From Candidatus Magasanikiibacteriota bacterium (GTDB lineage Bacteria > Patescibacteriota > Patescibacteriia > Magasanikbacterales > UBA922), in the NCBI GenBank assembly GCA_021648085.1, contig JAKITS010000001.1:132948-196947 (forward strand): a stretch of DNA of 64,000 bases. Reading direction: 5' to 3'. The notes beneath the pieces were generated by a model, which was given only the letters and a program-made list of their open reading frames with translations, was not told the origin of the DNA and searched no databases. Positions 1 to 64,000 of the stretch are shown piece after piece (the stretch's first letter is position 1; each line of letters opens with the position of its first letter). Made by a program: the position numbers and the translations under genes.

Positions 1-293
1 TTGGCAATGCTTATCAAGAAGCTGTAGGAATTTTAAAAATATATGTTTGGTCGGGTGTAGGACTGTTTGTTTTGTGGGGGATACAGCAACACCTTCTAAT
101 TGGAAATAGGTTGAGTACAATTTTTTATATATATTTAGTTTTGATGATTTTGAATATAAGTCTTAATTTTATATTTATTCCGTATTTTGGTTTATTGGGG
201 GCTGCGTGGGCTACCTTTATTTCTTATTCATTGGGTCCTTTTATAGCATTAATTCTATTTAAAAATAATCTTAAAAAATTTACAAGTTTTTAA
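1..293 (+). CDS. C-terminal part of a polysaccharide flippase (Wzx/MOP family). The ORF is open to the window edge.
   Basis: The frame is open from nt 3 to the stop at 293. The hydrophobic tail 'GLLGAAWATFISYSLGPFIALILF' is typical of Wzx C-termini, and the gene sits at the head of a glycan cluster. Confidence 0.45.
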   Translation, partial: GNAYQEAVGILKIYVWSGVGLFVLWGIQQHLLIGNRLSTIFYIYLVLMILNISLNFIFIPYFGLLGAAWATFISYSLGPFIALILFKNNLKKFTSF

Positions 294-311
294 GTTAAAT
301 AAAAAAATTTT

Positions 312-938
312 ATGGACACAAAATATTGGGAAAATATATACAAAAATGGAAGTATAATTAAAAAGCCTTCTTTGTTTGCTAAGTTTGTATTAAATAAGCA
401 TATAAAGGATAACGCATCTTTAATAGAATTAGGTTGTGGTAATGGAAGAGATGCTATTTTTTTTGCTTCTAATAATATAAATGTGCTTGCTGTTGATCAG
501 TGTAAAAATAAAATTTCAGAATTAAATAGTAATAAGTATAAAAATTTAATTTTTAAAGCCGGTGATTTTACCAAATTAAATAAATTTGGAACATTTGATA
601 ATATTTATTCTCGTTTTACATTACATTCAATTACAGAAAAAGAAGAAAATAACTTATTTTTATTTGTAAATTCGTGTTTAAATAAAGATGGAAAAATATT
701 TATTGAAGTGAGGGGGGAGAAAAATGGATTGTTTAAAGTTGGTAAACCTGTTATTGGCGAGATAAATGCATTTATTTATAATGGTCATTTTAGAAGGTTT
801 CTTAATATTAATAATATTTGTAAAAAGTTGGAAAGTATAAAATTAAGAATTATATCAGCAGAAGAAAAGACTGGATTTGCTCCTTTAGAGAATGAAGATT
901 TCTTTTTTATAAGAATTGTTGCTCAAAAGAATAGCTAA
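312..938 (+). CDS. Class I SAM-dependent methyltransferase
   Basis: SAM-binding motif I 'LIELGCGNGRDA'. Confidence 0.7.
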   Translation: MDTKYWENIYKNGSIIKKPSLFAKFVLNKHIKDNASLIELGCGNGRDAIFFASNNINVLAVDQCKNKISELNSNKYKNLIFKAGDFTKLNKFGTFDNIYSRFTLHSITEKEENNLFLFVNSCLNKDGKIFIEVRGEKNGLFKVGKPVIGEINAFIYNGHFRRFLNINNICKKLESIKLRIISAEEKTGFAPLENEDFFFIRIVAQKNS

Positions 939-944
939 AATATT

Positions 945-1748
945 ATGATTAACGAAGAAATAAAAAAACAAACTAGAAAGATTCAATTACGTTTATTAAA
1001 TGAATTTCAAAAAATATGCGAAAAAAATAAATTTAAGTTTTGGCTTGATTTTGGAACTTTGTTAGGTGCAGTTCGTCATAATGGATTCATTCCTTGGGAT
1101 GATGACATAGATGTCTCTATGCCAATAGAAGATTATAAAAAATTTTTAGAAATAGCTGAAAAGGAGTTACCAAAAGATATTTTTTTGCAAACTCCCAAAA
1201 CTGATAAATCATATAAACAGTATTTTACAAAGTTAAGAGACACTGGTTCTACTTTTTTAGAACACCATGAAAATAAAGAACATCAGCAAAAATATCCATA
1301 TCATAAGGGGATATTTATAGACATATTTCCTTCTGTAGCCTATCCAAAAATGCCTAAGTTATTTAGAAAAATAATGTTTCGGACAACTGTTCGGTCTAGA
1401 TATAATGCTGTTGTGCTATCAAAAAATAGGTGGCTTAATTATCCAATATATTTTTTTTGTAAAAGTGTTTGGTTTTTAGCCTCTTTTTTTAAAAAGACAG
1501 CACTTGGGAGAACACCGGAAGATAATGGATATATGTGTACAACACATATATCTTATATTTTTCCTTTAAAAAAAGTAGAATTTGAAGGTAAGTTCTATTT
1601 TGCGCCTAACAATCCAAATAAACACTTATCTCAAATGTATCGTAATCACACAACACCTACACCAATAGAAAAACGTATTCCGCACGCTAATATTATTTTA
1701 CCAGACACGCCATGTAATCATCCTAAAGCATTCAAAAGAATTGTATGA
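945..1748 (+). CDS. licD: LicD-family phosphotransferase (phosphocholine/phospho-alcohol transferase)
   Basis: 'GTLLGAVRHNGFIPWDDDIDVSMP' is the LicD nucleotidyltransferase-fold DxD signature. Length 267 aa. Confidence 0.7.
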   Translation: MINEEIKKQTRKIQLRLLNEFQKICEKNKFKFWLDFGTLLGAVRHNGFIPWDDDIDVSMPIEDYKKFLEIAEKELPKDIFLQTPKTDKSYKQYFTKLRDTGSTFLEHHENKEHQQKYPYHKGIFIDIFPSVAYPKMPKLFRKIMFRTTVRSRYNAVVLSKNRWLNYPIYFFCKSVWFLASFFKKTALGRTPEDNGYMCTTHISYIFPLKKVEFEGKFYFAPNNPNKHLSQMYRNHTTPTPIEKRIPHANIILPDTPCNHPKAFKRIV

Positions 1749-2713
1749 ACAATAAAGAGTATAATAAAATAGCACCTGTAGCACTTTTTGTATATAATAG
1801 GCTTAAAAATACAAAGGAGGTATTAGAGGCTTTACAGAAAAATTATTTAGCAAAAAAAACAGATCTTTTTATTTTTTCTGATTTTTATAAAACTGAAAGC
1901 CACAAAAAAGATGTTTTAAATGTAAGAAAATATATAAAAAATATAAGAGGTTTTAAAACTGTAAATATTATTGAAAGAAGAGAAAATTATTATATTGAGA
2001 AAAATATAATAGAGGGTGTAACTGAAATTGTAAATAGGTTTGGAAAAATTATTGTTTTAGAGGATGATGGTGTTACAGCTAGGAATTTTCTAACATTTAT
2101 GAATGGTGCACTTGATTTTTATGAAAAAGAAGATCAAATTATGCATGTCGCTACATTTACATTTATAAAAATGCCAAATGAATATAAAAAAACTTTTTTT
2201 TGGCGTTATACAGAAAATACTGGTGGAGGTTGGGGAACATGGAAAAATAGCTGGGATAAGTTTGAACAGTTTTTCTCAGAAGAAAAAGCTCTGTCTGCAC
2301 TGTCTCTAAATCAAAAAAATAGAATACAACTAAATGGTTCTTTTAAATGTCTTACCACTTTAAAATTAAACCCAATACCTTGGGATATTTGTTGGTATAT
2401 TGCACTTATCAGAAACAATGGTTTATCTGTAAATTCCCCACACGCACTTATTAAAAATAACGGATTATTTAACGGGACTCATTTTACTATAATTAATCGA
2501 CTACTTGGAAAAAGTCCTTTTGAAGTTGAATTAGATAAAAATGAAGAAATTATTTTTGATGATCATATTGTAGAAAATAAGAATGCTATAAAATTATTGA
2601 AAGTATTTTATGAGAAAATGGAAAAAAGAAAAAGAGCTATTATTTTGAATAAGTTTATTCGTATTTTGGTTGTGTTAAAGATCACAAAATTATTAAAGAA
2701 ATTTTTTAAATAA
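1745..2713 (+). CDS. Putative GT-A fold glycosyltransferase, paralog of 11017..11949
   Basis: Shares 'PVALFVYNR', 'LEDD' (DxD-like) and 'GGGWGTWKNSWDKF' blocks with the 11017 ORF ('PILLVIFNR', 'FEDD', 'GWATWRRSWDKY'). ATGA start/stop overlap with the upstream gene. Confidence 0.4.
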   Translation: MNNKEYNKIAPVALFVYNRLKNTKEVLEALQKNYLAKKTDLFIFSDFYKTESHKKDVLNVRKYIKNIRGFKTVNIIERRENYYIEKNIIEGVTEIVNRFGKIIVLEDDGVTARNFLTFMNGALDFYEKEDQIMHVATFTFIKMPNEYKKTFFWRYTENTGGGWGTWKNSWDKFEQFFSEEKALSALSLNQKNRIQLNGSFKCLTTLKLNPIPWDICWYIALIRNNGLSVNSPHALIKNNGLFNGTHFTIINRLLGKSPFEVELDKNEEIIFDDHIVENKNAIKLLKVFYEKMEKRKRAIILNKFIRILVVLKITKLLKKFFK

Positions 2714-2719
2714 GTGTAT

Positions 2720-3406
2720 ATGTTAAAAAAGCTGTTTAATATTTATCGTTTTTTATTTCCAAAGTCAAAAGTTATATTTAATGACTTACAAAGAATATAT
2801 CCAATAAGTACCATGTTTGGTTTTGATCGCGGAACACCTATTGATAGATATTATATTGAGAATTTTTTATCAGCTAATTCCAAATTTATTACAGGTAAAG
2901 TGTTGGAAATTGGTGATAATATATATACTTTAAAGTACGGTAATAAAAATGTGAAAAGTGAGGTGTTGGGATTTGATAAAACATCTCCAAATGTAACTAT
3001 AATTGGTGATCTAACAAAAATGGAAACACTGCCTAATAAAGAAATTGATTGTTTTATCTGTACTCAGACTTACAATTTTATTTATGATGTAAAAAAAGCT
3101 ATAAAAGGTAGTTATTATATCTTAAAAGAAAAAGGTACTTTGTTAGGTACGGTGTCTGGTATTTCTCAGATTTCACGATATGATATGGATAAATGGGGTG
3201 ATTATTGGCGTTTTACAGATAAATCTATTCGAATTCTTTTGGAAGAAGCAGGTTTTAAAAATATTAATGTATATCCAATGGGAAATGTATTAGCGTCCAT
3301 AGCTTTTTTACAAGGTGTTGTGATAGAGGATATGCCTAAAAAACAATTATTAAATAAACATGATAAAGATTATCAGTTAACAATATGTTTTACCGCAATA
3401 AAATAG
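2720..3406 (+). CDS. SAM-dependent methyltransferase (sugar O-methyltransferase-like)
   Basis: 'GFDRGTPIDRYYIENFL...GKVLEIGDN' block is typical of a methyltransferase family found in polysaccharide clusters. The track ORF starts at GTG 2714; the ATG at 2720 is preferred. Confidence 0.5.
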   Translation: MLKKLFNIYRFLFPKSKVIFNDLQRIYPISTMFGFDRGTPIDRYYIENFLSANSKFITGKVLEIGDNIYTLKYGNKNVKSEVLGFDKTSPNVTIIGDLTKMETLPNKEIDCFICTQTYNFIYDVKKAIKGSYYILKEKGTLLGTVSGISQISRYDMDKWGDYWRFTDKSIRILLEEAGFKNINVYPMGNVLASIAFLQGVVIEDMPKKQLLNKHDKDYQLTICFTAIK

Positions 3407-4389
3407 AGCAAGTTTTTAAAAATATTTTAACATCTGGTATTTCTCAAAAAATATTTAGTTTTTCAGATGGAAGTATAGCAACAATTTTAATGTTGCATAG
3501 AGTAGATAATATTGACACTTGCCGTTTTTTGTGTAATGAGCACTTAAAAATTTCTGAAGTTTTTTTAGAAAATTTAATTTTAGACTTTAAGAAAAAAGGT
3601 TTTATTTTTGTAAGTATTGATGAATTATTTAATAATTTAAATAAAAATGCAAATAATAAAAAGATGGTTGTTATTACTTTGGACGATGGTTATAAAGATA
3701 ATATTACAAAAGGTTTGCCGGTATTTAAAAAACATAACGTGCCATTTGTTGTGTATGTGACTACTGGAATGGTCGAACATGAGTTTATCTATTGGTGGTA
3801 TCTACTTGAAGATTTAATTTCTCAAAATAATAGTATTATTTTGAGCGATGGTAGTGTTTATAATTGCAAAAGTAAAAAAGATAAAGAAGCTACTTTTATG
3901 AGGATACGTCAAAAAATTATGTCTATAAATCCTAAAAATTTTTCAGAAATTTTTACTAAATTATTTTCGAATTATAAAATTGACCTTTACAAGTATAATG
4001 ATATTTTACCAATGTCTTGGGAAGACGTGAGATTATTGGTGGATGAGCCACTTGCAACAGTAGGCTCACATACACATTCACATATAAATTTTAAATTTTT
4101 TAATGAACTCGAGATAGTTAGTGATATAAAAAAGGCTAATATTTTATTTAAACAAAAAGTAAATTTTAAACCTAATCATTTTTGTTATCCTTATGGAGAC
4201 AATTTGAGTCCTAGAGATGAAAGAATTGTTAAATCTTTGGGTTTTAAAACTGCAGTCACAGCAAGTGTTGGTAATATTTATTCAAATTATAAAGATAAGT
4301 TGTTTTCATTACCTCGCATATTTGTTGCAGAAAATGCAAATCCTAATATTTTTAAACATATGACTTGGTTGAAATATAAAAATAAATAA
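3385..4389 (+). CDS. Polysaccharide deacetylase (NodB-homology domain)
   Basis: 'VVITLDDGYKDN' Asp-Asp metal motif and 'VGSHTHSH' His motif. Confidence 0.7.
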   Translation: MFYRNKIEQVFKNILTSGISQKIFSFSDGSIATILMLHRVDNIDTCRFLCNEHLKISEVFLENLILDFKKKGFIFVSIDELFNNLNKNANNKKMVVITLDDGYKDNITKGLPVFKKHNVPFVVYVTTGMVEHEFIYWWYLLEDLISQNNSIILSDGSVYNCKSKKDKEATFMRIRQKIMSINPKNFSEIFTKLFSNYKIDLYKYNDILPMSWEDVRLLVDEPLATVGSHTHSHINFKFFNELEIVSDIKKANILFKQKVNFKPNHFCYPYGDNLSPRDERIVKSLGFKTAVTASVGNIYSNYKDKLFSLPRIFVAENANPNIFKHMTWLKYKNK

Positions 4390-4414
4390 TTTTAGTATTT
4401 ATATTCTTAATATT

Positions 4415-5647
4415 ATGTATAAAAAACTATCTATAATAATGCCGTGTTATAATTGTGAGTCTACGATTGAAGAAGCCGTAAACTCTATTTATAAGCAAGA
4501 TTTACAAATACCGTTTGAGGTGGTTATGGTAAATGATGGGTCAACTGATAATACAGAAAAAATTATAAATAATTTAGTTATTAGGTTTAGTGAAATAAAA
4601 CGTATTATCCATAAGCAAAATAGAGGTGGTGGAGCAACAAGAAATACAGCTGTAAAAAATTCAGACGGAGACTTAATTTTTTGTTTAGATAGTGACGATA
4701 TTTTACCAAAAAATATGCTCTATAAAATGGTGGAATGTATAAGTAAAAAAAAAGTTGATGGAGTTGTTTTTCACGAAGCCAGATTTTTTAAAGGTTTAAA
4801 TAAAAATAAAACTAGTAGTAGTTTTAACAATATAAATAATAGAAATTTTGAAGTAAAAGACTTGTTTAATGAGAATAACGGATCTTTGACATTGGTTAAT
4901 TTTTTATATACTAAAAAAGCTTTTGATATTGCTGGTGGTTATCCGGAAAATCATAATATGGACACCCAAGCTTTTGGATTTCGCTTTATTACTAAGGGTT
5001 TAAAAGCTTGTGTTTGTCCGGATACTTATTATTTTCATAGACAAGCTAATAAAAAATCATATTTTGAAAGAATGTATGAGTCAGGTGAATTCTCATTAAA
5101 CTTTTATTATATATATGAAGAAATATTATATCTTTTTTCCAGAGAAGATGTAAAAAATATTATTAAGTATAATGTTTTTAAAAATTCTAAATTAGGAGAA
5201 AAAAATTTAAAAGTTGAATTGGATCTGAAATATTTGAAAAAAAAAGATAGTTTGTTTATATCTAATTACAAAAATTATGTTATTAAAGATGGTTTTGATA
5301 AATATATAAAAGAAACGCCAGAATGTGAGGAATTTTATAATAAATTTATTAGGGCTGTTTATTTTTATAAAAAACATGAGTTTAATAAGGCATTAGATTT
5401 ATTTATAGAATCGTTAAATTTTGACACTTTCAATAAATTAGTGTACTTTAACATAATACGTTGCGTCGTCGCCCTGTCTGGTGTAAATAGAAATTTAATT
5501 GAAAAAGAGTCTGTAAAAATAACTGAATTACTAGCTTTAAAAAAACAAAAGATAAATTTAAATCCAAATTTTATTAAAAAAATATTAATTTTTTTATGGA
5601 AATTTGTTAAAAAATATAAAAAAGTTTTTAATAATAGGATAAAATAA
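4415..5647 (+). CDS. Family 2 glycosyltransferase with extended C-terminal domain
   Basis: 'LSIIMPCYNCESTIEEAVNSIYKQ...VMVNDGSTDNT...FCLDSDD' GT2 motifs. Confidence 0.75.
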   Translation: MYKKLSIIMPCYNCESTIEEAVNSIYKQDLQIPFEVVMVNDGSTDNTEKIINNLVIRFSEIKRIIHKQNRGGGATRNTAVKNSDGDLIFCLDSDDILPKNMLYKMVECISKKKVDGVVFHEARFFKGLNKNKTSSSFNNINNRNFEVKDLFNENNGSLTLVNFLYTKKAFDIAGGYPENHNMDTQAFGFRFITKGLKACVCPDTYYFHRQANKKSYFERMYESGEFSLNFYYIYEEILYLFSREDVKNIIKYNVFKNSKLGEKNLKVELDLKYLKKKDSLFISNYKNYVIKDGFDKYIKETPECEEFYNKFIRAVYFYKKHEFNKALDLFIESLNFDTFNKLVYFNIIRCVVALSGVNRNLIEKESVKITELLALKKQKINLNPNFIKKILIFLWKFVKKYKKVFNNRIK

Positions 5648-5651
5648 AAAT

Positions 5652-6593
5652 ATGATAAAGGCGATTTTGTTTGATTTGGATGGGGTTTTGGTAAATATGC
5701 CTGATGGGCATTATGAAGCTCTAAATAAGACTTTAAATCTTTTTGGTACGCAGATTGAAAGAGAAGAGCATGTGTTAAACTTCAACGGATTACCAACAAG
5801 AAAGAAGGTTGAAAAATTACAAGAGCAGGGGCGCTTACCTAATGGTTTAGTAGAATTAATAAATAGTGTTAAGCAAATACACACAAAAAAAATTATTCCA
5901 AAATATTGTGTACCAGATTATTCAAAAATTATTTTGTTAAAACAGTTAAAGAAAAAAGGATATAAATTGGCTTGTTGTTCAAACTCTGTAAAAGAAACTT
6001 TACATTTAATGCTTAAATCTGCACAGTTATTTGATTATTTTGATTTTATTATAGGCAATGATGAGGTTGTTAATTCAAAGCCAGATCCAGAAATATATCT
6101 CAAAACATTTGAAAAAATGGGTTTAAAGCCAAATGAATGTATTATTGTGGAAGATGCTCCACCTGGTGTTGAGGCAGCAAAGAGAAGTGGTGGTATTGTA
6201 TACCAAGTAAAAGGTGTTGAGGATGTTAACTTATCTTTGTTTAAAGATTTATTATTGAACAAAATACAAAAAACTTTAAAATTAAGTGATTTTACAAAAG
6301 GTTGGATTATTGGTGATTTTGATTTGAGTATTTTAAAAACTAAGGATTTTGAGGTCGCCATAAAATATTATAAAAAAGGAGATTTAGAACCTGAACATGT
6401 TCACAAAATAGCAAGAGAAATTACAGTTTTCATTTCTGGAATTTTTAAAATGAATGGTAAAGAATTTAGAAAAGGTGAAATCATGGTTTTGGATCCTAGT
6501 GAAAGTAGCAGTTTCGAGTGTTTAGAAGATGGATTTATTATAGTAATTAAAACACCATCAGTTGTGGGGGATAAATATATAATTAATAAGTAA
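5652..6593 (+). CDS. HAD-superfamily hydrolase (beta-phosphoglucomutase-like) fused to a C-terminal cupin domain
   Basis: N-terminal 'ILFDLDGVLV' HAD motif I, 'SNS' motif II and 'GNDEVVNSKPDPE' region. C-terminal ~100 aa 'GWIIGDFDL...EPEHVHK' is cupin-like. Confidence 0.6.
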   Translation: MIKAILFDLDGVLVNMPDGHYEALNKTLNLFGTQIEREEHVLNFNGLPTRKKVEKLQEQGRLPNGLVELINSVKQIHTKKIIPKYCVPDYSKIILLKQLKKKGYKLACCSNSVKETLHLMLKSAQLFDYFDFIIGNDEVVNSKPDPEIYLKTFEKMGLKPNECIIVEDAPPGVEAAKRSGGIVYQVKGVEDVNLSLFKDLLLNKIQKTLKLSDFTKGWIIGDFDLSILKTKDFEVAIKYYKKGDLEPEHVHKIAREITVFISGIFKMNGKEFRKGEIMVLDPSESSSFECLEDGFIIVIKTPSVVGDKYIINK

Positions 6594-6597
6594 TATT

Positions 6598-7353
6598 ATG
6601 TCAAAAACACTAAATATAATAATTCCAATGGCAGGAAAAGGATCTCGTTTTAGAGATGTTGGTTATACATTTCCAAAACCTATTATAGATATAAAAGGAA
6701 AAACAATGATTGAGGTTGTAATAAACAATCTTAAGCCAGATTGTGACCATAAGTTTATTTTTATTTGTCAGAGAGAGCATTATGAAAAATATGATCTTTA
6801 TAATATTTTAAAAAACGCTACAGACAATAAGTTTGAAATTGTACAAATAGATGGTATTACAGAAGGTGCTGTTTGTACAGTTCTTTGTGCTCTACAATAT
6901 ATAAACAATGAAAATGATATTGTGATAGCAAATTCAGATCAGTTTATTAGTATGGGATTGAATGATTTTATTAATGACGCTAGATGTGGGGATAAGGACG
7001 GGTTGATTATGACTTTTAAAGCAAGTCACCCTAAGTGGAGTTATGCTAGAGTAGGTGAGGACGGTAATGTTGTGGAAGTGGCAGAAAAACGAGTAATTTC
7101 AGATAAGGCAACTGTGGGAATTTACTATTTTAAATCAGGTAAAGAATTTATAAGATCTGCACAGTCTATGATAGAAAAGGATATGCGACATAATAATGAA
7201 TTTTATGTTTGTCCTGTGTATAATGAAATGATTTTGGAAGATAAAAATATAGGTATAAAAAACATAGAAGTGGAAGAGATGCACGGTTTAGGAACGCCAG
7301 AGGATTTAAATGAGTTTTTGAAAAAATTAGATGGTGGAAGTGTAAAAATTTAA
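6598..7353 (+). CDS. Sugar-phosphate / phospho-alcohol nucleotidyltransferase (LicC/RmlA-like)
   Basis: N-terminal 'IIIPMAGKGSRF' nucleotidyltransferase P-loop-like signature. Confidence 0.65.
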   Translation: MSKTLNIIIPMAGKGSRFRDVGYTFPKPIIDIKGKTMIEVVINNLKPDCDHKFIFICQREHYEKYDLYNILKNATDNKFEIVQIDGITEGAVCTVLCALQYINNENDIVIANSDQFISMGLNDFINDARCGDKDGLIMTFKASHPKWSYARVGEDGNVVEVAEKRVISDKATVGIYYFKSGKEFIRSAQSMIEKDMRHNNEFYVCPVYNEMILEDKNIGIKNIEVEEMHGLGTPEDLNEFLKKLDGGSVKI

Positions 7354-7359
7354 ATTTTT

Positions 7360-8223
7360 ATGATTATCACGCTTACTCATAGAGGTCTTGAGCCTAAAAA
7401 AAAAGATTTTTTTACTGAAAGCTCTTTTGAGGCTTTTGAGGATCAAGCAAAAAGAGGGTTTGGGCTTGAGTTTGATGTAAATTTTTCCAAAGATAATAAG
7501 GTTGTTATTTTTCATGATCAAGGATTGGAAAGGATAACAAATGGAAAAGACAATAGACTGTTTTCTGGTATGACATTGGATGAAATTAAAAGAGTTAAGT
7601 TTAAAAAAGGAAGGGTGTGTAGTTTGAATGAAGTGTTGTTAATTATAAAGTATGGTAGCAGTAAAATGAATGCACTCCATCTGAAGGGAAAATATCAGGA
7701 TGAAAAATATCTGGAAATTTTGTTGAAATATTTTAAAAAATTTCAACAAATAATGAATAAAATAATTATTTTTGATGTTAAGGTTGAAACTGCTAAATAT
7801 TTACTAGAAAGAATGCCAGATTTAATTCTAGCACCATCAGTATCTCACAAATATGACATAAAGAGATATAATACTTGTGTAAATAATACCTTGCTCACTA
7901 TTGAAGAGGTAATAAGTAATAAAAAGTTATTTCAATGGGTTTGGCTTGATGAGTGGGATAGGCATGACGAGGGTGGACAAAAGAAAACATTTTATAATGA
8001 ACGGGTTTTTTCTTTGCTAAAAAAAGAAGGTTTTAATATTGCCTTGGTTACTCCAGAACTACACGGAACTTCACCTGGATTATTAGGTGGTGAGACTCAT
8101 CAAGATGCAAAAAATTTAAATACAATCAGAAAAAGAATTGAAAAAATTTTGAAATTAAATCCCAATATGGTGTGTACAGATTATCCAGAGTTAATTTTGG
8201 AATGTTTATTACTTGTAAAATGA
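7360..8223 (+). CDS. Glycerophosphodiester phosphodiesterase family protein (GDPD)
   Basis: 'LTHRGL' (HR motif) and 'LEFDVNFSKDNKVVIFHD' (E-x-D ... HD) are GDPD signatures. Confidence 0.6.
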   Translation: MIITLTHRGLEPKKKDFFTESSFEAFEDQAKRGFGLEFDVNFSKDNKVVIFHDQGLERITNGKDNRLFSGMTLDEIKRVKFKKGRVCSLNEVLLIIKYGSSKMNALHLKGKYQDEKYLEILLKYFKKFQQIMNKIIIFDVKVETAKYLLERMPDLILAPSVSHKYDIKRYNTCVNNTLLTIEEVISNKKLFQWVWLDEWDRHDEGGQKKTFYNERVFSLLKKEGFNIALVTPELHGTSPGLLGGETHQDAKNLNTIRKRIEKILKLNPNMVCTDYPELILECLLLVK

Positions 8224-9227
8224 CAAAGATAAAAATAGAAAAATTTAAAAGTTGTAAAAATAGAATTGTTTTACGGTTGAAACATTTTTTTTGTGGTTAT
8301 ATAACTTTTCATATTCGTCCTAAAAATTCTTCAGATATTAATATTTGGCATGATTCTTTGGTTAATTATTCTAAGGTTGCAATAATAATTCAAGGTCCTT
8401 TGTTAAAAAAAAATAATTTTACTTTGGAAACAGTAAGACTTTATAAAAAAATATTTAATAAATATGCAATTATTTTATCCACATGGGAAGATGAGGATGT
8501 TGACTATATAAATGAAATTAAAAAAGAGGGGATAGTAGTTTTGTTAAATAAAAAACCTGATTATTCTGGAATTTCTCATATTAATTATCAAATTGTTTCA
8601 ACTAGTAACGCTATTGCAAAAGCACAAGAAATTGGTGTAGAATACATTCTGAAAACAAGAACTGATTTAAGAATATATAATCCAAATTCAATTGAATTTC
8701 TTGTTAATTTTATAAGTTTATTTCCCGTAGATCCGCTTTATAAACAAAAAAAGAGAATTGCAGGTATTAGTTTGAACACTTTTAAATATCGTCCTTATAG
8801 TATTTCTGATATGGTTTTGTTTGGTTGTGTTGATGATATGGTGGATTATTGGGGGTGTGGTTTGGATATGAGAAAAGATTTTGCAAATCATGAAAAAATA
8901 GGAGATTGGTCGAGAGCTAGGTTGTGCGAGGTGTATCTGTCTGCAAATTATTTAGAAACTAAAGGTAGAAAACTTAAATGGACAATAGAAGACAGTTGGT
9001 CTATGTTTGCAAACTATTTTTGTATATTTGATCAGCAAAGCTTGGATATTTATTGGCATAAATACGCAAGAAATTTAGAATATAGAAGATTAGAATACAA
9101 AAATCTTAAAAATAGTCAGGAGCTAACTTTTTCTGAGTGGTTAAATATGTTTTACAATTTAAACAATAAAAAAAATATTCCAGAATATATTTTAAGTCAG
9201 AAATTTAAAGAAAAAATAAAGCAATAA
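8220..9227 (+). CDS. Hypothetical protein in the glycan cluster
   Basis: Long ORF. The track start 8172 overlaps the upstream gene. The ATG at 8220 (ATGA overlap with the upstream stop) is preferred. No recognisable motif. Confidence 0.35.
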   Translation: MTKIKIEKFKSCKNRIVLRLKHFFCGYITFHIRPKNSSDINIWHDSLVNYSKVAIIIQGPLLKKNNFTLETVRLYKKIFNKYAIILSTWEDEDVDYINEIKKEGIVVLLNKKPDYSGISHINYQIVSTSNAIAKAQEIGVEYILKTRTDLRIYNPNSIEFLVNFISLFPVDPLYKQKKRIAGISLNTFKYRPYSISDMVLFGCVDDMVDYWGCGLDMRKDFANHEKIGDWSRARLCEVYLSANYLETKGRKLKWTIEDSWSMFANYFCIFDQQSLDIYWHKYARNLEYRRLEYKNLKNSQELTFSEWLNMFYNLNNKKNIPEYILSQKFKEKIKQ

Positions 9228-9287
9228 CTTTTTTATTCATATGTTTTAATTTAAATTTCAATAATTAATTTTAAAAATAAATATAAT

Positions 9288-10349
9288 ATGACAGACGACA
9301 CAATAAATGTTCAGGTAAACAGTTTTGATATAGAGAATACGAAAAAAGAAAGTTCATTTACTTCAACAGGAGATAAATTGTTATATCACGAAAAAGCCAT
9401 TGAAGACCTTAGGTGGAAAAAAAATCATCCTATAGTTTTACATATAATGCCTACAGAAATTTGTAATTTGCGGTGTGTATTTTGTTCTGTAGCTCAAAGA
9501 GGTGAAGAGGGGAAATTATTACCAGACCTGACTATGGACCAGATTAAAAGTGTGGTAACAGAATTTAAAAAGATGGGTCTAAAAGCTGTTATTTTAAGTG
9601 GGGGAGGTGAGCCGTCTGTATATCGACATATCAATGAGTTATTAGAGTATCTACATTCAGAAGGTTTGGAAATTGGGATGATATCTAATGGGGTAGTATT
9701 ATCAAATAAGGTTGATGAGGACAAGTTGAAGTATTTAACTTGGTTAAGGATCTCAATAAATGCTCTTGATTATGTTCCAGATATTAAAATACCTAAGTTA
9801 GATTCAGAAAAAACAACATTAGGGTTTAGTTACATTTGGAATCCGCTATCATCAGAAGAGGTTATAAATAAAATAAAAAACAAAGTACAAGAAATTTCAA
9901 CTACAAACAAAGTTGAATACATTAGATTATTACCCGATTGCAATCTTGAAACAGGTGAATTGGAGGCTGCACATGAAAAATTAAGAAAAATTACAAAAAG
10001 ACTTGGTGCACCTTTCTTCCATCAATATAAAACACATATAACACCAAAAGAATGTCATCTCGGAAGAGTTCATCCGGTACTTTATGTGGATGGATATGTG
10101 TATCCATGTGATTCTCTGGTTTTAAATTCCCCAGCTGATGACAAGAAATTTCATAGAGAATTTGCTTTATGTAAATGGGATGAGGTTGAAGAGTTTTATT
10201 CACAAAAAATAAACGGCACATTAATAAATACTGAAAAATGCCACAATTGTGTATTTAGTCGTCAAAATGAACTTTTGTCTAAAATTATTAACACAAAAGA
10301 TGAACTACCTAAACCAAACAAAGACTTAAAACATAAAAATTTTATTTAA
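9288..10349 (+). CDS. Radical SAM enzyme
   Basis: 'TEICNLRCVFCS' CxxxCxxC cluster followed by the glycine-rich 'VILSGGGEPS' SAM-binding motif. Confidence 0.75.
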   Translation: MTDDTINVQVNSFDIENTKKESSFTSTGDKLLYHEKAIEDLRWKKNHPIVLHIMPTEICNLRCVFCSVAQRGEEGKLLPDLTMDQIKSVVTEFKKMGLKAVILSGGGEPSVYRHINELLEYLHSEGLEIGMISNGVVLSNKVDEDKLKYLTWLRISINALDYVPDIKIPKLDSEKTTLGFSYIWNPLSSEEVINKIKNKVQEISTTNKVEYIRLLPDCNLETGELEAAHEKLRKITKRLGAPFFHQYKTHITPKECHLGRVHPVLYVDGYVYPCDSLVLNSPADDKKFHREFALCKWDEVEEFYSQKINGTLINTEKCHNCVFSRQNELLSKIINTKDELPKPNKDLKHKNFI

Positions 10350-10355
10350 TTTTTT

Positions 10356-10997
10356 ATGAAAAATGATTTTGATAGAGAATACTATGAAGACGGGCTTGTA
10401 ACTGGTAAGTCTGGCTATGTTAATTATAGGTGGATGCCAGAGTTAACAATAAAAATGGCGTATAATATTATAAAACATCTTAATCTTAAGGATGGTGAAT
10501 CTGTATTAGATTTTGGATGTGCAAAAGGTTTTGTTGTTAAATCTTTGAAGATATTAGACATAAACGCTTATGGTTGTGATATTTCATCTTATGCAATAGA
10601 TAATCTTGAAACAGAAGTTAGAAATTGTTGTAAATTGATTAATTCTGAATCAAAAAGTGTTATTCCTTTTGAAAAAAAGTTTGATTGGATTATGAGTAAG
10701 GATGTGTTAGAGCACATAAGTGAAGAGGGTCTGGATATATTTTTGGAGGAATCATTTGGTAAAACTGATAAAATGTTTCACATAATTCCTTTGGCTGATA
10801 AAAAAGGGAGTTATATAGTGCCTGATTATGAATTTGACAAAACACATATTTTGAGAAAAGATTTAAATTGGTGGATTCAAAAATTTAAATCAAAAGGGTG
10901 GAATAATGTTTCATTTGAATACAAAATAAAAGGAATAAAGGAGAATTGGACAAATAAATATGCTTTTGGGAATGCTTTTTTTATAGTTAAAAAATAA
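10356..10997 (+). CDS. Class I SAM-dependent methyltransferase
   Basis: 'VLDFGCAKGFV' motif I. Confidence 0.6.
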   Translation: MKNDFDREYYEDGLVTGKSGYVNYRWMPELTIKMAYNIIKHLNLKDGESVLDFGCAKGFVVKSLKILDINAYGCDISSYAIDNLETEVRNCCKLINSESKSVIPFEKKFDWIMSKDVLEHISEEGLDIFLEESFGKTDKMFHIIPLADKKGSYIVPDYEFDKTHILRKDLNWWIQKFKSKGWNNVSFEYKIKGIKENWTNKYAFGNAFFIVKK

Positions 10998-11016
10998 TTC
11001 CGTTAAAATAAAATTT

Positions 11017-11949
11017 ATGTTGAGTTTCAGTGAAAATAATGGGTTATTTCCAACGCCAATTTTATTGGTTATTTTTAATAGACCGGAAAAATTGAAAAAC
11101 TTAATGAAGATTTTGTCTCAAGTTAAACCAGAAAAATTATATATTTCTGCTGACGGCCCTAGAAAAAATAACTTAAAAGACGTGGAGTTTTGTAAAAGAG
11201 CAAGAAATATAGCAACAAATATAAACTGGCCTTGTGAAATTTACACTAATTTTGCTACAGAAAATTTAGGACTTTCTGGAAATAGAGGTTTGGAAACTGC
11301 ATTTAACTGGTTTTTTTCTATTGAACCAGAAGGTATAATTTTTGAGGATGATCATCTACCATCATTGGATTATTTTAATTATGCACAAACTCTTTTGTCT
11401 AAATATCGTGATGAGGAAAAAGTTATGATGATATGTGGAACAAATTTTCAAGGTGAGATTGAGGGTGATGGTGCAAGTTACTATTTCTCTATATATCCAA
11501 CTTGGGGGTGGGCTACTTGGAGAAGGTCGTGGGATAAATATGACCGTGAAATGAAAGGTTTAGATAGTTTTTTGAATTTAAAAAAAATTGACGAAATACT
11601 ATACAATTTAAAACAGAAAAAATATTGGATTAATTTTTTTAAAAAAATTAAAAATGGTAAGTTTCATTTTATGGATTCTAAATTAATGTTTGCAATGTGG
11701 AACTCCAATAGTGTATGTATAATACCGAATAGTAATTTAATAGAAAATATTGGTTTTGGAGAGGGTGCTACAAATACATTTGACGAGTATGGTTTGTCTA
11801 TGGTTAGAAGAGGGTTGAAAGAAATTAATCACCCAAAAACAATAACAGTAAACAGAACTGCAGATGATTTTTTTTATAACAAAGTTTGCAAAAGAAGTTT
11901 ATTCCAAAAAATTAAATACAAAATAAAATTTTTATTTAGGGAATTATAA
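11017..11949 (+). CDS. Putative GT-A fold glycosyltransferase, paralog of 1745..2713
   Basis: See the 1745 feature for the shared blocks. Confidence 0.4.
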   Translation: MLSFSENNGLFPTPILLVIFNRPEKLKNLMKILSQVKPEKLYISADGPRKNNLKDVEFCKRARNIATNINWPCEIYTNFATENLGLSGNRGLETAFNWFFSIEPEGIIFEDDHLPSLDYFNYAQTLLSKYRDEEKVMMICGTNFQGEIEGDGASYYFSIYPTWGWATWRRSWDKYDREMKGLDSFLNLKKIDEILYNLKQKKYWINFFKKIKNGKFHFMDSKLMFAMWNSNSVCIIPNSNLIENIGFGEGATNTFDEYGLSMVRRGLKEINHPKTITVNRTADDFFYNKVCKRSLFQKIKYKIKFLFREL

Positions 11950-11957
11950 ATATAAAA

Positions 11958-12734
11958 ATGAAAAAAAGAATATTACACTTTATTAAATTTTTTTTACGTA
12001 AGTTTGGAGTTATAATTATTAAGCCAAAAGATGTAAATATAATAAGTAGGCTTAAAAAAAAATTTATACATAATGAAAGAAGTTTCGTGTCAGGACTAAC
12101 TAAGAGGCTGGCCGATTCTTTATATTGCCATGCTTCCCCAGGCGTTATCGAATTAATTATTGTTTATTTATCTAAATATTTAAAAAATAACAAAGAAAAT
12201 AATAAATTACTTAATCTGGGTGGAGGAACTGGACAAGTATCTGATATTTTTCGTGAGATTGGTTTCAATGTTTATAATGTGGATCTTGAAGAAAAAAATG
12301 AAAGTGAAAAAAAAATAAGGTTTGATTTAAATAGCAGTAAAGAGCTTCCGTTTTCTTCTTCTTTTTTTAATGTTGTTGTATGTTCGGAAATAATAGAACA
12401 TATTGAGAATCCATGGAAACTCTTCAGGGATGCAAAAAGGGTTTTAAAAAAAGATGGGATTTTAATAGTGACAACTCCAAATGTACAATCGTTGTATAGT
12501 AGGATTAAATTTTTGTTTAAAGGATACTTACATTGGTTTACTCTCGAATGTTTTTCTTATCATATAAATCCGGTATTTAAATGGGAAATAGACTTGATTG
12601 CAAAAAAAAATAATTTCGATGTTTTAAAAATAATGGGTAGTGGAGATTACTTTTTGTCTAGAGATAATAGAAATTATAAAAAAATTATAAGAAATAATGA
12701 AAGTTTGATTATTTTTTTAAAAAATAATGCATGA
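11958..12734 (+). CDS. Class I SAM-dependent methyltransferase
   Basis: 'LLNLGGGTGQVS' motif I and 'VVCSEIIEHIENP' post-II region. Confidence 0.65.
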   Translation: MKKRILHFIKFFLRKFGVIIIKPKDVNIISRLKKKFIHNERSFVSGLTKRLADSLYCHASPGVIELIIVYLSKYLKNNKENNKLLNLGGGTGQVSDIFREIGFNVYNVDLEEKNESEKKIRFDLNSSKELPFSSSFFNVVVCSEIIEHIENPWKLFRDAKRVLKKDGILIVTTPNVQSLYSRIKFLFKGYLHWFTLECFSYHINPVFKWEIDLIAKKNNFDVLKIMGSGDYFLSRDNRNYKKIIRNNESLIIFLKNNA

Positions 12735-13582
12735 TAGTAATTAAACTAAAAGGTGGCTTAGGAAATCAATTATTCCAATATGCATTTGGGAGCCTTCTTG
12801 CTTCTAAAAGAAAAGAGGAACTGTTTTTGGATAAAGATATTTTAGGTGCTAAAAAAGATAGTTATCGTCAGTGTGGTTTAAAACATTTTAACATTGGTAA
12901 TAGTATCGTTACTTTTAATGAAGTGCAGAAAATTAAATATCCTTTTGGTATTATTTCAAAAATTTGGCGTGGATTTAAAGGTAAAATACTGAAAATACAT
13001 AATGTTGGCTGGAATCCACGAATTTTGAATTCTAAAAAGAGTTATTTTGATGGGTATTGGCAGAGTTATAAATATCCAAAAATAATAAGGGAGAAATTAT
13101 TAAAAGAGCTTACTCTTAAAAACCCTATTAAAGATAAATATTATAATATTTTGGAAAAAATTAATAACTCAAATTCAATTTCTTTACATGTCAGAAGGGG
13201 GGATTATGTGAATAATCAAAAAACTGCCAAGGTTCATAATATTTGTAATTTAGAATATTATGAAAAGGCAATAGAAAAAATTTCTAAAAAAATAGACAGT
13301 CCAATATTTTTCATTTTTTCTGACGATATTGGGTGGGTAAAAAATAATTTGAAAATTAAAAATTCTACATTTTTTGTTTCTGACACAAATATTGAAGATT
13401 ATGAGGAGTTAATAATAATGAGTAAATGTAAACATAATATTATTGCGAATAGTACATTTAGTTGGTGGGGTGCTTGGTTAAATCAAAATAAAACTAAAAT
13501 AGTCATCGCACCTGCTAAATGGAATAATAAATATCAAAAAAAATATAAAGACTTAATTCCACCAAGTTGGATAAAAATATAA
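12731..13582 (+). CDS. Alpha-1,2-fucosyltransferase (GT11)
   Basis: N-terminal 'KLKGGLGNQLFQYAFG' is the diagnostic GT11 motif. 'HVRRGDY' is a second GT11 block. Confidence 0.8.
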   Translation: MIVIKLKGGLGNQLFQYAFGSLLASKRKEELFLDKDILGAKKDSYRQCGLKHFNIGNSIVTFNEVQKIKYPFGIISKIWRGFKGKILKIHNVGWNPRILNSKKSYFDGYWQSYKYPKIIREKLLKELTLKNPIKDKYYNILEKINNSNSISLHVRRGDYVNNQKTAKVHNICNLEYYEKAIEKISKKIDSPIFFIFSDDIGWVKNNLKIKNSTFFVSDTNIEDYEELIIMSKCKHNIIANSTFSWWGAWLNQNKTKIVIAPAKWNNKYQKKYKDLIPPSWIKI

Positions 13583-13583
13583 T

Positions 13584-14363
13584 ATGAACTTGTTTAAAAT
13601 CAGTATAATAATGATAAATTATAATCGTACTGAGTATATAAAAGAAGCTATACAGAGCGTTTTAGACCAATCACTCAAAGATTGGGAACTTGTAATTGTT
13701 GACGATGGCTCTACTGATTCTAGTGAAAATATTATAAAATCATTCAGTGAAAAAGATGATAGAATTGTTTATTTTAAAAATGAAGAGAATTTAGGAATAG
13801 TATATTCTAGGAATAAGACATTAAAAAATTCAAAAGCTGATTTAGTTGCAGTGTTAGATAGTGATGATATTTGGGTGGATAATTTTAAATTAGAGAAGCA
13901 AGTTGGTAAATTTAAAGAAAATAAAAATCTTGTTTTGGTTGGCGGTGGTGTTATTGAGATAGATAAAAACGGAAAAGAGAAAAAAAGATATTTAAATCCT
14001 AATAGCGATGAAAAAATACGAAAAAATATTTTATTTAAAAATCCTTTTGCGCATTCTAGTGTAATGTTTAAGAAAAGTATTGTGGAAGGTGTTGGAGGTT
14101 ATAATAATCTAGAGATAGGTGAAGATTATGATCTGTGGTTGCGTTTGGGAAAAGAGGGTAAATTTTTAAATTTAGATGACTATCTTGTAAAATATAGAGT
14201 GCATAGCAAAAATACCTGCAACACAAAAATTATTCAGGCCTTAAAAAATAATATAATTTTAGTGTTGAAATATAGAAAATTTTATGGTAGATTTTATATT
14301 GCTATAACAAGACGATTATTTCGTTATATTGTTGGTTTGGTTTTATTTAAAACAAAAAGATGA
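13584..14363 (+). CDS. Family 2 glycosyltransferase
   Basis: 'ISIIMINYNRTEYIKEAIQSVLDQ...VIVDDGSTD...LDSDD'. Confidence 0.8.
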   Translation: MNLFKISIIMINYNRTEYIKEAIQSVLDQSLKDWELVIVDDGSTDSSENIIKSFSEKDDRIVYFKNEENLGIVYSRNKTLKNSKADLVAVLDSDDIWVDNFKLEKQVGKFKENKNLVLVGGGVIEIDKNGKEKKRYLNPNSDEKIRKNILFKNPFAHSSVMFKKSIVEGVGGYNNLEIGEDYDLWLRLGKEGKFLNLDDYLVKYRVHSKNTCNTKIIQALKNNIILVLKYRKFYGRFYIAITRRLFRYIVGLVLFKTKR

Positions 14364-15472
14364 AAATTCTTTATTTAATTACAAAATCAGAACAGGGTGG
14401 GGCGCAAACACATGTGGCTCAGCTTATGAAACACTTCAAAGAAAAGGATTGGGATATAACTTTGATGTCATCTTCGCAAGACGGCTGGCTTGGAAAAAAG
14501 GCGGCTGATTTTGGTGTTGATTTTATACCGAGTAAATACTTAACCAATACTATAAATCCACTAAAAGTTTGGAAGAGCTTTTTGGAAATTCGCAAGGTTG
14601 TAAATAAGACTAATCCGGACATTGTTCATTGTCATAGTTTTTTTGCTGGTTTCCTCGGGAGGCTTGCTGTAAAAGGTAAATATCCTACAATTTTTACACC
14701 ACACGGTTGGGGTTTCAATGTTGGGGTTTCTTTTTTTCGCAAACATTTTGCAATTCAAGTCGAAAGATTTTCTAGTCGTTTTACAAACAAAATACTTTGT
14801 GTTTCAGAATATGGAAAGAAACTAGCTATTCAATATAAAATAGATAAACCAGAAAAATTTATTGTAATTTATAATGGAATTGAAGATGTTTTACCAACTA
14901 TCGAATGCGCTAAAACACTAAGTGAAAAAGTGAATTTTGTCTTTGTTGGAAGATTGACAGAACCAAAAAAGCCTTCATTTCTATTAAAAGCAATTACTCT
15001 TTTACCAGAAGATATAAAACAAAAAGTTAATGTGACAATAATAGGAAAAGGTGAGAAAGAAAAAGAAATAAAAGAATTTATAATTAAAAACAATTTAGAA
15101 AAAACAGTAATTCTAAAAGGTCTTTTGTCTAGAGAGGATGTTTTTGATCAGCTTTGCAATAAGACTGATGTTTTTACCTTATTTTCAAAGTGGGAAGGTC
15201 TGCCAATTACTATTCTAGAGGCTATGAGCGCCAGCTTGCCGGTAGTAGCATCGAAAGTTGGAGGAATACCCGAGCTTGTCTCAAAAACTAATGGTTTCTT
15301 AATTGAGCGAGATGATATAAATTCTTTGGTAAACGCTATAACAACTCTTGTAAAAGAAAGTGATTTAAGAATAGAAATGGGTAAAAATTCAAGAAAAAAA
15401 ATACAGGAAAATTTCACCCTATCTATAATGTTTAGTAAAGTGGAAGAAGAGTATAATAATTTGTTAAAATAA
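14360..15472 (+). CDS. Family 4 (GT-B) glycosyltransferase
   Basis: 'FSKWEGLPITILEAMSASLPVVASKVGGIPE' GT4 C-terminal signature. Confidence 0.8.
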   Translation: MKILYLITKSEQGGAQTHVAQLMKHFKEKDWDITLMSSSQDGWLGKKAADFGVDFIPSKYLTNTINPLKVWKSFLEIRKVVNKTNPDIVHCHSFFAGFLGRLAVKGKYPTIFTPHGWGFNVGVSFFRKHFAIQVERFSSRFTNKILCVSEYGKKLAIQYKIDKPEKFIVIYNGIEDVLPTIECAKTLSEKVNFVFVGRLTEPKKPSFLLKAITLLPEDIKQKVNVTIIGKGEKEKEIKEFIIKNNLEKTVILKGLLSREDVFDQLCNKTDVFTLFSKWEGLPITILEAMSASLPVVASKVGGIPELVSKTNGFLIERDDINSLVNAITTLVKESDLRIEMGKNSRKKIQENFTLSIMFSKVEEEYNNLLK

Positions 15473-15476
15473 TTTT

Positions 15477-16157
15477 ATGAAGATTGTTTTGATTGGATAT
15501 GGTGAAATAGGAAGTTCATTGTACGAGGTTTTTTCTAATTATGCACAAATAGAAATTTGTGATATTGATAAAAAAGTAGAAGGGAAGTTTGATATGATGT
15601 TTGTGGCAATTCCATATACAGAAAATTTTGTGGAGATTGTAAAAAATTACCAACTAAAACACAAGCCAAAAAGTACTATAATCTTCTCAACAGTTGCAAT
15701 TGGTACTTCAAGTCAGCTGGGTGCTGTACATTCTCCGGTTGAGGGAATGCACCCCACACTTGCAGATAGTATTCGTAGGGCTATAAGATGGGTTGGTGGT
15801 GAATCTACTGATTTTATCGGTCTTTTGGAAAAAGCTGGGATCAAGTTTAAGCAAGTCAAAAAACCAGAACATACAGAATTTTTAAAATTAAGATCCACTT
15901 CTCTTTATGGTGTGAATATTGAGTATGCTAGATATTGTAAAAAAGTAGCAGATGAAATAGAAATGGATTTTGAATATGTAAAAGATTTCGATTTGGATTA
16001 TAATAAACTATATAGAGATTTGGGAAAAGTTAATTATCAACGATATATATTAAATCCACCAGAAGGTAAAATAGGTGGACATTGTGTAGTGCCAAATGCA
16101 AAGATGCTTGATAGTCAATTCCCAGATGATTTTTTAAAAAAAATATTTAAAGATTAA
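15477..16157 (+). CDS. NAD(P)-binding Rossmann-fold protein of unknown function
   Basis: 'MKIVLIGYGEIGSSL' dinucleotide-binding motif. Confidence 0.35.
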   Translation: MKIVLIGYGEIGSSLYEVFSNYAQIEICDIDKKVEGKFDMMFVAIPYTENFVEIVKNYQLKHKPKSTIIFSTVAIGTSSQLGAVHSPVEGMHPTLADSIRRAIRWVGGESTDFIGLLEKAGIKFKQVKKPEHTEFLKLRSTSLYGVNIEYARYCKKVADEIEMDFEYVKDFDLDYNKLYRDLGKVNYQRYILNPPEGKIGGHCVVPNAKMLDSQFPDDFLKKIFKD

Positions 16158-16161
16158 ACAT

Positions 16162-17064
16162 ATGTCAAAATGTATTGTAACAGGTGGAGCGGGTTTTATA
16201 GGGTCTCATATCACAGATAAATTAATTGAACTCGGAAACGAGGTTTTAGTAATAGATAATTTAAGCTTGGGTAAAAAAGAATTTGTTAATTCAAAAGCTG
16301 AATTCCACCAAGTGGATATAAGAAATTTTGAGGAAATTAAAAATTTATTTGAAGGTGTTGGGGTTGTTTTTCATTTGGCAGCCGAGCCAAGACTTCCAAT
16401 TTCTATCGAAAAACCAATTGAAACTAACGATATAAATGTAAGTGGAACTTTGAATATACTTGAAGCTTCTAGGTTAGCGGGTGTAAAAAAAGTAGTTTTC
16501 TCTTCTTCTTGTGCTGTTTATGGAGATTGTGCGGTTATGCCAATTACTGAGAATTATCATAAAAATCCAAAAAGCCCCTATGGACTTCATAAATTGATAG
16601 GTGAGCAATACATGAAACTATACTCAGAACTGTTTGATTTGCCGACAGTTTGCTTAAGATATTTCAATGTCTACGGTCCTAGAAAATTGGCAGATGGGGG
16701 ATATCCAATGGTTATACCTGTATTTTTAAAGCAAATTGCAGAAGGTAAAAAAATGACAGTAATTGGAACAGGAGAAAATACAAGAGATTATGTCCATGTA
16801 AATGATGTTGCAGATGCAAATGTAAAAGCATGGGAATCAGAAGTTGTAAACGGAGAGTCTATAAATATAGGATTTGGAGAACAGACTAGTGTAAATAAAA
16901 TTGCAGAACATATTGGAGGTGAGAAAGAGTATCTTGAGCCTCGTATTGGAGAAATGTGTCGTGCCCAAGCTAATATTGAAAAAGCAAAAGAACTTCTAAA
17001 TTGGGAACCAGCTGTAAAATTTGAAGAGGGTATTGCTGGGTTAAAAAAAGAAATGGGGCTTTAA
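16162..17064 (+). CDS. NAD-dependent epimerase/dehydratase (UDP-hexose 4-epimerase-like)
   Basis: 'IVTGGAGFIGSH' and catalytic 'SPYGLHK' YxxxK. Confidence 0.8.
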   Translation: MSKCIVTGGAGFIGSHITDKLIELGNEVLVIDNLSLGKKEFVNSKAEFHQVDIRNFEEIKNLFEGVGVVFHLAAEPRLPISIEKPIETNDINVSGTLNILEASRLAGVKKVVFSSSCAVYGDCAVMPITENYHKNPKSPYGLHKLIGEQYMKLYSELFDLPTVCLRYFNVYGPRKLADGGYPMVIPVFLKQIAEGKKMTVIGTGENTRDYVHVNDVADANVKAWESEVVNGESINIGFGEQTSVNKIAEHIGGEKEYLEPRIGEMCRAQANIEKAKELLNWEPAVKFEEGIAGLKKEMGL

Positions 17065-17077
17065 GAATAAATTATAA

Positions 17078-17112
17078 AAAAAACACCGAGGCAAGTCTCG
17101 GTGTTTTTTTAT
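17078..17112. terminator. Bidirectional intrinsic terminator between convergent genes
   Basis: An A-run, then hairpin 'CACCGAG-GCAAGT-CTCGGTG', then a T8 run. Confidence 0.7.
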
Positions 17113-17126
17113 ATGTAAGTTTTTTT

Positions 17127-17215
17127 GTCATTCCTCTTAATTACAAAGCAGTCTTAGTATTTAATTCTTAGTTCTATTTTACAAACCCTGGATACCTAAT
17201 CGAGTTGAGGATGAC
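17127..17215. repeat. Family B MITE-like palindromic element (~89 nt)
   Basis: Starts 'GTCATTCCTC' and ends 'CTAATCGAGTTGAGGATGAC'. Same termini as the elements at 38730, 43473 and 56380. Confidence 0.7.
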
Positions 17216-17237
17216 AGTAAGAAAAGTTATTTTGAAT

Positions 17238-17279
17238 CGAGATCCATTCGACTCCGCTTTGCTTCGCTCAGGATGACGT
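17238..17279. repeat. Family A repeat unit (inverse orientation)
   Basis: 'CGAGATCCATTCGACTCCGCTTTGCTTCGCTCAGGATGACGT'. Confidence 0.75.
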
Positions 17280-17389
17280 GTGGAAACAAATTTACAAATT
17301 TTGGATCCCAATCAAATTAAAAATGTCAATGTTAGGTTTTTTGTTTTGTATTATGTTCTGTGTCTTTCCTTATTTAGTCTACTGTTTTC

Positions 17390-18778
17390 TTATTGCCCCA
17401 TAAATCTAATCACCAAATTCACAGTTTTTAATAAAATAGACACGTCCAAAAATATAGATCGGTTTTTTATATAAAACAAATCGTATTGAAGTTTTTGTAA
17501 TGAGCTTTCCATTGTGTCGGTATAGTTTTGGTTTATTACAGCCCAGCCAGTTAATCCGGGTTTTACGACATGTCGCAGTGAATAATATGGCATTTGTTCT
17601 TCTAGTTTTTTTGTTATTTCAGGTCTTTCTGGACGTGGTCCCACTAGTCCAATTTCTCCTTTTAGCATGTTTATTGCTTGTGGCAATTCGTCCAATCTGG
17701 TTTTTCTTAGGAATTTACCAAAACTTGTGATTCGTTTATCACCCTTTTTTGCAAAAGTAGCACCATCTATTTCGGCACTTCCATCTTTTGACAGAGCAAA
17801 CATAGATCTAAATTTGTAGATCATAAAGTGTTTTCCGAAGCGACCAATTCGTTTTTGTTTGAAAAAAACAGGCCCTTTTGATGTTGCTTTAATACCTATT
17901 GCAATAAAAGGAAGTGCTAGAGCAAATATAATAAAAATAAGTACAGCTCCAAAAAAGTCTAAAACAGTTTTAAATTTTTCATACACTGTGTTTTCATGAT
18001 GTCGGAGGTGTTGCAAAAACCAACCTTCAGAAAAAGTAAATGGAGGAATTCTACCCGTCGCAACTTCATAAAAAGATGATAAATCATTGATTTGTACTTT
18101 CCAAAAAAGCAATTCATAAAATTCGCGCATTGCATGATGATCGTCTTTTAAATTTGGAGATATTACTACTAAATGTGCATTATGATTTGTAATTGCCGGT
18201 CTTATTGTATTTAAATTGTAATAAACATCAAAAGAAAATTCAGATGATTTTATGATCTTGTTTGGCTCTATTAATCCTACAATTTTATAGCCTCTTTCTG
18301 GATTTTTTTCGAAAATATCTATTAATTCTTTTGCGTCTTTAGTATAACCAACTAAAAGAACATTTGTTTGTAGTTTTCTTATTCCAGAAAATTTTCTAAA
18401 TAAAAGTCTCCATAAAAAACTTAAACTATATCCAGTAAACACATTTAAAAGTAGTAGTGTTTTTGGAGCTATTTTTGAATTATTTATTAGGTAGAAAAAG
18501 AACACTCCAACAACTAGTGACAGTATGGCAGTCTCCACAAAACGACGATAAAAGGTTTCTTTTTTTGATATTTTAATAAGATCGTATAGACCGTTTATAT
18601 AATTGTTCAAAATCCAAATTATAAAAATAACACTAAATAGGGGTAAGTGTGATTCTATTTTTTCTAATGTGGGTAAGTGAAAGTTTCGTATTAAAAAACT
18701 TAACCAAAATCCGACCAAAAGACTTAGAATATCTCCAGAAAGTAAAATTATTTGTTTGAATCTATAAATAAAACGCAT
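17390..18778 (-). CDS. Polyprenyl-phosphate hexose-1-phosphate transferase (WbaP/WcaJ-like initiating sugar transferase)
   Basis: N-terminal TM segments. The C-terminal bacterial sugar-transferase domain matches 'KFRSMF...GLTGWAVINQ' and 'LVGPRPERPE'. Confidence 0.8.
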   Translation of the reverse strand: MRFIYRFKQIILLSGDILSLLVGFWLSFLIRNFHLPTLEKIESHLPLFSVIFIIWILNNYINGLYDLIKISKKETFYRRFVETAILSLVVGVFFFYLINNSKIAPKTLLLLNVFTGYSLSFLWRLLFRKFSGIRKLQTNVLLVGYTKDAKELIDIFEKNPERGYKIVGLIEPNKIIKSSEFSFDVYYNLNTIRPAITNHNAHLVVISPNLKDDHHAMREFYELLFWKVQINDLSSFYEVATGRIPPFTFSEGWFLQHLRHHENTVYEKFKTVLDFFGAVLIFIIFALALPFIAIGIKATSKGPVFFKQKRIGRFGKHFMIYKFRSMFALSKDGSAEIDGATFAKKGDKRITSFGKFLRKTRLDELPQAINMLKGEIGLVGPRPERPEITKKLEEQMPYYSLRHVVKPGLTGWAVINQNYTDTMESSLQKLQYDLFYIKNRSIFLDVSILLKTVNLVIRFMGQ

Positions 18779-18855
18779 GATGTTTGTTTGCTCTCAATGG
18801 TAAAATGGTATATTATATAAGTAAAGTTACTATTAGTTTATATTGAATTTATAGC

Positions 18856-20883
18856 ATGTTTATGGAAAAAAGACAAGGTTTATTCTGTTTATTTTTTACT
18901 ACTTTAGTCATTATTTTGTTGCCAAATGTTTTGTTTGCACAAGTTTCAAATGATCCAAATGTGAAACAGTGGAGTTATAATGATTTGGGACTCTATAAAG
19001 CTTGGGCTAGTGAAACAGGATCAAAAGATGTTGTAGTTGCGATAATTGATAACGGTTTTGATACTTTTCACCCAGATCTTTATGATAATGTTTGGAAAAA
19101 TTCAGGTGAAATAGCTGGAAACAACATAGATGACGATAAAAACGGATATATAGACGATATTTGGGGTTGGAATTTTTCTTATAAAGATTTAGATGGGAGT
19201 GGTGGTATTTCGGCAGAAGAATCTTTTGGTAATAACGACCCAAGACCAAGTGCTTTTGATATTCCAGCTGTAGAAGATTTTATACATCACGGTACGTTAG
19301 TTGCTGGAATTATTGGATCTGTTGGAAATAATCTAACAGATGGTGTGGGTGTAAATTGGAATGTAAGTCTAATGAATTTGAAGGTAGTTGAAAGTAATGG
19401 AGATGGCTCTGCTAGTGCCTTGGTAAATGCAATTAGATATGCAGTAGATAACAATGCAGATGTGATAAACATAAGTATGGTGACTGGTCTTTTCGACGAA
19501 AAAATAAATGACGCTATAAAATATGCTTATGAAAACAATGTTGCCGTTGTCGCTGCAGCAGGAAATAACTCAAGATCATTAAATGTATCACCTCTTTATC
19601 CTGTTTGTACAGATGAAAAAACAGGGAAAAGAATGGTTTTGGGAGTGAGTGCTATGAATGAAGACCATAGAAAAGCTTTTTTCTCTAACTTTGGATCAAA
19701 CTGTATAGACATCACAGCTCCTGGTACAAATATAGCCAGTACAATGCGTTATGCTCCTCGTTATGGTCTTACAGAACAGTACGGTGGAGGGTGGAGTGGA
19801 ACTTCTTTTGCAACTCCTTTTGTGAGTGGAGCTCTTGCGCTTGTAAAATCTATTCAACCAAGCTGGGGTGTGGATAAACTTTTTGATGCTGTACTTTCTA
19901 CTGTTCACAGAACACCTCCAAAAGATCCAGAGTCTTATGCTCATTTGTTTGGAGCTGGTCTTTTGCAAATAGATAAGGCTGTAAAATTTGCAATGGAAAG
20001 TTTACCAGAAGTTCCAAAAGGAAATACTGTGGTTGCAGTAGACTTGAAAACGGGTTTAATTGAGTACAACGATTTAAAAAAAGAAGAGATTAGTCTGTTT
20101 ACAAAAAAAACAATTGCAGGTATAAATTCAATTACTTCATTTGTTGATAATGGACAGACAAAATTTGCAACTATAAAAAGAGAAAATGGTAAGGTAAAAA
20201 TAAGTATTTTAAATAGTGATTTTAAGGTTGAAAGCTCATTCAATGTGCCATTGTTTAGTAGTGATTTGGGTATAAAAGTCGGAAATGTTTTGGGTAGTGC
20301 AGAGTATGAAATAATATTATTTCCAAAATACAGCTCATTTACAACTTTTATTATTTATAGTAAAACTGGAGAATATCTAGACTCTAAAGAGGTAAAAATA
20401 AAACACACTGGAGTTTCACTAGATTTGGTAAACGGGGTTGAAAAAACAGAAATTGTGCTTGTTTATAAAAATGCTGACGGAAAATTTTCATTGAAGCATT
20501 TTGATACCAATTTAGCAGAAAAAAAGGAGATTCCACTATCTTTCTTCAAGGTTTTGCCAAATTTTAATGTTGGAGATCTAGATGGAGATAAAAAAGAAGA
20601 ATTTGTTGTTTCGTCTCGCAAAAACCAAGAGCCATTTGTGTCAATTTATGAACAAAACGGGGATTGGAGTAGAACATTTTATGCAAATTCGCCATCTTAT
20701 ACTGGTGGTTTTTCTTCCACAATTATAGATTATGACAATGATGGGAAAGATGATATTGTATTAAATTTATTATCAGGAGAAAAAAAGATTTCTGTTTGGA
20801 ATTATAGGTCAAAAAAGATAGGTAAGTGGGTTCCATTTAACGGAAAAAATGTGTCAAATGCTCATCTATTTGCTATTAAATAA
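18856..20883 (+). CDS. Secreted subtilisin-like serine peptidase (S8) with C-terminal FG-GAP/VCBS-like repeats
   Basis: Signal peptide. Catalytic triad blocks 'VAIIDNGFD', 'HGTLVAGIIG', 'GTSFATPFVSGALAL'. The C-terminal 'DLDGDKKEEFVV' and 'DYDNDGKDDIVL' are FG-GAP-like. Confidence 0.8.
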   Translation: MFMEKRQGLFCLFFTTLVIILLPNVLFAQVSNDPNVKQWSYNDLGLYKAWASETGSKDVVVAIIDNGFDTFHPDLYDNVWKNSGEIAGNNIDDDKNGYIDDIWGWNFSYKDLDGSGGISAEESFGNNDPRPSAFDIPAVEDFIHHGTLVAGIIGSVGNNLTDGVGVNWNVSLMNLKVVESNGDGSASALVNAIRYAVDNNADVINISMVTGLFDEKINDAIKYAYENNVAVVAAAGNNSRSLNVSPLYPVCTDEKTGKRMVLGVSAMNEDHRKAFFSNFGSNCIDITAPGTNIASTMRYAPRYGLTEQYGGGWSGTSFATPFVSGALALVKSIQPSWGVDKLFDAVLSTVHRTPPKDPESYAHLFGAGLLQIDKAVKFAMESLPEVPKGNTVVAVDLKTGLIEYNDLKKEEISLFTKKTIAGINSITSFVDNGQTKFATIKRENGKVKISILNSDFKVESSFNVPLFSSDLGIKVGNVLGSAEYEIILFPKYSSFTTFIIYSKTGEYLDSKEVKIKHTGVSLDLVNGVEKTEIVLVYKNADGKFSLKHFDTNLAEKKEIPLSFFKVLPNFNVGDLDGDKKEEFVVSSRKNQEPFVSIYEQNGDWSRTFYANSPSYTGGFSSTIIDYDNDGKDDIVLNLLSGEKKISVWNYRSKKIGKWVPFNGKNVSNAHLFAIK

Positions 20884-20907
20884 ATACTTTAAAGTAATTT
20901 TATTTTT

Positions 20908-21927
20908 ATGAATAATAAAGAAAACCCAATTTTTGAAAAAAAGAATGTTTTAGTGACGGGCGGCGCGGGTTTTATTGGTTCACATTTGTGTGAACGACTC
21001 CTTAGAGAAGCTAAAGTTATTTGTGTTGATGATTTATCAAATTCCTCAATACAAAACATAGATCATTTGCTTCAATACCCAGATTTTGAATTTATTCGTT
21101 ATGATGTAAACAATCCAATCGATTTGGAACAGTTCGACGAACTGGATAAGTTTAAAGTTAAATTTCAAGGAATTCAAGAGATTTATCATTTGGCTTGCCC
21201 TACAAATGTAAAAGATTTTGAAAAATTGAAACTTCAAACTTTGTGGGCAAATTCTAGGGCAATGATTTCTACTCTAGATTTGGCTGTAAAACACAAAGCA
21301 AAATATGTTTTTGCTTCTAGCTCTGTAGTTTACGGTCCTGCCACAGACGAGAGGATTGTGTTCAAAGAAGATGAGGAGGGAATTGTAGATCATCTTTCCC
21401 CAAGAGCTTGTTATGACGAGGGAAAGCGTTTTGCAGAGACTTGTGTGGAAACTTATAGACAAGTACACGGTTTAGATGGTAAGATAGCTAGAATATTTAG
21501 AACATACGGACCTAGAATAAGGTTGCGAAGTGGGCTATTTATTTCAGATTTTATTTTGGATGCGTTGGAAGGAAGAGATTTGGAAATTTACGGTGGAGAG
21601 GAGAAGGCACAGACTCTTTGTTATGTTTCAGATGTTGTAGATGGGCTTGTTAGGCTTATGAAAAGCCCACAAGATTTGAGTGTTGTAAATTTAGGATCAG
21701 ACGCAATGTATAGGCTTGCAGATGTTGCAAATAAAATAATTGATCTTACAGAGTCAACTTCAAAAGTTGTATTTGAAGATGCTATGAAATTTATAAGTAG
21801 ACCTGGGGTTCCAGACCTGTCTTTGGCTCGTGAAAAATTGGGCTGGATTCCACTTGTTCGCGTTGAGGATGGTTTACAGAAAACAGTCGACTACACAATA
21901 GCAAATAAGGCTAGATTATCTCTATAG
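20908..21927 (+). CDS. UDP-glucuronate decarboxylase-like NAD-dependent epimerase/dehydratase (UXS family)
   Basis: 'VLVTGGAGFIGSHLCERL' and catalytic 'CYDEGKRFAE'. Confidence 0.75.
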   Translation: MNNKENPIFEKKNVLVTGGAGFIGSHLCERLLREAKVICVDDLSNSSIQNIDHLLQYPDFEFIRYDVNNPIDLEQFDELDKFKVKFQGIQEIYHLACPTNVKDFEKLKLQTLWANSRAMISTLDLAVKHKAKYVFASSSVVYGPATDERIVFKEDEEGIVDHLSPRACYDEGKRFAETCVETYRQVHGLDGKIARIFRTYGPRIRLRSGLFISDFILDALEGRDLEIYGGEEKAQTLCYVSDVVDGLVRLMKSPQDLSVVNLGSDAMYRLADVANKIIDLTESTSKVVFEDAMKFISRPGVPDLSLAREKLGWIPLVRVEDGLQKTVDYTIANKARLSL

Positions 21928-21954
21928 GTTGTGAGTTTTCTTTAATTTGTTGAT

Positions 21955-22617
21955 ATGATAATAGCGATAGTACCAGCTTACAATGAAGAAAAAAATATAG
22001 GTTCCGTAGTTCAGGACCTTTTTGGAGTTGTGGATAAGGTTGTTGTAGTAGACGATGGATCTAAAGATAATACAACAGAAACAGCGCAAAAGGCAGGAGC
22101 AACTGTATTGAGTCATTTTATAAATCGTGGACAGGGTGCAGCACTTCAGACAGGTCATGATTTTGCAAAAAAGATTGGGGCAGAATTTGTAGTTCATTTT
22201 GATGGTGATGCACAGTTTGCGGCAGGGGACATTTTGACAGCACTAGAAAAAATAAAAAAATATAATGCAGATATTTTGTTTGGCTCTAGATTTTTAGAGA
22301 AAAAATCTAAAATTCCATTTGCAAAAAAGTATGTGGTTTTACCGTTGGCAAGAGTCGTTAGTATTTTTTTTGGAAGTGTAAAATTGTCGGATGCTCATAA
22401 TGGTTTTAGAATATTAAATAGAAACGCATTGGATAAAATTGTAATAACACAAGATAGAATGGCACACGCAACACAAATTCCAGCTTTGGTAAAAAAACAC
22501 AAATTAACCTTTGTGGAATATCCTGTAAATGTAATTTATAGAGAATATGGACAAAACTTTTTTTCAGGATTTAAAATAGTAGAAGATTTGTTTTTTGGTA
22601 AATTTTTAAATAAATAA
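21955..22617 (+). CDS. GT2 glycosyltransferase (dolichyl/polyprenyl-phosphate sugar synthase-like)
   Basis: 'IIAIVPAYNEEKNIGSVV...VVVVDDGSKDNT'. Short 220-aa DPM1-like architecture. Confidence 0.75.
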   Translation: MIIAIVPAYNEEKNIGSVVQDLFGVVDKVVVVDDGSKDNTTETAQKAGATVLSHFINRGQGAALQTGHDFAKKIGAEFVVHFDGDAQFAAGDILTALEKIKKYNADILFGSRFLEKKSKIPFAKKYVVLPLARVVSIFFGSVKLSDAHNGFRILNRNALDKIVITQDRMAHATQIPALVKKHKLTFVEYPVNVIYREYGQNFFSGFKIVEDLFFGKFLNK

Positions 22618-22632
22618 TATGATAATTATTTT

Positions 22633-22700
22633 GTCATTCCTTGCTTAATTAGGAATTTATGAGTCTTTAGTCATAAAATAGGAAGTGGATCCACAGTCAG
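22633..22700. repeat. Partial or divergent family B-like element
   Basis: Begins 'GTCATTCCTTGCTTAATTAGGAATTTATGAG' (family B left terminus). The right terminus is not recognisable. Confidence 0.35.
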
Positions 22701-22754
22701 GCTAAAAATGGCAAATTAGAAAGTTCTAAACTTAATTCTTATATCTTTTCCATC

Positions 22755-22920
22755 ACGTCATCCTGAGCGAAGCCGAAGGATCTCGATTTAAGATCATTAA
22801 AACACAAAATATTCATAGTTCTAATGAAATTAAATCGAGATATTTCGACTCCACTGCGTTCCGCTCAATATGACGTGAGCTTTGATTTTCAACTCCGTTT
22901 CACCCCGCTCAATATGACGT
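22755..22920. repeat. Cluster of three family A repeat units between GT2 and the DUF2304-like gene
   Basis: 22755-22785 'ACGTCATCCTGAGCGAAGCCGAAGGATCTCG'. 22836-22876 'CGAGATATTTCGACTCCACTGCGTTCCGCTCAATATGACGT'. 22893-22920 'CTCCGTTTCACCCCGCTCAATATGACGT'. Confidence 0.75.
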
Positions 22921-22947
22921 ATAATCCATACTTAATACTTTCGTAAT

Positions 22948-23286
22948 ATGATAATTTTATTTCAAATTTTATTTGTACTTTTTTCTATGTTTGCTGTTTT
23001 TGCTGTGTGGAAAAAGAAGGAAAAAGGACTTTTAGGACCAAAAGGAGTGTTTTTTTGGACATCTTTTTGGTTGCTCGCTGTGGTGGCAGTAGTTTGGCCT
23101 GAAAGCACCAGTATTTTAGCCTCAAAATTTGGAATAGGAAGGGGTGTTGATTTAGTTTTTTATTTTGCTTTTGTAATACTTTTTTATATTATTTTTCGTT
23201 TGCATATAAAAATTGAGTCTGTTGGCAGGGATATTACAAAGATTGTTCGCAAAAATGCAATTAATAGTAAACATAGTTCAAAATAA
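22948..23286 (+). CDS. Small membrane protein, DUF2304-like (commonly partnered with DPM1-like GT2)
   Basis: 112 aa with two to three TM helices and a basic tail. The gene order GT2, small TM protein, GT4 is typical of DUF2304 loci. The family assignment is from memory. Confidence 0.45.
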   Translation: MIILFQILFVLFSMFAVFAVWKKKEKGLLGPKGVFFWTSFWLLAVVAVVWPESTSILASKFGIGRGVDLVFYFAFVILFYIIFRLHIKIESVGRDITKIVRKNAINSKHSSK

Positions 23287-23290
23287 TTTT

Positions 23291-24415
23291 ATGAAGATTG
23301 CTCAAATTATTTGTACTTATCCCCCTTATCGTGGTGGAATGGGTAATTCTGTTTTTGAGGCTTCAAAATATCTAAGAAAGTTGGGGAATGAAGTGGAGGT
23401 TTTTACACCATTTTACACTGAAAATGAAATTAAACTTCCAAATGTAAATTATGAAAAACCGATATTTTCTTTTGGAAAAGCTGCAAGAATAAAAAAGTTT
23501 TTAGATGGGTTAACTAATTTTGATATTGTACATTTACATTATCCATTTTTTGGTACAGCTAGTTTGGTCGCAAAATGGAAAAAAGAAAATCCAAAAATTC
23601 CACTCGTGATTACTTATCATATGGACGCCACAGCAAGTGGGTGGAAAGGTTTAATTTTCAAACTTTACTCAAAAATTTTAATGCCAAAAATTTTAAATTC
23701 CGCAGATGCTTTAATTGCATCTACTTTTGATTTTGTTGAAAATAGTCAAGCAAAAAATATACACAAAAAAACAAAAGAAAAATGGCATGAAGTCCCTTTT
23801 GGTGTGGATATCGAAAGGTTTAAAATAAGAGAAAAAGACGAAAAACTTTTTGAAAAATATAATTTGGATAAAAACAAAAAAACTATTTTGTTTGTTGGTG
23901 GAATGGACAAAGGTCATCATTTCAAAGGGGTTCCAGTTTTGCTAGAAGCACTCAAAAAACTTCAAACGAATAATTGGCAGTGTATTTTAGTAGGAGAAGG
24001 TGATTTAAGAGAGGGGTTTATAAAATTAACAAATAAATTAGGTTTAAACGAAAAAGTAAAATTTGTAGGAAATGTATCTGAAGAATTGTTACCAAAATAT
24101 TACAATTTGGCTGATTTGTTTGTGTTACCTTCAGTAAGTAGTGCTGAGGCTTTTGGTATTGTTTTGCTAGAAGCTATGGCAAGTAGTGTTCCTGTGGTTG
24201 CCACAAATTTACCAGGAGTTAGAAAAATAGCCCGAAAAGGTGGGGAAGTGGCAGAAATAAATAATTCAGAAGATTTAATTATTAAAATAGAAAGTGTTTT
24301 AGAAAGATATGAGCATAAAAATTTAAAAATAAAACTTCAAGAAATAATTAAAAAAGAATATTCTTGGGAAATCTCAGTTTGTAAGTTGTTAAAAATATAC
24401 AAAAAACTAATCTAA
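23291..24415 (+). CDS. Family 4 (GT-B) glycosyltransferase
   Basis: 'MKIAQIICTYPPYRGGMGNSV' N-terminus and 'EAFGIVLLEAMASSVPVVATNLPGV' C-terminal GT4 motif. The track ORF starts at 23213, but the internal ATG at 23291 gives the canonical GT4 N-terminus. Confidence 0.8.
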   Translation: MKIAQIICTYPPYRGGMGNSVFEASKYLRKLGNEVEVFTPFYTENEIKLPNVNYEKPIFSFGKAARIKKFLDGLTNFDIVHLHYPFFGTASLVAKWKKENPKIPLVITYHMDATASGWKGLIFKLYSKILMPKILNSADALIASTFDFVENSQAKNIHKKTKEKWHEVPFGVDIERFKIREKDEKLFEKYNLDKNKKTILFVGGMDKGHHFKGVPVLLEALKKLQTNNWQCILVGEGDLREGFIKLTNKLGLNEKVKFVGNVSEELLPKYYNLADLFVLPSVSSAEAFGIVLLEAMASSVPVVATNLPGVRKIARKGGEVAEINNSEDLIIKIESVLERYEHKNLKIKLQEIIKKEYSWEISVCKLLKIYKKLI

Positions 24416-24476
24416 AACATTGGGGTGAAAAGTCAAATTGTGGTATAATCTATATATAATTTTTTACAATAAAAAT

Positions 24477-24806
24477 ATGGGTAGATTTAAAAAAGGTTTA
24501 TTTTTGGGTGCTTTGTTTGGTGCTGGAATGTCGCTGTTAAACACAACTAAAAAAGGTAATAAGATAAAAAAGAATATAAAAGAAACATCCGAAGAGATTT
24601 TTGTGCAAGTTAAAAAAGAGATAAAAGATAGTGGACTTGCAGGAAAAATTACAGATAGTAAGTACGCAAAAATCGCAGAAAAAAAAGTAAAAGCATATAC
24701 AAAGAAAAATCCTTGGGCAAAAACAATGTCGAATTCAATTGTAAAAACATTAAAAGCAAAACACGCAAAATGTAAAAAGAATTGCTGTAAAACATCTAAA
24801 AAATAG
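24477..24806 (+). CDS. YtxH-like small protein (DUF948)
   Basis: 'MGRFKKGLFLGALFGAGMSLL' followed by a lysine-rich coiled region. Confidence 0.4.
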   Translation: MGRFKKGLFLGALFGAGMSLLNTTKKGNKIKKNIKETSEEIFVQVKKEIKDSGLAGKITDSKYAKIAEKKVKAYTKKNPWAKTMSNSIVKTLKAKHAKCKKNCCKTSKK

Positions 24807-24812
24807 TTTGTT

Positions 24813-25847
24813 ATGAAGAGCTTGAGTTCATATTTTCAAACGGTTCTCAAAAAAAATGCATCAGACCTTCATCTTATTGCTGGCAAAAAACCAAGTATGC
24901 GTTTGGAGGGTAAATTGATTCATTTAAGTGAGAAAAAACTTCATCCAAAAGTTTTGAAAAAAGCTATCTTTTCTATTTTATCACCATCTCAAATAAAAAA
25001 GTTCAAAAGAACTTATGATTTGGATTTTAGCTATTCTATTAAAAACGGTAGATTTCGTATAAACTTGCACAAAAGTTTGAGCGGTTTGGGTTTGAGCGCT
25101 AGATATATTCCAAATTCTATTCCAAGTATAAAAGAGTTAAGGTTTGAGCCTTATTTAAAAGAAGCAACAAAATTGCTAGATGGTTTGGTGTTGGTGACAG
25201 GACCTACTGGTTCTGGAAAATCTACTACAATTTCTGCAATGATAGAACAAATAAACAAAACAAGAAAAGCACATATTATTACAATTGAAGATCCTATAGA
25301 ATTTGTTTTTAAAGATGATAAAAGTATAATAGAACAAAGAGAGGTTGGAGCAGATACGCCTTCTTTTGCGTCTGCTTTGAAACATGTTTTAAGACAAGAT
25401 CCAAATATTATAGTAGTTGGGGAGATGAGAGATCCAGAGACCATTGCAACAGTTTTGACAGCTGCAGAAACAGGACATCTTGTTTTTTCCACACTACATA
25501 CCCCAAGTGCCGCTGAGGCTGTAGAGCGTATTGTAGATGTGTTTGAGGGTGCAAAACAAAAGCAGATTTTGATTCAGTTTAGCTCTGTTTTGAGAGGTGT
25601 GATTTCTCAACAGCTAATTCCAGGGAAGAGTGGTAAGCGTGTAGCAGCAAGAGAAATTTTAGTAAATACACCAGCAGTTTCTAATTTAATTAGAGAAAAT
25701 AATATCTCACAACTTTATAGTTCTATTCAAACAGGTGGACGACACAAGATGATAAGTATGCGCAATTCTGTAAAGAAACTTTTAAAAGAAAAATTAATAA
25801 CAAAAGATATCGCTGAAAGGAGGGTTGGTAGATCTCGTAAGGTGTAA
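24813..25847 (+). CDS. pilT: Type IV pilus retraction ATPase PilT
   Basis: Walker A 'GPTGSGKSTT', 'AHIITIEDPIEF', 'VVGEMRD'. Length 344 aa. Confidence 0.8.
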   Translation: MKSLSSYFQTVLKKNASDLHLIAGKKPSMRLEGKLIHLSEKKLHPKVLKKAIFSILSPSQIKKFKRTYDLDFSYSIKNGRFRINLHKSLSGLGLSARYIPNSIPSIKELRFEPYLKEATKLLDGLVLVTGPTGSGKSTTISAMIEQINKTRKAHIITIEDPIEFVFKDDKSIIEQREVGADTPSFASALKHVLRQDPNIIVVGEMRDPETIATVLTAAETGHLVFSTLHTPSAAEAVERIVDVFEGAKQKQILIQFSSVLRGVISQQLIPGKSGKRVAAREILVNTPAVSNLIRENNISQLYSSIQTGGRHKMISMRNSVKKLLKEKLITKDIAERRVGRSRKV

Positions 25848-25852
25848 TAAGT

Positions 25853-27628
25853 GTGAATTTGTATTATTCCAAAAATAGTTTAAATAAAAAAAAGGGGGAT
25901 CGTAGTGATCCTCGTGTTCATATCGCAGCTTCAATGATTATTGTTGTTGCTTTTTTGATTATAACAAAATTATTTATTTTGATGGTTTGGCAAGGTCAGT
26001 TTTACAAAGCTATGGCCGCAGGCTCTCACGAAGTATTTGCACAATTATTTCCAAAAAGAGGGATTGTTTTTATACAAGACACAAGAACAAGTGAAAAATA
26101 TCCACTAGCTTTAAATCGTGACTTTTTTCTTTTGTTTGCAGACACAAGACTTATTGAAAATCAGGATGATATTGAAAATATAATAGAAAAACTTTCTGAT
26201 ATTTTTGAATATGAAGATGAAAAAAAAGATGAAATAAGACTACAACTAAGTAAAAAAGATGACCCATACGAACCAATAGAGAAAAAGGTAGATGAGAAAA
26301 CAAAAGAAATAATAGATGCTTTAGAACTACCAGGAATTGCTTTTATTCGAAGCTCACACAGATTTTATCCAGAAGAAAATCTCGGTGCACATATTATTGG
26401 TTTTTTGGGTAAAGATAGTGGTGGAAATAGTGTTGGGAGGTATGGCGTGGAAGGGTATTGGGATAAGGAATTGTCTGGAAGCGGTGGTTTTTATGAGGGT
26501 TTGAAAAGTGCCGTTGGAAATAGGATAGCTTTTGGAGATGTAAAATTTGAGCCAGCTCGAGATGGTGCGAACATTACACTCACAATAGACAGAACAATCC
26601 AGTTTCAAACCTGCAAGATACTGCAAGAAGCTATGGAAGAGTACGAAGCACAGTCTGCAACAGCAATAGTAATGGATCCAAACACAGGAGCAATTAGAGC
26701 AATGTGTAGTTTGCCAGATTTTAATCCAAATAATTATGGAAGTGTAAAGTCCGTAAGTGTCTTCAATAATTCTGCAATTTTTACTCCATACGAGCCAGGC
26801 TCTATTTTTAAACCAATTGTGATGGCGGCAGCAATAAACGAAAGTGTTTTAACGCCACAAACATATTTTTATGATACTGGTGTAAAAGAGGGTGTTTGTG
26901 ATACACCAATAAAAAATGCAGAAGGGAGAATTTACGAGGATCAAAATATGATTGGAGTTTTGGAAAATTCTATAAATACGGGTATGGTTTTTGTGGTAGA
27001 AAGATTGGGAAAAGAAAACCTACGAACATATATAGAAAATTTTGGTTTTGGTGCAAAAAATGGTCTTAAATTAGATACAGAAGTTGGTGGTACTTTAGAA
27101 TCACTAAGTAGAAATAAATCGAATAAGGTAGGTTGTTATACTGCCACAGCGTCTTTTGGGCAGGGTATAACAGCTACACCACTTCAAATGACAAGTGCTT
27201 TTGGTTCTTTGGCAAATGGCGGTCTTTTTTTAAGACCTTATGTGGTTGAAGAAATTGATTATTCAAATGGCAAAATAGAAAAAACAAAAACTAAAGAAAT
27301 TAGAAGGGTTATCTCTGGTAGCTCTTCATCTTTAATTTCTGGAATGCTTGTAAATGTGGTGGATAATGGTCAGGCTGGCGGAGCAAAAGTATCTGGATTT
27401 TATGTGGCTGGCAAAACAGGTACAGCTCAAATTTCAGGCATAGGTGGTTATACAGATGAGACAAACCATTCTTTTGTTGGGTATGCTCCAATAGACGATC
27501 CACAGTTTGTGTTATTTATAAAATTTGAAAAACCACAGCGTTCATATTCTTCTATGACGGCAGCACCAACTTTTGGTAAAATAGCAAAATTTATTTTAGA
27601 ATATTATGGAGTGCCTCCATCGAGATAA
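25853..27628 (+). CDS. Penicillin-binding protein 2 / FtsI-type transpeptidase
   Basis: N-terminal TM segment. 'GSIFKP' (SxxK), 'SIN' (SxN) and 'AGKTGTAQ' (KTG). GTG start as called in the track. Confidence 0.8.
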   Translation: MNLYYSKNSLNKKKGDRSDPRVHIAASMIIVVAFLIITKLFILMVWQGQFYKAMAAGSHEVFAQLFPKRGIVFIQDTRTSEKYPLALNRDFFLLFADTRLIENQDDIENIIEKLSDIFEYEDEKKDEIRLQLSKKDDPYEPIEKKVDEKTKEIIDALELPGIAFIRSSHRFYPEENLGAHIIGFLGKDSGGNSVGRYGVEGYWDKELSGSGGFYEGLKSAVGNRIAFGDVKFEPARDGANITLTIDRTIQFQTCKILQEAMEEYEAQSATAIVMDPNTGAIRAMCSLPDFNPNNYGSVKSVSVFNNSAIFTPYEPGSIFKPIVMAAAINESVLTPQTYFYDTGVKEGVCDTPIKNAEGRIYEDQNMIGVLENSINTGMVFVVERLGKENLRTYIENFGFGAKNGLKLDTEVGGTLESLSRNKSNKVGCYTATASFGQGITATPLQMTSAFGSLANGGLFLRPYVVEEIDYSNGKIEKTKTKEIRRVISGSSSSLISGMLVNVVDNGQAGGAKVSGFYVAGKTGTAQISGIGGYTDETNHSFVGYAPIDDPQFVLFIKFEKPQRSYSSMTAAPTFGKIAKFILEYYGVPPSR

Positions 27629-27633
27629 TAATA

Positions 27634-27662
27634 TTGACATTTTATTGGTTTTCTTATATAAT
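27634..27662 (+). promoter_or_regulatory. Consensus sigma-70 promoter for the tRNA pair
   Basis: TTGACA (27634-39), 17-nt spacer, TATAAT (27657-62). Confidence 0.6.
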
Positions 27663-27694
27663 GGGACTATTGTTAGATATAATTTATACAATTT

Positions 27695-27766
27695 GGCCTA
27701 TTCGTCTAGTGGTTAGGACGCCGGGTTCTCATCCCGGTAAGAGGGGTTCGATTCCCCTATAGGCTA
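27695..27766 (+). tRNA. tRNA-Glu (anticodon CUC)
   Basis: Cloverleaf with acceptor GGCCTAT/ATAGGCT, anticodon arm 'CCGGG TTCTCAT CCCGG' and T-arm 'AGGGG TTCGATT CCCCT'. No encoded CCA. Confidence 0.75.
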
Positions 27767-27796
27767 CATATAGATCTATTTAAAAATAAATCTAAT

Positions 27797-27870
27797 GGCT
27801 GGGTAGCTCAGTTGGTAAGAGCGCAGGATTCATAACCCTGAGGTCGGGAGTTCGACTCTCCCCCCAGTCA
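27797..27870 (+). tRNA. tRNA with CAU anticodon (elongator Met or Ile2-lysidine type)
   Basis: 'GGCTGGGTAGCTCAGTTGGTAAGAGC' D-arm, anticodon loop 'TTCATAA', T-arm 'GGGAG TTCGACT CTCCC', G1 pairs with C72 so it is not an initiator. Confidence 0.75.
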
Positions 27871-27878
27871 CAGAGGAA

Positions 27879-27914
27879 AGCAAATTAGGCAGAATAAGCA
27901 GATTAAGTAAGTAC
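27879..27914. repeat. Motif C (~32-35 nt), copy 1 of 3
   Basis: 'AGCAAATTAGGCAGAATAAGCAGATTAAGTAAGTAC'. Matches the reverse complements of 47661-47692 (28/31) and 38862-38893. Confidence 0.55.
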
Positions 27915-27950
27915 AAAAACAAAAAAACTCCATTTGGAGTTTTTTTTGTT
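27915..27950 (+). terminator. Intrinsic terminator after the tRNAs
   Basis: 'AAAAAACTCCATTTGGAGTTTTTTTT'. Confidence 0.65.
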
Positions 27951-28103
27951 TTAAGTTTTTACTTAACTACGTAGTAGTCTTAGTTCTTAACCTCGGAGAG
28001 GTCTTGTATAGTGGGTTGCATTATAGCAATAAATCAGAATACATTATATAATATATAGTATTGATAAAATGCAATCTTATGAAAAATAATGTTGTACAAA
28101 AAT

Positions 28104-28136
28104 TTGGGAGTTGAGATTGTAGATTTAATAAAATAA
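28104..28136. repeat. 33-bp direct repeat (left) flanking the rhuM cassette
   Basis: 'TTGGGAGTTGAGATTGTAGATTTAATAAAATAA', 30/33 identical to 29241-29273. Encodes the '...LGVEIVDLIK*' end of a 15-codon remnant ORF. Confidence 0.7.
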
Positions 28137-28138
28137 AT

Positions 28139-29161
28139 ATGATAAAAGACAAACCAAACAATAAAATAATTATATATACGGCTGACGGCGGTAATCCAAC
28201 AATTAATGTTCGTATCGAAGGAAAAACTGTATGGCTTTCACAAATTCAATTGGCTGAACTTTTTGGAACATCAAAAGCAAATATTAGCTTACATATTAAA
28301 AATATCTTTGAAGAAGGTGAATTAAGTAAAGAACCAACTGTTAAGGAATACTTAACAGTTCAAAAAGAAGGAGATAGAGATGTTTCTCGTCATATAGAAT
28401 ATTATAATCTAGACCTCATAATATCTCTTGGTTATCGGGTAAAGTCGCAAATCGCAACTCACTTTCGAAAATGGACAACAGAACGTCTTAGTGAGTATCT
28501 CGTAAAAGGTTTTACCATGGACGACGAACGACTCAAAGGTATGGGTGGAGGAAGCTTTTGGAAAGAATTACTAGATCGTATTCGTGATATCCGAAGCAGT
28601 GAAAAGGTGCTGTACCGCCAAGTGTTGGATTTGTATGCGACTAGTGTTGATTATGACCCAAATAGCTCTGAATCAATCAAGTTTTTCAAAATAGTACAAA
28701 ACAAACTTCATTATGCCACAAACAAAAATACTGCAGCTGAAACTATTTTTACACGCGCGGATGCCGAAAAAGATTTTATGGGTTTGAAAACATTTGCAGG
28801 TATATTACCAATATTGTCAGAAGTTGGGGTTGCCAAAAACTATCTTACCGAAGACGAGTTGTTTATATTAAACCGTATGGTTTCGGCTTTCTTTGATTTG
28901 GCAGAAATAAAAGCAAAAGAACAGAAAAAAATGTATATGGCAGACTGGGTGGCAGAGTTGGATAAATTTGCTGAAAATTATGGAAAGGGTGTTTTGAAAG
29001 ATGCAGGAAAAATAAGCCATAAACAAGCAGTAAAAAAAGCTCAAAAAGAATACAGACAATTTCAAGCTAAAACATTATCACCAGTTGAGGAGGCGTATTT
29101 GAAAAATATCAAAAACATACAAAAAGAGGTTGAACAAAAAACCAAGTCTTCTAAAAAATAA
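28139..29161 (+). CDS. rhuM: RhuM-family virulence/Fic-DOC-related protein
   Basis: N-terminal 'IIIYTADGGNPTINVRIEGKTVWLSQIQLAELFGTSKANISLHIKNIFEEGEL' is the hallmark RhuM block. Length 340 aa. Confidence 0.7.
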   Translation: MIKDKPNNKIIIYTADGGNPTINVRIEGKTVWLSQIQLAELFGTSKANISLHIKNIFEEGELSKEPTVKEYLTVQKEGDRDVSRHIEYYNLDLIISLGYRVKSQIATHFRKWTTERLSEYLVKGFTMDDERLKGMGGGSFWKELLDRIRDIRSSEKVLYRQVLDLYATSVDYDPNSSESIKFFKIVQNKLHYATNKNTAAETIFTRADAEKDFMGLKTFAGILPILSEVGVAKNYLTEDELFILNRMVSAFFDLAEIKAKEQKKMYMADWVAELDKFAENYGKGVLKDAGKISHKQAVKKAQKEYRQFQAKTLSPVEEAYLKNIKNIQKEVEQKTKSSKK

Positions 29162-29162
29162 T

Positions 29163-29273
29163 ATGGAAAAATTAAAAGTAAATTTAGAATCAGGGAAACA
29201 AAATCCAACATTTGAAATAATTGCGAAAATTGTTGAAGAGTTGGGGGTTGAGATTGGAGATTTAATGAAATAA
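29163..29273 (+). pseudogene. C-terminal half of an XRE-type HTH protein (36 codons), probably a gene remnant
   Basis: 'NLESGKQNPTFEIIAKIVEELGVEIGDLMK' matches helix 3 to the C-terminus of HTH_XRE ('ERGKRNPSLETLLKIAKALGVSLDEL'). The N-terminal helices are missing. It starts 1 nt after the rhuM stop and ends with the right 33-bp direct repeat. Confidence 0.45.
29241..29273. repeat. 33-bp direct repeat (right) flanking the rhuM cassette
   Basis: 'TTGGGGGTTGAGATTGGAGATTTAATGAAATAA'. Confidence 0.7.
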
Positions 29274-29319
29274 TTATTATGATAAATTCAAAATAGGCAA
29301 AATCAAGAATAAAAATAAA

Positions 29320-29358
29320 TAAACTCCTTGAAGAGTCAGGTTGGAGTTTTTTTGTTTT
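29320..29358 (+). terminator. Intrinsic terminator
   Basis: 'AACTCCTTGAAGAGTCAGGTTGGAGTTTTTTTGTTTT'. Confidence 0.5.
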
Positions 29359-29439
29359 CTAAGATATTTTGTATTTTTGTAGTTTTTTGCTACCATAATA
29401 ATATATTGTTGAAATAATAAGAAATGTTTAGAATATGGT

Positions 29440-30087
29440 ATGAGAATTAAAAATAAATTAAAAATTGAGCGTCCTAGGGAGAAAATGAAAAAATACGGCC
29501 CTGAAAAACTAAAAGATGAAGAGCTTTTGGCAATTTTATTACGCACTGGTACGAAAAAAATGGATGTAATTAAATTAGCTCAAAAGATATTACGTGATTT
29601 TAAAGATGAGAAAATTCTTGATGTAACTATTGTTGATTTGCAGAAAATTCATGGTTTAGGTTTAGCAAAAGCATGTGAAATCGTGGCATGTTTTGAGCTT
29701 GGACGTAGAAAATTACAAGGAAAGAAAACAAATATTTTACTTACACCAAAAGATGTCTGGGAAGCAATGGTAGATATTCGTAATAGTAAAAAAGAACATT
29801 TTGTTGTTTTTTATCTTAATAGCAGAAGTCAAGAAATCAAACGAGAGATTGTTTCGATAGGTACAATAAATGCGAGTCTTGTCCATCCACGGGAAGTTTT
29901 TGAGAGTGCAATTAAAAACAATGCTTCATCAATAATTCTTGCTCATAATCACCCATCTGGAGATCTTGAACCGTCACAAGATGATATAGAAATTACAAAA
30001 AAACTTGTTTATGCAGGAAAAATTTTGGATATTCAAGTGGTTGATCATGTAATAGTATCTAATAAAGAATTTAAGAGTTTTATATAA
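29440..30087 (+). CDS. radC: RadC-like JAB/JAMM-domain protein
   Basis: 'ILAHNHPSGDLEPSQDD' JAMM motif. N-terminal 'EELLAILLRTG' helix-hairpin-helix region. Confidence 0.85.
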   Translation: MRIKNKLKIERPREKMKKYGPEKLKDEELLAILLRTGTKKMDVIKLAQKILRDFKDEKILDVTIVDLQKIHGLGLAKACEIVACFELGRRKLQGKKTNILLTPKDVWEAMVDIRNSKKEHFVVFYLNSRSQEIKREIVSIGTINASLVHPREVFESAIKNNASSIILAHNHPSGDLEPSQDDIEITKKLVYAGKILDIQVVDHVIVSNKEFKSFI

Positions 30088-30088
30088 A

Positions 30089-31291
30089 ATGCCAAAAAAT
30101 AATATTATAATTAATGATGGGGGATATTATGCTATAAAAGGTTTTGCTTATCAAATAGATAAAGCAATTTTAGAAATCTTAAATACTGATGACGAGAGTA
30201 AAAGTATAAATATTGAGCAAATTCAAGACATAGATTTAGCTGATTCAGTTATACAAGTTAAATATAAAGAAACTACTAAGCTAGTTCCCTCTCAAGTAAA
30301 CAAGCCAATATCACAACTCATTGAAGAATTTAAAGTAGATAACACAAAAAAATATATTTTGTATACTTATTTTGATGACTTAAATGGATATGAGGAAAAA
30401 GTAGATCAAGATAAAAAAATTTCAAAGGATACTTTGGATGAATTTTTAGGGAACCTAAAAAATGATTTTACAGAACAGGAAAGAATAGACTTTGTTAATA
30501 ATTTTTATTTAGATTTTTCTCCAGAGTTTCAATCTCAATTTAATTCTGTAATTTTAAAATTAAAAGAACAGAGTTTTATTGGAAATACTGACGAAGAGGC
30601 AATGTTTTATTATGCAAATATTTCAGACTTTTTGTATAAATTAGTCACAAATAATCCAACCATAAAAATTAAAAACAGGACGTGTACTCAAAAAGAAATA
30701 TTTGATTATTTAAAAAACGGTAAGTGTCTAATCTTTAATTCTAGTTTTAGAGAATATCAAGGTGATCAAAAATATTTTACTTTTATTAAAAAACAACATT
30801 TTTCTAATAGAAATATAGATTATTTTGAAAGATTCATTATTGTAGAATTAAGTAGAAATGAAAGCATTGCAGATATAAAAGAAGTTGTTTTTAAAATTAA
30901 AGATGCATTTTATAACAAATCAGGAACATGGAGAGGTAAAGTAATAAAATCTCCTGCCCCGTATATTTATATGATTAATATTTCAGATGATAGTTTAATT
31001 CAGTTAAAAACTGAATTATTAAAAGAAAGTACAATTTTCAAAGATGGTTTTGATTTTGCTGGTGCTAATTTTTCTTTAGATTCAATAAAACAAAATTCTA
31101 CAATCCACAACAATCTTTGTTTAAAATTAGTTAATAATGAAGATATTTTAAAGCGATTAATAAGTGAAGATTTTCAACATCCAAAAGAAATTTATCAATT
31201 TTACACAAATGAAAGTATTATAATTAAACCTAATATGAAAAATATTGAAATACAAATAAAAAACATATCAGATATTATTTTTATTCTTTAA
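30089..31291 (+). CDS. DUF4297 (Cap4-type nuclease domain)-like protein, putative partner of the HerA-like ATPase
   Basis: The N-terminus 'GGYYAIKGFAYQIDKAIL' resembles the DUF4297/Cap4-nuclease N-terminal signature as recalled. It lies 11 nt upstream of a HerA-type ATPase, matching the gene order of the DUF4297-HerA defence pair. No SIR2 motif. Confidence 0.5.
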   Translation: MPKNNIIINDGGYYAIKGFAYQIDKAILEILNTDDESKSINIEQIQDIDLADSVIQVKYKETTKLVPSQVNKPISQLIEEFKVDNTKKYILYTYFDDLNGYEEKVDQDKKISKDTLDEFLGNLKNDFTEQERIDFVNNFYLDFSPEFQSQFNSVILKLKEQSFIGNTDEEAMFYYANISDFLYKLVTNNPTIKIKNRTCTQKEIFDYLKNGKCLIFNSSFREYQGDQKYFTFIKKQHFSNRNIDYFERFIIVELSRNESIADIKEVVFKIKDAFYNKSGTWRGKVIKSPAPYIYMINISDDSLIQLKTELLKESTIFKDGFDFAGANFSLDSIKQNSTIHNNLCLKLVNNEDILKRLISEDFQHPKEIYQFYTNESIIIKPNMKNIEIQIKNISDIIFIL

Positions 31292-31302
31292 CTTAAAATA
31301 TC

Positions 31303-33012
31303 ATGACAAATTCAACTGATCAAAAACTTGCTTTCGTAACTTCCGTTTATCCAAATAAAGTAAAAATTGAAGTAGAAAATCTAACTGCTTTTAAAGATAA
31401 TATAGATGACGCACTTGGTGATTTAAAAATTGGCTCTTATCTTGAAATTTCTGATAATGAAGGTTGTAAACTTATTGCTATTATTGAAAGCTATCAAATA
31501 GAATTAAAAGAAAGAATTATAGAAAATGAACAAGGTGAAAAAAATAAAGAAACTTACAACGCTTACGTATTAGAAGCTAGTCCTCTCGGTACAATAAAAG
31601 GTAAAGAATTTACTAGAGGTGGCGATGCTTTGACTATTCCACCAACAGAGGTAGGACCTGCAAGTGAAGAAAATATAAAATTAATTTATGAAAATGGATT
31701 TGAGCCACAAGAAAAGTTTTTATTTGCAAAATTAGCACAAGATGAAAATATTGAAGTTCCTGTAAATGGGAATAAATTTTTCAATAAACATTTCGCAATT
31801 GTTGGGTCTAGTGGTTCAGGGAAATCGCATACGATAGCAAAAATTATACAAAAAGCTGTTGCAGAGAAAAATGGTGAATTCGAATTAAACAATTCTCACA
31901 TTATAATATTTGATATTCACAACGAATATAAAACAGCTTTCCCAGATGCCAACTTTTTGGATATTAGCAACTTAGTTTTGCCTTATTGGTTACTCAATAG
32001 TGAAGAATTAGAAGAACTATTTATTGATACGGAAGCTAATGACCACAATCAAAAAAATGTTTTCAAAGAATCAATTGTAACGAATAAAAAGGACAGTTTA
32101 ATTAAAGAAGATGGTGAAAGTCATGAAGATTTTAACAATAGAAAAGAAAAGATTCATTATGATTCTCCTGTTTTGTTTGATATTCAAAAAGTTTTGGAAT
32201 TTGCTCAAAACAAAAATCAAGAAATGGTTCCAGGTGCAAATAATAAAGAAAAACAGGGTTCATTATTTGGAAAATTAACCAATTTTGTCAGTAGATTAGA
32301 GAATAAATTGAATGATAAAAGATTTGAATTTTTATTAGGAGATAATTCAAAAGAAATTTCTTTTGAAGATACTTTGAGACAATTTATTGGATATAAAGAT
32401 GACAATAAATCAAATGTAACAATTATTGATTTAAGTGGTGTTCCTTTTGACGTTCTTAGTGTCACAGTAGCTTTAATTTCAAGAATATTATTTGATTATG
32501 GATATTTTTATAAAAAATATTTAAACGAAGGTGTTGATTTGGAAACTCCATTATTGCTTATATATGAAGAAGCACATAAATATGTACCAAAAAATGATTT
32601 TGCAAAATTTAGAGCATCGAGGAATGCTATTGAAAGAATTGCAAAAGAAGGAAGAAAATATGGTGTAACTTTAGGTATTATAAGCCAAAGGCCATCTGAA
32701 ATATCTGAAACCATCTTCTCTCAATGCAATAACTTTATTGCTATGAGATTAACAAATCCAACTGATCAGAATTATGTAAAAAGATTGTTACCAGATACAT
32801 TGGGGAATCTAATTGATAATTTACCATCATTACAATCTGGAGAAGGACTTTTGCTTGGAGAATCAATAATTATGCCATCTTTAGTTAAAATAGAAAAATG
32901 TGATAACGATAAACAGCCATCTTCAAATGATGTGAAATATTTGGAAACATGGAAAGAGGAATGGAAAGATGTTGATTTTAATAACATAATTAAAAAATGG
33001 AAATATGAATAA
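31303..33012 (+). CDS. HerA/FtsK-superfamily ATPase (DUF87-like)
   Basis: Walker A 'VGSSGSGKSHT', Walker B 'LLLIYEEAHKYVP', the 'AKEGRKYGVTLGIISQRPSEIS' arginine-finger block typical of HerA/VirB4-type ATPases, and an N-terminal beta-barrel-like region. Confidence 0.75.
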   Translation: MTNSTDQKLAFVTSVYPNKVKIEVENLTAFKDNIDDALGDLKIGSYLEISDNEGCKLIAIIESYQIELKERIIENEQGEKNKETYNAYVLEASPLGTIKGKEFTRGGDALTIPPTEVGPASEENIKLIYENGFEPQEKFLFAKLAQDENIEVPVNGNKFFNKHFAIVGSSGSGKSHTIAKIIQKAVAEKNGEFELNNSHIIIFDIHNEYKTAFPDANFLDISNLVLPYWLLNSEELEELFIDTEANDHNQKNVFKESIVTNKKDSLIKEDGESHEDFNNRKEKIHYDSPVLFDIQKVLEFAQNKNQEMVPGANNKEKQGSLFGKLTNFVSRLENKLNDKRFEFLLGDNSKEISFEDTLRQFIGYKDDNKSNVTIIDLSGVPFDVLSVTVALISRILFDYGYFYKKYLNEGVDLETPLLLIYEEAHKYVPKNDFAKFRASRNAIERIAKEGRKYGVTLGIISQRPSEISETIFSQCNNFIAMRLTNPTDQNYVKRLLPDTLGNLIDNLPSLQSGEGLLLGESIIMPSLVKIEKCDNDKQPSSNDVKYLETWKEEWKDVDFNNIIKKWKYE

Positions 33013-34402
33013 AATATACACAACAAAAAATGATGTATTAAAAGAAGCTAAGAAAATTCTTAATCAATCTTTGCGTGATATAATGATTGATAATAATATT
33101 GATATTGAAAAATTGGAACAAAAACTTTTTCAATATAATAAAAGACGAAAAGGACTTTTGGGTGAGTTGGTTGAGGAATTCGTTTTTGGGCTTAATGTAA
33201 ATAATAATGCTGAGGCAGATTTTGTTATTGCTGGTATAGAATTAAAAACCAATCCACTTAAAAAATCTAATAAAAAAGATTTTGTTTCTAAGGAACGTTT
33301 GGTTTTTTCAATGATTAATTATAATAAAATAGTAAATGAAACATGGGAAAATAGTTCATTTCTTAAAAAAAATAAAGTTCTTTTGCTGATGTTTTATCTG
33401 TGGCTTAAAGATCAGAGTATTTTGGATTATGAGTTTAAATTTGTACATTTACTTGACTTACTAAATGGTCTATCTGGTGAAGATATATATCAAATACAAA
33501 AGGATTGGGAATATATTGTCGCAAAAATTAAACGGGGAGAAGCTCATTTGTTGTCTGAAGGGGATACGTATTATTTAGGTGCTTGTACAAAAGCTGCAAA
33601 TAGTAGGGTTGTACGTGACCAACCAAAATCACGTATATTAGCAAAACCAAGAGCTTTTTCTTTTAAACAACAATATTTAAACTTTTTAATTCAAAAAGAA
33701 TTACTCGGTAAGTCTGTAGATACAGAATCAATTTTTAAGAAAAAACGACGATTAGCTACGGTAGAAGATATTGTAAAAGAAAAGTTTTCTAAATTTATAG
33801 GAAAAACAGATCTTGAGATTAAGAATATTGTGGGTTGGGAAATTGAGAAAAAACCAAAAAGTTGGAAACGTCTTTTGGCAAATAGAATGCTCGGTGTTAA
33901 ATCAAATAAAATTGAGGAATTAGAAAAAGGAAATATAAAAATGAAAGTAATTACATTGGAATATACAGGTACTCTTAGGGAATCACTTTCTTTTCCAGCA
34001 TTTAATTATAAAGATTTAATAACACAGGTTTGGTATGATGACGAAAATCAGAAAATGAGTGATTTATATGAGTTATTAGAAACGAAAAAATTTTTATTTG
34101 TTGTATTTCAAAAACAAAAAGATAGTAAAGAGATTATTTTTAGAAAAATAAAATTTTGGAATTTTCCAATGAAAGATTTGTTGGAAGTTAGAAATGTATG
34201 GGATAAAACAATTGATTGTATTAATAATGGAGAATATAAAAATTTACCAAAAATGAGTGAGAATGGTGTTGCTCATGTGCGACCGCATGGAAAAAATTCA
34301 AAAGATACAATAGAAACTCCACAAAAAACACAAGAAACAAAAAGGTCATTTTGGTTAAATGCAAAGTATATTCAAAAAGTACTCGAAAATGATATTGATT
34401 AA
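33005..34402 (+). CDS. MutH/Sau3AI-family type II restriction endonuclease (GATC-family candidate)
   Basis: 'EADFVIAGIELKTNP' aligns with the E. coli MutH catalytic block 'EQDFAALGVELKTIP' (D, E-x-K). Further blocks 'SKERLVFSMINY' and 'QKDWEYI...GEAHLLSEGDTYYLGACTKAANS...AKPRAFSFKQ' resemble Sau3AI as recalled. The start overlaps the HerA stop (ATGAATAA). Confidence 0.65.
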   Translation: MNKIYTTKNDVLKEAKKILNQSLRDIMIDNNIDIEKLEQKLFQYNKRRKGLLGELVEEFVFGLNVNNNAEADFVIAGIELKTNPLKKSNKKDFVSKERLVFSMINYNKIVNETWENSSFLKKNKVLLLMFYLWLKDQSILDYEFKFVHLLDLLNGLSGEDIYQIQKDWEYIVAKIKRGEAHLLSEGDTYYLGACTKAANSRVVRDQPKSRILAKPRAFSFKQQYLNFLIQKELLGKSVDTESIFKKKRRLATVEDIVKEKFSKFIGKTDLEIKNIVGWEIEKKPKSWKRLLANRMLGVKSNKIEELEKGNIKMKVITLEYTGTLRESLSFPAFNYKDLITQVWYDDENQKMSDLYELLETKKFLFVVFQKQKDSKEIIFRKIKFWNFPMKDLLEVRNVWDKTIDCINNGEYKNLPKMSENGVAHVRPHGKNSKDTIETPQKTQETKRSFWLNAKYIQKVLENDID

Positions 34403-34456
34403 AATTTGATCAATATCATTATTTTTGTTAAAATATAATTAATAAATTTTTTTAAT

Positions 34457-35704
34457 ATGAAAATAATAAGAGTGGTTGAATTATTTGCTGGAGTCGGAGG
34501 GTTTCGAATCGGGCTTAAACAAGCAGATAATGAAAAAGTGAAATATAAAACTATTTGGAATAGTCAGTGGGAACCAAGTACAAAAACACAACATGCTTCA
34601 GAAATATACAAAAAACATTTTGGTGAAAAAGGACATTCTTGTGAGGATATTAGAAATGTTGTTGATAATAAATTTCACACAATTCCTGAACATGATTTAT
34701 TAGTTGGTGGTTTTCCTTGTCAAGATTATTCTGTAGCACGTACAGCAAATCAAGCAAATGGTTTAATTGGTAAAAAAGGTGTTTTGTGGTGGTCTATTTT
34801 TGATATTTTAAAAAAAAGTGGAGAAAAAGCTCCCAGTTTTTTATTGTTAGAAAATGTTGATAGACTTCTTAAATCACCAACTAAACAAAGGGGGCGTGAT
34901 TTTGCTGTAATGCTCTCCTCTTTGGCTTCACTTAATTATATAGTGGAATGGAGGATTATTAATGCAGCAGAATATGGTTTTCCACAACGACGAAGACGTG
35001 TTTTTATTTTAGCTTATAAAAAAGGAACAAAACTTAATAAAAAAGCACGGAATATAAATTTAGAAGATTGGATAAATAAAAAGAGTGTAATGGCAAAAGG
35101 TTTTCCTATTTATAAAAATAATAATTTGTTAACCTCGTTTCAGATTAACACTAATCCGGCTAAAGTTTCTGAAGAATTTTCAAAAAATTCTCCAAAAATA
35201 AGTCCTTTTTATAATAGTGGTATAATGATTGATAATAAAATATATACAAAAAAAGTTCATCCAAAATATAATGGTAAAAAAGTAATTCTAAAAGACGTTT
35301 TAATTGATGAGAAACATGTACCGGAAGAATTTTTTATTGATGAGAAAACATTTGAAAGGTGGAAATATTTAAAAAATAGTAAAACAGAAAAGAGATGTAC
35401 TAAAGATGGTTTTGAATATAGTTATTCAGAAGGTGGTATGATTTTTCCAGATAATTTAGAGAATGCATCTAGGACAATTGTGACAGGTGAAGGAGGCTCA
35501 TCACCTTCAAGGTTTAAACACGTTATTAAAACAAAAACAGGACGTTTACGCAGATTAACACCAATAGAATTAGAACGACTTAATATGTTTCCAGATAATC
35601 ATACAGAAGGTGTATCAAATACAAAACGAGCTTTTATAATGGGTAATGCTCTTGTTATCGGTGTTATCAAAAAATTAGGTCAAACACTTTCAGACTTTAT
35701 ATAA
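34457..35704 (+). CDS. DNA (cytosine-5)-methyltransferase
   Basis: Motif I 'ELFAGVGGFRIG', motif IV 'GGFPCQDYS', motif VI 'ENV', and a target-recognition domain between. Confidence 0.9.
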   Translation: MKIIRVVELFAGVGGFRIGLKQADNEKVKYKTIWNSQWEPSTKTQHASEIYKKHFGEKGHSCEDIRNVVDNKFHTIPEHDLLVGGFPCQDYSVARTANQANGLIGKKGVLWWSIFDILKKSGEKAPSFLLLENVDRLLKSPTKQRGRDFAVMLSSLASLNYIVEWRIINAAEYGFPQRRRRVFILAYKKGTKLNKKARNINLEDWINKKSVMAKGFPIYKNNNLLTSFQINTNPAKVSEEFSKNSPKISPFYNSGIMIDNKIYTKKVHPKYNGKKVILKDVLIDEKHVPEEFFIDEKTFERWKYLKNSKTEKRCTKDGFEYSYSEGGMIFPDNLENASRTIVTGEGGSSPSRFKHVIKTKTGRLRRLTPIELERLNMFPDNHTEGVSNTKRAFIMGNALVIGVIKKLGQTLSDFI

Positions 35705-35711
35705 ATTCATA

Positions 35712-35750
35712 AAAAACAAAAAAAACTCCTCTCGGAGTTTTTTTTGTTTT
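35712..35750. terminator. Bidirectional intrinsic terminator (island end / hup end)
   Basis: 'AAAAAACTCCTCTCGGAGTTTTTTTT' flanked by an A-run and a T-run. Confidence 0.7.
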
Positions 35751-35758
35751 GAGTTTTT

Positions 35759-36043
35759 TTATCTTCTTCCTTTCAAAGTATCTTTCAGTGTTTTTCCTGC
35801 TTTGAATTTTGGTACAATTACTGGTGGAATTTCTATTTTGATGCTTGGATTTCTTGGGTTTACGCCAATTCTTCCAGCACGTGTTTTTGCACTAAACGCT
35901 CCAAAACCTGCAATGTTTACAAATCCGCCAGTGTTTAATGTATTTGTGACTATTTCCACAAACGCAGAAACCATTTGCACAGCTTCTTTTTTAGATACAC
36001 CAACTTTTTCAGCTATTTGGTTTGATAGTTCTACTTTGTTCAT
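35759..36043 (-). CDS. hup: DNA-binding protein HU
   Basis: 94 aa, 'MNKVELSNQIAEKVGVSKKEA...GFGAFSAKTRAGRIGVNPRN'. Confidence 0.85.
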   Translation of the reverse strand: MNKVELSNQIAEKVGVSKKEAVQMVSAFVEIVTNTLNTGGFVNIAGFGAFSAKTRAGRIGVNPRNPSIKIEIPPVIVPKFKAGKTLKDTLKGRR

Positions 36044-36101
36044 ATTTTTTATTGAAAGTATAATAGGTTTATTATAGGAGAATTAGCTTAGAATGTCAAA
36101 A

Positions 36102-37631
36102 TTATTTTGCGTATTCTATCACACGCGTCTCTCTTATTACACTTACTTTGATTTCTCCTGGGTATTGAAGTTCACTTTCTACTTTTCTAGCAATATCTTT
36201 TGCAAGGTTGTAAGCTTGGTAATCATCAATTTCGCTAGGCTTTACAAAGATTCTCACTTCGCGTCCAGCTTGAATAGCATAAACTTTTTCAATTCCTGGG
36301 AAGTCCTTTGCAGTTTGCTCCAACTCTTCCAAACGAGCTACATATTTTTCATAAGTATCACGCCGTGCACCAACTCGTGAAGAAGATATTGCATCTGCGG
36401 CTTTTACTATTTGTGTAATTAGTTTTTCTGGTTTGTCTTCGTGATGGTTTGCCGCAGCATCTTGTGAATCTTCATCTAATCCAAATTTCTTTAGAATTGT
36501 AAAACCAATTTCTGGGTGTGTTCCTTGTGTTTCTTGGTCTACTGCTTTTCCAATATCATGAAAGAAACCTGCTTTTTTTGCTTTTATAGGATCAACTCCA
36601 CCAATTTCTTCTGCCATCAAAGCAGAAAGATAAGCAACTTCAATTGAATGGTTCAATACGTTTTGACCATAACTTGTTCTATATTTTAAACGCCCCACAA
36701 TTGAAACTAACTTTGGTACAATACCAGTAAAACCAAGCTTATAAAGTGCTTCCTCACCAGTTTTTTTGATATCAATAGCCAACTCTTTTTTTGAGTCTTC
36801 TATTGCTTGCTCAATTTTTCCAGGATGAATTACACCTTCTTGGATAAGTCTTTCTAGTGCAAGAAAGCATACTCTACGACGAATTGGCGAGAAGCCAGAG
36901 ATTAAGATTACTCCTGGAGTTTCGTCTATTACAAGTTCACAGCCTGTTAATTTTTCAATTGTTTTTATGTTTCTACCATCTTTTCCAATGATTCGACCTT
37001 TCATATCATCGCTTGGCAAATTTACAACAGTAGATGTTGTCTCACTTGCGTGGTTTGAAGAACATCTTTGTATGGCTCCAAGTATAATTTCTCTTGCTTT
37101 TTCTGCATAAATTTCTGCATTTTCTTTTTCAATTTTCATCAATCTGCCAGACAGGTCGTGTGCTGAGTCTTTTTTTATAGCCACCATTAATTCTTCTTTT
37201 GCTTGTTCTTTTGAGTAGTTGGATATTTTTTGCAATTTTTCTACTGCATCTTTGTGGGTGTTATCTATTTTTTGTTTTACAGATTCTATCTCATCTCTTT
37301 TTTGTTGTAATTTACTTTTTTGATTTTCAAAATCCAACAACTTATTGTCGAACATTGATTCTCTTTGGGACATTCTATTTTGAAGATTGCGAATATCTTT
37401 TCGCATATTATTCTCTTCTCTTTTTACTTCATCTAGAATTTTAATTGATTTTTCTTTTGCATCAATTAAAATAGTTTTTTCCTTATTCTTCACTTCTGAA
37501 AGAATTTTTTCTGCTTTTGCCTCTGCTGTATTTATCTTGGATTGTGCTATAAGTTTGCGTACTGCATAACCAATAGCAACACCAATAAAAATACTAATAA
37601 TAGAGGATAAAAATAGTGTTATCTGCGACAT
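36102..37631 (-). CDS. rny: Ribonuclease Y
   Basis: N-terminal TM, coiled coil, KH domain 'GKDGRNIKTIE', HD domain 'FFHDIGKAVD'. Confidence 0.85.
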   Translation of the reverse strand: MSQITLFLSSIISIFIGVAIGYAVRKLIAQSKINTAEAKAEKILSEVKNKEKTILIDAKEKSIKILDEVKREENNMRKDIRNLQNRMSQRESMFDNKLLDFENQKSKLQQKRDEIESVKQKIDNTHKDAVEKLQKISNYSKEQAKEELMVAIKKDSAHDLSGRLMKIEKENAEIYAEKAREIILGAIQRCSSNHASETTSTVVNLPSDDMKGRIIGKDGRNIKTIEKLTGCELVIDETPGVILISGFSPIRRRVCFLALERLIQEGVIHPGKIEQAIEDSKKELAIDIKKTGEEALYKLGFTGIVPKLVSIVGRLKYRTSYGQNVLNHSIEVAYLSALMAEEIGGVDPIKAKKAGFFHDIGKAVDQETQGTHPEIGFTILKKFGLDEDSQDAAANHHEDKPEKLITQIVKAADAISSSRVGARRDTYEKYVARLEELEQTAKDFPGIEKVYAIQAGREVRIFVKPSEIDDYQAYNLAKDIARKVESELQYPGEIKVSVIRETRVIEYAK

Positions 37632-37945
37632 ATTTTTTGTTTCTCACTGGGTTTTTGAGAATACTATATTTTATTGTAGAAGTACACAAAAATAAGCATT
37701 TTTTTTGCTTATATTTTATAGCTCAAGAAGTTTATTTTCGCTAATTTAAGCGTTAAATTTGTTATTTTGCATTTAACATTATTTTCCATATCAGTCGTCT
37801 TCTTTTCTTTCTTACAACAGACCTATTTTTGAACAGGTCTTAATCTATCGTATCCTTTCAAACCCTAATTAATAATTGGGTATAACTGCATTATATCTTT
37901 TTTTACTTTTTGTGTCAATAAAAAACTAGATAATTCACCTAATTT

Positions 37946-38638
37946 TTAAGAAATCTGAAATAATTTTTTAAACCAGTTTTTTCTTTTTAAACTTTTTATT
38001 TTTTTTGCTTTTTTAACTTTATATTTTCCAATTGCTAATCTTCTTAATTCTTCGCAATAAGCTCCTGTCTTCAATTTTTTTCCAATATCAAACGCAAGTG
38101 TTCGTATATATGTTCCGGTTGTTGTGTTTACTTCAATAGTCAAAAATGGATATTTATATTTTTTTAAGGCTATATTTTTTATTGTAATTTTATGTGGCGT
38201 TCTTTTTATCTCAATTCCTTCTCTAGCAAGTTCATACAATTTTTTACCTTGTACTTTTTTGGCAGAATACATTGGTGGGAGTTGATTTTGTTCACCTAGA
38301 AATTCTTTTAATACTTTTTCAACTTCTTTTTTTGTTGGTTTCATTTCTACCTTTATTTTTTTTGTAATTTTCCCAGTTTTATCATAAGTATCAGTTTCTG
38401 CGCCGAGTTTTATTTTTGTAATGTATGTTTTATCCAAGTTTTTGAATTCATCTATTCTTTTTGTAGCTTCTCTTTTTACCGCAACTATCAAAAGTCCCGT
38501 TGCAAAAGGATCTAATGTTCCAGCGTGCCCTATCTTTTTTATTTTTGTGACACCACGAAGATAGCCGACCACATCATGGCTAGTCCAATTGGTTGGCTTA
38601 TCCACCAAAAGAAATCCTGAATATTCTTTTTCTTCCAT
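37946..38638 (-). CDS. truB: tRNA pseudouridine(55) synthase TruB
   Basis: 'GHAGTLDPFATGLL' catalytic Asp motif. Confidence 0.85.
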   Translation of the reverse strand: MEEKEYSGFLLVDKPTNWTSHDVVGYLRGVTKIKKIGHAGTLDPFATGLLIVAVKREATKRIDEFKNLDKTYITKIKLGAETDTYDKTGKITKKIKVEMKPTKKEVEKVLKEFLGEQNQLPPMYSAKKVQGKKLYELAREGIEIKRTPHKITIKNIALKKYKYPFLTIEVNTTTGTYIRTLAFDIGKKLKTGAYCEELRRLAIGKYKVKKAKKIKSLKRKNWFKKLFQIS

Positions 38639-38729
38639 ATTATTAATATAAATTAATAACTAACAATTAGCAATTAACAAAAGTAACTTCACGAGTTTTT
38701 TATTATTTAAAAAGACTCGCGTGTTTTAT

Positions 38730-38825
38730 GTCATATTTTTATTTTTAACTCGATTGGTGATCGAGAGTTTGTATCATTGTTCTGGTTTGTAGATTCCTGG
38801 ATTCCTAGTCAAGTTGAGAATGACA
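38730..38825. repeat. Family B MITE-like palindromic element
   Basis: Ends 'GGATTCCTAGTCAAGTTGAGAATGAC', with an internal 'CTCGATTGGTGATCGAGAG' partner. Confidence 0.6.
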
Positions 38826-38861
38826 AAATAGAAGTTTTTACTTTCTTGTCTTATACATTTT

Positions 38862-38893
38862 CCTTACTTAGTCTGCTTAATCGTTAGTTTGCT
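38862..38893. repeat. Motif C copy (reverse orientation)
   Basis: The reverse complement 'AGCAAACTAACGATTAAGCAGACTAAGTAAGG' is about 26/32 identical to 27879-27914. Confidence 0.45.
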
Positions 38894-38921
38894 ATTATCA
38901 CTTATGATACAATGATTATGT

Positions 38922-39809
38922 ATGAAAAACAATACAAAAATATCAGGTTGGGGAGTAATAACAGAGAGTGGTTCAGAAATATGGCATTCTGAGCCTGTTT
39001 TCCCAAACTCCAAAATAACTTTAAAAGAAAAAGCTAAACTTTTGTTTTATCCAAAGAGGTTTTTTTTGTACAATTTTTTGAAAAAGAATTTAGCAGGTAA
39101 AAAATATAAGGTAAATATTTTGGATGTTGGATGCGCCACAGGTTCTAGTATTATAGATTTCAATAGTATGTTTGGTGATAGTGCAAATCTTTTTGGGGTG
39201 GATGTTGTAAAAATGCAGACAGATATAGCAAAACAAAATTTAAAAAATAAAAAGATAAGCGCAGATATTAAACTGTATAATGGTTCAAAACTTCCATTTG
39301 AAGATAGAATAATAGACGGAATTTACACATCAGATGTTTTGGGGCATGTAGAAAATGTAGATAAATGGTTGGCAGATTTAAATAGGATTTTGGTAAGTGG
39401 GGGAGTTTTGGCAATGTTTAGCGAATCCAAATTGGGAAAGCATGCTTTTGTACGAAATCGTCTTATGAAAAAAGGAGTAAACATAGATCCACACTCAAAA
39501 TTTCATATTTCTCTGTATTCCAAGGACGAGCTAAAACAAAAGATAGAAAAAGCAGGTTTCGAGATTTTGGAAGTTCGTTCTTCGTCTGCATTACATTTTT
39601 TTATAAATCCAAATGAATTTTATAATGCACTAAAAAATAAAAAAGGATTTTTCTTTTTGAAACAAATAAGCAGACTTTTAACTAGTGTAAAAATAAAAAC
39701 CCACCCATATTCCACAGCATTTTTAGAGTTTTATAGTTTTTTGGAAATGCTAATCATTGGAAAAAAAGTAGAAGCTCAGGGCTATATAATACTTGCTAAG
39801 AAAAAATAA
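38922..39809 (+). CDS. Class I SAM-dependent methyltransferase
   Basis: 'ILDVGCATGSS' motif I. Confidence 0.6.
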   Translation: MKNNTKISGWGVITESGSEIWHSEPVFPNSKITLKEKAKLLFYPKRFFLYNFLKKNLAGKKYKVNILDVGCATGSSIIDFNSMFGDSANLFGVDVVKMQTDIAKQNLKNKKISADIKLYNGSKLPFEDRIIDGIYTSDVLGHVENVDKWLADLNRILVSGGVLAMFSESKLGKHAFVRNRLMKKGVNIDPHSKFHISLYSKDELKQKIEKAGFEILEVRSSSALHFFINPNEFYNALKNKKGFFFLKQISRLLTSVKIKTHPYSTAFLEFYSFLEMLIIGKKVEAQGYIILAKKK

Positions 39810-39861
39810 AAATAAGTCTGTAAAGTTATAAAGTCCATAAAGTCGAAAGTTTAGAAAAATG

Positions 39862-39913
39862 GCGTTATCCTGAGTGAAATGGAGTAAAGTAGAGTGAAGT
39901 CGAATGGATCTCG
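39862..39913. repeat. Degenerate family A repeat
   Basis: 'GCGTTATCCTGAGTGAAATGGAGTAAAGTAGAGTGAAGTCGAATGGATCTCG'. Confidence 0.45.
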
Positions 39914-40101
39914 ATACTCCTTGTTCTAATATTTTTCTGTCGATTTCAATTCCTCCTTTTTTTGGGTTGTGAGTTAGCATTCCTTAATAGTAAGGTTGAT
40001 ATAACATACCACAAAAAACACTTTTGTCAAGCTAAAAACTTGCTTTTTTTAGCTAAATTAGGTATTATGGGGCTATTATCAAATATCTTTAATTAAAACC
40101 T

Positions 40102-40644
40102 ATGAATCTTTGGCACGATCTATCACTTGGAGAAAATGCTCCAGAAGAATTTAGAGTTATTGTAGAAATTCCAAAAGGATCTAAAAATAAATATGAAGTA
40201 GATAAGGAAACAGGTCTTATCAAACTAGATCGTGCAATGAAAACTGCACAAGATTATCCATTTGATTATGGTTTCGCGCCACAGACTTTGTGGGAAGATG
40301 GGGATGCACTAGATGTTGTAATTTTGACAACATACCCACTTCACCCAGGAATTATGGTAAATGTTCGTCCTATTGCAGTGATGCGTATGATAGACGGCGG
40401 AGAAGGTGATGATAAAGTAATCGCAGTCCCTGTTAATGATTTACGCTGGAATGAAGTAAAAGATTTAGAAGATATAAATAAACACACAGTAAAAGAAATT
40501 CAACATTTCTTTGAAACATACAAACTAATTGAAGACAAATCTGTAGAAATTTCTGGTTGGGAAGGAAGAGAATCAGCAATGGAAGCAGTGAAGAAATCAG
40601 TTGAATTGTATAAAGAAAAATATACTAAATCTATTACTAAATAA
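40102..40644 (+). CDS. ppa: Inorganic pyrophosphatase (family I)
   Basis: 180 aa, 'EIPKGSKNKYEVDKETG', 'DGDALDVVIL', 'DDKVIAVP'. Confidence 0.85.
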   Translation: MNLWHDLSLGENAPEEFRVIVEIPKGSKNKYEVDKETGLIKLDRAMKTAQDYPFDYGFAPQTLWEDGDALDVVILTTYPLHPGIMVNVRPIAVMRMIDGGEGDDKVIAVPVNDLRWNEVKDLEDINKHTVKEIQHFFETYKLIEDKSVEISGWEGRESAMEAVKKSVELYKEKYTKSITK

Positions 40645-40801
40645 GATTTCGATGAAAATTTTTAGATTTTGAGCGAAACGTAGATAAAAATTATGAGGTA
40701 TTGCGATAGTACTTATGAATAATTTTTATCAAGTTGTAGTCGAAATATATAAATTTTGGCGGAATAATTATTTAGGAATAGATTTATAAACAATAAAATA
40801 C

Positions 40802-42829
40802 ATGAATGTTACAGAGTTAGCTAGAAGATTAAGAGTACGCCCACAACAACTTTTGGAAATTTTGCCAGAGTATGGTTTTGATGTTGGTAGAAAAGCTGTA
40901 AAAGTAGATGACAAAGTTGCTTTTCAGGTAATGCGTAGTTGGAAAAATATCAAAAGAGATATAGATGATAAGCGTAGAAAAGAAGCTGAAGAAAAGATCA
41001 GGCTTGAAAAAGCACTTCGTAAAGAAAGTGGGCTTTCTGCTGTTTTACCAGAAGTGATGACTGTAAAAAGTTTTTCTGAAAGTTTGAATATGCCTGTGAC
41101 ACAGGTTATTGTGGAATTGATGAAAAATGGAATCTTGGCTAACCAAAATCAAAATATTGATTATGATACTGCCGCAATTATGGCAGAAGAGCTTGGTTTT
41201 AGTGTTCAAAAAGAAGAAAGTGGAAAGGGTGTGCAAGAAAAAGAAGAAGAGAAAACTAAAATTTTGGAGGAAGCTTTAGAAAATGCAAAAAATAAAGAAT
41301 CTAGACCTCCAGTCGTTGTTGTAATGGGGCATGTTGACCATGGAAAAACAAAATTATTAGACACAATTCGTAAAGCAAATATAATTTCTGGAGAAAGTGG
41401 TGGAATCACTCAGCATATTGGTGCTTACCAAACTATTTGGAAAGATCCAAAAACAAAAGAAGAACGACCTCTTACTTTTATTGATACTCCTGGACATGAG
41501 GCTTTTACAATTATGAGAAGTCGTGGTGCGCAAGTTGCAGATATGGCTATTTTGGTTGTGGCAGCAGACGATGGTGTAAAACCTCAAACAAAAGAAGCTA
41601 TTCAAATTATAAAAGCTGCAAACCTTCCATATATTGTGGCATTGAACAAAATTGACAAAGATACAGTAGATATAGATAGGGTAAAAACAGAATTATCAAA
41701 AAATGATGTAATTCCAGAAGATTGGGGTGGAGATGTGCCAATAGTTCCAATTTCAGCTTTGGCAAATACAAACATAGACAAACTTTTGGATATTTTACTT
41801 TTAACAGCAGATGTAAATGAAGACAAGATTCAGGCAGATCCAAATGTTGCAGCTGTTGGTACTGTTATTGAGTCTCATTTAGACAAAAATATTGGGGCAG
41901 TGGCTACAATATTAATTCAGGCAGGAACTTTGAAAAAGGGTGAACCTTTGGTAATTGGTGGGGAAATTTATGGAAAAGTTCGAGCGATGAAAGATTATGA
42001 TGGGAATGATTTAAAAGAAGCTAGTCCATCTACTCCTGTTCAGATTATTGGCTTTAAGGTTGCTCCAGTTGTGGGAGATGTTTTGAATAATACAAATGCA
42101 AGCTCTGCAAAAAAGATAGATGTAAAACGCAAAAAGTTAGAGCAGACGGGTGCACAGCAAACATCAATTTCTAGTGATTCAGGCAATGAAGACGATGATA
42201 ATAAAAAGAAATATTTGAACTTGGTGATAAAAGCCGATGTACTTGGTTCTTTGGAGGCTATCATTGCATCTTTAGAAAAAATAGAACACAAAGAAGTTGG
42301 GGTGAAAATTGTAGGAAAAGGACTTGGAAATATCAATGAAAGTGATATTGTGAAGATAGAATCTAGCGGTGGAACTGTGATTGGTTTCAATGTAAACGCT
42401 ACATCAAGCTCGGAAGAGTTGATGCGTGATAAAGATATAGAATTTCTTCGTTTTGAAATTATCTATGGTTTAATAGACTGGGTAAAAGAACAATTACAAT
42501 TCTTGCTTGAAAAAGAAAAAGTTGTAACAGAAATTGGAAAATTGGATGTAAAAGCTATTTTCCGTGAAGAGAAAAATAACAGCACAATTGGTGGTTTGGT
42601 AATAGATGGAAAAATGAGAAAAGATGCTCGTGTTAGAATTACAAGAGGAAATGAAATTAAAGGATATGGAGAATTGATTGGTCTACAAAGTGGAAAGCAA
42701 GATGTAAAAATGGTTCCTGCTGGTTCTGAGTGTGGACTTCGTATTCAAACAAAAGTAAAAATTGAAAAAGAGGATATCTTGGAAGTTTTCGTAGAAGATA
42801 CAAAAGACAGAGAATTGAAATTAAATTAA
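40802..42829 (+). CDS. infB: Translation initiation factor IF-2
   Basis: '[16 protein letters not shown]', 'DTPGHEAF', 'NKIDK'. Short (675 aa) form. Confidence 0.9.
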
Positions 42830-42838
42830 ATTAAATTT

Positions 42839-43162
42839 ATGAGTGAACAAATATTTACAGATGCAAATTTTGAAGAGGAGGTAGTTAATTCAGAAGTACC
42901 AGTTTTGGTAGATTTTTTTGCACCTTGGTGTGGGCCTTGCAAGATGATGGGTCCAATTGTAGAAGAGGTTGCAAATGAAAATGTAGACAAAGCTGTAAAA
43001 ATAGGAAAGTTAAATGTAGATGAAAATAATATTTCAGCTGGAAAATATGGCGTTATGAGCATTCCAACATTTTTAGTTTTCAAAAATGGTGAGGTTGTAG
43101 ATCAAGCTATGGGTGGAATTGGAAAAGAAAAATTGCAAGAACTAATTGATAAAAATATCTAA
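42839..43162 (+). CDS. trxA: Thioredoxin
   Basis: 'WCGPCK' active site, 107 aa. Confidence 0.85.
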   Translation: MSEQIFTDANFEEEVVNSEVPVLVDFFAPWCGPCKMMGPIVEEVANENVDKAVKIGKLNVDENNISAGKYGVMSIPTFLVFKNGEVVDQAMGGIGKEKLQELIDKNI

Positions 43163-43240
43163 CTTGCAATAAGTCGAAAATTGAACTAACATAAATACAC
43201 ACTAGTATATACTAGTGTGTATTTAATTATGTTTTATTAT

Positions 43241-43418
43241 GTCATATTGAGCGAAGTCGAAATATCCCCGTGCAGTATCACTAAAATACAAATAATTAAA
43301 TTTTTGTGATTCTATTTCGAGATCCGTTCGACTTCATTCCGCAATGCTCCATTTCGCTCAGGATGACGTATTTTTTCACATCATATTGAGCGGAACGAAG
43401 TGAAGTCGAAATATCCCC
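43241..43418. repeat. Cluster of three family A repeat units
   Basis: 43241-43275 'GTCATATTGAGCGAAGTCGAAATATCCCCGTGC'. 43318-43369 'CGAGATCCGTTCGACTTCATTCCGCAATGCTCCATTTCGCTCAGGATGACGT'. 43377-43418 'CACATCATATTGAGCGGAACGAAGTGAAGTCGAAATATCCCC'. Confidence 0.75.
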
Positions 43419-43472
43419 TTGCAATTTCACAAAAACATAAATAATTAAAAATAAACATTAGTTCCTTTTTCT

Positions 43473-43559
43473 GTCATCCTCAACTCGATTGGGGATCCAG
43501 AGTCTGAATCACTGTTTAATTATTAAAGTTTCTGGATTCCCGATCAAGTCGGGAATGAC
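43473..43559. repeat. Family B MITE-like element (87 nt), clearest copy
   Basis: 'GTCATCCTCAACTCGATTGGGGATCCAGAGTCTGAATCACTG...TTTCTGGATTCCCGATCAAGTCGGGAATGAC'. The ends form ~26-nt terminal inverted repeats. Confidence 0.75.
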
Positions 43560-43615
43560 AATACTTAAAATGACAAAATTTTTAATTTATATTACTTATT
43601 TAACAGATAAAAACT

Positions 43616-44848
43616 ATGAATAACCCATTCAACTCAGCAATGAAACAGTTAACAAGAGCGTCGGACGCAATGAATTTAGACAAAGATATTTTGGCAGAAT
43701 TATCTTCACCAAAACGCGTGCTTACAATTTCTATTCCAGTAAAAATGGATAATGGCACTACAAAAGTTTTTGAAGGCTACAGAAGTCAATATAACAATGC
43801 TCGCGGACCTTTTAAAGGCGGAATTCGCTATCACTGGGATGTAAATATAAGTGAGGTAAAAGCACTTTCTTTTTGGATGACTCTAAAATGTGCAGTCGTT
43901 GGAATTCCTTTGGGTGGTGGAAAAGGTGGAATTATCGTAGATCCAAAAGAATTGTCCGAGCGAGAACTCGAAGAGCTTTCTCGTGGATATATTCGTGGAA
44001 TTTATAAATACCTAGGCCCAACTCAAGATGTACCAGCGCCAGATGTGTATACAAATGGAAAAATAATGTCTTGGATGCTAGACGAATATGAAAAATTGAC
44101 AGGAACTCATGCACCGGGAATGATAACAGGAAAACCACTTTCGCTTGGTGGTTCCAAAGGGCGTGACAGAGCAACTGCAAGAGGTGGATTTTTTGTACTA
44201 CAAAAAGTTTTGGCAAAAATGAATAAAAGTTTAAGCGATACTACAGTAGCAATTCAAGGTTTTGGGAATGCTGGGCAAGTAATGGCAGATTTTCTTGCAG
44301 AGCAAAATGCAAAAATTGTGGCAGTAAGCGATTCAAAAGGTGGAATTGTAAATACAGAAGGCTTGGATATTTCAGCTGTAAAAGCTCATAAAGCTAGCAC
44401 AGGAAGTGTGGTTGGTTTTGCTGGAGCAGAAGATATTTCAAACGAGGATATTTTGGAATTGAGTGTAAATGTGTTGGTGCCCGCAGCTTTGGAAGGAGTA
44501 GTTACTGCAGAAAACGCAGAGCGTATTCGCGCAAATGTAATTGTAGAATTGGCAAACGGTCCTGTGACTCCAGACGCAGATGAGATTTTACACAAAAATG
44601 GAGTTTTGTTTGTACCAGATATTTTGGCAAACGCCGGTGGTGTGACAGTGAGTTATTTTGAACAAGTTCAAAATGCAACAAATTATTATTGGGAAGAGGA
44701 AGAGGTAAACAAAAAATTGAAAAAAATAATGGACGAAGCTTTTGAATCAGTTTGGAAAGCAAAAGAAAAATACGGAGTTGATATGAGAGTCGCAGCGTTT
44801 ATTGTGGGATTGGAAAGGATTTCTGAGGCGATGGGGGATAGGGGGTAA
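43616..44848 (+). CDS. gdhA: Glutamate dehydrogenase
   Basis: 'GGGKGG' lysine-region motif, 410 aa. Confidence 0.85.
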   Translation: MNNPFNSAMKQLTRASDAMNLDKDILAELSSPKRVLTISIPVKMDNGTTKVFEGYRSQYNNARGPFKGGIRYHWDVNISEVKALSFWMTLKCAVVGIPLGGGKGGIIVDPKELSERELEELSRGYIRGIYKYLGPTQDVPAPDVYTNGKIMSWMLDEYEKLTGTHAPGMITGKPLSLGGSKGRDRATARGGFFVLQKVLAKMNKSLSDTTVAIQGFGNAGQVMADFLAEQNAKIVAVSDSKGGIVNTEGLDISAVKAHKASTGSVVGFAGAEDISNEDILELSVNVLVPAALEGVVTAENAERIRANVIVELANGPVTPDADEILHKNGVLFVPDILANAGGVTVSYFEQVQNATNYYWEEEEVNKKLKKIMDEAFESVWKAKEKYGVDMRVAAFIVGLERISEAMGDRG

Positions 44849-44865
44849 TAAAAATTAAGTTTAAA

Positions 44866-44900
44866 CAAAAAATAACCTTTTTAGGTTATTTTTTGTTTTC
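44866..44900 (+). terminator. Intrinsic terminator
   Basis: 'AAAAAATAACCTTTTTAGGTTATTTTTTGTTTT'. Confidence 0.55.
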
Positions 44901-44954
44901 ATTTGCATTTCCCCTCAAAATTCGCTAAAATTCAAGGGAAAATGAAATAAAAAT

Positions 44955-47408
44955 ATGGAAAAATATAATTTTAGTAAAATAGAGAAAAAGTGGCAGGAAA
45001 AATGGGAGGAAAATAAGACTTTTGAGGTAAAACTAGATGAGAGTAAAGAGAAGTTTTATGTTCTTGTGGAGTTTCCATATCCAAGTGGAGCTGGGCTTCA
45101 TGTAGGGCATCCGCGTTCTTATACGGCAATGGATATAATTGCTCGCAAAAAGAGAATGGATGGAAAAAACGTGTTGTATCCAATTGGCTACGATGCTTTT
45201 GGTTTGCCAACAGAAAATTATGCTATAAAAACTGGGCGTGCGCCAAAAGAGGTGACAAAGGAAAATATAGCGAACTTTAGAAGACAGCTCAAATCTTTGG
45301 GTTTTAGTTTTGATTGGTCTCGTGAGATAGATACAACTGATCCAAAATATTACAAATGGACTCAGTGGATTTTCTTGCAATTGTTTAAAAACGGTTTGGC
45401 TTACAAAAAATCTATGCCAATAAACTGGTGCCCAAGTTGTAAAACTGGCTTGGCAAATGAAGAAGTTGTAAATGGGGCTTGTGAGCGTTGTGGTGGAGAG
45501 GTAGAAAAAAGAGATAAATCCCAGTGGATGCTAGCAATCACAAAATATGCGGATAAACTTCTGGATGGTTTGGAAAATGTGGATTATGTAGAGCGCGCAA
45601 AAACTCAACAAAGAAATTGGATTGGCAAAAGTGAGGGTGCATTAGTTAAGTTTGGTATTAAACAAAAGGGGGATTTTTCGGCTAGCGCTCAAGATGACAT
45701 GCTGGAAGTTTTTACAACTCGCCCAGATACTTTGTTTGGTGCAACTTATTGTGTAGTTTCGCCAGAGCATAGTTTGGTAGAGGAATTAAAAGGTAAAATA
45801 GAGAATTTTGATGAGGTTTTAGAATATATAAAGCAGGCTGGATTGAAATCTGATTTGGAGAGGGTAGAATTACAAAAAGAAAAAACAGGAGTGGAGCTAA
45901 AAGGAATAAAAGCAGTGAACCCAGCAAATAATGAAGAGATTCCAGTTTGGGTCGCGGATTATGTTTTGGCGACTTATGGAACTGGTGCAATTATGTCTGT
46001 ACCTGCTCACGATCAGAGAGATTGGGAATTTGCTGGGAAGTATGGTTTGGATATGGTAGAAGTCATTTCTGGTGGAGATATTTTGGAAGGTGCATTTTTG
46101 GGAGAAGGTGGGGTTGTAAATTCAGACTTTTTAAACGAACTGTCTTCAAAAGAATCAAAAGAAAAAATGATTGCGTGGTTAGAGGAAAAAGGATTAGGAG
46201 AAAGAAAAACAAACTTCAAACTTCGCGATTGGGTATTTTCTCGTCAGCGTTATTGGGGAGAGCCAATTCCTTTGGTTTATTGTGAAAGTTGTGCCGAGAA
46301 AGGTGATTTTCAAAATGAGGGTGAAAAGCAAAATCCAGGTTGGATTATGGATGAGAATTTACCGCTTGAATTGCCAGAAGTAGAAAAATATGAGCCAACA
46401 GACAGTGGTGAATCACCGCTTGCTAGTGTGGAAGAGTGGCTAAAAACAACTTGTCCGCGTTGTGGAGGAGAGGCTCACCGAGAAACAGACACAATGCCAA
46501 ATTGGGCAGGTTCTAGCTGGTATTCTCTAAGGTATGTGGATAATAACAATGATACAGCTTTGGCATCACCAGAAGCTTTGAAATATTGGATGCCAGTGGA
46601 TTGGTACAATGGGGGAATGGAGCACACAACTTTGCATTTGCTTTACTCTAGGTTTTGGAATATATTTTTGTATGATATTGGTGTGGTGCCACAAAGCGAA
46701 CCTTATCAAAAAAGAACAAGTCATGGAATGATTTTGGCAGAAAATGGAGAGAAAATGAGTAAAAGCCGTGGAAACGTAGTGAATCCAGATGAAATTGTAG
46801 AAAAGTTTGGTGCAGACGCACTGCGACTTTATATTATGTTTATGGGTCCATTTGACCAAGCTGTGGTTTGGGATACAAATGGTTTGAAAGGTGTAAAAAG
46901 GTTTTTGGATAAGGTTGTAAATTTACAAGAATTTGTAAAAAAAGATGTGAAACAAAATAAAACTTTACACAAAACAATTAAAAAAGTTGGTGAAGATATA
47001 GAAGAAATGAGTTTCAATACTTCTGTTGCAAAAATGATGGAATTTGTAAATGAAATTACAAAAGTACAAGAAATATCAAAAGAAGATATGGAAAATTTTC
47101 TAAAAATCCTTTCACCATTTGCACCACATTTGGCAGAAGAACTTTGGGAAAAACTTGGGAACACAGAAAGTATCGCATACGAGCTGTGGCCAAGTTATGA
47201 TGAGAATATGATAAAAGATGAAACTGTAAAAGTTGGAATTCAGATAAACGGAAAAGTTCGTGATGATATAGAAGTGCCAGCAGAAATTTCAGAAGAAGAA
47301 ATAAAAGAATTGGTATTGCAAAGAGAAAAAGTACAAAAATGGCTGGAAGGCAATGAACCAAAAAAAGTAATTTATGTAAAAGGGAGATTGGTAAGTATTG
47401 TGGTTTAA
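44955..47408 (+). CDS. leuS: Leucyl-tRNA synthetase
   Basis: 'HVGHPRSY' (HIGH) and 'KMSKS'. Length 817 aa. Confidence 0.9.
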
Positions 47409-47476
47409 AATAACTAATAATTAGTAGCTAACAAAGAACAAGAAGATTACGTTTATTTTAATTATTTATATTTTGT

Positions 47477-47636
47477 GAAATTGTAAGGGGATATTTCGAC
47501 TCCGTTTCACTTCGCTCAACATGACGTGAATATTTGTGTCATCCTTAGCGAAGTCGAAGGATCCCCCAAATTAATTCACAAAATTTTAAATATTAACAAT
47601 TCTGATGATTCTATTTCGAGAACTCTCTCTATCGCT
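47477..47636. repeat. Cluster of three family A repeat units
   Basis: 47477-47517 'GGGGATATTTCGACTCCGTTTCACTTCGCTCAACATGACGT'. 47528-47555 'GTCATCCTTAGCGAAGTCGAAGGATCCC'. 47606-47636 is a degenerate copy. Confidence 0.7.
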
Positions 47637-47660
47637 TGGGATGACATATTTAACTTCGGT

Positions 47661-47692
47661 ACTTGATCTGCATAATCTGCCTAATTTGCTGC
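47661..47692. repeat. Motif C copy (reverse orientation)
   Basis: The reverse complement 'CAGCAAATTAGGCAGATTATGCAGATCAAGTA' is 28/31 identical to 27879-27914. Confidence 0.55.
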
Positions 47693-47699
47693 CTCCGAT

Positions 47700-49190
47700 A
47701 TGCTTCAAAAAATAATAAATTCCAAAAGCAAAACGTTTCTCGCGTTTTGTTTTTGTTTTTTATTTGGGACTGCTTTTGTTTCAATTTTAGATTTTTCATT
47801 TGATTTTGTTTTCATTTATTTTGGAATTTTTGTAGTTGTTGGGTTTTTAATTATTTTTTGGAAATACAAATTTTTTAGACTTACATCACTTTGTGTTTTG
47901 GCAATTTTACTTGCATTTGGCAGGTATATTTTATTTTTTCCCAGCGAAACCAATATTTCAAATTATGCAGAAGAGAATGTTCGATTTTCTGCTATTGTAA
48001 TCCAAGAGCCAGACATTCGTGTGGATAGTGTTCGCTATGTTGTAAATGTCGAAAAAGTAGATAAAAAAGTTGGAGAAGGTAGAGTTTATTTTAAATCAGA
48101 ACTTTATCCTCGCTATGAATATGGAGATAAATTAGAAATATATTGTAAAATAAAAAAACCAACAAAAATAGAAGATTTTAATTTTGATAAATATCTTGCA
48201 CTTAAAAAAGTTTTTGCATATTGCGGTGTTCCGCAAATTCGCAAAATAGGTGAGGATGAAGGAAATATTTTAATGAGTTCTGTGCTATCGGTAAAAAATA
48301 CTTTTGCGCAAAAAATAAATCGTCTGTGGCACGAGCCAAACGCAAGTTTTGTGGCAGGATTACTTTATGGTTATCGTGGGGGTTTGGGGGAGTTGCAAGA
48401 AGATTTCAACACAACTGGCGTTACGCATATTGTCGCGATCTCTGGCTATAATATTGCAATTATTGGTGCAATTTTTATTGTAATTTTGAGCTTTCTGCGA
48501 ATCCCTCGCAAAAAAGCATTTTGGATTATTATTTCTGGGATTGGTGTTTTCGTACTTTTTGCTGGAGCTAGTGCTTCCGTAGTGCGTGCAGGAATTATGG
48601 GACTTCTGGTTTTACTCGCAAAACAGCTTGGTAGAATGTCGCATCCTATAAATTTATTGCTTTTCACTGCCGTAGCAATGGTATTACACAATCCTTATGT
48701 TCTAATTTGGGATGCAGGTTTCCAACTATCTTTTGTGGCAACCGCTGGGCTTATCTACCTCACTCCAAAATTAGAAATTTTCACAGAAAAAATTCCAGAA
48801 CTTTTTGGACTAAAAAAGATTTTTCTGGAAACTTCAGCTGCAATTATCGCAACACTTCCACTAGTTCTATTTCATTTTGGTAGATTTTCTATTGTCGCAC
48901 TTCCTACAAATATTCTCATCCTGTGGATAATTCCATTTATAATGTTGGGTGGATTTTTGGCTGTAATTTCATCTTTTATCTTTTTTCCACTTGCCCAAAT
49001 TATTTCGTGGATTACATGGATTGCACTGGAATATGTTATTCTAATTGTTAGATGGTTTGCAGATTTTTCTTTTGCATCTATAAATTTAAGTATGCCTGCA
49101 ATTGTCGTAGTTTTGTTTTATATTTGTTTAATTTTCTATAAACAAATTTATGATTATTTGGAAATTAGATGGCTTAAATTTAGAATATGA
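47700..49190 (+). CDS. comEC: ComEC/Rec2-like competence channel protein, N-terminal part (DUF4131 plus competence domain)
   Basis: Polytopic membrane protein. 'TGVTHIVAISGYNIAIIG' is the competence-domain signature. Confidence 0.7.
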   Translation: MLQKIINSKSKTFLAFCFCFLFGTAFVSILDFSFDFVFIYFGIFVVVGFLIIFWKYKFFRLTSLCVLAILLAFGRYILFFPSETNISNYAEENVRFSAIVIQEPDIRVDSVRYVVNVEKVDKKVGEGRVYFKSELYPRYEYGDKLEIYCKIKKPTKIEDFNFDKYLALKKVFAYCGVPQIRKIGEDEGNILMSSVLSVKNTFAQKINRLWHEPNASFVAGLLYGYRGGLGELQEDFNTTGVTHIVAISGYNIAIIGAIFIVILSFLRIPRKKAFWIIISGIGVFVLFAGASASVVRAGIMGLLVLLAKQLGRMSHPINLLLFTAVAMVLHNPYVLIWDAGFQLSFVATAGLIYLTPKLEIFTEKIPELFGLKKIFLETSAAIIATLPLVLFHFGRFSIVALPTNILILWIIPFIMLGGFLAVISSFIFFPLAQIISWITWIALEYVILIVRWFADFSFASINLSMPAIVVVLFYICLIFYKQIYDYLEIRWLKFRI

Positions 49191-50065
49191 AAAAGGTAAT
49201 TATAATTTTAGTTTTAATTTTGGTAGTTATTTTTGCCGCATTATTTTTTTTGAAAAAAAGAGATAACTTTTCAGAATATGTACAAGCCGAGAATTTACCA
49301 GAAGTCACAGAATTGTATTTTCTTGATGTTGGACAAGGCGATGCAACTTTTATAGAATTCAAAAATGGAACTCAAGCTTTGGTAGATTGTGGAAAGTCTG
49401 CAAAAGTTTTGGAGGAGTTGGGTAGAGTTATGGATTTTCGTGACAAAAGTATAGATTACCTAATAATCACTCACCCAGACAACGATCATTATGGTGGTTG
49501 TATAGATGTGTTGGAGAGGTTTGATGTTGCAAATGTGGTTTACAATGGTCAGCATAAAAATAACGATGAGTTTTGGAATGAATTTTGGCGACGAGTAAAA
49601 AAAGAGGGTTCAAATTATCATGTCGTAAAAAGTGAGGAAAAGTGGTTTGTAGGAGATGATGTTTTGCATTTTCTTTTTCCAGACGGTAGTTTGATTCAAA
49701 ATCTGTCAGATAACAACAATTCTATAGTTTTTATATTGGAAAGTGCTGGTAAAAAAGTTTTATTTACTGGTGATATGGAGCAAGAGTTAGAGATTTATCT
49801 AATAGAAAAATTTGGTGAAAAGCTAGGTGTGGATATTTTGAAAGTTGGTCATCATGGAAGTGGATCTTCTTCAATAGATAAATTTGTAGATATGGTTTTA
49901 CCATATTATTCTATAATTCCTGTTGGAAAAAATAAATATGGACACCCATCTTTGCGAGTAATGCGAAGACTTGAGCGGTCTGGAAGTAGGATTTTCCGCA
50001 CAGACTTACTGCATGGTGTAAAAATTTTATTGGACGAGGAATTGAGCATGGATCAGATTAAATAA
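49187..50065 (+). CDS. ComEC metallo-beta-lactamase domain, as a separate ORF
   Basis: N-terminal TM segment, 'HPDNDHYGG' (HxHxDH) and 'VGHHGS'. ATGA overlap with the upstream ORF. Confidence 0.7.
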   Translation: MKKVIIILVLILVVIFAALFFLKKRDNFSEYVQAENLPEVTELYFLDVGQGDATFIEFKNGTQALVDCGKSAKVLEELGRVMDFRDKSIDYLIITHPDNDHYGGCIDVLERFDVANVVYNGQHKNNDEFWNEFWRRVKKEGSNYHVVKSEEKWFVGDDVLHFLFPDGSLIQNLSDNNNSIVFILESAGKKVLFTGDMEQELEIYLIEKFGEKLGVDILKVGHHGSGSSSIDKFVDMVLPYYSIIPVGKNKYGHPSLRVMRRLERSGSRIFRTDLLHGVKILLDEELSMDQIK

Positions 50066-50114
50066 ACCTGTACAAATGTATCCTTTTTTGGTATATTAAA
50101 TCCTAATATCATTC

Positions 50115-50224
50115 ACGTCATATTGAGCGGAACGAAGTGGAGTCGAAATATCTCGTGTTTAGTTCATTAATTTTAGTTTTTATGATATTTTCTCGAGATC
50201 CTTCGACTTCGCTCAGGATGACGT
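50115..50224. repeat. Inverted pair of family A units separated by 38 nt
   Basis: 50115-50155 'ACGTCATATTGAGCGGAACGAAGTGGAGTCGAAATATCTCG'. 50194-50224 'CGAGATCCTTCGACTTCGCTCAGGATGACGT'. Confidence 0.8.
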
Positions 50225-50238
50225 AAATTATAATTTTT

Positions 50239-50784
50239 ATGGATATATATAATACAGCAGTAACAGTATTATCGGTCGGAACTATTTTGGCGCAAGTTTT
50301 CATTGTGTTGGTTTTGATTTTTATTTTTGTACCACCACTTCACAAGCAGAAACAAGTAAAAAAGTTCTTGAAGTTTTTAAAAGAACGATCATTTTTACTA
50401 GCTTTTGGTGTGGCACTTTCTTCTATTGTGGGAAGTTTATTTTTTTCAGATGTAGCCTCACTTTTACCTTGTGAGCTTTGCTGGAAGCAGAGAATTTTGA
50501 TGTTTCCACAATCATTATTGTTTGGTCTTGCTGTATGGAAAAAGGAGAAAGTAATTGCAGATTATAGTACTTTACTTTCTGCGATAGGAATTTTATATTC
50601 TATTTATCACTATACTTTACAGATGTTGCCTCGTGATATTACCACTTGCGATACATCTAGCTTTCTATCTAGTTGCTCAGAAAAATTAATATTTGAATTT
50701 GGGTATATTACAATTCCAATGATGACTGCTACGGCTTTCGCATTGCTATTGCTATTTATGTTGATTCATAAAAAATTAAAATAA
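50239..50784 (+). CDS. DsbB/BdbC-like disulfide-formation membrane protein
   Basis: Four predicted TM helices with 'LPCELCWKQR' and a second Cys pair 'TTCDTSSFLSSC'. Confidence 0.5.
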   Translation: MDIYNTAVTVLSVGTILAQVFIVLVLIFIFVPPLHKQKQVKKFLKFLKERSFLLAFGVALSSIVGSLFFSDVASLLPCELCWKQRILMFPQSLLFGLAVWKKEKVIADYSTLLSAIGILYSIYHYTLQMLPRDITTCDTSSFLSSCSEKLIFEFGYITIPMMTATAFALLLLFMLIHKKLK

Positions 50785-50790
50785 TTAATT

Positions 50791-50812
50791 AGAGACTTAG
50801 GTCTCTTTTTTA
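50791..50812 (+). terminator. Intrinsic terminator
   Basis: 'AGAGACTTAGGTCTCTTTTTT'. Confidence 0.5.
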
Positions 50813-50817
50813 AAACT

Positions 50818-51516
50818 ATGAAAAAAAATAAAGAAAAAATTATAGTATTATCACTTGGGGGTTCACTTATAATTCCACCAGAAGGGTTCAATAGAAAATT
50901 TCTAAAAGGTTTCAAAAAAATGATCTTGAGTCATATTGAAAAGAATTACAGATTTATAATTGTATGTGGCGGGGGAGCAACAAGTAGAAAATATCAAGAT
51001 GCGGTGAGCGATGTCACAAAACTTATTTCAGAGGATATAGATTGGATTGGAATTCATGCAACTAGATTGAATGCACATTTTGTACGAACAATTTTTCGTA
51101 AATGGGCAAATCCAAAAGTAATAAAAAATCCAACCAAAAAGATTGAATGGAAAGAAGACATTTTGATAGCTTCTGGCTGGAAACCAGGTTGGTCTACAGA
51201 TTATGATGCTGTAAAATTGGCAGAATTGTACGGAGCAGAAAAAGTTATAAACTTATCCAATATAACTTATATTTATAGCGAGGATCCAAAGAAAAATAAA
51301 GATGCTAAAAAGATAAAAGATATCACTTGGAAAAAATTTAGAAAAATTGTAGGAGACGAGTGGATTCCTGGCTCAAACCTACCTTTTGACCCAATCGCTA
51401 GCCGAGAAGCAGACAAGCTAAAATTGTCTGTAATAGTAATGAATGGAACGAAACTAAAACAAGTAGAAAAAGCAATCAAAGGCAAAAAGTTCAAAGGCTC
51501 TTTGATTCATCCATAA
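50818..51516 (+). CDS. Amino-acid-kinase family protein, archaeal-type UMP kinase-like
   Basis: 'KIIVLSLGGSLI' and 'FIIVCGGGATSRKY' resemble archaeal PyrH blocks. Confidence 0.45.
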   Translation: MKKNKEKIIVLSLGGSLIIPPEGFNRKFLKGFKKMILSHIEKNYRFIIVCGGGATSRKYQDAVSDVTKLISEDIDWIGIHATRLNAHFVRTIFRKWANPKVIKNPTKKIEWKEDILIASGWKPGWSTDYDAVKLAELYGAEKVINLSNITYIYSEDPKKNKDAKKIKDITWKKFRKIVGDEWIPGSNLPFDPIASREADKLKLSVIVMNGTKLKQVEKAIKGKKFKGSLIHP

Positions 51517-51532
51517 ATATAAATTAGTTAAA

Positions 51533-51568
51533 ACAAAAAAGAAGCAATTTAGCTTCTTTTTTGTTTTA
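51533..51568. terminator. Bidirectional intrinsic terminator
   Basis: 'AAAAAAGAAGCAATTTAGCTTCTTTTTTGTTTT'. Confidence 0.7.
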
Positions 51569-51569
51569 T

Positions 51570-52010
51570 TTATTCCTCACCCCTTATCACAATCTTCCTT
51601 CTATTTTCTTCAGCTTGTATCAAATCTATTTCAATTATATCTTTGTCGGCAATTAATTCTTGTACTTTCTCTGGCCATTCTATCAAAGTCAAAGTATCCT
51701 TTTTTCCAATATAATCTTCTGCGCCAATTTCTATCAATGCTTCCTCATCTTTCAATCTGTAAGTATCTATGTGGATAAGTTTTTTTATTCCATTTTTTTC
51801 TTTGTCCAAAGTATACACATTCATCAAAGTAAAAGTAGGACTATTTATAGTTCTTTTTATTTTTAAACCCTGCGCAATTCCTTTTACAAAAGTACTTTTC
51901 CCGGCACCCAATTCACCATTTAGCAAGATAATATCTCCGCCTTTTAATTCTTTTACTAAATTTTTTCCAACTTCTTCTGTTTCTGTTGGTGAATTGGTTA
52001 TAAATTCCAT
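51570..52010 (-). CDS. tsaE: tRNA threonylcarbamoyladenosine biosynthesis ATPase TsaE
   Basis: 'ILLNGELGAGKSTFVKGIAQGL' P-loop, 146 aa. Confidence 0.8.
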   Translation of the reverse strand: MEFITNSPTETEEVGKNLVKELKGGDIILLNGELGAGKSTFVKGIAQGLKIKRTINSPTFTLMNVYTLDKEKNGIKKLIHIDTYRLKDEEALIEIGAEDYIGKKDTLTLIEWPEKVQELIADKDIIEIDLIQAEENRRKIVIRGEE

Positions 52011-52011
52011 A

Positions 52012-53262
52012 TTATTTTTTTAATTCTGGATAGAGTGGAAAATGACTTGTCATTTCCTTCACATCATTTTTTATATTTTCTAGTATAGCATCATCTGTGT
52101 GATTTTCCACAGCTTTATTTATCCACACTGCTATCTGCTCCATCTCTATTTCTTTCATACCGCGTGTGGTTATTGCTGGTGTACCTAGGCGAATTCCACT
52201 TGGATCAAATGGGCTTCTTGTGTCGTCTGGAATCATATTTTTGTTCACTGTAATTCCTGCTTTGTCTAGTGCCTCTTCTGCTTCTTTTCCTGTCACATTT
52301 TTTGGCGACACATCTATGAGAAGTAGGTGATTATCTGTTCCACCAAACATAAGTTTAAAACCAAACTCAGATAATTTTTGTTCCAAAACTTTTGCATTCT
52401 TTTTTATTTGAATTGCATATTCTTTGAAGTCTGGTTGCAAAGCTTCTTTGAAAGCTACAGCTTTTCCGGCGATATTATTTTCGTGTGGACCACCTTGAAG
52501 TCCTGGAAAAACTGCCTTATTCACTCTTTTTGCAAATTCTTTTTTACACATTATCATACCACCTCTTGGTCCACGCAAAGTTTTGTGAGTTGTGGTTGTC
52601 ACAACATCAAAAATAGGCACAGGATTATTCATTTGTCCACCTGCAATTAGCCCAGCAATATGTGCAATATCTGCCATTGTATAAGCTCCAACTTCGTCTG
52701 CAATCTTTTTTACCCCCTTATAATCTATTTCTCGAGAGTAAGCACTATAACCAACCAAAATTAATTTTGGTTTATGCTCCAACGCCATTTGTCTCAAATT
52801 TTCCAAATCAAGCAAACCCTCCTCATTTGTTTTGTATCTTATAAAATTGTACATTTTTGCCATTGCTGTCACAGGATGCCCGTGAGTCAGATGTCCACCA
52901 TGAGACAAATCCATTCCAAGTACAGTATCTCCCATTTCTAGTAATGCAACATAAGCTGCCATATTTGCTGGTGCTCCAGAAAGTGGTTGTACATTTACAT
53001 GTTCAGCTTCAAAAATTTCTTTTGCTCGGTCTATTGCGAGTTGTTCAATTACATCTATATTTTCACAACCACCATAATATCTTCGTCCAGGATAGCCCTC
53101 GGCATATTTGTTTGTAAGTACGGAACCCAAAGTTTCTAAAACTGCCATTGATACAAAATTCTCAGATGGAATCATCTCCAAACCATTTTCCTGTCTCCTA
53201 GTTTCTTTTTTTATAGATTCGTTTACTTGTGGATCAAATTTTTCTAGAGATAGTTTATTCAT
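52012..53262 (-). CDS. glyA: Serine hydroxymethyltransferase
   Basis: '[17 protein letters not shown]' PLP-lysine block, 416 aa. Confidence 0.9.
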
Positions 53263-53389
53263 AAATATTCTTAAAACATTAGTATTTAAAGTTTAACAAA
53301 TTTAAGCAAATTAGTACAAGTCTTGTTTTTTTATTGTAAAAATGATAATTTTAAGCTAGTTCTTTAACATTTTTTAAAAGGAGCGAGTA

Positions 53390-53575
53390 GTGTTTTTCTA
53401 TGTTTTGTTAGTCTGTATTACAATTTTTATAATTTGGTTTTACTTTGCAATTTTGAGAGTTCAAAAAGAGGAAAGGAGGCAAGGTATGATATTGTCTAAA
53501 AAAGAGTTCAATAAAGCAATTTTAAAAGAAATTTTTCTATCTTTCACACTCAAAAAAGGAGGAGGAGATGAGTAA
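53390..53575 (+). CDS. Small membrane protein (61 aa), overlapping the ARH start
   Basis: One TM helix plus a basic tail. The stop overlaps the ATG of the downstream ADP-ribosylglycohydrolase gene (GATGAGTAA). Confidence 0.3.
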   Translation: MFFYVLLVCITIFIIWFYFAILRVQKEERRQGMILSKKEFNKAILKEIFLSFTLKKGGGDE

Positions 53576-54653
53576 AAAAATCCTAAGTAATATTCAAGGT
53601 TGTTTGATGGGAATTATGATTGGTGACGCAATGGGTGCGCCATGTGAAGTAATGACTTTTCAAGAAATTGCAAAAGCTACAAACGGTGGAATAAAAGATT
53701 TTGAAGATCTCTCTGTTTTTGAAAGAAGATTGGACAAGGGTTTACGTTTTAAAGTTGGTGATACCACAGACGATTGGGCTTTTACAAAAGCACTTACAGA
53801 ATCTTTAATTGTAAAAGGCGGCTATAGTCATATGGACTGTGCTCGCAGATTTGTAGAAGTTTACAAAAGTGGCGTGGTTGGAATGGGTCGTACAACCAGA
53901 GAAAGTTTGTATACTGTAAAAAAATTTTTAGATGTTCTTTCTGGTGAGGAAAAGCAGAAATATAGTAATATGGATAGAGTGGATTTGTATGGAACTTTTA
54001 GAAGGTTAATTAACAGGCAAAATTATGGAAATGGGGCTGGTGTGGCTATGAGGATTGCACCTTTAGCAATTCTTAGTTCTGTTTCTGGAGAAAATCTTGA
54101 CTTATTATATGAACAACTTCGTTTAAATAGTTCTATTACCCATTTAAACAAGCAGGCATCTGATTCTGCATGTTTGGTGGGTTGTATAATACACGATATT
54201 TTTTCTGAAAGCCTTGGTGATATTTATTCTAACTATAGTTATTTAAAGTCTATTATTAGTGAAGTTGGTAATGAAATTGAAGGTTTATTGTTAAATTGGA
54301 ATAAAAATAAAAGAACACTGCTTAGTGAAATGTTGTTTGTAGAAGAGAAATATAATGATTTGTTGGCTTTAAAACTTAAGTTTTGTATGGGTAGATCTGC
54401 TTTTTCTGCTTTAAGTTCGGTTGCATTTTCTGTTTCTATATTTGTTCGTAATATGAATAAATTTCGAGCAGGAATTTTGGAAGCGGTAAATGCTGGTGGA
54501 GATACAGATACCACAGCTTCTATGGTTGGCGCTATGCTTGGTGCCCAGTGCGGTTTGGAAGGAATTCCTAAAGAGTGGAGAGACTTTAATCCAGAATTCA
54601 AAGAGGCCGAAGAATTAGGTGAAAAATTGTACAACTTAGCTTTTAACAAATAA
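53568..54653 (+). CDS. ADP-ribosylglycohydrolase family protein
   Basis: 'GCLMGIMIGDAMGAPCE' N-terminal block and 'GGDTDTTASMVGAMLGA' C-terminal block are the two ARH signatures. Confidence 0.8.
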   Translation: MSKKILSNIQGCLMGIMIGDAMGAPCEVMTFQEIAKATNGGIKDFEDLSVFERRLDKGLRFKVGDTTDDWAFTKALTESLIVKGGYSHMDCARRFVEVYKSGVVGMGRTTRESLYTVKKFLDVLSGEEKQKYSNMDRVDLYGTFRRLINRQNYGNGAGVAMRIAPLAILSSVSGENLDLLYEQLRLNSSITHLNKQASDSACLVGCIIHDIFSESLGDIYSNYSYLKSIISEVGNEIEGLLLNWNKNKRTLLSEMLFVEEKYNDLLALKLKFCMGRSAFSALSSVAFSVSIFVRNMNKFRAGILEAVNAGGDTDTTASMVGAMLGAQCGLEGIPKEWRDFNPEFKEAEELGEKLYNLAFNK

Positions 54654-54654
54654 A

Positions 54655-54688
54655 AGCAAAACCATCTCAATTGAGATGGTTTTTTTAT
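54655..54688. terminator. Bidirectional intrinsic terminator
   Basis: 'AAAACCATCTCAATTGAGATGGTTTTTTTATTT'. Confidence 0.7.
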
Positions 54689-56329
54689 TTAAATTTTCCT
54701 CACCATATAAGTACCAACTTTTCGATACCCTAATTTTCTATAATATCCTCTTACTCCAACTCCAGAAATTACAGCCATTTTTTTGTAGCCTTCTTTTTTT
54801 GCAATTTTTTCTGCTTCAACCATTAATTTTTTACCAGTTCCTTTGTGTTGTGCTGCATTTTTCTTGTATTTACCAATTCCCACAAGTTGTCCGTAAGTAT
54901 GAAGCTCTCGTACAAAAGCACAATTTTTTATTTCTGGGAGTAATTTATAAACTCCTATTTTTTTCGGAGTTTTTTCTGGAATTCTAAGTCTCAAAAATCC
55001 AAACAAAGCTTCGCGGTTTTTGGTTTCATAACTTATAAAGTATTCTTTCCCACCAACTGTTTCATACATTTCCACAAATAGGTGGGGAGGTTCATTTGCA
55101 AGTTCTTTGTGTCTGCCAATTTCGCGACAACGCAAACATACACATTTTTCACCTTTTTCTGCCATTTTTTCTTTTAGCATTTCTCGTAGATTTGTAGTGG
55201 AGTTTCCTGCTGTGATTTCTGTACTTGGAATATCGCGAATCAATCTAGAAATTCTACAATAAAGCGGAGTGGCAATTTTCATTTTTATCAAAGACTCAAA
55301 CAAATCTTTTGGATTCTGTGGTTTATATTTTTTATTTTTGTACCATTTATAAAGCTCTGTATTTTTCAAAACTGCGCAAGGATAAATCTTTACCATATCT
55401 GGTCGCAGTGCCTCGTCTACAAACAAACTCTTGTACATCTCTACATCGTGCTGCGGGCTAGATCCAGGCAAGTCTGGCATAAAGTGTAGATCTACTTTAA
55501 AACCAGCTTGTCTTAGTAAAAACATGGCTTTTTTGAATTGCTCTACTGTGTGTCCGCGCTTTGTAAGCTCCAAAATTTTATCGTCTGGTGCTTGAAGTCC
55601 AAGCTCAATTCTAGTGCAACCTTGCCTACGCATATGGAAAATTGTTTTTGGTGTAATTGTGTCTGGGCGTGTTTCCAAAGTTAACCCAATTATTCTAAAT
55701 TTTGCTTTTTCATTTTTCCTTTGTTCTTTTTCTAGTGCTTCTTGAAGTTCTTCTAAGGTTGAATCTAAACTAACCTTCTCCTTCTTAGGTTTTCCATATT
55801 CATTACACGCGCGAAAAGATTCCAAAATAAACCAATATTGATATTTTATTTGGTAAGCATTCCAAGTTCCGCCTTTAATTATAAATTCAATTTTATCTGC
55901 AATATGTCCACTTTCTGTTAAAGCTTCAATTCTTCTACGCATTTGCTCGTAAGGACTAAAGTCCAAAAGTAGAGCTCTTGCTGCTGCAGGTTCAGATGCA
56001 AGATAACTTTTTGGCATTCGCTTTTCTGTTGGGCAATATATGCATTTTCCTGGACAACTATATGGTTTTACAAGTGAGGTCACAACGGCAATTCCAGACA
56101 AACTGCGAATATCTGCTTTTCGCATAAAAAGTTCTAAATTCTTATCTTTTTTTATTTTCTTTTTTTCAACCAATTCTCTATAAACAGCAAAAAGCAACCT
56201 ATTTGAAGGTTGTTTTAGTTTCATTTTTCCTGCAATTATTCTTTTGGCATCATCTACTCCAAATTTGTGTTGCGGTTTTTTTGAAATTATAAATCTTAAT
56301 ATTTTTTCCAATTCTTTCTTTGTGTGCAT
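54689..56329 (-). CDS. elp3: Elp3-like radical SAM / GNAT acetyltransferase (tRNA U34 carboxymethyl modification homolog)
   Basis: 'CPGKCIYCP' (Cx4Cx2C radical SAM cluster) and C-terminal GNAT 'HKGTGKKLMVEAEKIAKKEGYKKMAV'. Confidence 0.8.
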   Translation of the reverse strand: MHTKKELEKILRFIISKKPQHKFGVDDAKRIIAGKMKLKQPSNRLLFAVYRELVEKKKIKKDKNLELFMRKADIRSLSGIAVVTSLVKPYSCPGKCIYCPTEKRMPKSYLASEPAAARALLLDFSPYEQMRRRIEALTESGHIADKIEFIIKGGTWNAYQIKYQYWFILESFRACNEYGKPKKEKVSLDSTLEELQEALEKEQRKNEKAKFRIIGLTLETRPDTITPKTIFHMRRQGCTRIELGLQAPDDKILELTKRGHTVEQFKKAMFLLRQAGFKVDLHFMPDLPGSSPQHDVEMYKSLFVDEALRPDMVKIYPCAVLKNTELYKWYKNKKYKPQNPKDLFESLIKMKIATPLYCRISRLIRDIPSTEITAGNSTTNLREMLKEKMAEKGEKCVCLRCREIGRHKELANEPPHLFVEMYETVGGKEYFISYETKNREALFGFLRLRIPEKTPKKIGVYKLLPEIKNCAFVRELHTYGQLVGIGKYKKNAAQHKGTGKKLMVEAEKIAKKEGYKKMAVISGVGVRGYYRKLGYRKVGTYMVRKI

Positions 56330-56379
56330 ATTTGAGAAGTTCTAATTGTTATATCGTTTCGCTTGTTTTTTGCCTTGTT

Positions 56380-56466
56380 GTCATTCTCAGCTTGACTGGG
56401 AATCCAGAGTCTGCAAACCAGAATGTTGAATCAAATCCTGGACCCCCAATCAAGTTGAGGATGACG
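56380..56466. repeat. Family B MITE-like element (87 nt)
   Basis: 'GTCATTCTCAGCTTGACTGGGAATCCAGAGTCTGCAAACCAG...GGACCCCCAATCAAGTTGAGGATGACG'. Confidence 0.75.
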
Positions 56467-56511
56467 AATAAAATATCCTTTTTTGCTTAGTCTACCTAGT
56501 TTGTTTTCTCA

Positions 56512-57390
56512 TCATTTTCCAGTAATCAAACAAACAATTGCCCCATTCCAACTCCAGCCAGATTCGCGAGCTTTGATAAGTCCAGCCACAGAAAGTGCGC
56601 TGTTTGGTGAAATCTCTATTTCTGTGTCTTCTACTGTTATATTTATTGCGCTTTTTATTTCATTATTTGTGACTATCCAGCCACTTCCTTTTGAGTTTTT
56701 TACAATTTCTGTAACTATATCTTTTCTGTGCGCTACATTATCCACAATTGCTCCAGCTATTGAATCCTCTACATCTATTTTATCCCATTTCATAAATTCA
56801 CTAGCAATTGGATTGCAACTTTCTGTCTGTACTATATGAATTTGTGGATTTTGTTTTAAACTCTCAAAGTGCTTTCCCAAAGCTTCTGCTGTAGTTCCAG
56901 AAGAAGTTGGTACAAAAATAGCCTCCAAATTCTCTATTTCATCTAATTCTTCTGCTAAACTCTTATATCCTTCCAAAGCAGTTTCATCTGTAGATTGTCT
57001 TAAATAAGCGATATTTTCTTTTTTTCCCTCCAAAAAAGCCTGTTGTTTTGGTCTTTCTACTTGTTTTATCTCTATATTTTCGTCTGTAAGCTTATTTAAA
57101 GGTTTTAATTTGCCTTCACTTATCTTTTTACCCACAAAAACCGCTAATTTTACAGCTTTTTGAGCTGTTTTGTTGTGTTTTTTTACAAATAGCATAGCAG
57201 TTAGTCCTGCATTTCCAGAGGAGGATACTACAAATTCAGTAATGCCTGTCTTTATATAGCTTTCAATCATTTTTGGAATAGACCTACCTTTGTGAGATTT
57301 GTACTCATGCATGTCTTCTCTTTTCAAATAAAGCATTGGTACGCCGATACTACTTGCCAAATTTGGGTATGATTTTTGTGGTGTTTGCAT
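56512..57390 (-). CDS. Fold-type II PLP-dependent enzyme (TrpB/threonine-synthase-like), specificity unknown
   Basis: 'EYKSHKGRS' lysine block and the glycine-rich 'VSSSGNAGLT' PLP-phosphate loop. Confidence 0.4.
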   Translation of the reverse strand: MQTPQKSYPNLASSIGVPMLYLKREDMHEYKSHKGRSIPKMIESYIKTGITEFVVSSSGNAGLTAMLFVKKHNKTAQKAVKLAVFVGKKISEGKLKPLNKLTDENIEIKQVERPKQQAFLEGKKENIAYLRQSTDETALEGYKSLAEELDEIENLEAIFVPTSSGTTAEALGKHFESLKQNPQIHIVQTESCNPIASEFMKWDKIDVEDSIAGAIVDNVAHRKDIVTEIVKNSKGSGWIVTNNEIKSAINITVEDTEIEISPNSALSVAGLIKARESGWSWNGAIVCLITGK

Positions 57391-57482
57391 AAATTTAAAA
57401 TAAAATTCTATATTTTAACATGTTAAATATATCAGTTTTTGGCTAAAGTATCAAGTTTTTTCGTGATTTCGTCTTAAAAGAC

Positions 57483-57516
57483 TTGACAAAACATTAAAAA
57501 TGTGCTATTATATTTA
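57483..57516 (+). promoter_or_regulatory. Near-consensus sigma-70 promoter driving the GC-rich RNA
   Basis: TTGACA (57483-88), 17-nt spacer, TGcTATTAT extended -10 (57503-11). Confidence 0.6.
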
Positions 57517-57519
57517 AAT

Positions 57520-57855
57520 AATATGAAAGTATTATTAAAGTTCTTTGTACAGCGGTGTGTAGTCGCAGATCCATTTGCATTAACGCAATTGGTTGGGTAC
57601 GAAGAATGTGTCCTATTTATATTATATAGTGACACCGAAGAATCGGGAAGTGAATCCTCTTGGGTTCCAAGAGTTTCTGAGTATCGTTTGATGGTACTTA
57701 GGAAAATCCCGAACAACCCTGTAGAAGGGTTAGAGAACGGGTCTGATCAGCCCTCTCACTGCACAATCGACTTTTGGTTAGTGGGGTTTCCACATCGTTT
57801 TTCCAAAGCGAGCCAATTGTCACCACCCCCAGACTTTGTCTGGGGGTTTTTTTAT
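57520..57855 (+). ncRNA. Unclassified structured RNA (~330 nt), promoter to intrinsic terminator
   Basis: GC content is about 45% against a ~30% background. The 5' end is set by the consensus promoter and the 3' end by hairpin 'CCCCCAGACTTTGTCTGGGGG' plus T7. The 118-aa ORF here has no RBS and starts inside the promoter. The downstream gene has its own promoter, so this is probably a stand-alone RNA rather than a leader. Confidence 0.5.
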
Positions 57856-57890
57856 TGACAAAAATCATTTTTTTGTGTAAAGTCTAATAA
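57855..57890 (+). promoter_or_regulatory. Promoter of the small membrane protein gene
   Basis: TTGACA, 17-nt spacer, TGTGTAAAGT (extended -10), then RBS GGAGG 8 nt before the ATG at 57903. Confidence 0.45.
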
Positions 57891-57902
57891 GAACCTTTCA
57901 TT

Positions 57903-58211
57903 TTGTTGGAGGTAAAAATGAAAAAGGTAGGAGTTTTCAAAAGTTTAAGTTCTTTATTAAAAGTAAAAAGTTTTCTGAATTTTTTTGCGATTTATGTTCA
58001 TTTTGCAAAAAGTATAAAAGACTCTGGTAAAAAGAAGGTATTTTTGATTGTTTATTTTGGATTGGCTATTCCAACTATTGGATATTATTACGCTTTCGCA
58101 AAAATTTTTAGTTTAACAGTTTTTATTTTTGTGTGGTTTTTTCTTTTCCCGCTTTTCTATTATTGGCTTGGGCAGGGGAATGTGCCAAAGAAGGTAAAAA
58201 CCAAAAAATAG
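57903..58211 (+). CDS. Small membrane protein (102 aa)
   Basis: Strong RBS 'TTGGAGGTAAAAATG', two to three TM helices, own terminator at 58217-58246. Confidence 0.5.
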   Translation: MLEVKMKKVGVFKSLSSLLKVKSFLNFFAIYVHFAKSIKDSGKKKVFLIVYFGLAIPTIGYYYAFAKIFSLTVFIFVWFFLFPLFYYWLGQGNVPKKVKTKK

Positions 58212-58216
58212 TTCAC

Positions 58217-58246
58217 AAGACCGATTCATTTCGGTCTTTTTGTTTG
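58217..58246 (+). terminator. Intrinsic terminator
   Basis: 'AAGACCGATTCATTTCGGTCTTTTTGTTT'. Confidence 0.6.
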
Positions 58247-58604
58247 AAAATTACCGTTAACAATGTTAAACTTTTAATAGTAATGTAAAGTTTTTCTCTG
58301 TCATTTCGAACTAAAGTCAGAAATCCCTTAAACGTGATATATAAGTAAAACTTTTTTTTAAATTCAAAACCCAATCCTTCTCACTTTACCTTTTGAGACC
58401 AAAAGGTAACCAAAAGTGCCGAACGGTTGATAATTTTAGGCTTAATTTATTTTTAAAACTTATTTAATTAACCGCATTCGCTATTTTAATTATCCTTTTG
58501 TATTCTCAAAAGGACCATAAGTTTTAAAAAGAAATTAGTTCAAAAATTTCAAATGTTCGGGAGGTTGGAATTTAGGACGAAAAATAATTTATTAATAAAA
58601 AAAT

Positions 58605-58769
58605 ATGCATTTAGTTTGCCCAGAATGTAAAAATGATGTGGATTTGGAAGCTCATCCAAAAGTGAAAGTTGGACAAGTTGTAGAATGTGATAAATGTGGA
58701 ATTACTCTTTCTGTTCTAGGAATAGACGGAGACGAGATAAACGCAGAAGTTGTGGATGAAGGAAAATAA
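58605..58769 (+). CDS. LysW/ArgW-like zinc-ribbon small protein (54 aa), not in the ORF track
   Basis: 'MHLVCPECKNDVDLEAHPKVKVGQVVECDKCGITLSVLGIDGDEINAEVVDEGK' fits the LysW pattern (CPEC...ECxxCGxxLxV..xD, acidic C-terminus). The terminal EDWGE is replaced by DEGK. Confidence 0.35.
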   Translation: MHLVCPECKNDVDLEAHPKVKVGQVVECDKCGITLSVLGIDGDEINAEVVDEGK

Positions 58770-58822
58770 TTGCGATAATAGACTAAGTAAAAAAGTTGTT
58801 TTATTTAATTAAAATAAAAAAT

Positions 58823-59398
58823 ATGAAATTTAAAGTAGTATTAATAGGTGTGGTATTAGTAGGTGTTCTTGTAATTTCTGGTTGTAGTTTGTTTGAGGAA
58901 AGGGATACAAAATTGGAAAACTCGTTAAACAATCAAGCAAATTTAGAAATAAATAACGTGCAGTTTGCAAATGTACCTGAGGTAGGCAAAGACATAGAGG
59001 ATGAAAGAGGTTTGCATTCTCAGGTTATTCGCGACATAGATGGAATAAAGTATTCCAATAATATCTATCGTTTTTCTTTTATTGTGCCTAATAAATGGGG
59101 TAATGTAAAAGATGTGGTTTCAGAAGGTATGACTGGAACAAAGTTTGTGGAAAGTATTAGGATAATTGATGTGAATAATACTGAAAAGTTTATTGATATA
59201 TATGTTGTAAAAACTGAAGATAAAAACCATGCTACTATCACAGATGCGCCAATTACGTATTTAGCAGGCGACTCAACTTACAGTTTTTATTGGTCAGGAA
59301 GTGCCGATGGTGCAGGAATGCCTGGGCTTGAGGATCAAAAGTATATGGATATATTAGTAGAATTAAATAAAGTAAAAAATACTTTTAAACTTTGGTAA
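58823..59398 (+). CDS. Lipoprotein (signal peptide plus lipobox)
   Basis: 'MKFKVVLIGVVLVGVLVISGCSLF' with lipobox ISGC. The track uses an upstream TTG start at 58796. Confidence 0.55.
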   Translation: MKFKVVLIGVVLVGVLVISGCSLFEERDTKLENSLNNQANLEINNVQFANVPEVGKDIEDERGLHSQVIRDIDGIKYSNNIYRFSFIVPNKWGNVKDVVSEGMTGTKFVESIRIIDVNNTEKFIDIYVVKTEDKNHATITDAPITYLAGDSTYSFYWSGSADGAGMPGLEDQKYMDILVELNKVKNTFKLW

Positions 59399-59410
59399 AA
59401 GAATAAAAAT

Positions 59411-59446
59411 AAAAAAGACGCTGAAATGAATTAGCGTCTTTTTTAA
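59411..59446. terminator. Bidirectional intrinsic terminator
   Basis: 'AAAAAAGACGCTGAAATGAATTAGCGTCTTTTTT'. Confidence 0.7.
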
Positions 59447-59469
59447 TCTTTAAATTTGTGAATTGTTCA

Positions 59470-59511
59470 CGAGATCCATTCGACTCCACTTCATTCCACT
59501 CAGGACGATGT
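59470..59511. repeat. Family A repeat unit overlapping the 3' end of the Mur-ligase gene
   Basis: 'CGAGATCCATTCGACTCCACTTCATTCCACTCAGGACGATGT'. Its terminal 'TCAGGACGATGT' is the reverse complement of the gene's last codons ACA TCG TCC TGA (T S S stop). Confidence 0.7.
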
Positions 59512-61566
59512 AAGTTTGTCTACCAAATTTTTAATCATTCCGCGGAAGCCGTGGGAACCTAGGAAAACTATAACATTTCCAGCTTCACTATTTTTTTCTA
59601 AATATTCTAGAAGTTCAGCGTCTTGCTCTAAATATAAAACATTGTTGTGAGTTTTCTTTATAATTTCTGCCAATTCTTTTCCGTCTGCAGGTTTACTTTC
59701 TTCGCTGGCAGATTTTACTTTTGTAAGTCTTGGGATGATTACAGTATCCGCATTTTCAAAAGCATTGTCATAAAAAGGAAAAGACTGACTTTTTCTATTT
59801 CCTGTATTTGGTTCGTAAATTGCAATAACTTTTTCAGAATAAAGCTTTTTGAGTGTGGATAATACAGAAATTGCTTTTGTAGGTGAGTGGGAGATATCGT
59901 CGTAAATATCTATTTCTCCACTAAATCTTTTTTCTAATCTTCTTTTTATTCCACGGAAACTTCCCAGTGCGTTTATTATTTTTTCTGGTTCAATTCCAGT
60001 TTGGTGCGCCATAGCAAAACATCCGCAGATATTTTCTGCCATATATTCTCCAATAATTGGCAGTATTATTTTGTAAATTTCTCTATTGTGGATAATATCA
60101 AAACTTAAACCTTCTTTTGTTTGAACTATGTTTTTATAGCTATAATCGTTTTCTACAGATTCACCATATTTTATCAATTTTCCACTGTATTCTTCTAAAA
60201 CTTCGGCAATATTTTTTCCATCTGTACAAGCCACAAGAAGCCCATTTTCTGGAATCATTTTTACTAAATTTTTGAAAGCATTTTTGTAATCTTTTTCTGT
60301 TGGGTAAATATCTGCATGATCCCAAGCTGAGGCTGTCAAAAGTACATGAGTGGGGGAATAAAGACTAAATTTTGGCTTTATATCCCAGCGAGCAGTTTTA
60401 TATTCATCACCTTCCAAAATACTCCATTTTCCGTCTGTAATTTCTGCACTTTCCTTCATATTTGCAGAAAGCCCACCAAACATATAGCTTGGGTTCATTT
60501 CTGAATTTTTGAAAATCCAAGTCAAAAGTGTTGTGTTTGAAGTTTTTCCATAAGTTCCTGCGCAAACAAGTGAATTTTCTTTCAAAAAATATTTTGCAAT
60601 TACTTCTGGATAAGACATATATGGAATTTTATTTTCCAAAACAAACTTCCATTCTGCATTTGTAGAACTTGCTACATTTCCCACAACTACCAAATCTGGA
60701 TTTCCATTTGCTGCCATTTTTTCTGGATGCCAGCCTGGGTAAAATGTCACCTGCTTTTCTTTTAAGTGTGTAGAAATTGGTGGAAAAAATCCAGCATCAC
60801 TTCCTGTGACAGCCCAACCTTTTTTCTTGAATGCAATTGCCAGAGCGCTCATGGCAACTCCACAAATTCCTATGAAATGTATGTGTTTTGGTTTTTTTAC
60901 TAATATCTCTTTCAATTTTTCTAAATCATCACTCCAATTTTCTCCATCAAACCATTCCAAACCTTTAAATTGTAATTTGTAAATATCGGTTGGTCTTTGT
61001 GCTGAGCCCAAATAAATATATTTTGCACCAATAGTTTTGGCGTATTCAATAGCTTTTAGCATCATCCCCATTCCTGTATTTTTGTTGTCTGTATTCAAAT
61101 TGTAAAAAGGATAAGAATAGTGAAATATTTCTGAATTTTCATAAGCTATACAATATCCAACAGGTTCGTTGTTTGTGGTGTATTTAAAAACTTTATTGAA
61201 ATTGCTTTTTTCTGGATTTGTAAAAATTTCTTTGATTTTGTTTGCGCTAAAAACCCCTTCACCAAACTTAGTTTCGTAAAAATCTTTACCCATTTTGTGA
61301 ATATTCCAATGATAATTTTCAAGTGGTAAATTTTTAAGCTCAAGATGTATTTCTTCTGTTTTTCTGAGTATTCTACGATTTTCGCTAGACAATTCAAATT
61401 TACTTAAATCAATACGAACACTACGAGTTTTGTTCATCAATCCTTTTTCTACGCGTGTAAAAACATAACCTTGGTTGTACAAAGAGTTTATGTTTTCTTC
61501 GCTAAAATCATTTATATTTTTTTCGTCCCAAGACAGGTATTTCATAATTAAAACAGCGCTATCCAA
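59500..61566 (-). CDS. Mur ligase (MurC/Mpl-type UDP-N-acetylmuramate:amino acid/peptide ligase) with a ~230-aa N-terminal extension
   Basis: The C-terminal 460 aa have 'HIHFIGICGVAMSALAIAFKKKGWAVTGSD' (MurC/Mpl N-domain), 'VCAGTYGKTSNTT' P-loop and 'GSHGFRG'. The N-terminal 230 aa ('NSLYNQGYVFTRVEKG...SSENRRILRK...MGMMLKAIEYAKTIGAKYIYLG') form a separate domain. Confidence 0.7.
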   Translation of the reverse strand: MDSAVLIMKYLSWDEKNINDFSEENINSLYNQGYVFTRVEKGLMNKTRSVRIDLSKFELSSENRRILRKTEEIHLELKNLPLENYHWNIHKMGKDFYETKFGEGVFSANKIKEIFTNPEKSNFNKVFKYTTNNEPVGYCIAYENSEIFHYSYPFYNLNTDNKNTGMGMMLKAIEYAKTIGAKYIYLGSAQRPTDIYKLQFKGLEWFDGENWSDDLEKLKEILVKKPKHIHFIGICGVAMSALAIAFKKKGWAVTGSDAGFFPPISTHLKEKQVTFYPGWHPEKMAANGNPDLVVVGNVASSTNAEWKFVLENKIPYMSYPEVIAKYFLKENSLVCAGTYGKTSNTTLLTWIFKNSEMNPSYMFGGLSANMKESAEITDGKWSILEGDEYKTARWDIKPKFSLYSPTHVLLTASAWDHADIYPTEKDYKNAFKNLVKMIPENGLLVACTDGKNIAEVLEEYSGKLIKYGESVENDYSYKNIVQTKEGLSFDIIHNREIYKIILPIIGEYMAENICGCFAMAHQTGIEPEKIINALGSFRGIKRRLEKRFSGEIDIYDDISHSPTKAISVLSTLKKLYSEKVIAIYEPNTGNRKSQSFPFYDNAFENADTVIIPRLTKVKSASEESKPADGKELAEIIKKTHNNVLYLEQDAELLEYLEKNSEAGNVIVFLGSHGFRGMIKNLVDKLTSS

Positions 61567-62678
61567 ATACTAAGCATTACAAAAGCTAAGTGAATCATCC
61601 AAAAACGCATTACGGTTTTTTCTTCCTTCCAACCACGAAGTTCAAAGTGGTGGTGAATCGGTGCCATTTTGAAAATTCTTCTGCCAAGTGTATAACGACC
61701 TCCAACTTGTATGATTACACTCAATAATTCTATATAAAAAATAAATGCCAAAAATGGTAAAAGTAACATTTTGTTTATAACGATTGCGTTGATAGCCAGC
61801 AGTGCTCCAAGCCCAAGAGAGCCAACATCTCCCATTTGAAATCTAGCTGGTTTGATGTTGAAATAAGTATAAGTAATCAATGCGCCAACGGTCGTAGCGT
61901 TTAAAATTGTAATTTCTTCGTATCCAATAATCCAACTCAAAACTGTGAGTGCCATGAAAGTTGTGATAAGAGAGCCACCAGCCAAACCATCCATACCGTC
62001 TGCTACATTTACTGCGTTTGCTGTGAACATTACAAAAAGGATAATAAGAGGGATTATCCACCAGCCAATATTCAAAAATCCATCGAACGGGATGTAAATT
62101 TCTCGCCAATGCTCGCCAAGTTTAAAGTAAATCCAATATGCTGTAATTGCACCAGCTATAAATTGTAAGATTAATTTTTCGTGAACATGTACACCTTTTC
62201 CTGGGTGAGAACCAAGCCAAAGTGTAGCTCTTTTGAAAACTGTCCATGGAAAAGTGATTGCAAACCAAATTCTATGACTTATTTTTTTGTGAACACGAAT
62301 TAGTTTTAAAATATGTTTTACGGTTCTGTGTTTTCTTTTTTGTCCAAAAATATTCATGATGTCGTCTAGTGCTCCCAAAGTCGCAGCCAAAAGCATGACA
62401 CCAATTGGAACCCAAGTAAACTCACGCTCCCAATTGAACAGCATTGTGATTATTGCGACTGTGATAATTACGAGTAATCCACCCATCACTGGAACACCAA
62501 CTTTACTTTTTCTAGCTCCCATCGCAAGTGTTGCATCGTATTCAGCTCTTCTGGTTATTTTGTATTTGTACAAAAATTTTGTAAGAAGTGGTGCCCACAA
62601 AAAAGCAATAAAGCACGAAACAAGACCGAATCCAACGGCCGTTTTAAGTAAGTCTAATGATTCTGGTGCTATAGTCAT
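61548..62678 (-). CDS. mraY: Phospho-N-acetylmuramoyl-pentapeptide transferase MraY
   Basis: 'NAVNVADGMDGLAGG' and 'FKMAPIHHHFELRGW' signatures. Confidence 0.85.
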   Translation of the reverse strand: MTIAPESLDLLKTAVGFGLVSCFIAFLWAPLLTKFLYKYKITRRAEYDATLAMGARKSKVGVPVMGGLLVIITVAIITMLFNWEREFTWVPIGVMLLAATLGALDDIMNIFGQKRKHRTVKHILKLIRVHKKISHRIWFAITFPWTVFKRATLWLGSHPGKGVHVHEKLILQFIAGAITAYWIYFKLGEHWREIYIPFDGFLNIGWWIIPLIILFVMFTANAVNVADGMDGLAGGSLITTFMALTVLSWIIGYEEITILNATTVGALITYTYFNIKPARFQMGDVGSLGLGALLAINAIVINKMLLLPFLAFIFYIELLSVIIQVGGRYTLGRRIFKMAPIHHHFELRGWKEEKTVMRFWMIHLAFVMLSIWIALF

Positions 62679-62968
62679 AATTGGTAAATTTTAACGCTAA
62701 GAATTTATTTAATCTTTTTTTTAGGTCAGTTTTATTATATTTTGAGCGAAAACATTATAAAAAAGTGAAAAATAGCAGTACTATATTGAACTTTTTTAGA
62801 ATTTTTGTAGCAAAAATAGAGTAAAGAGGAGCTAAGAAAGAAATTTTAAATGCATTTTTACTATAGTGAAATAGTATCAAAAAGTAGTGTTTTTTACAAG
62901 TTGACCTTGATTTTTTTGTAAATATATGATAGATTGCATAGAACACTCTCAAACAAAAGGAGAAAATC

Positions 62969-63163
62969 ATGAAAAAAAGTAAAGACATGGATGTGAGTGG
63001 TCAGGAAAAAGGTGTAAAATGGATTTGTAGGTGTACTGTTCTTTGTCTAGTAGCACTCCTTGTTTATAAAATTATTATAGGAGATACTAACGATATTCAT
63101 TTTTTTTGGGAAAAGAAAAATATGTTGGAAGTATTTGCCAACCATATAAAAAACTTGCATTAA
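62969..63163 (+). CDS. Small membrane protein (64 aa)
   Basis: Strong RBS 'AAAGGAGAAAATCATG', one TM helix, downstream hairpin terminator 'CTTGCATTAATTTGCAAGTTTTATTTTT' (63144-63180). Confidence 0.4.
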   Translation: MKKSKDMDVSGQEKGVKWICRCTVLCLVALLVYKIIIGDTNDIHFFWEKKNMLEVFANHIKNLH

Positions 63164-63205
63164 TTTGCAAGTTTTATTTTTGTATAAAATTTGTTAATCA
63201 AAATA

Positions 63206-63287
63206 GGGGATCCTTCGACTGTCGCTTAGGATGACGTGGTAATATTACGTCATATTGAGCGAAGTGAAACGGAGTCGAAATATCCCC
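63206..63287. repeat. Back-to-back family A units (divergent inverted pair)
   Basis: 63206-63237 'GGGGATCCTTCGACTGTCGCTTAGGATGACGT'. 63247-63287 'ACGTCATATTGAGCGAAGTGAAACGGAGTCGAAATATCCCC', nearly identical to the reverse complement of 47477-47517. Confidence 0.8.
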
Positions 63288-63362
63288 ATGCAATATCACA
63301 AAATATAAATAATAAAATTAAACGTCAGTCCTTTATTTTTCTAACCTAAATAAGGTGATCTA

Positions 63363-63965
63363 TTATTTTTGAAAAGCTGTCAAGCGTCTTATCCCAAACC
63401 ATTTTGCATCTGTAAATCTTTGAAGGGTTTCGTTTTCTTTTCCTGTCTTTTTATTTTCAGTCCATTTTTGTTCCAAAATGGATTTTTTGGGATCAGATAT
63501 TTCTATTGTGCCTTCTTTTATTCCATGACTAGGGTTTGTATCGACAGACCATTTTAGTGAGTGAGTATAGTGAATAATTGTCGGTAGATCATTTTCATAG
63601 CCAACTTTGTGTGCAATCAAAACATGATCAAAACTATTTTTTTCTCCAGCGCCGGTAAGTGCAATTAAATCTCCTGGCTCTACTTGGCTTAGCATTACCT
63701 CAAAACTATTTTTGTTGTGTACTAGATTTTTTACATTTGTATTTTCTATTGGTCTAAATTGAGCCAAAATTTTGCGCAACGGATTTTTTATCAAAGGAAA
63801 TCTTAGGTGTCTTTTTAATCCACCAAGTTTGCGAGATTTTATCTCTGCGTCCAAAACATAAAAAACAAAACCAGAGCAGTCTATTCCAATATTGTTATCT
63901 ACAAAAAATTGATTTAATGTTTTTTTGTCCAACTTTTTCAAATCAACTTTTTTTCGTAATGCCAA
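63363..63965 (-). CDS. Putative NlpC/P60- or CHAP-like cysteine peptidase (cell-wall hydrolase candidate)
   Basis: 'IGIDCSGFVFYVL' (Cys nucleophile context) and a downstream 'HVLIAHKVG' (His). Adjacent to mraY and the Mur ligase. Confidence 0.35.
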   Translation of the reverse strand: MALRKKVDLKKLDKKTLNQFFVDNNIGIDCSGFVFYVLDAEIKSRKLGGLKRHLRFPLIKNPLRKILAQFRPIENTNVKNLVHNKNSFEVMLSQVEPGDLIALTGAGEKNSFDHVLIAHKVGYENDLPTIIHYTHSLKWSVDTNPSHGIKEGTIEISDPKKSILEQKWTENKKTGKENETLQRFTDAKWFGIRRLTAFQK

Positions 63966-64000
63966 TAGTTCAATCTCTTTTTTTATATCTTCCGGACTTC

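Follow-up and report, generated by a model that had tools for sequence, protein, structure and literature searches.

A probable stand-alone gene for a structured non-coding RNA outside Rfam, with a predicted fold conserved in two species of Magasanikbacteria

Introduction

The raiA motif RNA is an abundant, trans-acting bacterial non-coding RNA of 200-250 nt that is encoded by a stand-alone gene with its own promoter and terminator, and its structure has been described by cryo-EM (PMC12968392). It combines a conserved, compact and pseudoknotted core with peripheral stems that vary freely, and a closing helix, P1, joins its 5´ and 3´ ends in addition to two pseudoknots, PK1 and PK2 (PMC12968392). 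The OLE, ROOL and GOLLD RNAs are reported to assemble into homo-oligomeric complexes (PMC12286853).

Here, we analyze a locus of comparable outline in a 64-kb stretch of DNA, referred to in its entirety as the window, and compare it with its counterpart in a sister species. The overall best explanation of the locus, and in our judgement a probable one, is an independent gene for a stably folded non-coding RNA of about 338 nt that belongs to a family outside Rfam.

Results

A predicted transcription unit with its own promoter and terminator

The signals that delimit the locus are listed below; the sister species is described in the following section.

57440..57482 (+), conserved upstream block, 85% identical to the sister species and common to the promoter of the divergent PALP gene
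57483-57511 (+), TG-extended sigma-70 promoter: TTGACA at 57483-57488, 17-nt spacer, TGcTATTAT at 57503-57511 (consensus scan)
57825-57853 (+), intrinsic terminator and U-run: 10-bp stem with 7 G-C pairs (consensus scan)

An initial annotation of this DNA had proposed a near-perfect sigma-70 promoter, a strong terminator and a GC-rich segment between them, and each of these was recovered. The promoter scores 11/12, which makes it the top promoter match within 56.5-58.5 kb in the consensus scan, and no second copy of it was found elsewhere in the 64-kb window. The terminator stem, ACCCCCAGAC-TTT-GTCTGGGGGT, spans 57825-57847 and is followed by T7. The predicted transcription start lies at about 57518 and the predicted end at about 57853, enclosing an RNA of about 338 nt. 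By its signals, the locus is an autonomous RNA gene, a unit that extends from promoter to terminator, and from this sequence we infer that an RNA of that length is transcribed.

The enclosed segment is unusual in composition as well as in folding. The GC content is 44% across 57538-57855, against a window average of 31.2%, and the stretch 57547-57846 is the most GC-rich 300 nt of the entire 64 kb (46.3%, 99.99th percentile). The + strand is predicted to fold at -116.4 kcal/mol, compared to -86.4 +/- 5.3 kcal/mol in dinucleotide shuffles (z = -5.6, with 0 of 100 shuffles equal to it), and the fold of the - strand is weaker (z = -4.6).

The genes around the RNA offer no clue to its function. The divergent neighbor, the PALP gene (56512-57390, minus strand), codes for a PLP-dependent enzyme and is preceded on the minus strand by a promoter of its own, TTGATA-17-TATATT, with the -35 element TTGATA at 57454-57449. 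The conserved upstream block occurs in two full copies in the sister species. Downstream, and on the same strand as the RNA, ORF102 codes for a 102-aa membrane protein. The suggestion that this gene is served by its own promoter and ribosome-binding site proved correct, with the latter reading GGAGG and with a separate promoter, TTGACA-17-TAAAGT (57855-57883), that overlaps the end of the T-run.

A counterpart in a sister species

The PALP of the window has an identical counterpart in the protein collection, assigned there to a MAG of Candidatus Magasanikbacteria (Patescibacteria/CPR). The PALP of the sister species, represented by L001 and L009-L013, is 80% identical to that of the window, and later relatives are at most 62% identical. 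L001 carries the submitter label ‘uncultured Gammaproteobacteria’; the relatives of its PALP are Magasanikbacteria. The sister RNA gene is found in the equivalent position, flanked by PALP and a LysW-like gene (L001, L010, L012, L013). It has a promoter of the same type (TTGACA-17-TATACT with TG), terminates in a long G+C hairpin of its own followed by U7, and has a predicted fold with z = -7.9. The downstream gene differs between the species, being ORF102 in the window and the LysW-like gene in the sister, where just a weak promoter-like match (TTGAAA-16-AAAAAT, 9/12) is seen upstream of the latter. Beside the homolog, the sister species carries a second sRNA-like gene, RNA-A, that is present or absent depending on the strain. 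An A-rich repeat RNA with the same promoter adjoins the sister homolog and shows a weak likeness to CrcZ (E = 0.002, far below the gathering score).

In a synteny walk along PALP homologs, the RNA was missing at the PALP locus of the more distant Magasanikbacteria L002, L003 and L006. In these genomes, LysW is placed directly beside PALP at a spacing of 25-250 nt, compared to a PALP-LysW spacer of 1215 nt in the window, and in other genomes MITE-like palindromes fill the spacer. When metagenomes were scanned for 22 bases of the best-conserved block (TAGAG..TCTGATCA..TCACTGCAC), only two contigs were recovered, both from the sister species. A looser pattern applied to viral contigs gave 12 matches, every one in an unrelated context, and blastn against phages and plasmids gave one chance match of 52 nt (E = 0.09) and nothing further. 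Based on the locus, metagenome-pattern, viral and phage/plasmid searches, it is credible that the RNA is narrowly distributed, being found in two species of Magasanikbacteria.

A multi-helix fold common to both RNAs

Searches with single sequences by nhmmer gave no link between the window RNA and the sister RNA; structure-aware models alone link them. Two covariance models, R1 for the 5´ domain and R2 for the 3´ domain, were built only from the sister sequence and its predicted fold and were run against the whole window on both strands (128 kb) with filters off. Each had a sole significant match. R1 matched 57538-57636 with 32.2 bits (E = 2.5e-4; runner-up E = 0.82) and R2 matched 57676-57765, also with 32.2 bits (E = 6e-5; runner-up E = 1.7). 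The two matches are collinear and both are on the + strand. They outline a conserved core of about 220 nt (~57538-57765) that is common to the window RNA and the one sister species. The parts of the RNA are, from 5´ to 3´:

57518-57535 (+), leader hairpin AUAAUAU-GAAA-GUAUUAU (MFE fold); species-specific and unalignable with the sister
57541..57606 (+), 5´ three-way junction of H1, Ha and Hb, matched by the sister-built model R1
57541-57550 with 57597-57606 (+), H1, closing the three-way junction
57552-57566 (+), Ha, within H1, with loop UGUGUAG
57571-57592 (+), Hb, within H1, with loop AUUAAC
57608-57635 (+), hairpin Hc, its stem kept in position only, its sequence wholly replaced
57636-57673 (+), variable middle, including the hairpin CUCUUGGGUUCCAAGAG at 57657-57673; different hairpins in the sister
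57674-57705 (+), long hairpin Hd2 with loop GUUUGAU (R2 alignment)
57700-57715 (+), mostly single-stranded AGGAAAA...CGAACA; AGGAAAA and CGAACA invariant, the intervening UCC not
57715-57731 (+), hairpin He, AACCC-UGUAGAA-GGGUU; 2 of 4 pairs changed on both sides, AGUC/GACU in the sister
57733-57757 (+), two-tier hairpin Hf, outer GAGA/UCUC and inner GGGU/GCCC; 100% paired, with an A-U to U-A change
57755-57765 (+), invariant tail CUCACUGCACA, unpaired in the secondary-structure model
57766-57824 (+), 3´ extension with two small hairpins; species-specific, only 6 nt in the sister

Across both domains, 14 of the 52 modelled pairs carry changes on both sides, with 10 of these among the 34 pairs of the 5´ domain (97% paired) and 4 among the 18 pairs of the 3´ domain (100% paired), counts that compare two distinct species without phylogenetic depth and come from model-fitted alignments, in which pairing is favoured. 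As a control, the 3´ partners were shifted by 1-3 columns, upon which pairing fell to 29-55% and both-sided changes to 0-3. In the model-guided alignment of the two species, pairing in H1, Ha and Hb amounts to 94-100%, including 6 pairs with both-sided changes. Hc has such changes in 4/9 pairs, with 96% of cells paired, and Hd2 is 100% paired with 1 both-sided and 2 one-sided changes. Several of the pairs are G-U, so that only the + strand fits the model.

The primary sequence shared by the two RNAs is limited to short blocks, namely AAGUUCUUUrUAC, AGGAAAA, CGAACA, UAGAG, GGUCUGAUCArCC and CUCACUGCACA. The loop of Hd2 reads GUUCGAAA in the sister, a sequence that is T-loop-like (UUYGA). The 7-nt loop of Hf, CUGAUCA (57743-57749), is identical in both species and holds the palindrome UGAUCA. 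The internal complementary segments put forward by the initial annotation fared unevenly against this comparison. Of the two hairpins, GGGTCTGATCAGCCC is conserved; TCTTGGGTTCCAAGAG, though real, sits in the non-conserved middle. The proposed pairing of GGAAAATCCC with GGGGTTTCC has to be abandoned as a conserved element because it uses the 3´ extension (57766-57824), which is missing from the sister species.

The comparison demonstrates a conserved multi-helix fold, as modelled, across the window RNA and the sister RNA. The helices persisted through both-sided changes as the sequence drifted past detection by nhmmer, which argues for selection on the fold. This bears on the possibility that the locus is a decaying remnant without present function, e.g. 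of a former gene or mobile element stranded in a variable intergenic spot. The PALP-LysW spacer is indeed a hot spot, as seen from its length (1215 nt in the window against 60-250 nt in relatives) and from the MITE-like palindromes found there in other genomes, and the neighboring RNA-A comes and goes between strains. A remnant would, however, not be expected to keep its consensus promoter and strong terminator in both species, nor helices that survive both-sided changes despite such drift, and we consider this explanation quite improbable.

A candidate long-range pseudoknot

Within the invariant tail, CUGCAC (57759-57764) could pair with GUGUAG (57557-57562) of the Ha loop. The pair reads GUGUAG/CUGCAC in the window and GUGCAG/CUGCAC in the sister (-5.8 and -7.8 kcal/mol, respectively), and the lone C-to-U difference in the Ha loop preserves the pairing as G-U. 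No other 6-bp Watson-Crick match of a hairpin loop to an unpaired stretch occurs in the sister RNA; shuffles of the unpaired bases contain one or more in 9% of cases, and the pseudoknot taken alone is not significant. The main support for this candidate pseudoknot is that, of all the unpaired elements, its two halves rank among those best conserved.

Absence of coding potential

One reading frame is open along the entire transcript, which is unusual for AT-rich DNA and could point to a protein-coding gene, either the 118-aa ORF (57502-57858) or a 111-aa version of it. The initial annotation had found this ORF not credible, and we agree. The 118-codon frame starts inside the promoter, runs through the terminator and lacks a ribosome-binding site, and the shorter version, from the ATG at 57523, begins 5 nt past the inferred transcription start. 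The 118-aa ORF has no match in Pfam and no relatives among 5.8 billion proteins in a word-indexed search. HMMER, run exhaustively on 1.84 billion representatives, gave two matches, both of them tandem-repeat pseudo-proteins and both rejected as artefacts. In the first, the score is the sum of 16 identical repeats of 28 bits each at 30% identity; in the second, it comes from a shared 13-residue word.

The comparison with the sister RNA also argues against a coding gene. Its longest ORF is 36 aa, i.e. the frame is broken, and 11 of the 12 indels between the window and the sister are not multiples of three. Mismatches per codon position in the aligned blocks amount to 25/57, 20/61 and 17/60, so that the coding-type conservation that would show as a third-position excess is not seen. 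As far as can be read from the two sequences, the region is non-coding, and the probability of a protein-coding gene is close to nil.

Comparison with known RNA families

The locus was compared to the 4227 families of Rfam 15, at gathering thresholds for the whole window and at E ≤ 10 for 57350-57950. At gathering thresholds, the whole window gave two tRNAs at 27.7 kb only. At E ≤ 10 with lax filters, 57350-57950 gave low-scoring noise, and RNase P, tmRNA, SRP, 6S, raiA, T-box and riboswitches were absent from it. The top permissive matches (rimP leader, Hrs12, anti-hemB and NsiR1) sit on the terminator hairpin. The sister RNA was equally empty at gathering thresholds and at E ≤ 10, returning terminator-shaped and low-complexity noise. 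Consistent with this, ARAGORN found no tmRNA in the window and reported two tRNAs only. The cmscan run proposed with the initial annotation thus assigned no known family, and its reading of the locus as a stand-alone structured RNA without an assigned class is supported, there being neither a match to a known housekeeping RNA nor third-position conservation of the coding type. What characterizes stand-alone structured non-coding RNAs in general was observed, i.e. signals in both species, no conserved ORF and compensatory changes, in two species only.

Individual families were also considered by their structural hallmarks. RNase P RNA has no Rfam match in the window or the sister RNA even at E ≤ 10. 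Its P4 is formed by AGGAAAGUCC of CR-I together with ACAGAA..GGCUUA of CR-V. The string that resembles the 5´ strand, AGGAAAAUCC (57700-57709), reads AGGAAAAAUAUAC in the sister and is not conserved, and no CR-V-like strand is found downstream. The initial annotation, which had noted this string and doubted that it was RNase P, was right to do so; the resemblance is due to chance. For tmRNA, whose paired 5´ and 3´ ends build a tRNA-like domain with a T-arm and a CCA end, both ARAGORN and Rfam were negative, the frame that follows a conserved GCA is not kept in the sister, and there is no tRNA-like end. SRP RNA, which Rfam models recognize by the domain IV hairpin with its GNRA loop and its symmetric and asymmetric loops, has no match at E ≤ 10, and the 5´ three-way junction recalls the Alu domain only superficially. 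The RNA of 338 nt with at least 8 separate helices also differs from the 6S rod of about 180-200 nt with its large central bubble, and has no Rfam match to it. The raiA motif RNA has no Rfam match here, and a terminal closing helix is missing in both species.

Smaller motifs and mobile-element RNAs were also dismissed. The loop sequence CUGAUCA differs from the CUGAUGA of the hammerhead core, and a likeness to group II domain 5 is confined to Hc of the sister. The SRP Alu domain and the lysine riboswitch, the latter raised by the LysW neighbor, were considered and dropped. The genes that would accompany a retron, an omega-RNA or a bridge RNA (RT, IscB, TnpB and IS110) are all missing nearby.

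The locus could still be a highly divergent housekeeping RNA (RNase P, tmRNA, large SRP or 6S-like) of the kind that standard models might miss in CPR bacteria. A length of 300-340 nt, a strong promoter and a GC content as high as that of stable RNAs would all be in keeping with this, as would the P4-like string if it were not for its change in the sister. Against it stand the negative results from Rfam at E ≤ 10 in both species and from ARAGORN, and the lack of a helix between the 5´ and 3´ termini, of a tRNA-like end and of a conserved tag frame. Moreover, the RNA is missing from the syntenic site of relatives and occupies a variable intergenic hot spot. We regard a missed housekeeping RNA as extremely improbable.

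A GC-rich, structured segment whose terminator immediately precedes a co-oriented gene is also the layout of a cis-acting leader or riboswitch, in which termination would govern how far transcripts continue into that gene. However, a different gene follows in each of the two species, the promoter of ORF102 overlaps the end of the T-run, and relatives express LysW without the RNA. The segment between the core and the terminator is not conserved, which leaves no conserved antiterminator alternative, and Rfam shows no match to a riboswitch or T-box leader. A leader is accordingly very improbable.

Discussion

We have described a promoter-to-terminator unit that is shared by two species of Magasanikbacteria and has kept its predicted fold through considerable sequence change. 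That it represents a new stand-alone structured non-coding RNA in the generic sense can be stated with good confidence. The RNA would be transcribed from its own TG-extended promoter, starting at ~57518, and would end at the intrinsic terminator at ~57853. Its core would present, in order, the three-way junction, Hc, the variable middle, the T-loop-like hairpin, the AGGAAAA...CGAACA segment, He, Hf and the CUCACUGCACA tail, and pairing of the tail with the Ha loop may tie the 5´ and 3´ domains into a compact body.

The downstream genes differ between the species and ORF102 has its own promoter, and from this we infer action in trans, in which the RNA would work as a folded molecule. In the 3´ domain, conservation extends for ~90 nt over stems, loops and linkers, and this, together with the 5´ junction and the possible pseudoknot clasp, favours a compact binding RNA. 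The invariant loops and linkers could be the sites by which the molecule is recognized, be it by a protein, a different RNA or another copy of itself. One possibility is that the invariant palindromic loop UGAUCA mediates a kissing dimer between RNA copies. The RNA may thus be a scaffold or sequestering RNA rather than a plain antisense regulator. The pseudoknot, the action in trans and the binding function are suggested by these features rather than observed, and a binding or scaffold mechanism is proposed tentatively, at somewhat less than even chances.

The main rival to a binding RNA is a classical sRNA that pairs with mRNAs in trans through a seed, which could be CUCACUGCACA, CGAACA or AGGAAAA, and in which the hairpins would merely provide stability. 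A stand-alone gene that ends in a terminator hairpin with a U-tail is typical of regulatory sRNAs, and CUCACUGCACA, the longest invariant block, is unpaired in the secondary-structure model. The narrow and strain-variable distribution, with a second sRNA-like gene adjoining the homolog in the sister, would also suit such a regulator. On the other hand, a multi-helix core of 220 nt with 14 both-sided changes far exceeds what a seed regulator needs, and what would be the seed has its complement in a conserved loop of this very RNA. When duplex energies were roughly scanned against the translation starts of the window and of L001, only long, meaningless duplexes resulted. We therefore find a seed-pairing sRNA unlikely, if the most serious of the competing explanations.

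The genomes of CPR bacteria measure ~1 Mb and leave little room for spare DNA, and to our knowledge, their non-coding RNAs are almost unexplored. In such a genome, an RNA gene of 340 nt under a near-consensus promoter must earn its keep. More speculatively, the RNA could be the first representative of a new CPR/Patescibacteria class of compact, pseudoknot-closed non-coding RNAs that is more widely spread and fast-evolving, and that acts, unlike a conventional regulator, as the core of an RNP, as a decoy resembling the tRNA elbow or anticodon arm, or as a homodimer held by UGAUCA. This extended proposal is doubtful, at perhaps one chance in a few. With two species at present, the RNA is a well-supported candidate and not yet a class. 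If homologs were to be found across Patescibacteria, they would constitute a new class of medium-sized structured RNA to join raiA, OLE, ROOL, GOLLD and HEARO, a list that has repeatedly been a source of new biology.

Among described RNAs, the closest in life-style is the raiA motif RNA, with which the window RNA shares an independent gene, a variable periphery and a pseudoknotted core, the latter only as a candidate pseudoknot here. The differences are structural as well as phylogenetic. First, raiA has P1 and two pseudoknots, whereas the window RNA has no closing helix and one candidate pseudoknot. Second, raiA is known from >2700 species of Firmicutes and Actinobacteria, compared to two species of Magasanikbacteria for the window RNA. 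RNase P RNA is also a strongly expressed, GC-rich, stable RNA of similar size in which distant segments are joined by a long-range helix, and the P4-like string adds to the likeness; in contrast to it, the window RNA lacks a covariance-model match, a CR-V partner, P1 and the motifs of the specificity domain. The proposed mode of action, titration of a protein by a folded or repetitive RNA, is reminiscent of 6S, CsrB/RsmZ and CrcZ, yet the window RNA has neither the rod with a bubble nor repeated GGA/CA loop motifs, nor Rfam matches to these RNAs.

OLE, ROOL and GOLLD are likewise GC-rich and highly structured RNAs encoded by intergenic genes that run from promoter to terminator. Contacts between their copies include kissing loops, and by analogy the palindromic UGAUCA loop of the window RNA would permit a similar contact, making self-association a hypothetical option. 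They differ in being 580-800+ nt long, widespread and represented by hundreds of sequences, against 338 nt, a core of ~220 nt and no Rfam match for the window RNA. Taken together, it is credible that this RNA founds a new family among the orphan structured RNAs, which are a known general kind, and that it lies outside every described family.

Variation in the PALP–LysW spacer

The intergenic spacer between the gene for the PLP-dependent enzyme (PALP) and that for the LysW-like protein is a hot spot of variation. It spans 1215 nt in the window (57391–58604) as against 25–250 nt in distant Magasanikbacteria (L002 4749–5000, L003 4940–5000 and L006 4976–5000). The window spacer accommodates the structured RNA (window RNA), a membrane-protein ORF of 102 aa and ~360 nt of AT-rich non-coding DNA. 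The features concerned are:

Window 58605–61566 and 56512–57390: conserved gene cluster, also in L002, L003 and L006
Window 57903–58211: 102-aa membrane-protein ORF with its own promoter and its own terminator
L001 3435–3625, minus strand: RNA-A, an sRNA-like gene of the sister species, also in L009 (107–309), L012 and L013
L002 4830–4990 and L001 about 2640–2720: long palindromic elements

In the sister species, RNA-A lies immediately upstream of the window-RNA homolog, and its promoter is a duplicate of the ~80-nt promoter block that also serves this homolog. From the 5´ end, RNA-A consists of two hairpins, (A7-8 C) repeats over 65–90 nt, unequal in number from contig to contig, and a long terminator hairpin. 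One of its hairpins has the loop GCUCCUUAG, which matches the 16S rRNA 3´ end, making it anti-Shine-Dalgarno-like. RNA-A is strain-variable, since it is missing from both the sister contig L010 and the window. Its sole echo in Rfam is a weak match to CrcZ, one of the protein-sequestering sRNAs, at E = 0.002, far under threshold.

Promoter and palindromic elements

The promoter spacer of the window RNA includes a short inverted repeat, ACATT-AAA-AATGT (57489–57502). The repeat is kept in all three promoter copies, that of the window and two in the sister species (L001 3631–3652 and 3336–3357), and reads AACAT-N7-ATGTT in the second sister copy; it could be an operator. In one sister contig (L013 2040–2090), a tandem duplication of ~25 nt affects the RNA promoter at its -10 and start region, with gaaatatgttatatttgttttag present twice. 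The long palindromes, of the type TGTCATTCCCGC...GCGGGAATGACA, occur in related genomes in intergenic DNA beside LysW or the Mur ligase and look MITE- or REP-like.

The neighbouring gene cluster

The cluster common to Magasanikbacteria encodes an MraY-like glycosyltransferase, an unknown protein, a Mur ligase, the LysW-like zinc-ribbon protein and the PLP enzyme. The window Mur ligase (59500–61566, minus strand) has an ATE_C (arginyl-tRNA-protein-transferase-like) domain at its N-terminus. Adjoining the cluster, and kept in all related loci, is a gene for a bacterial ELP3-like protein (radical SAM and GNAT acetyltransferase; window 54689–56329, minus strand). One relative (L002) additionally has a RimK-type ATP-grasp protein in its cluster. 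By analogy, the cluster is reminiscent of amino-group-carrier-protein (LysW/LysX) chemistry.
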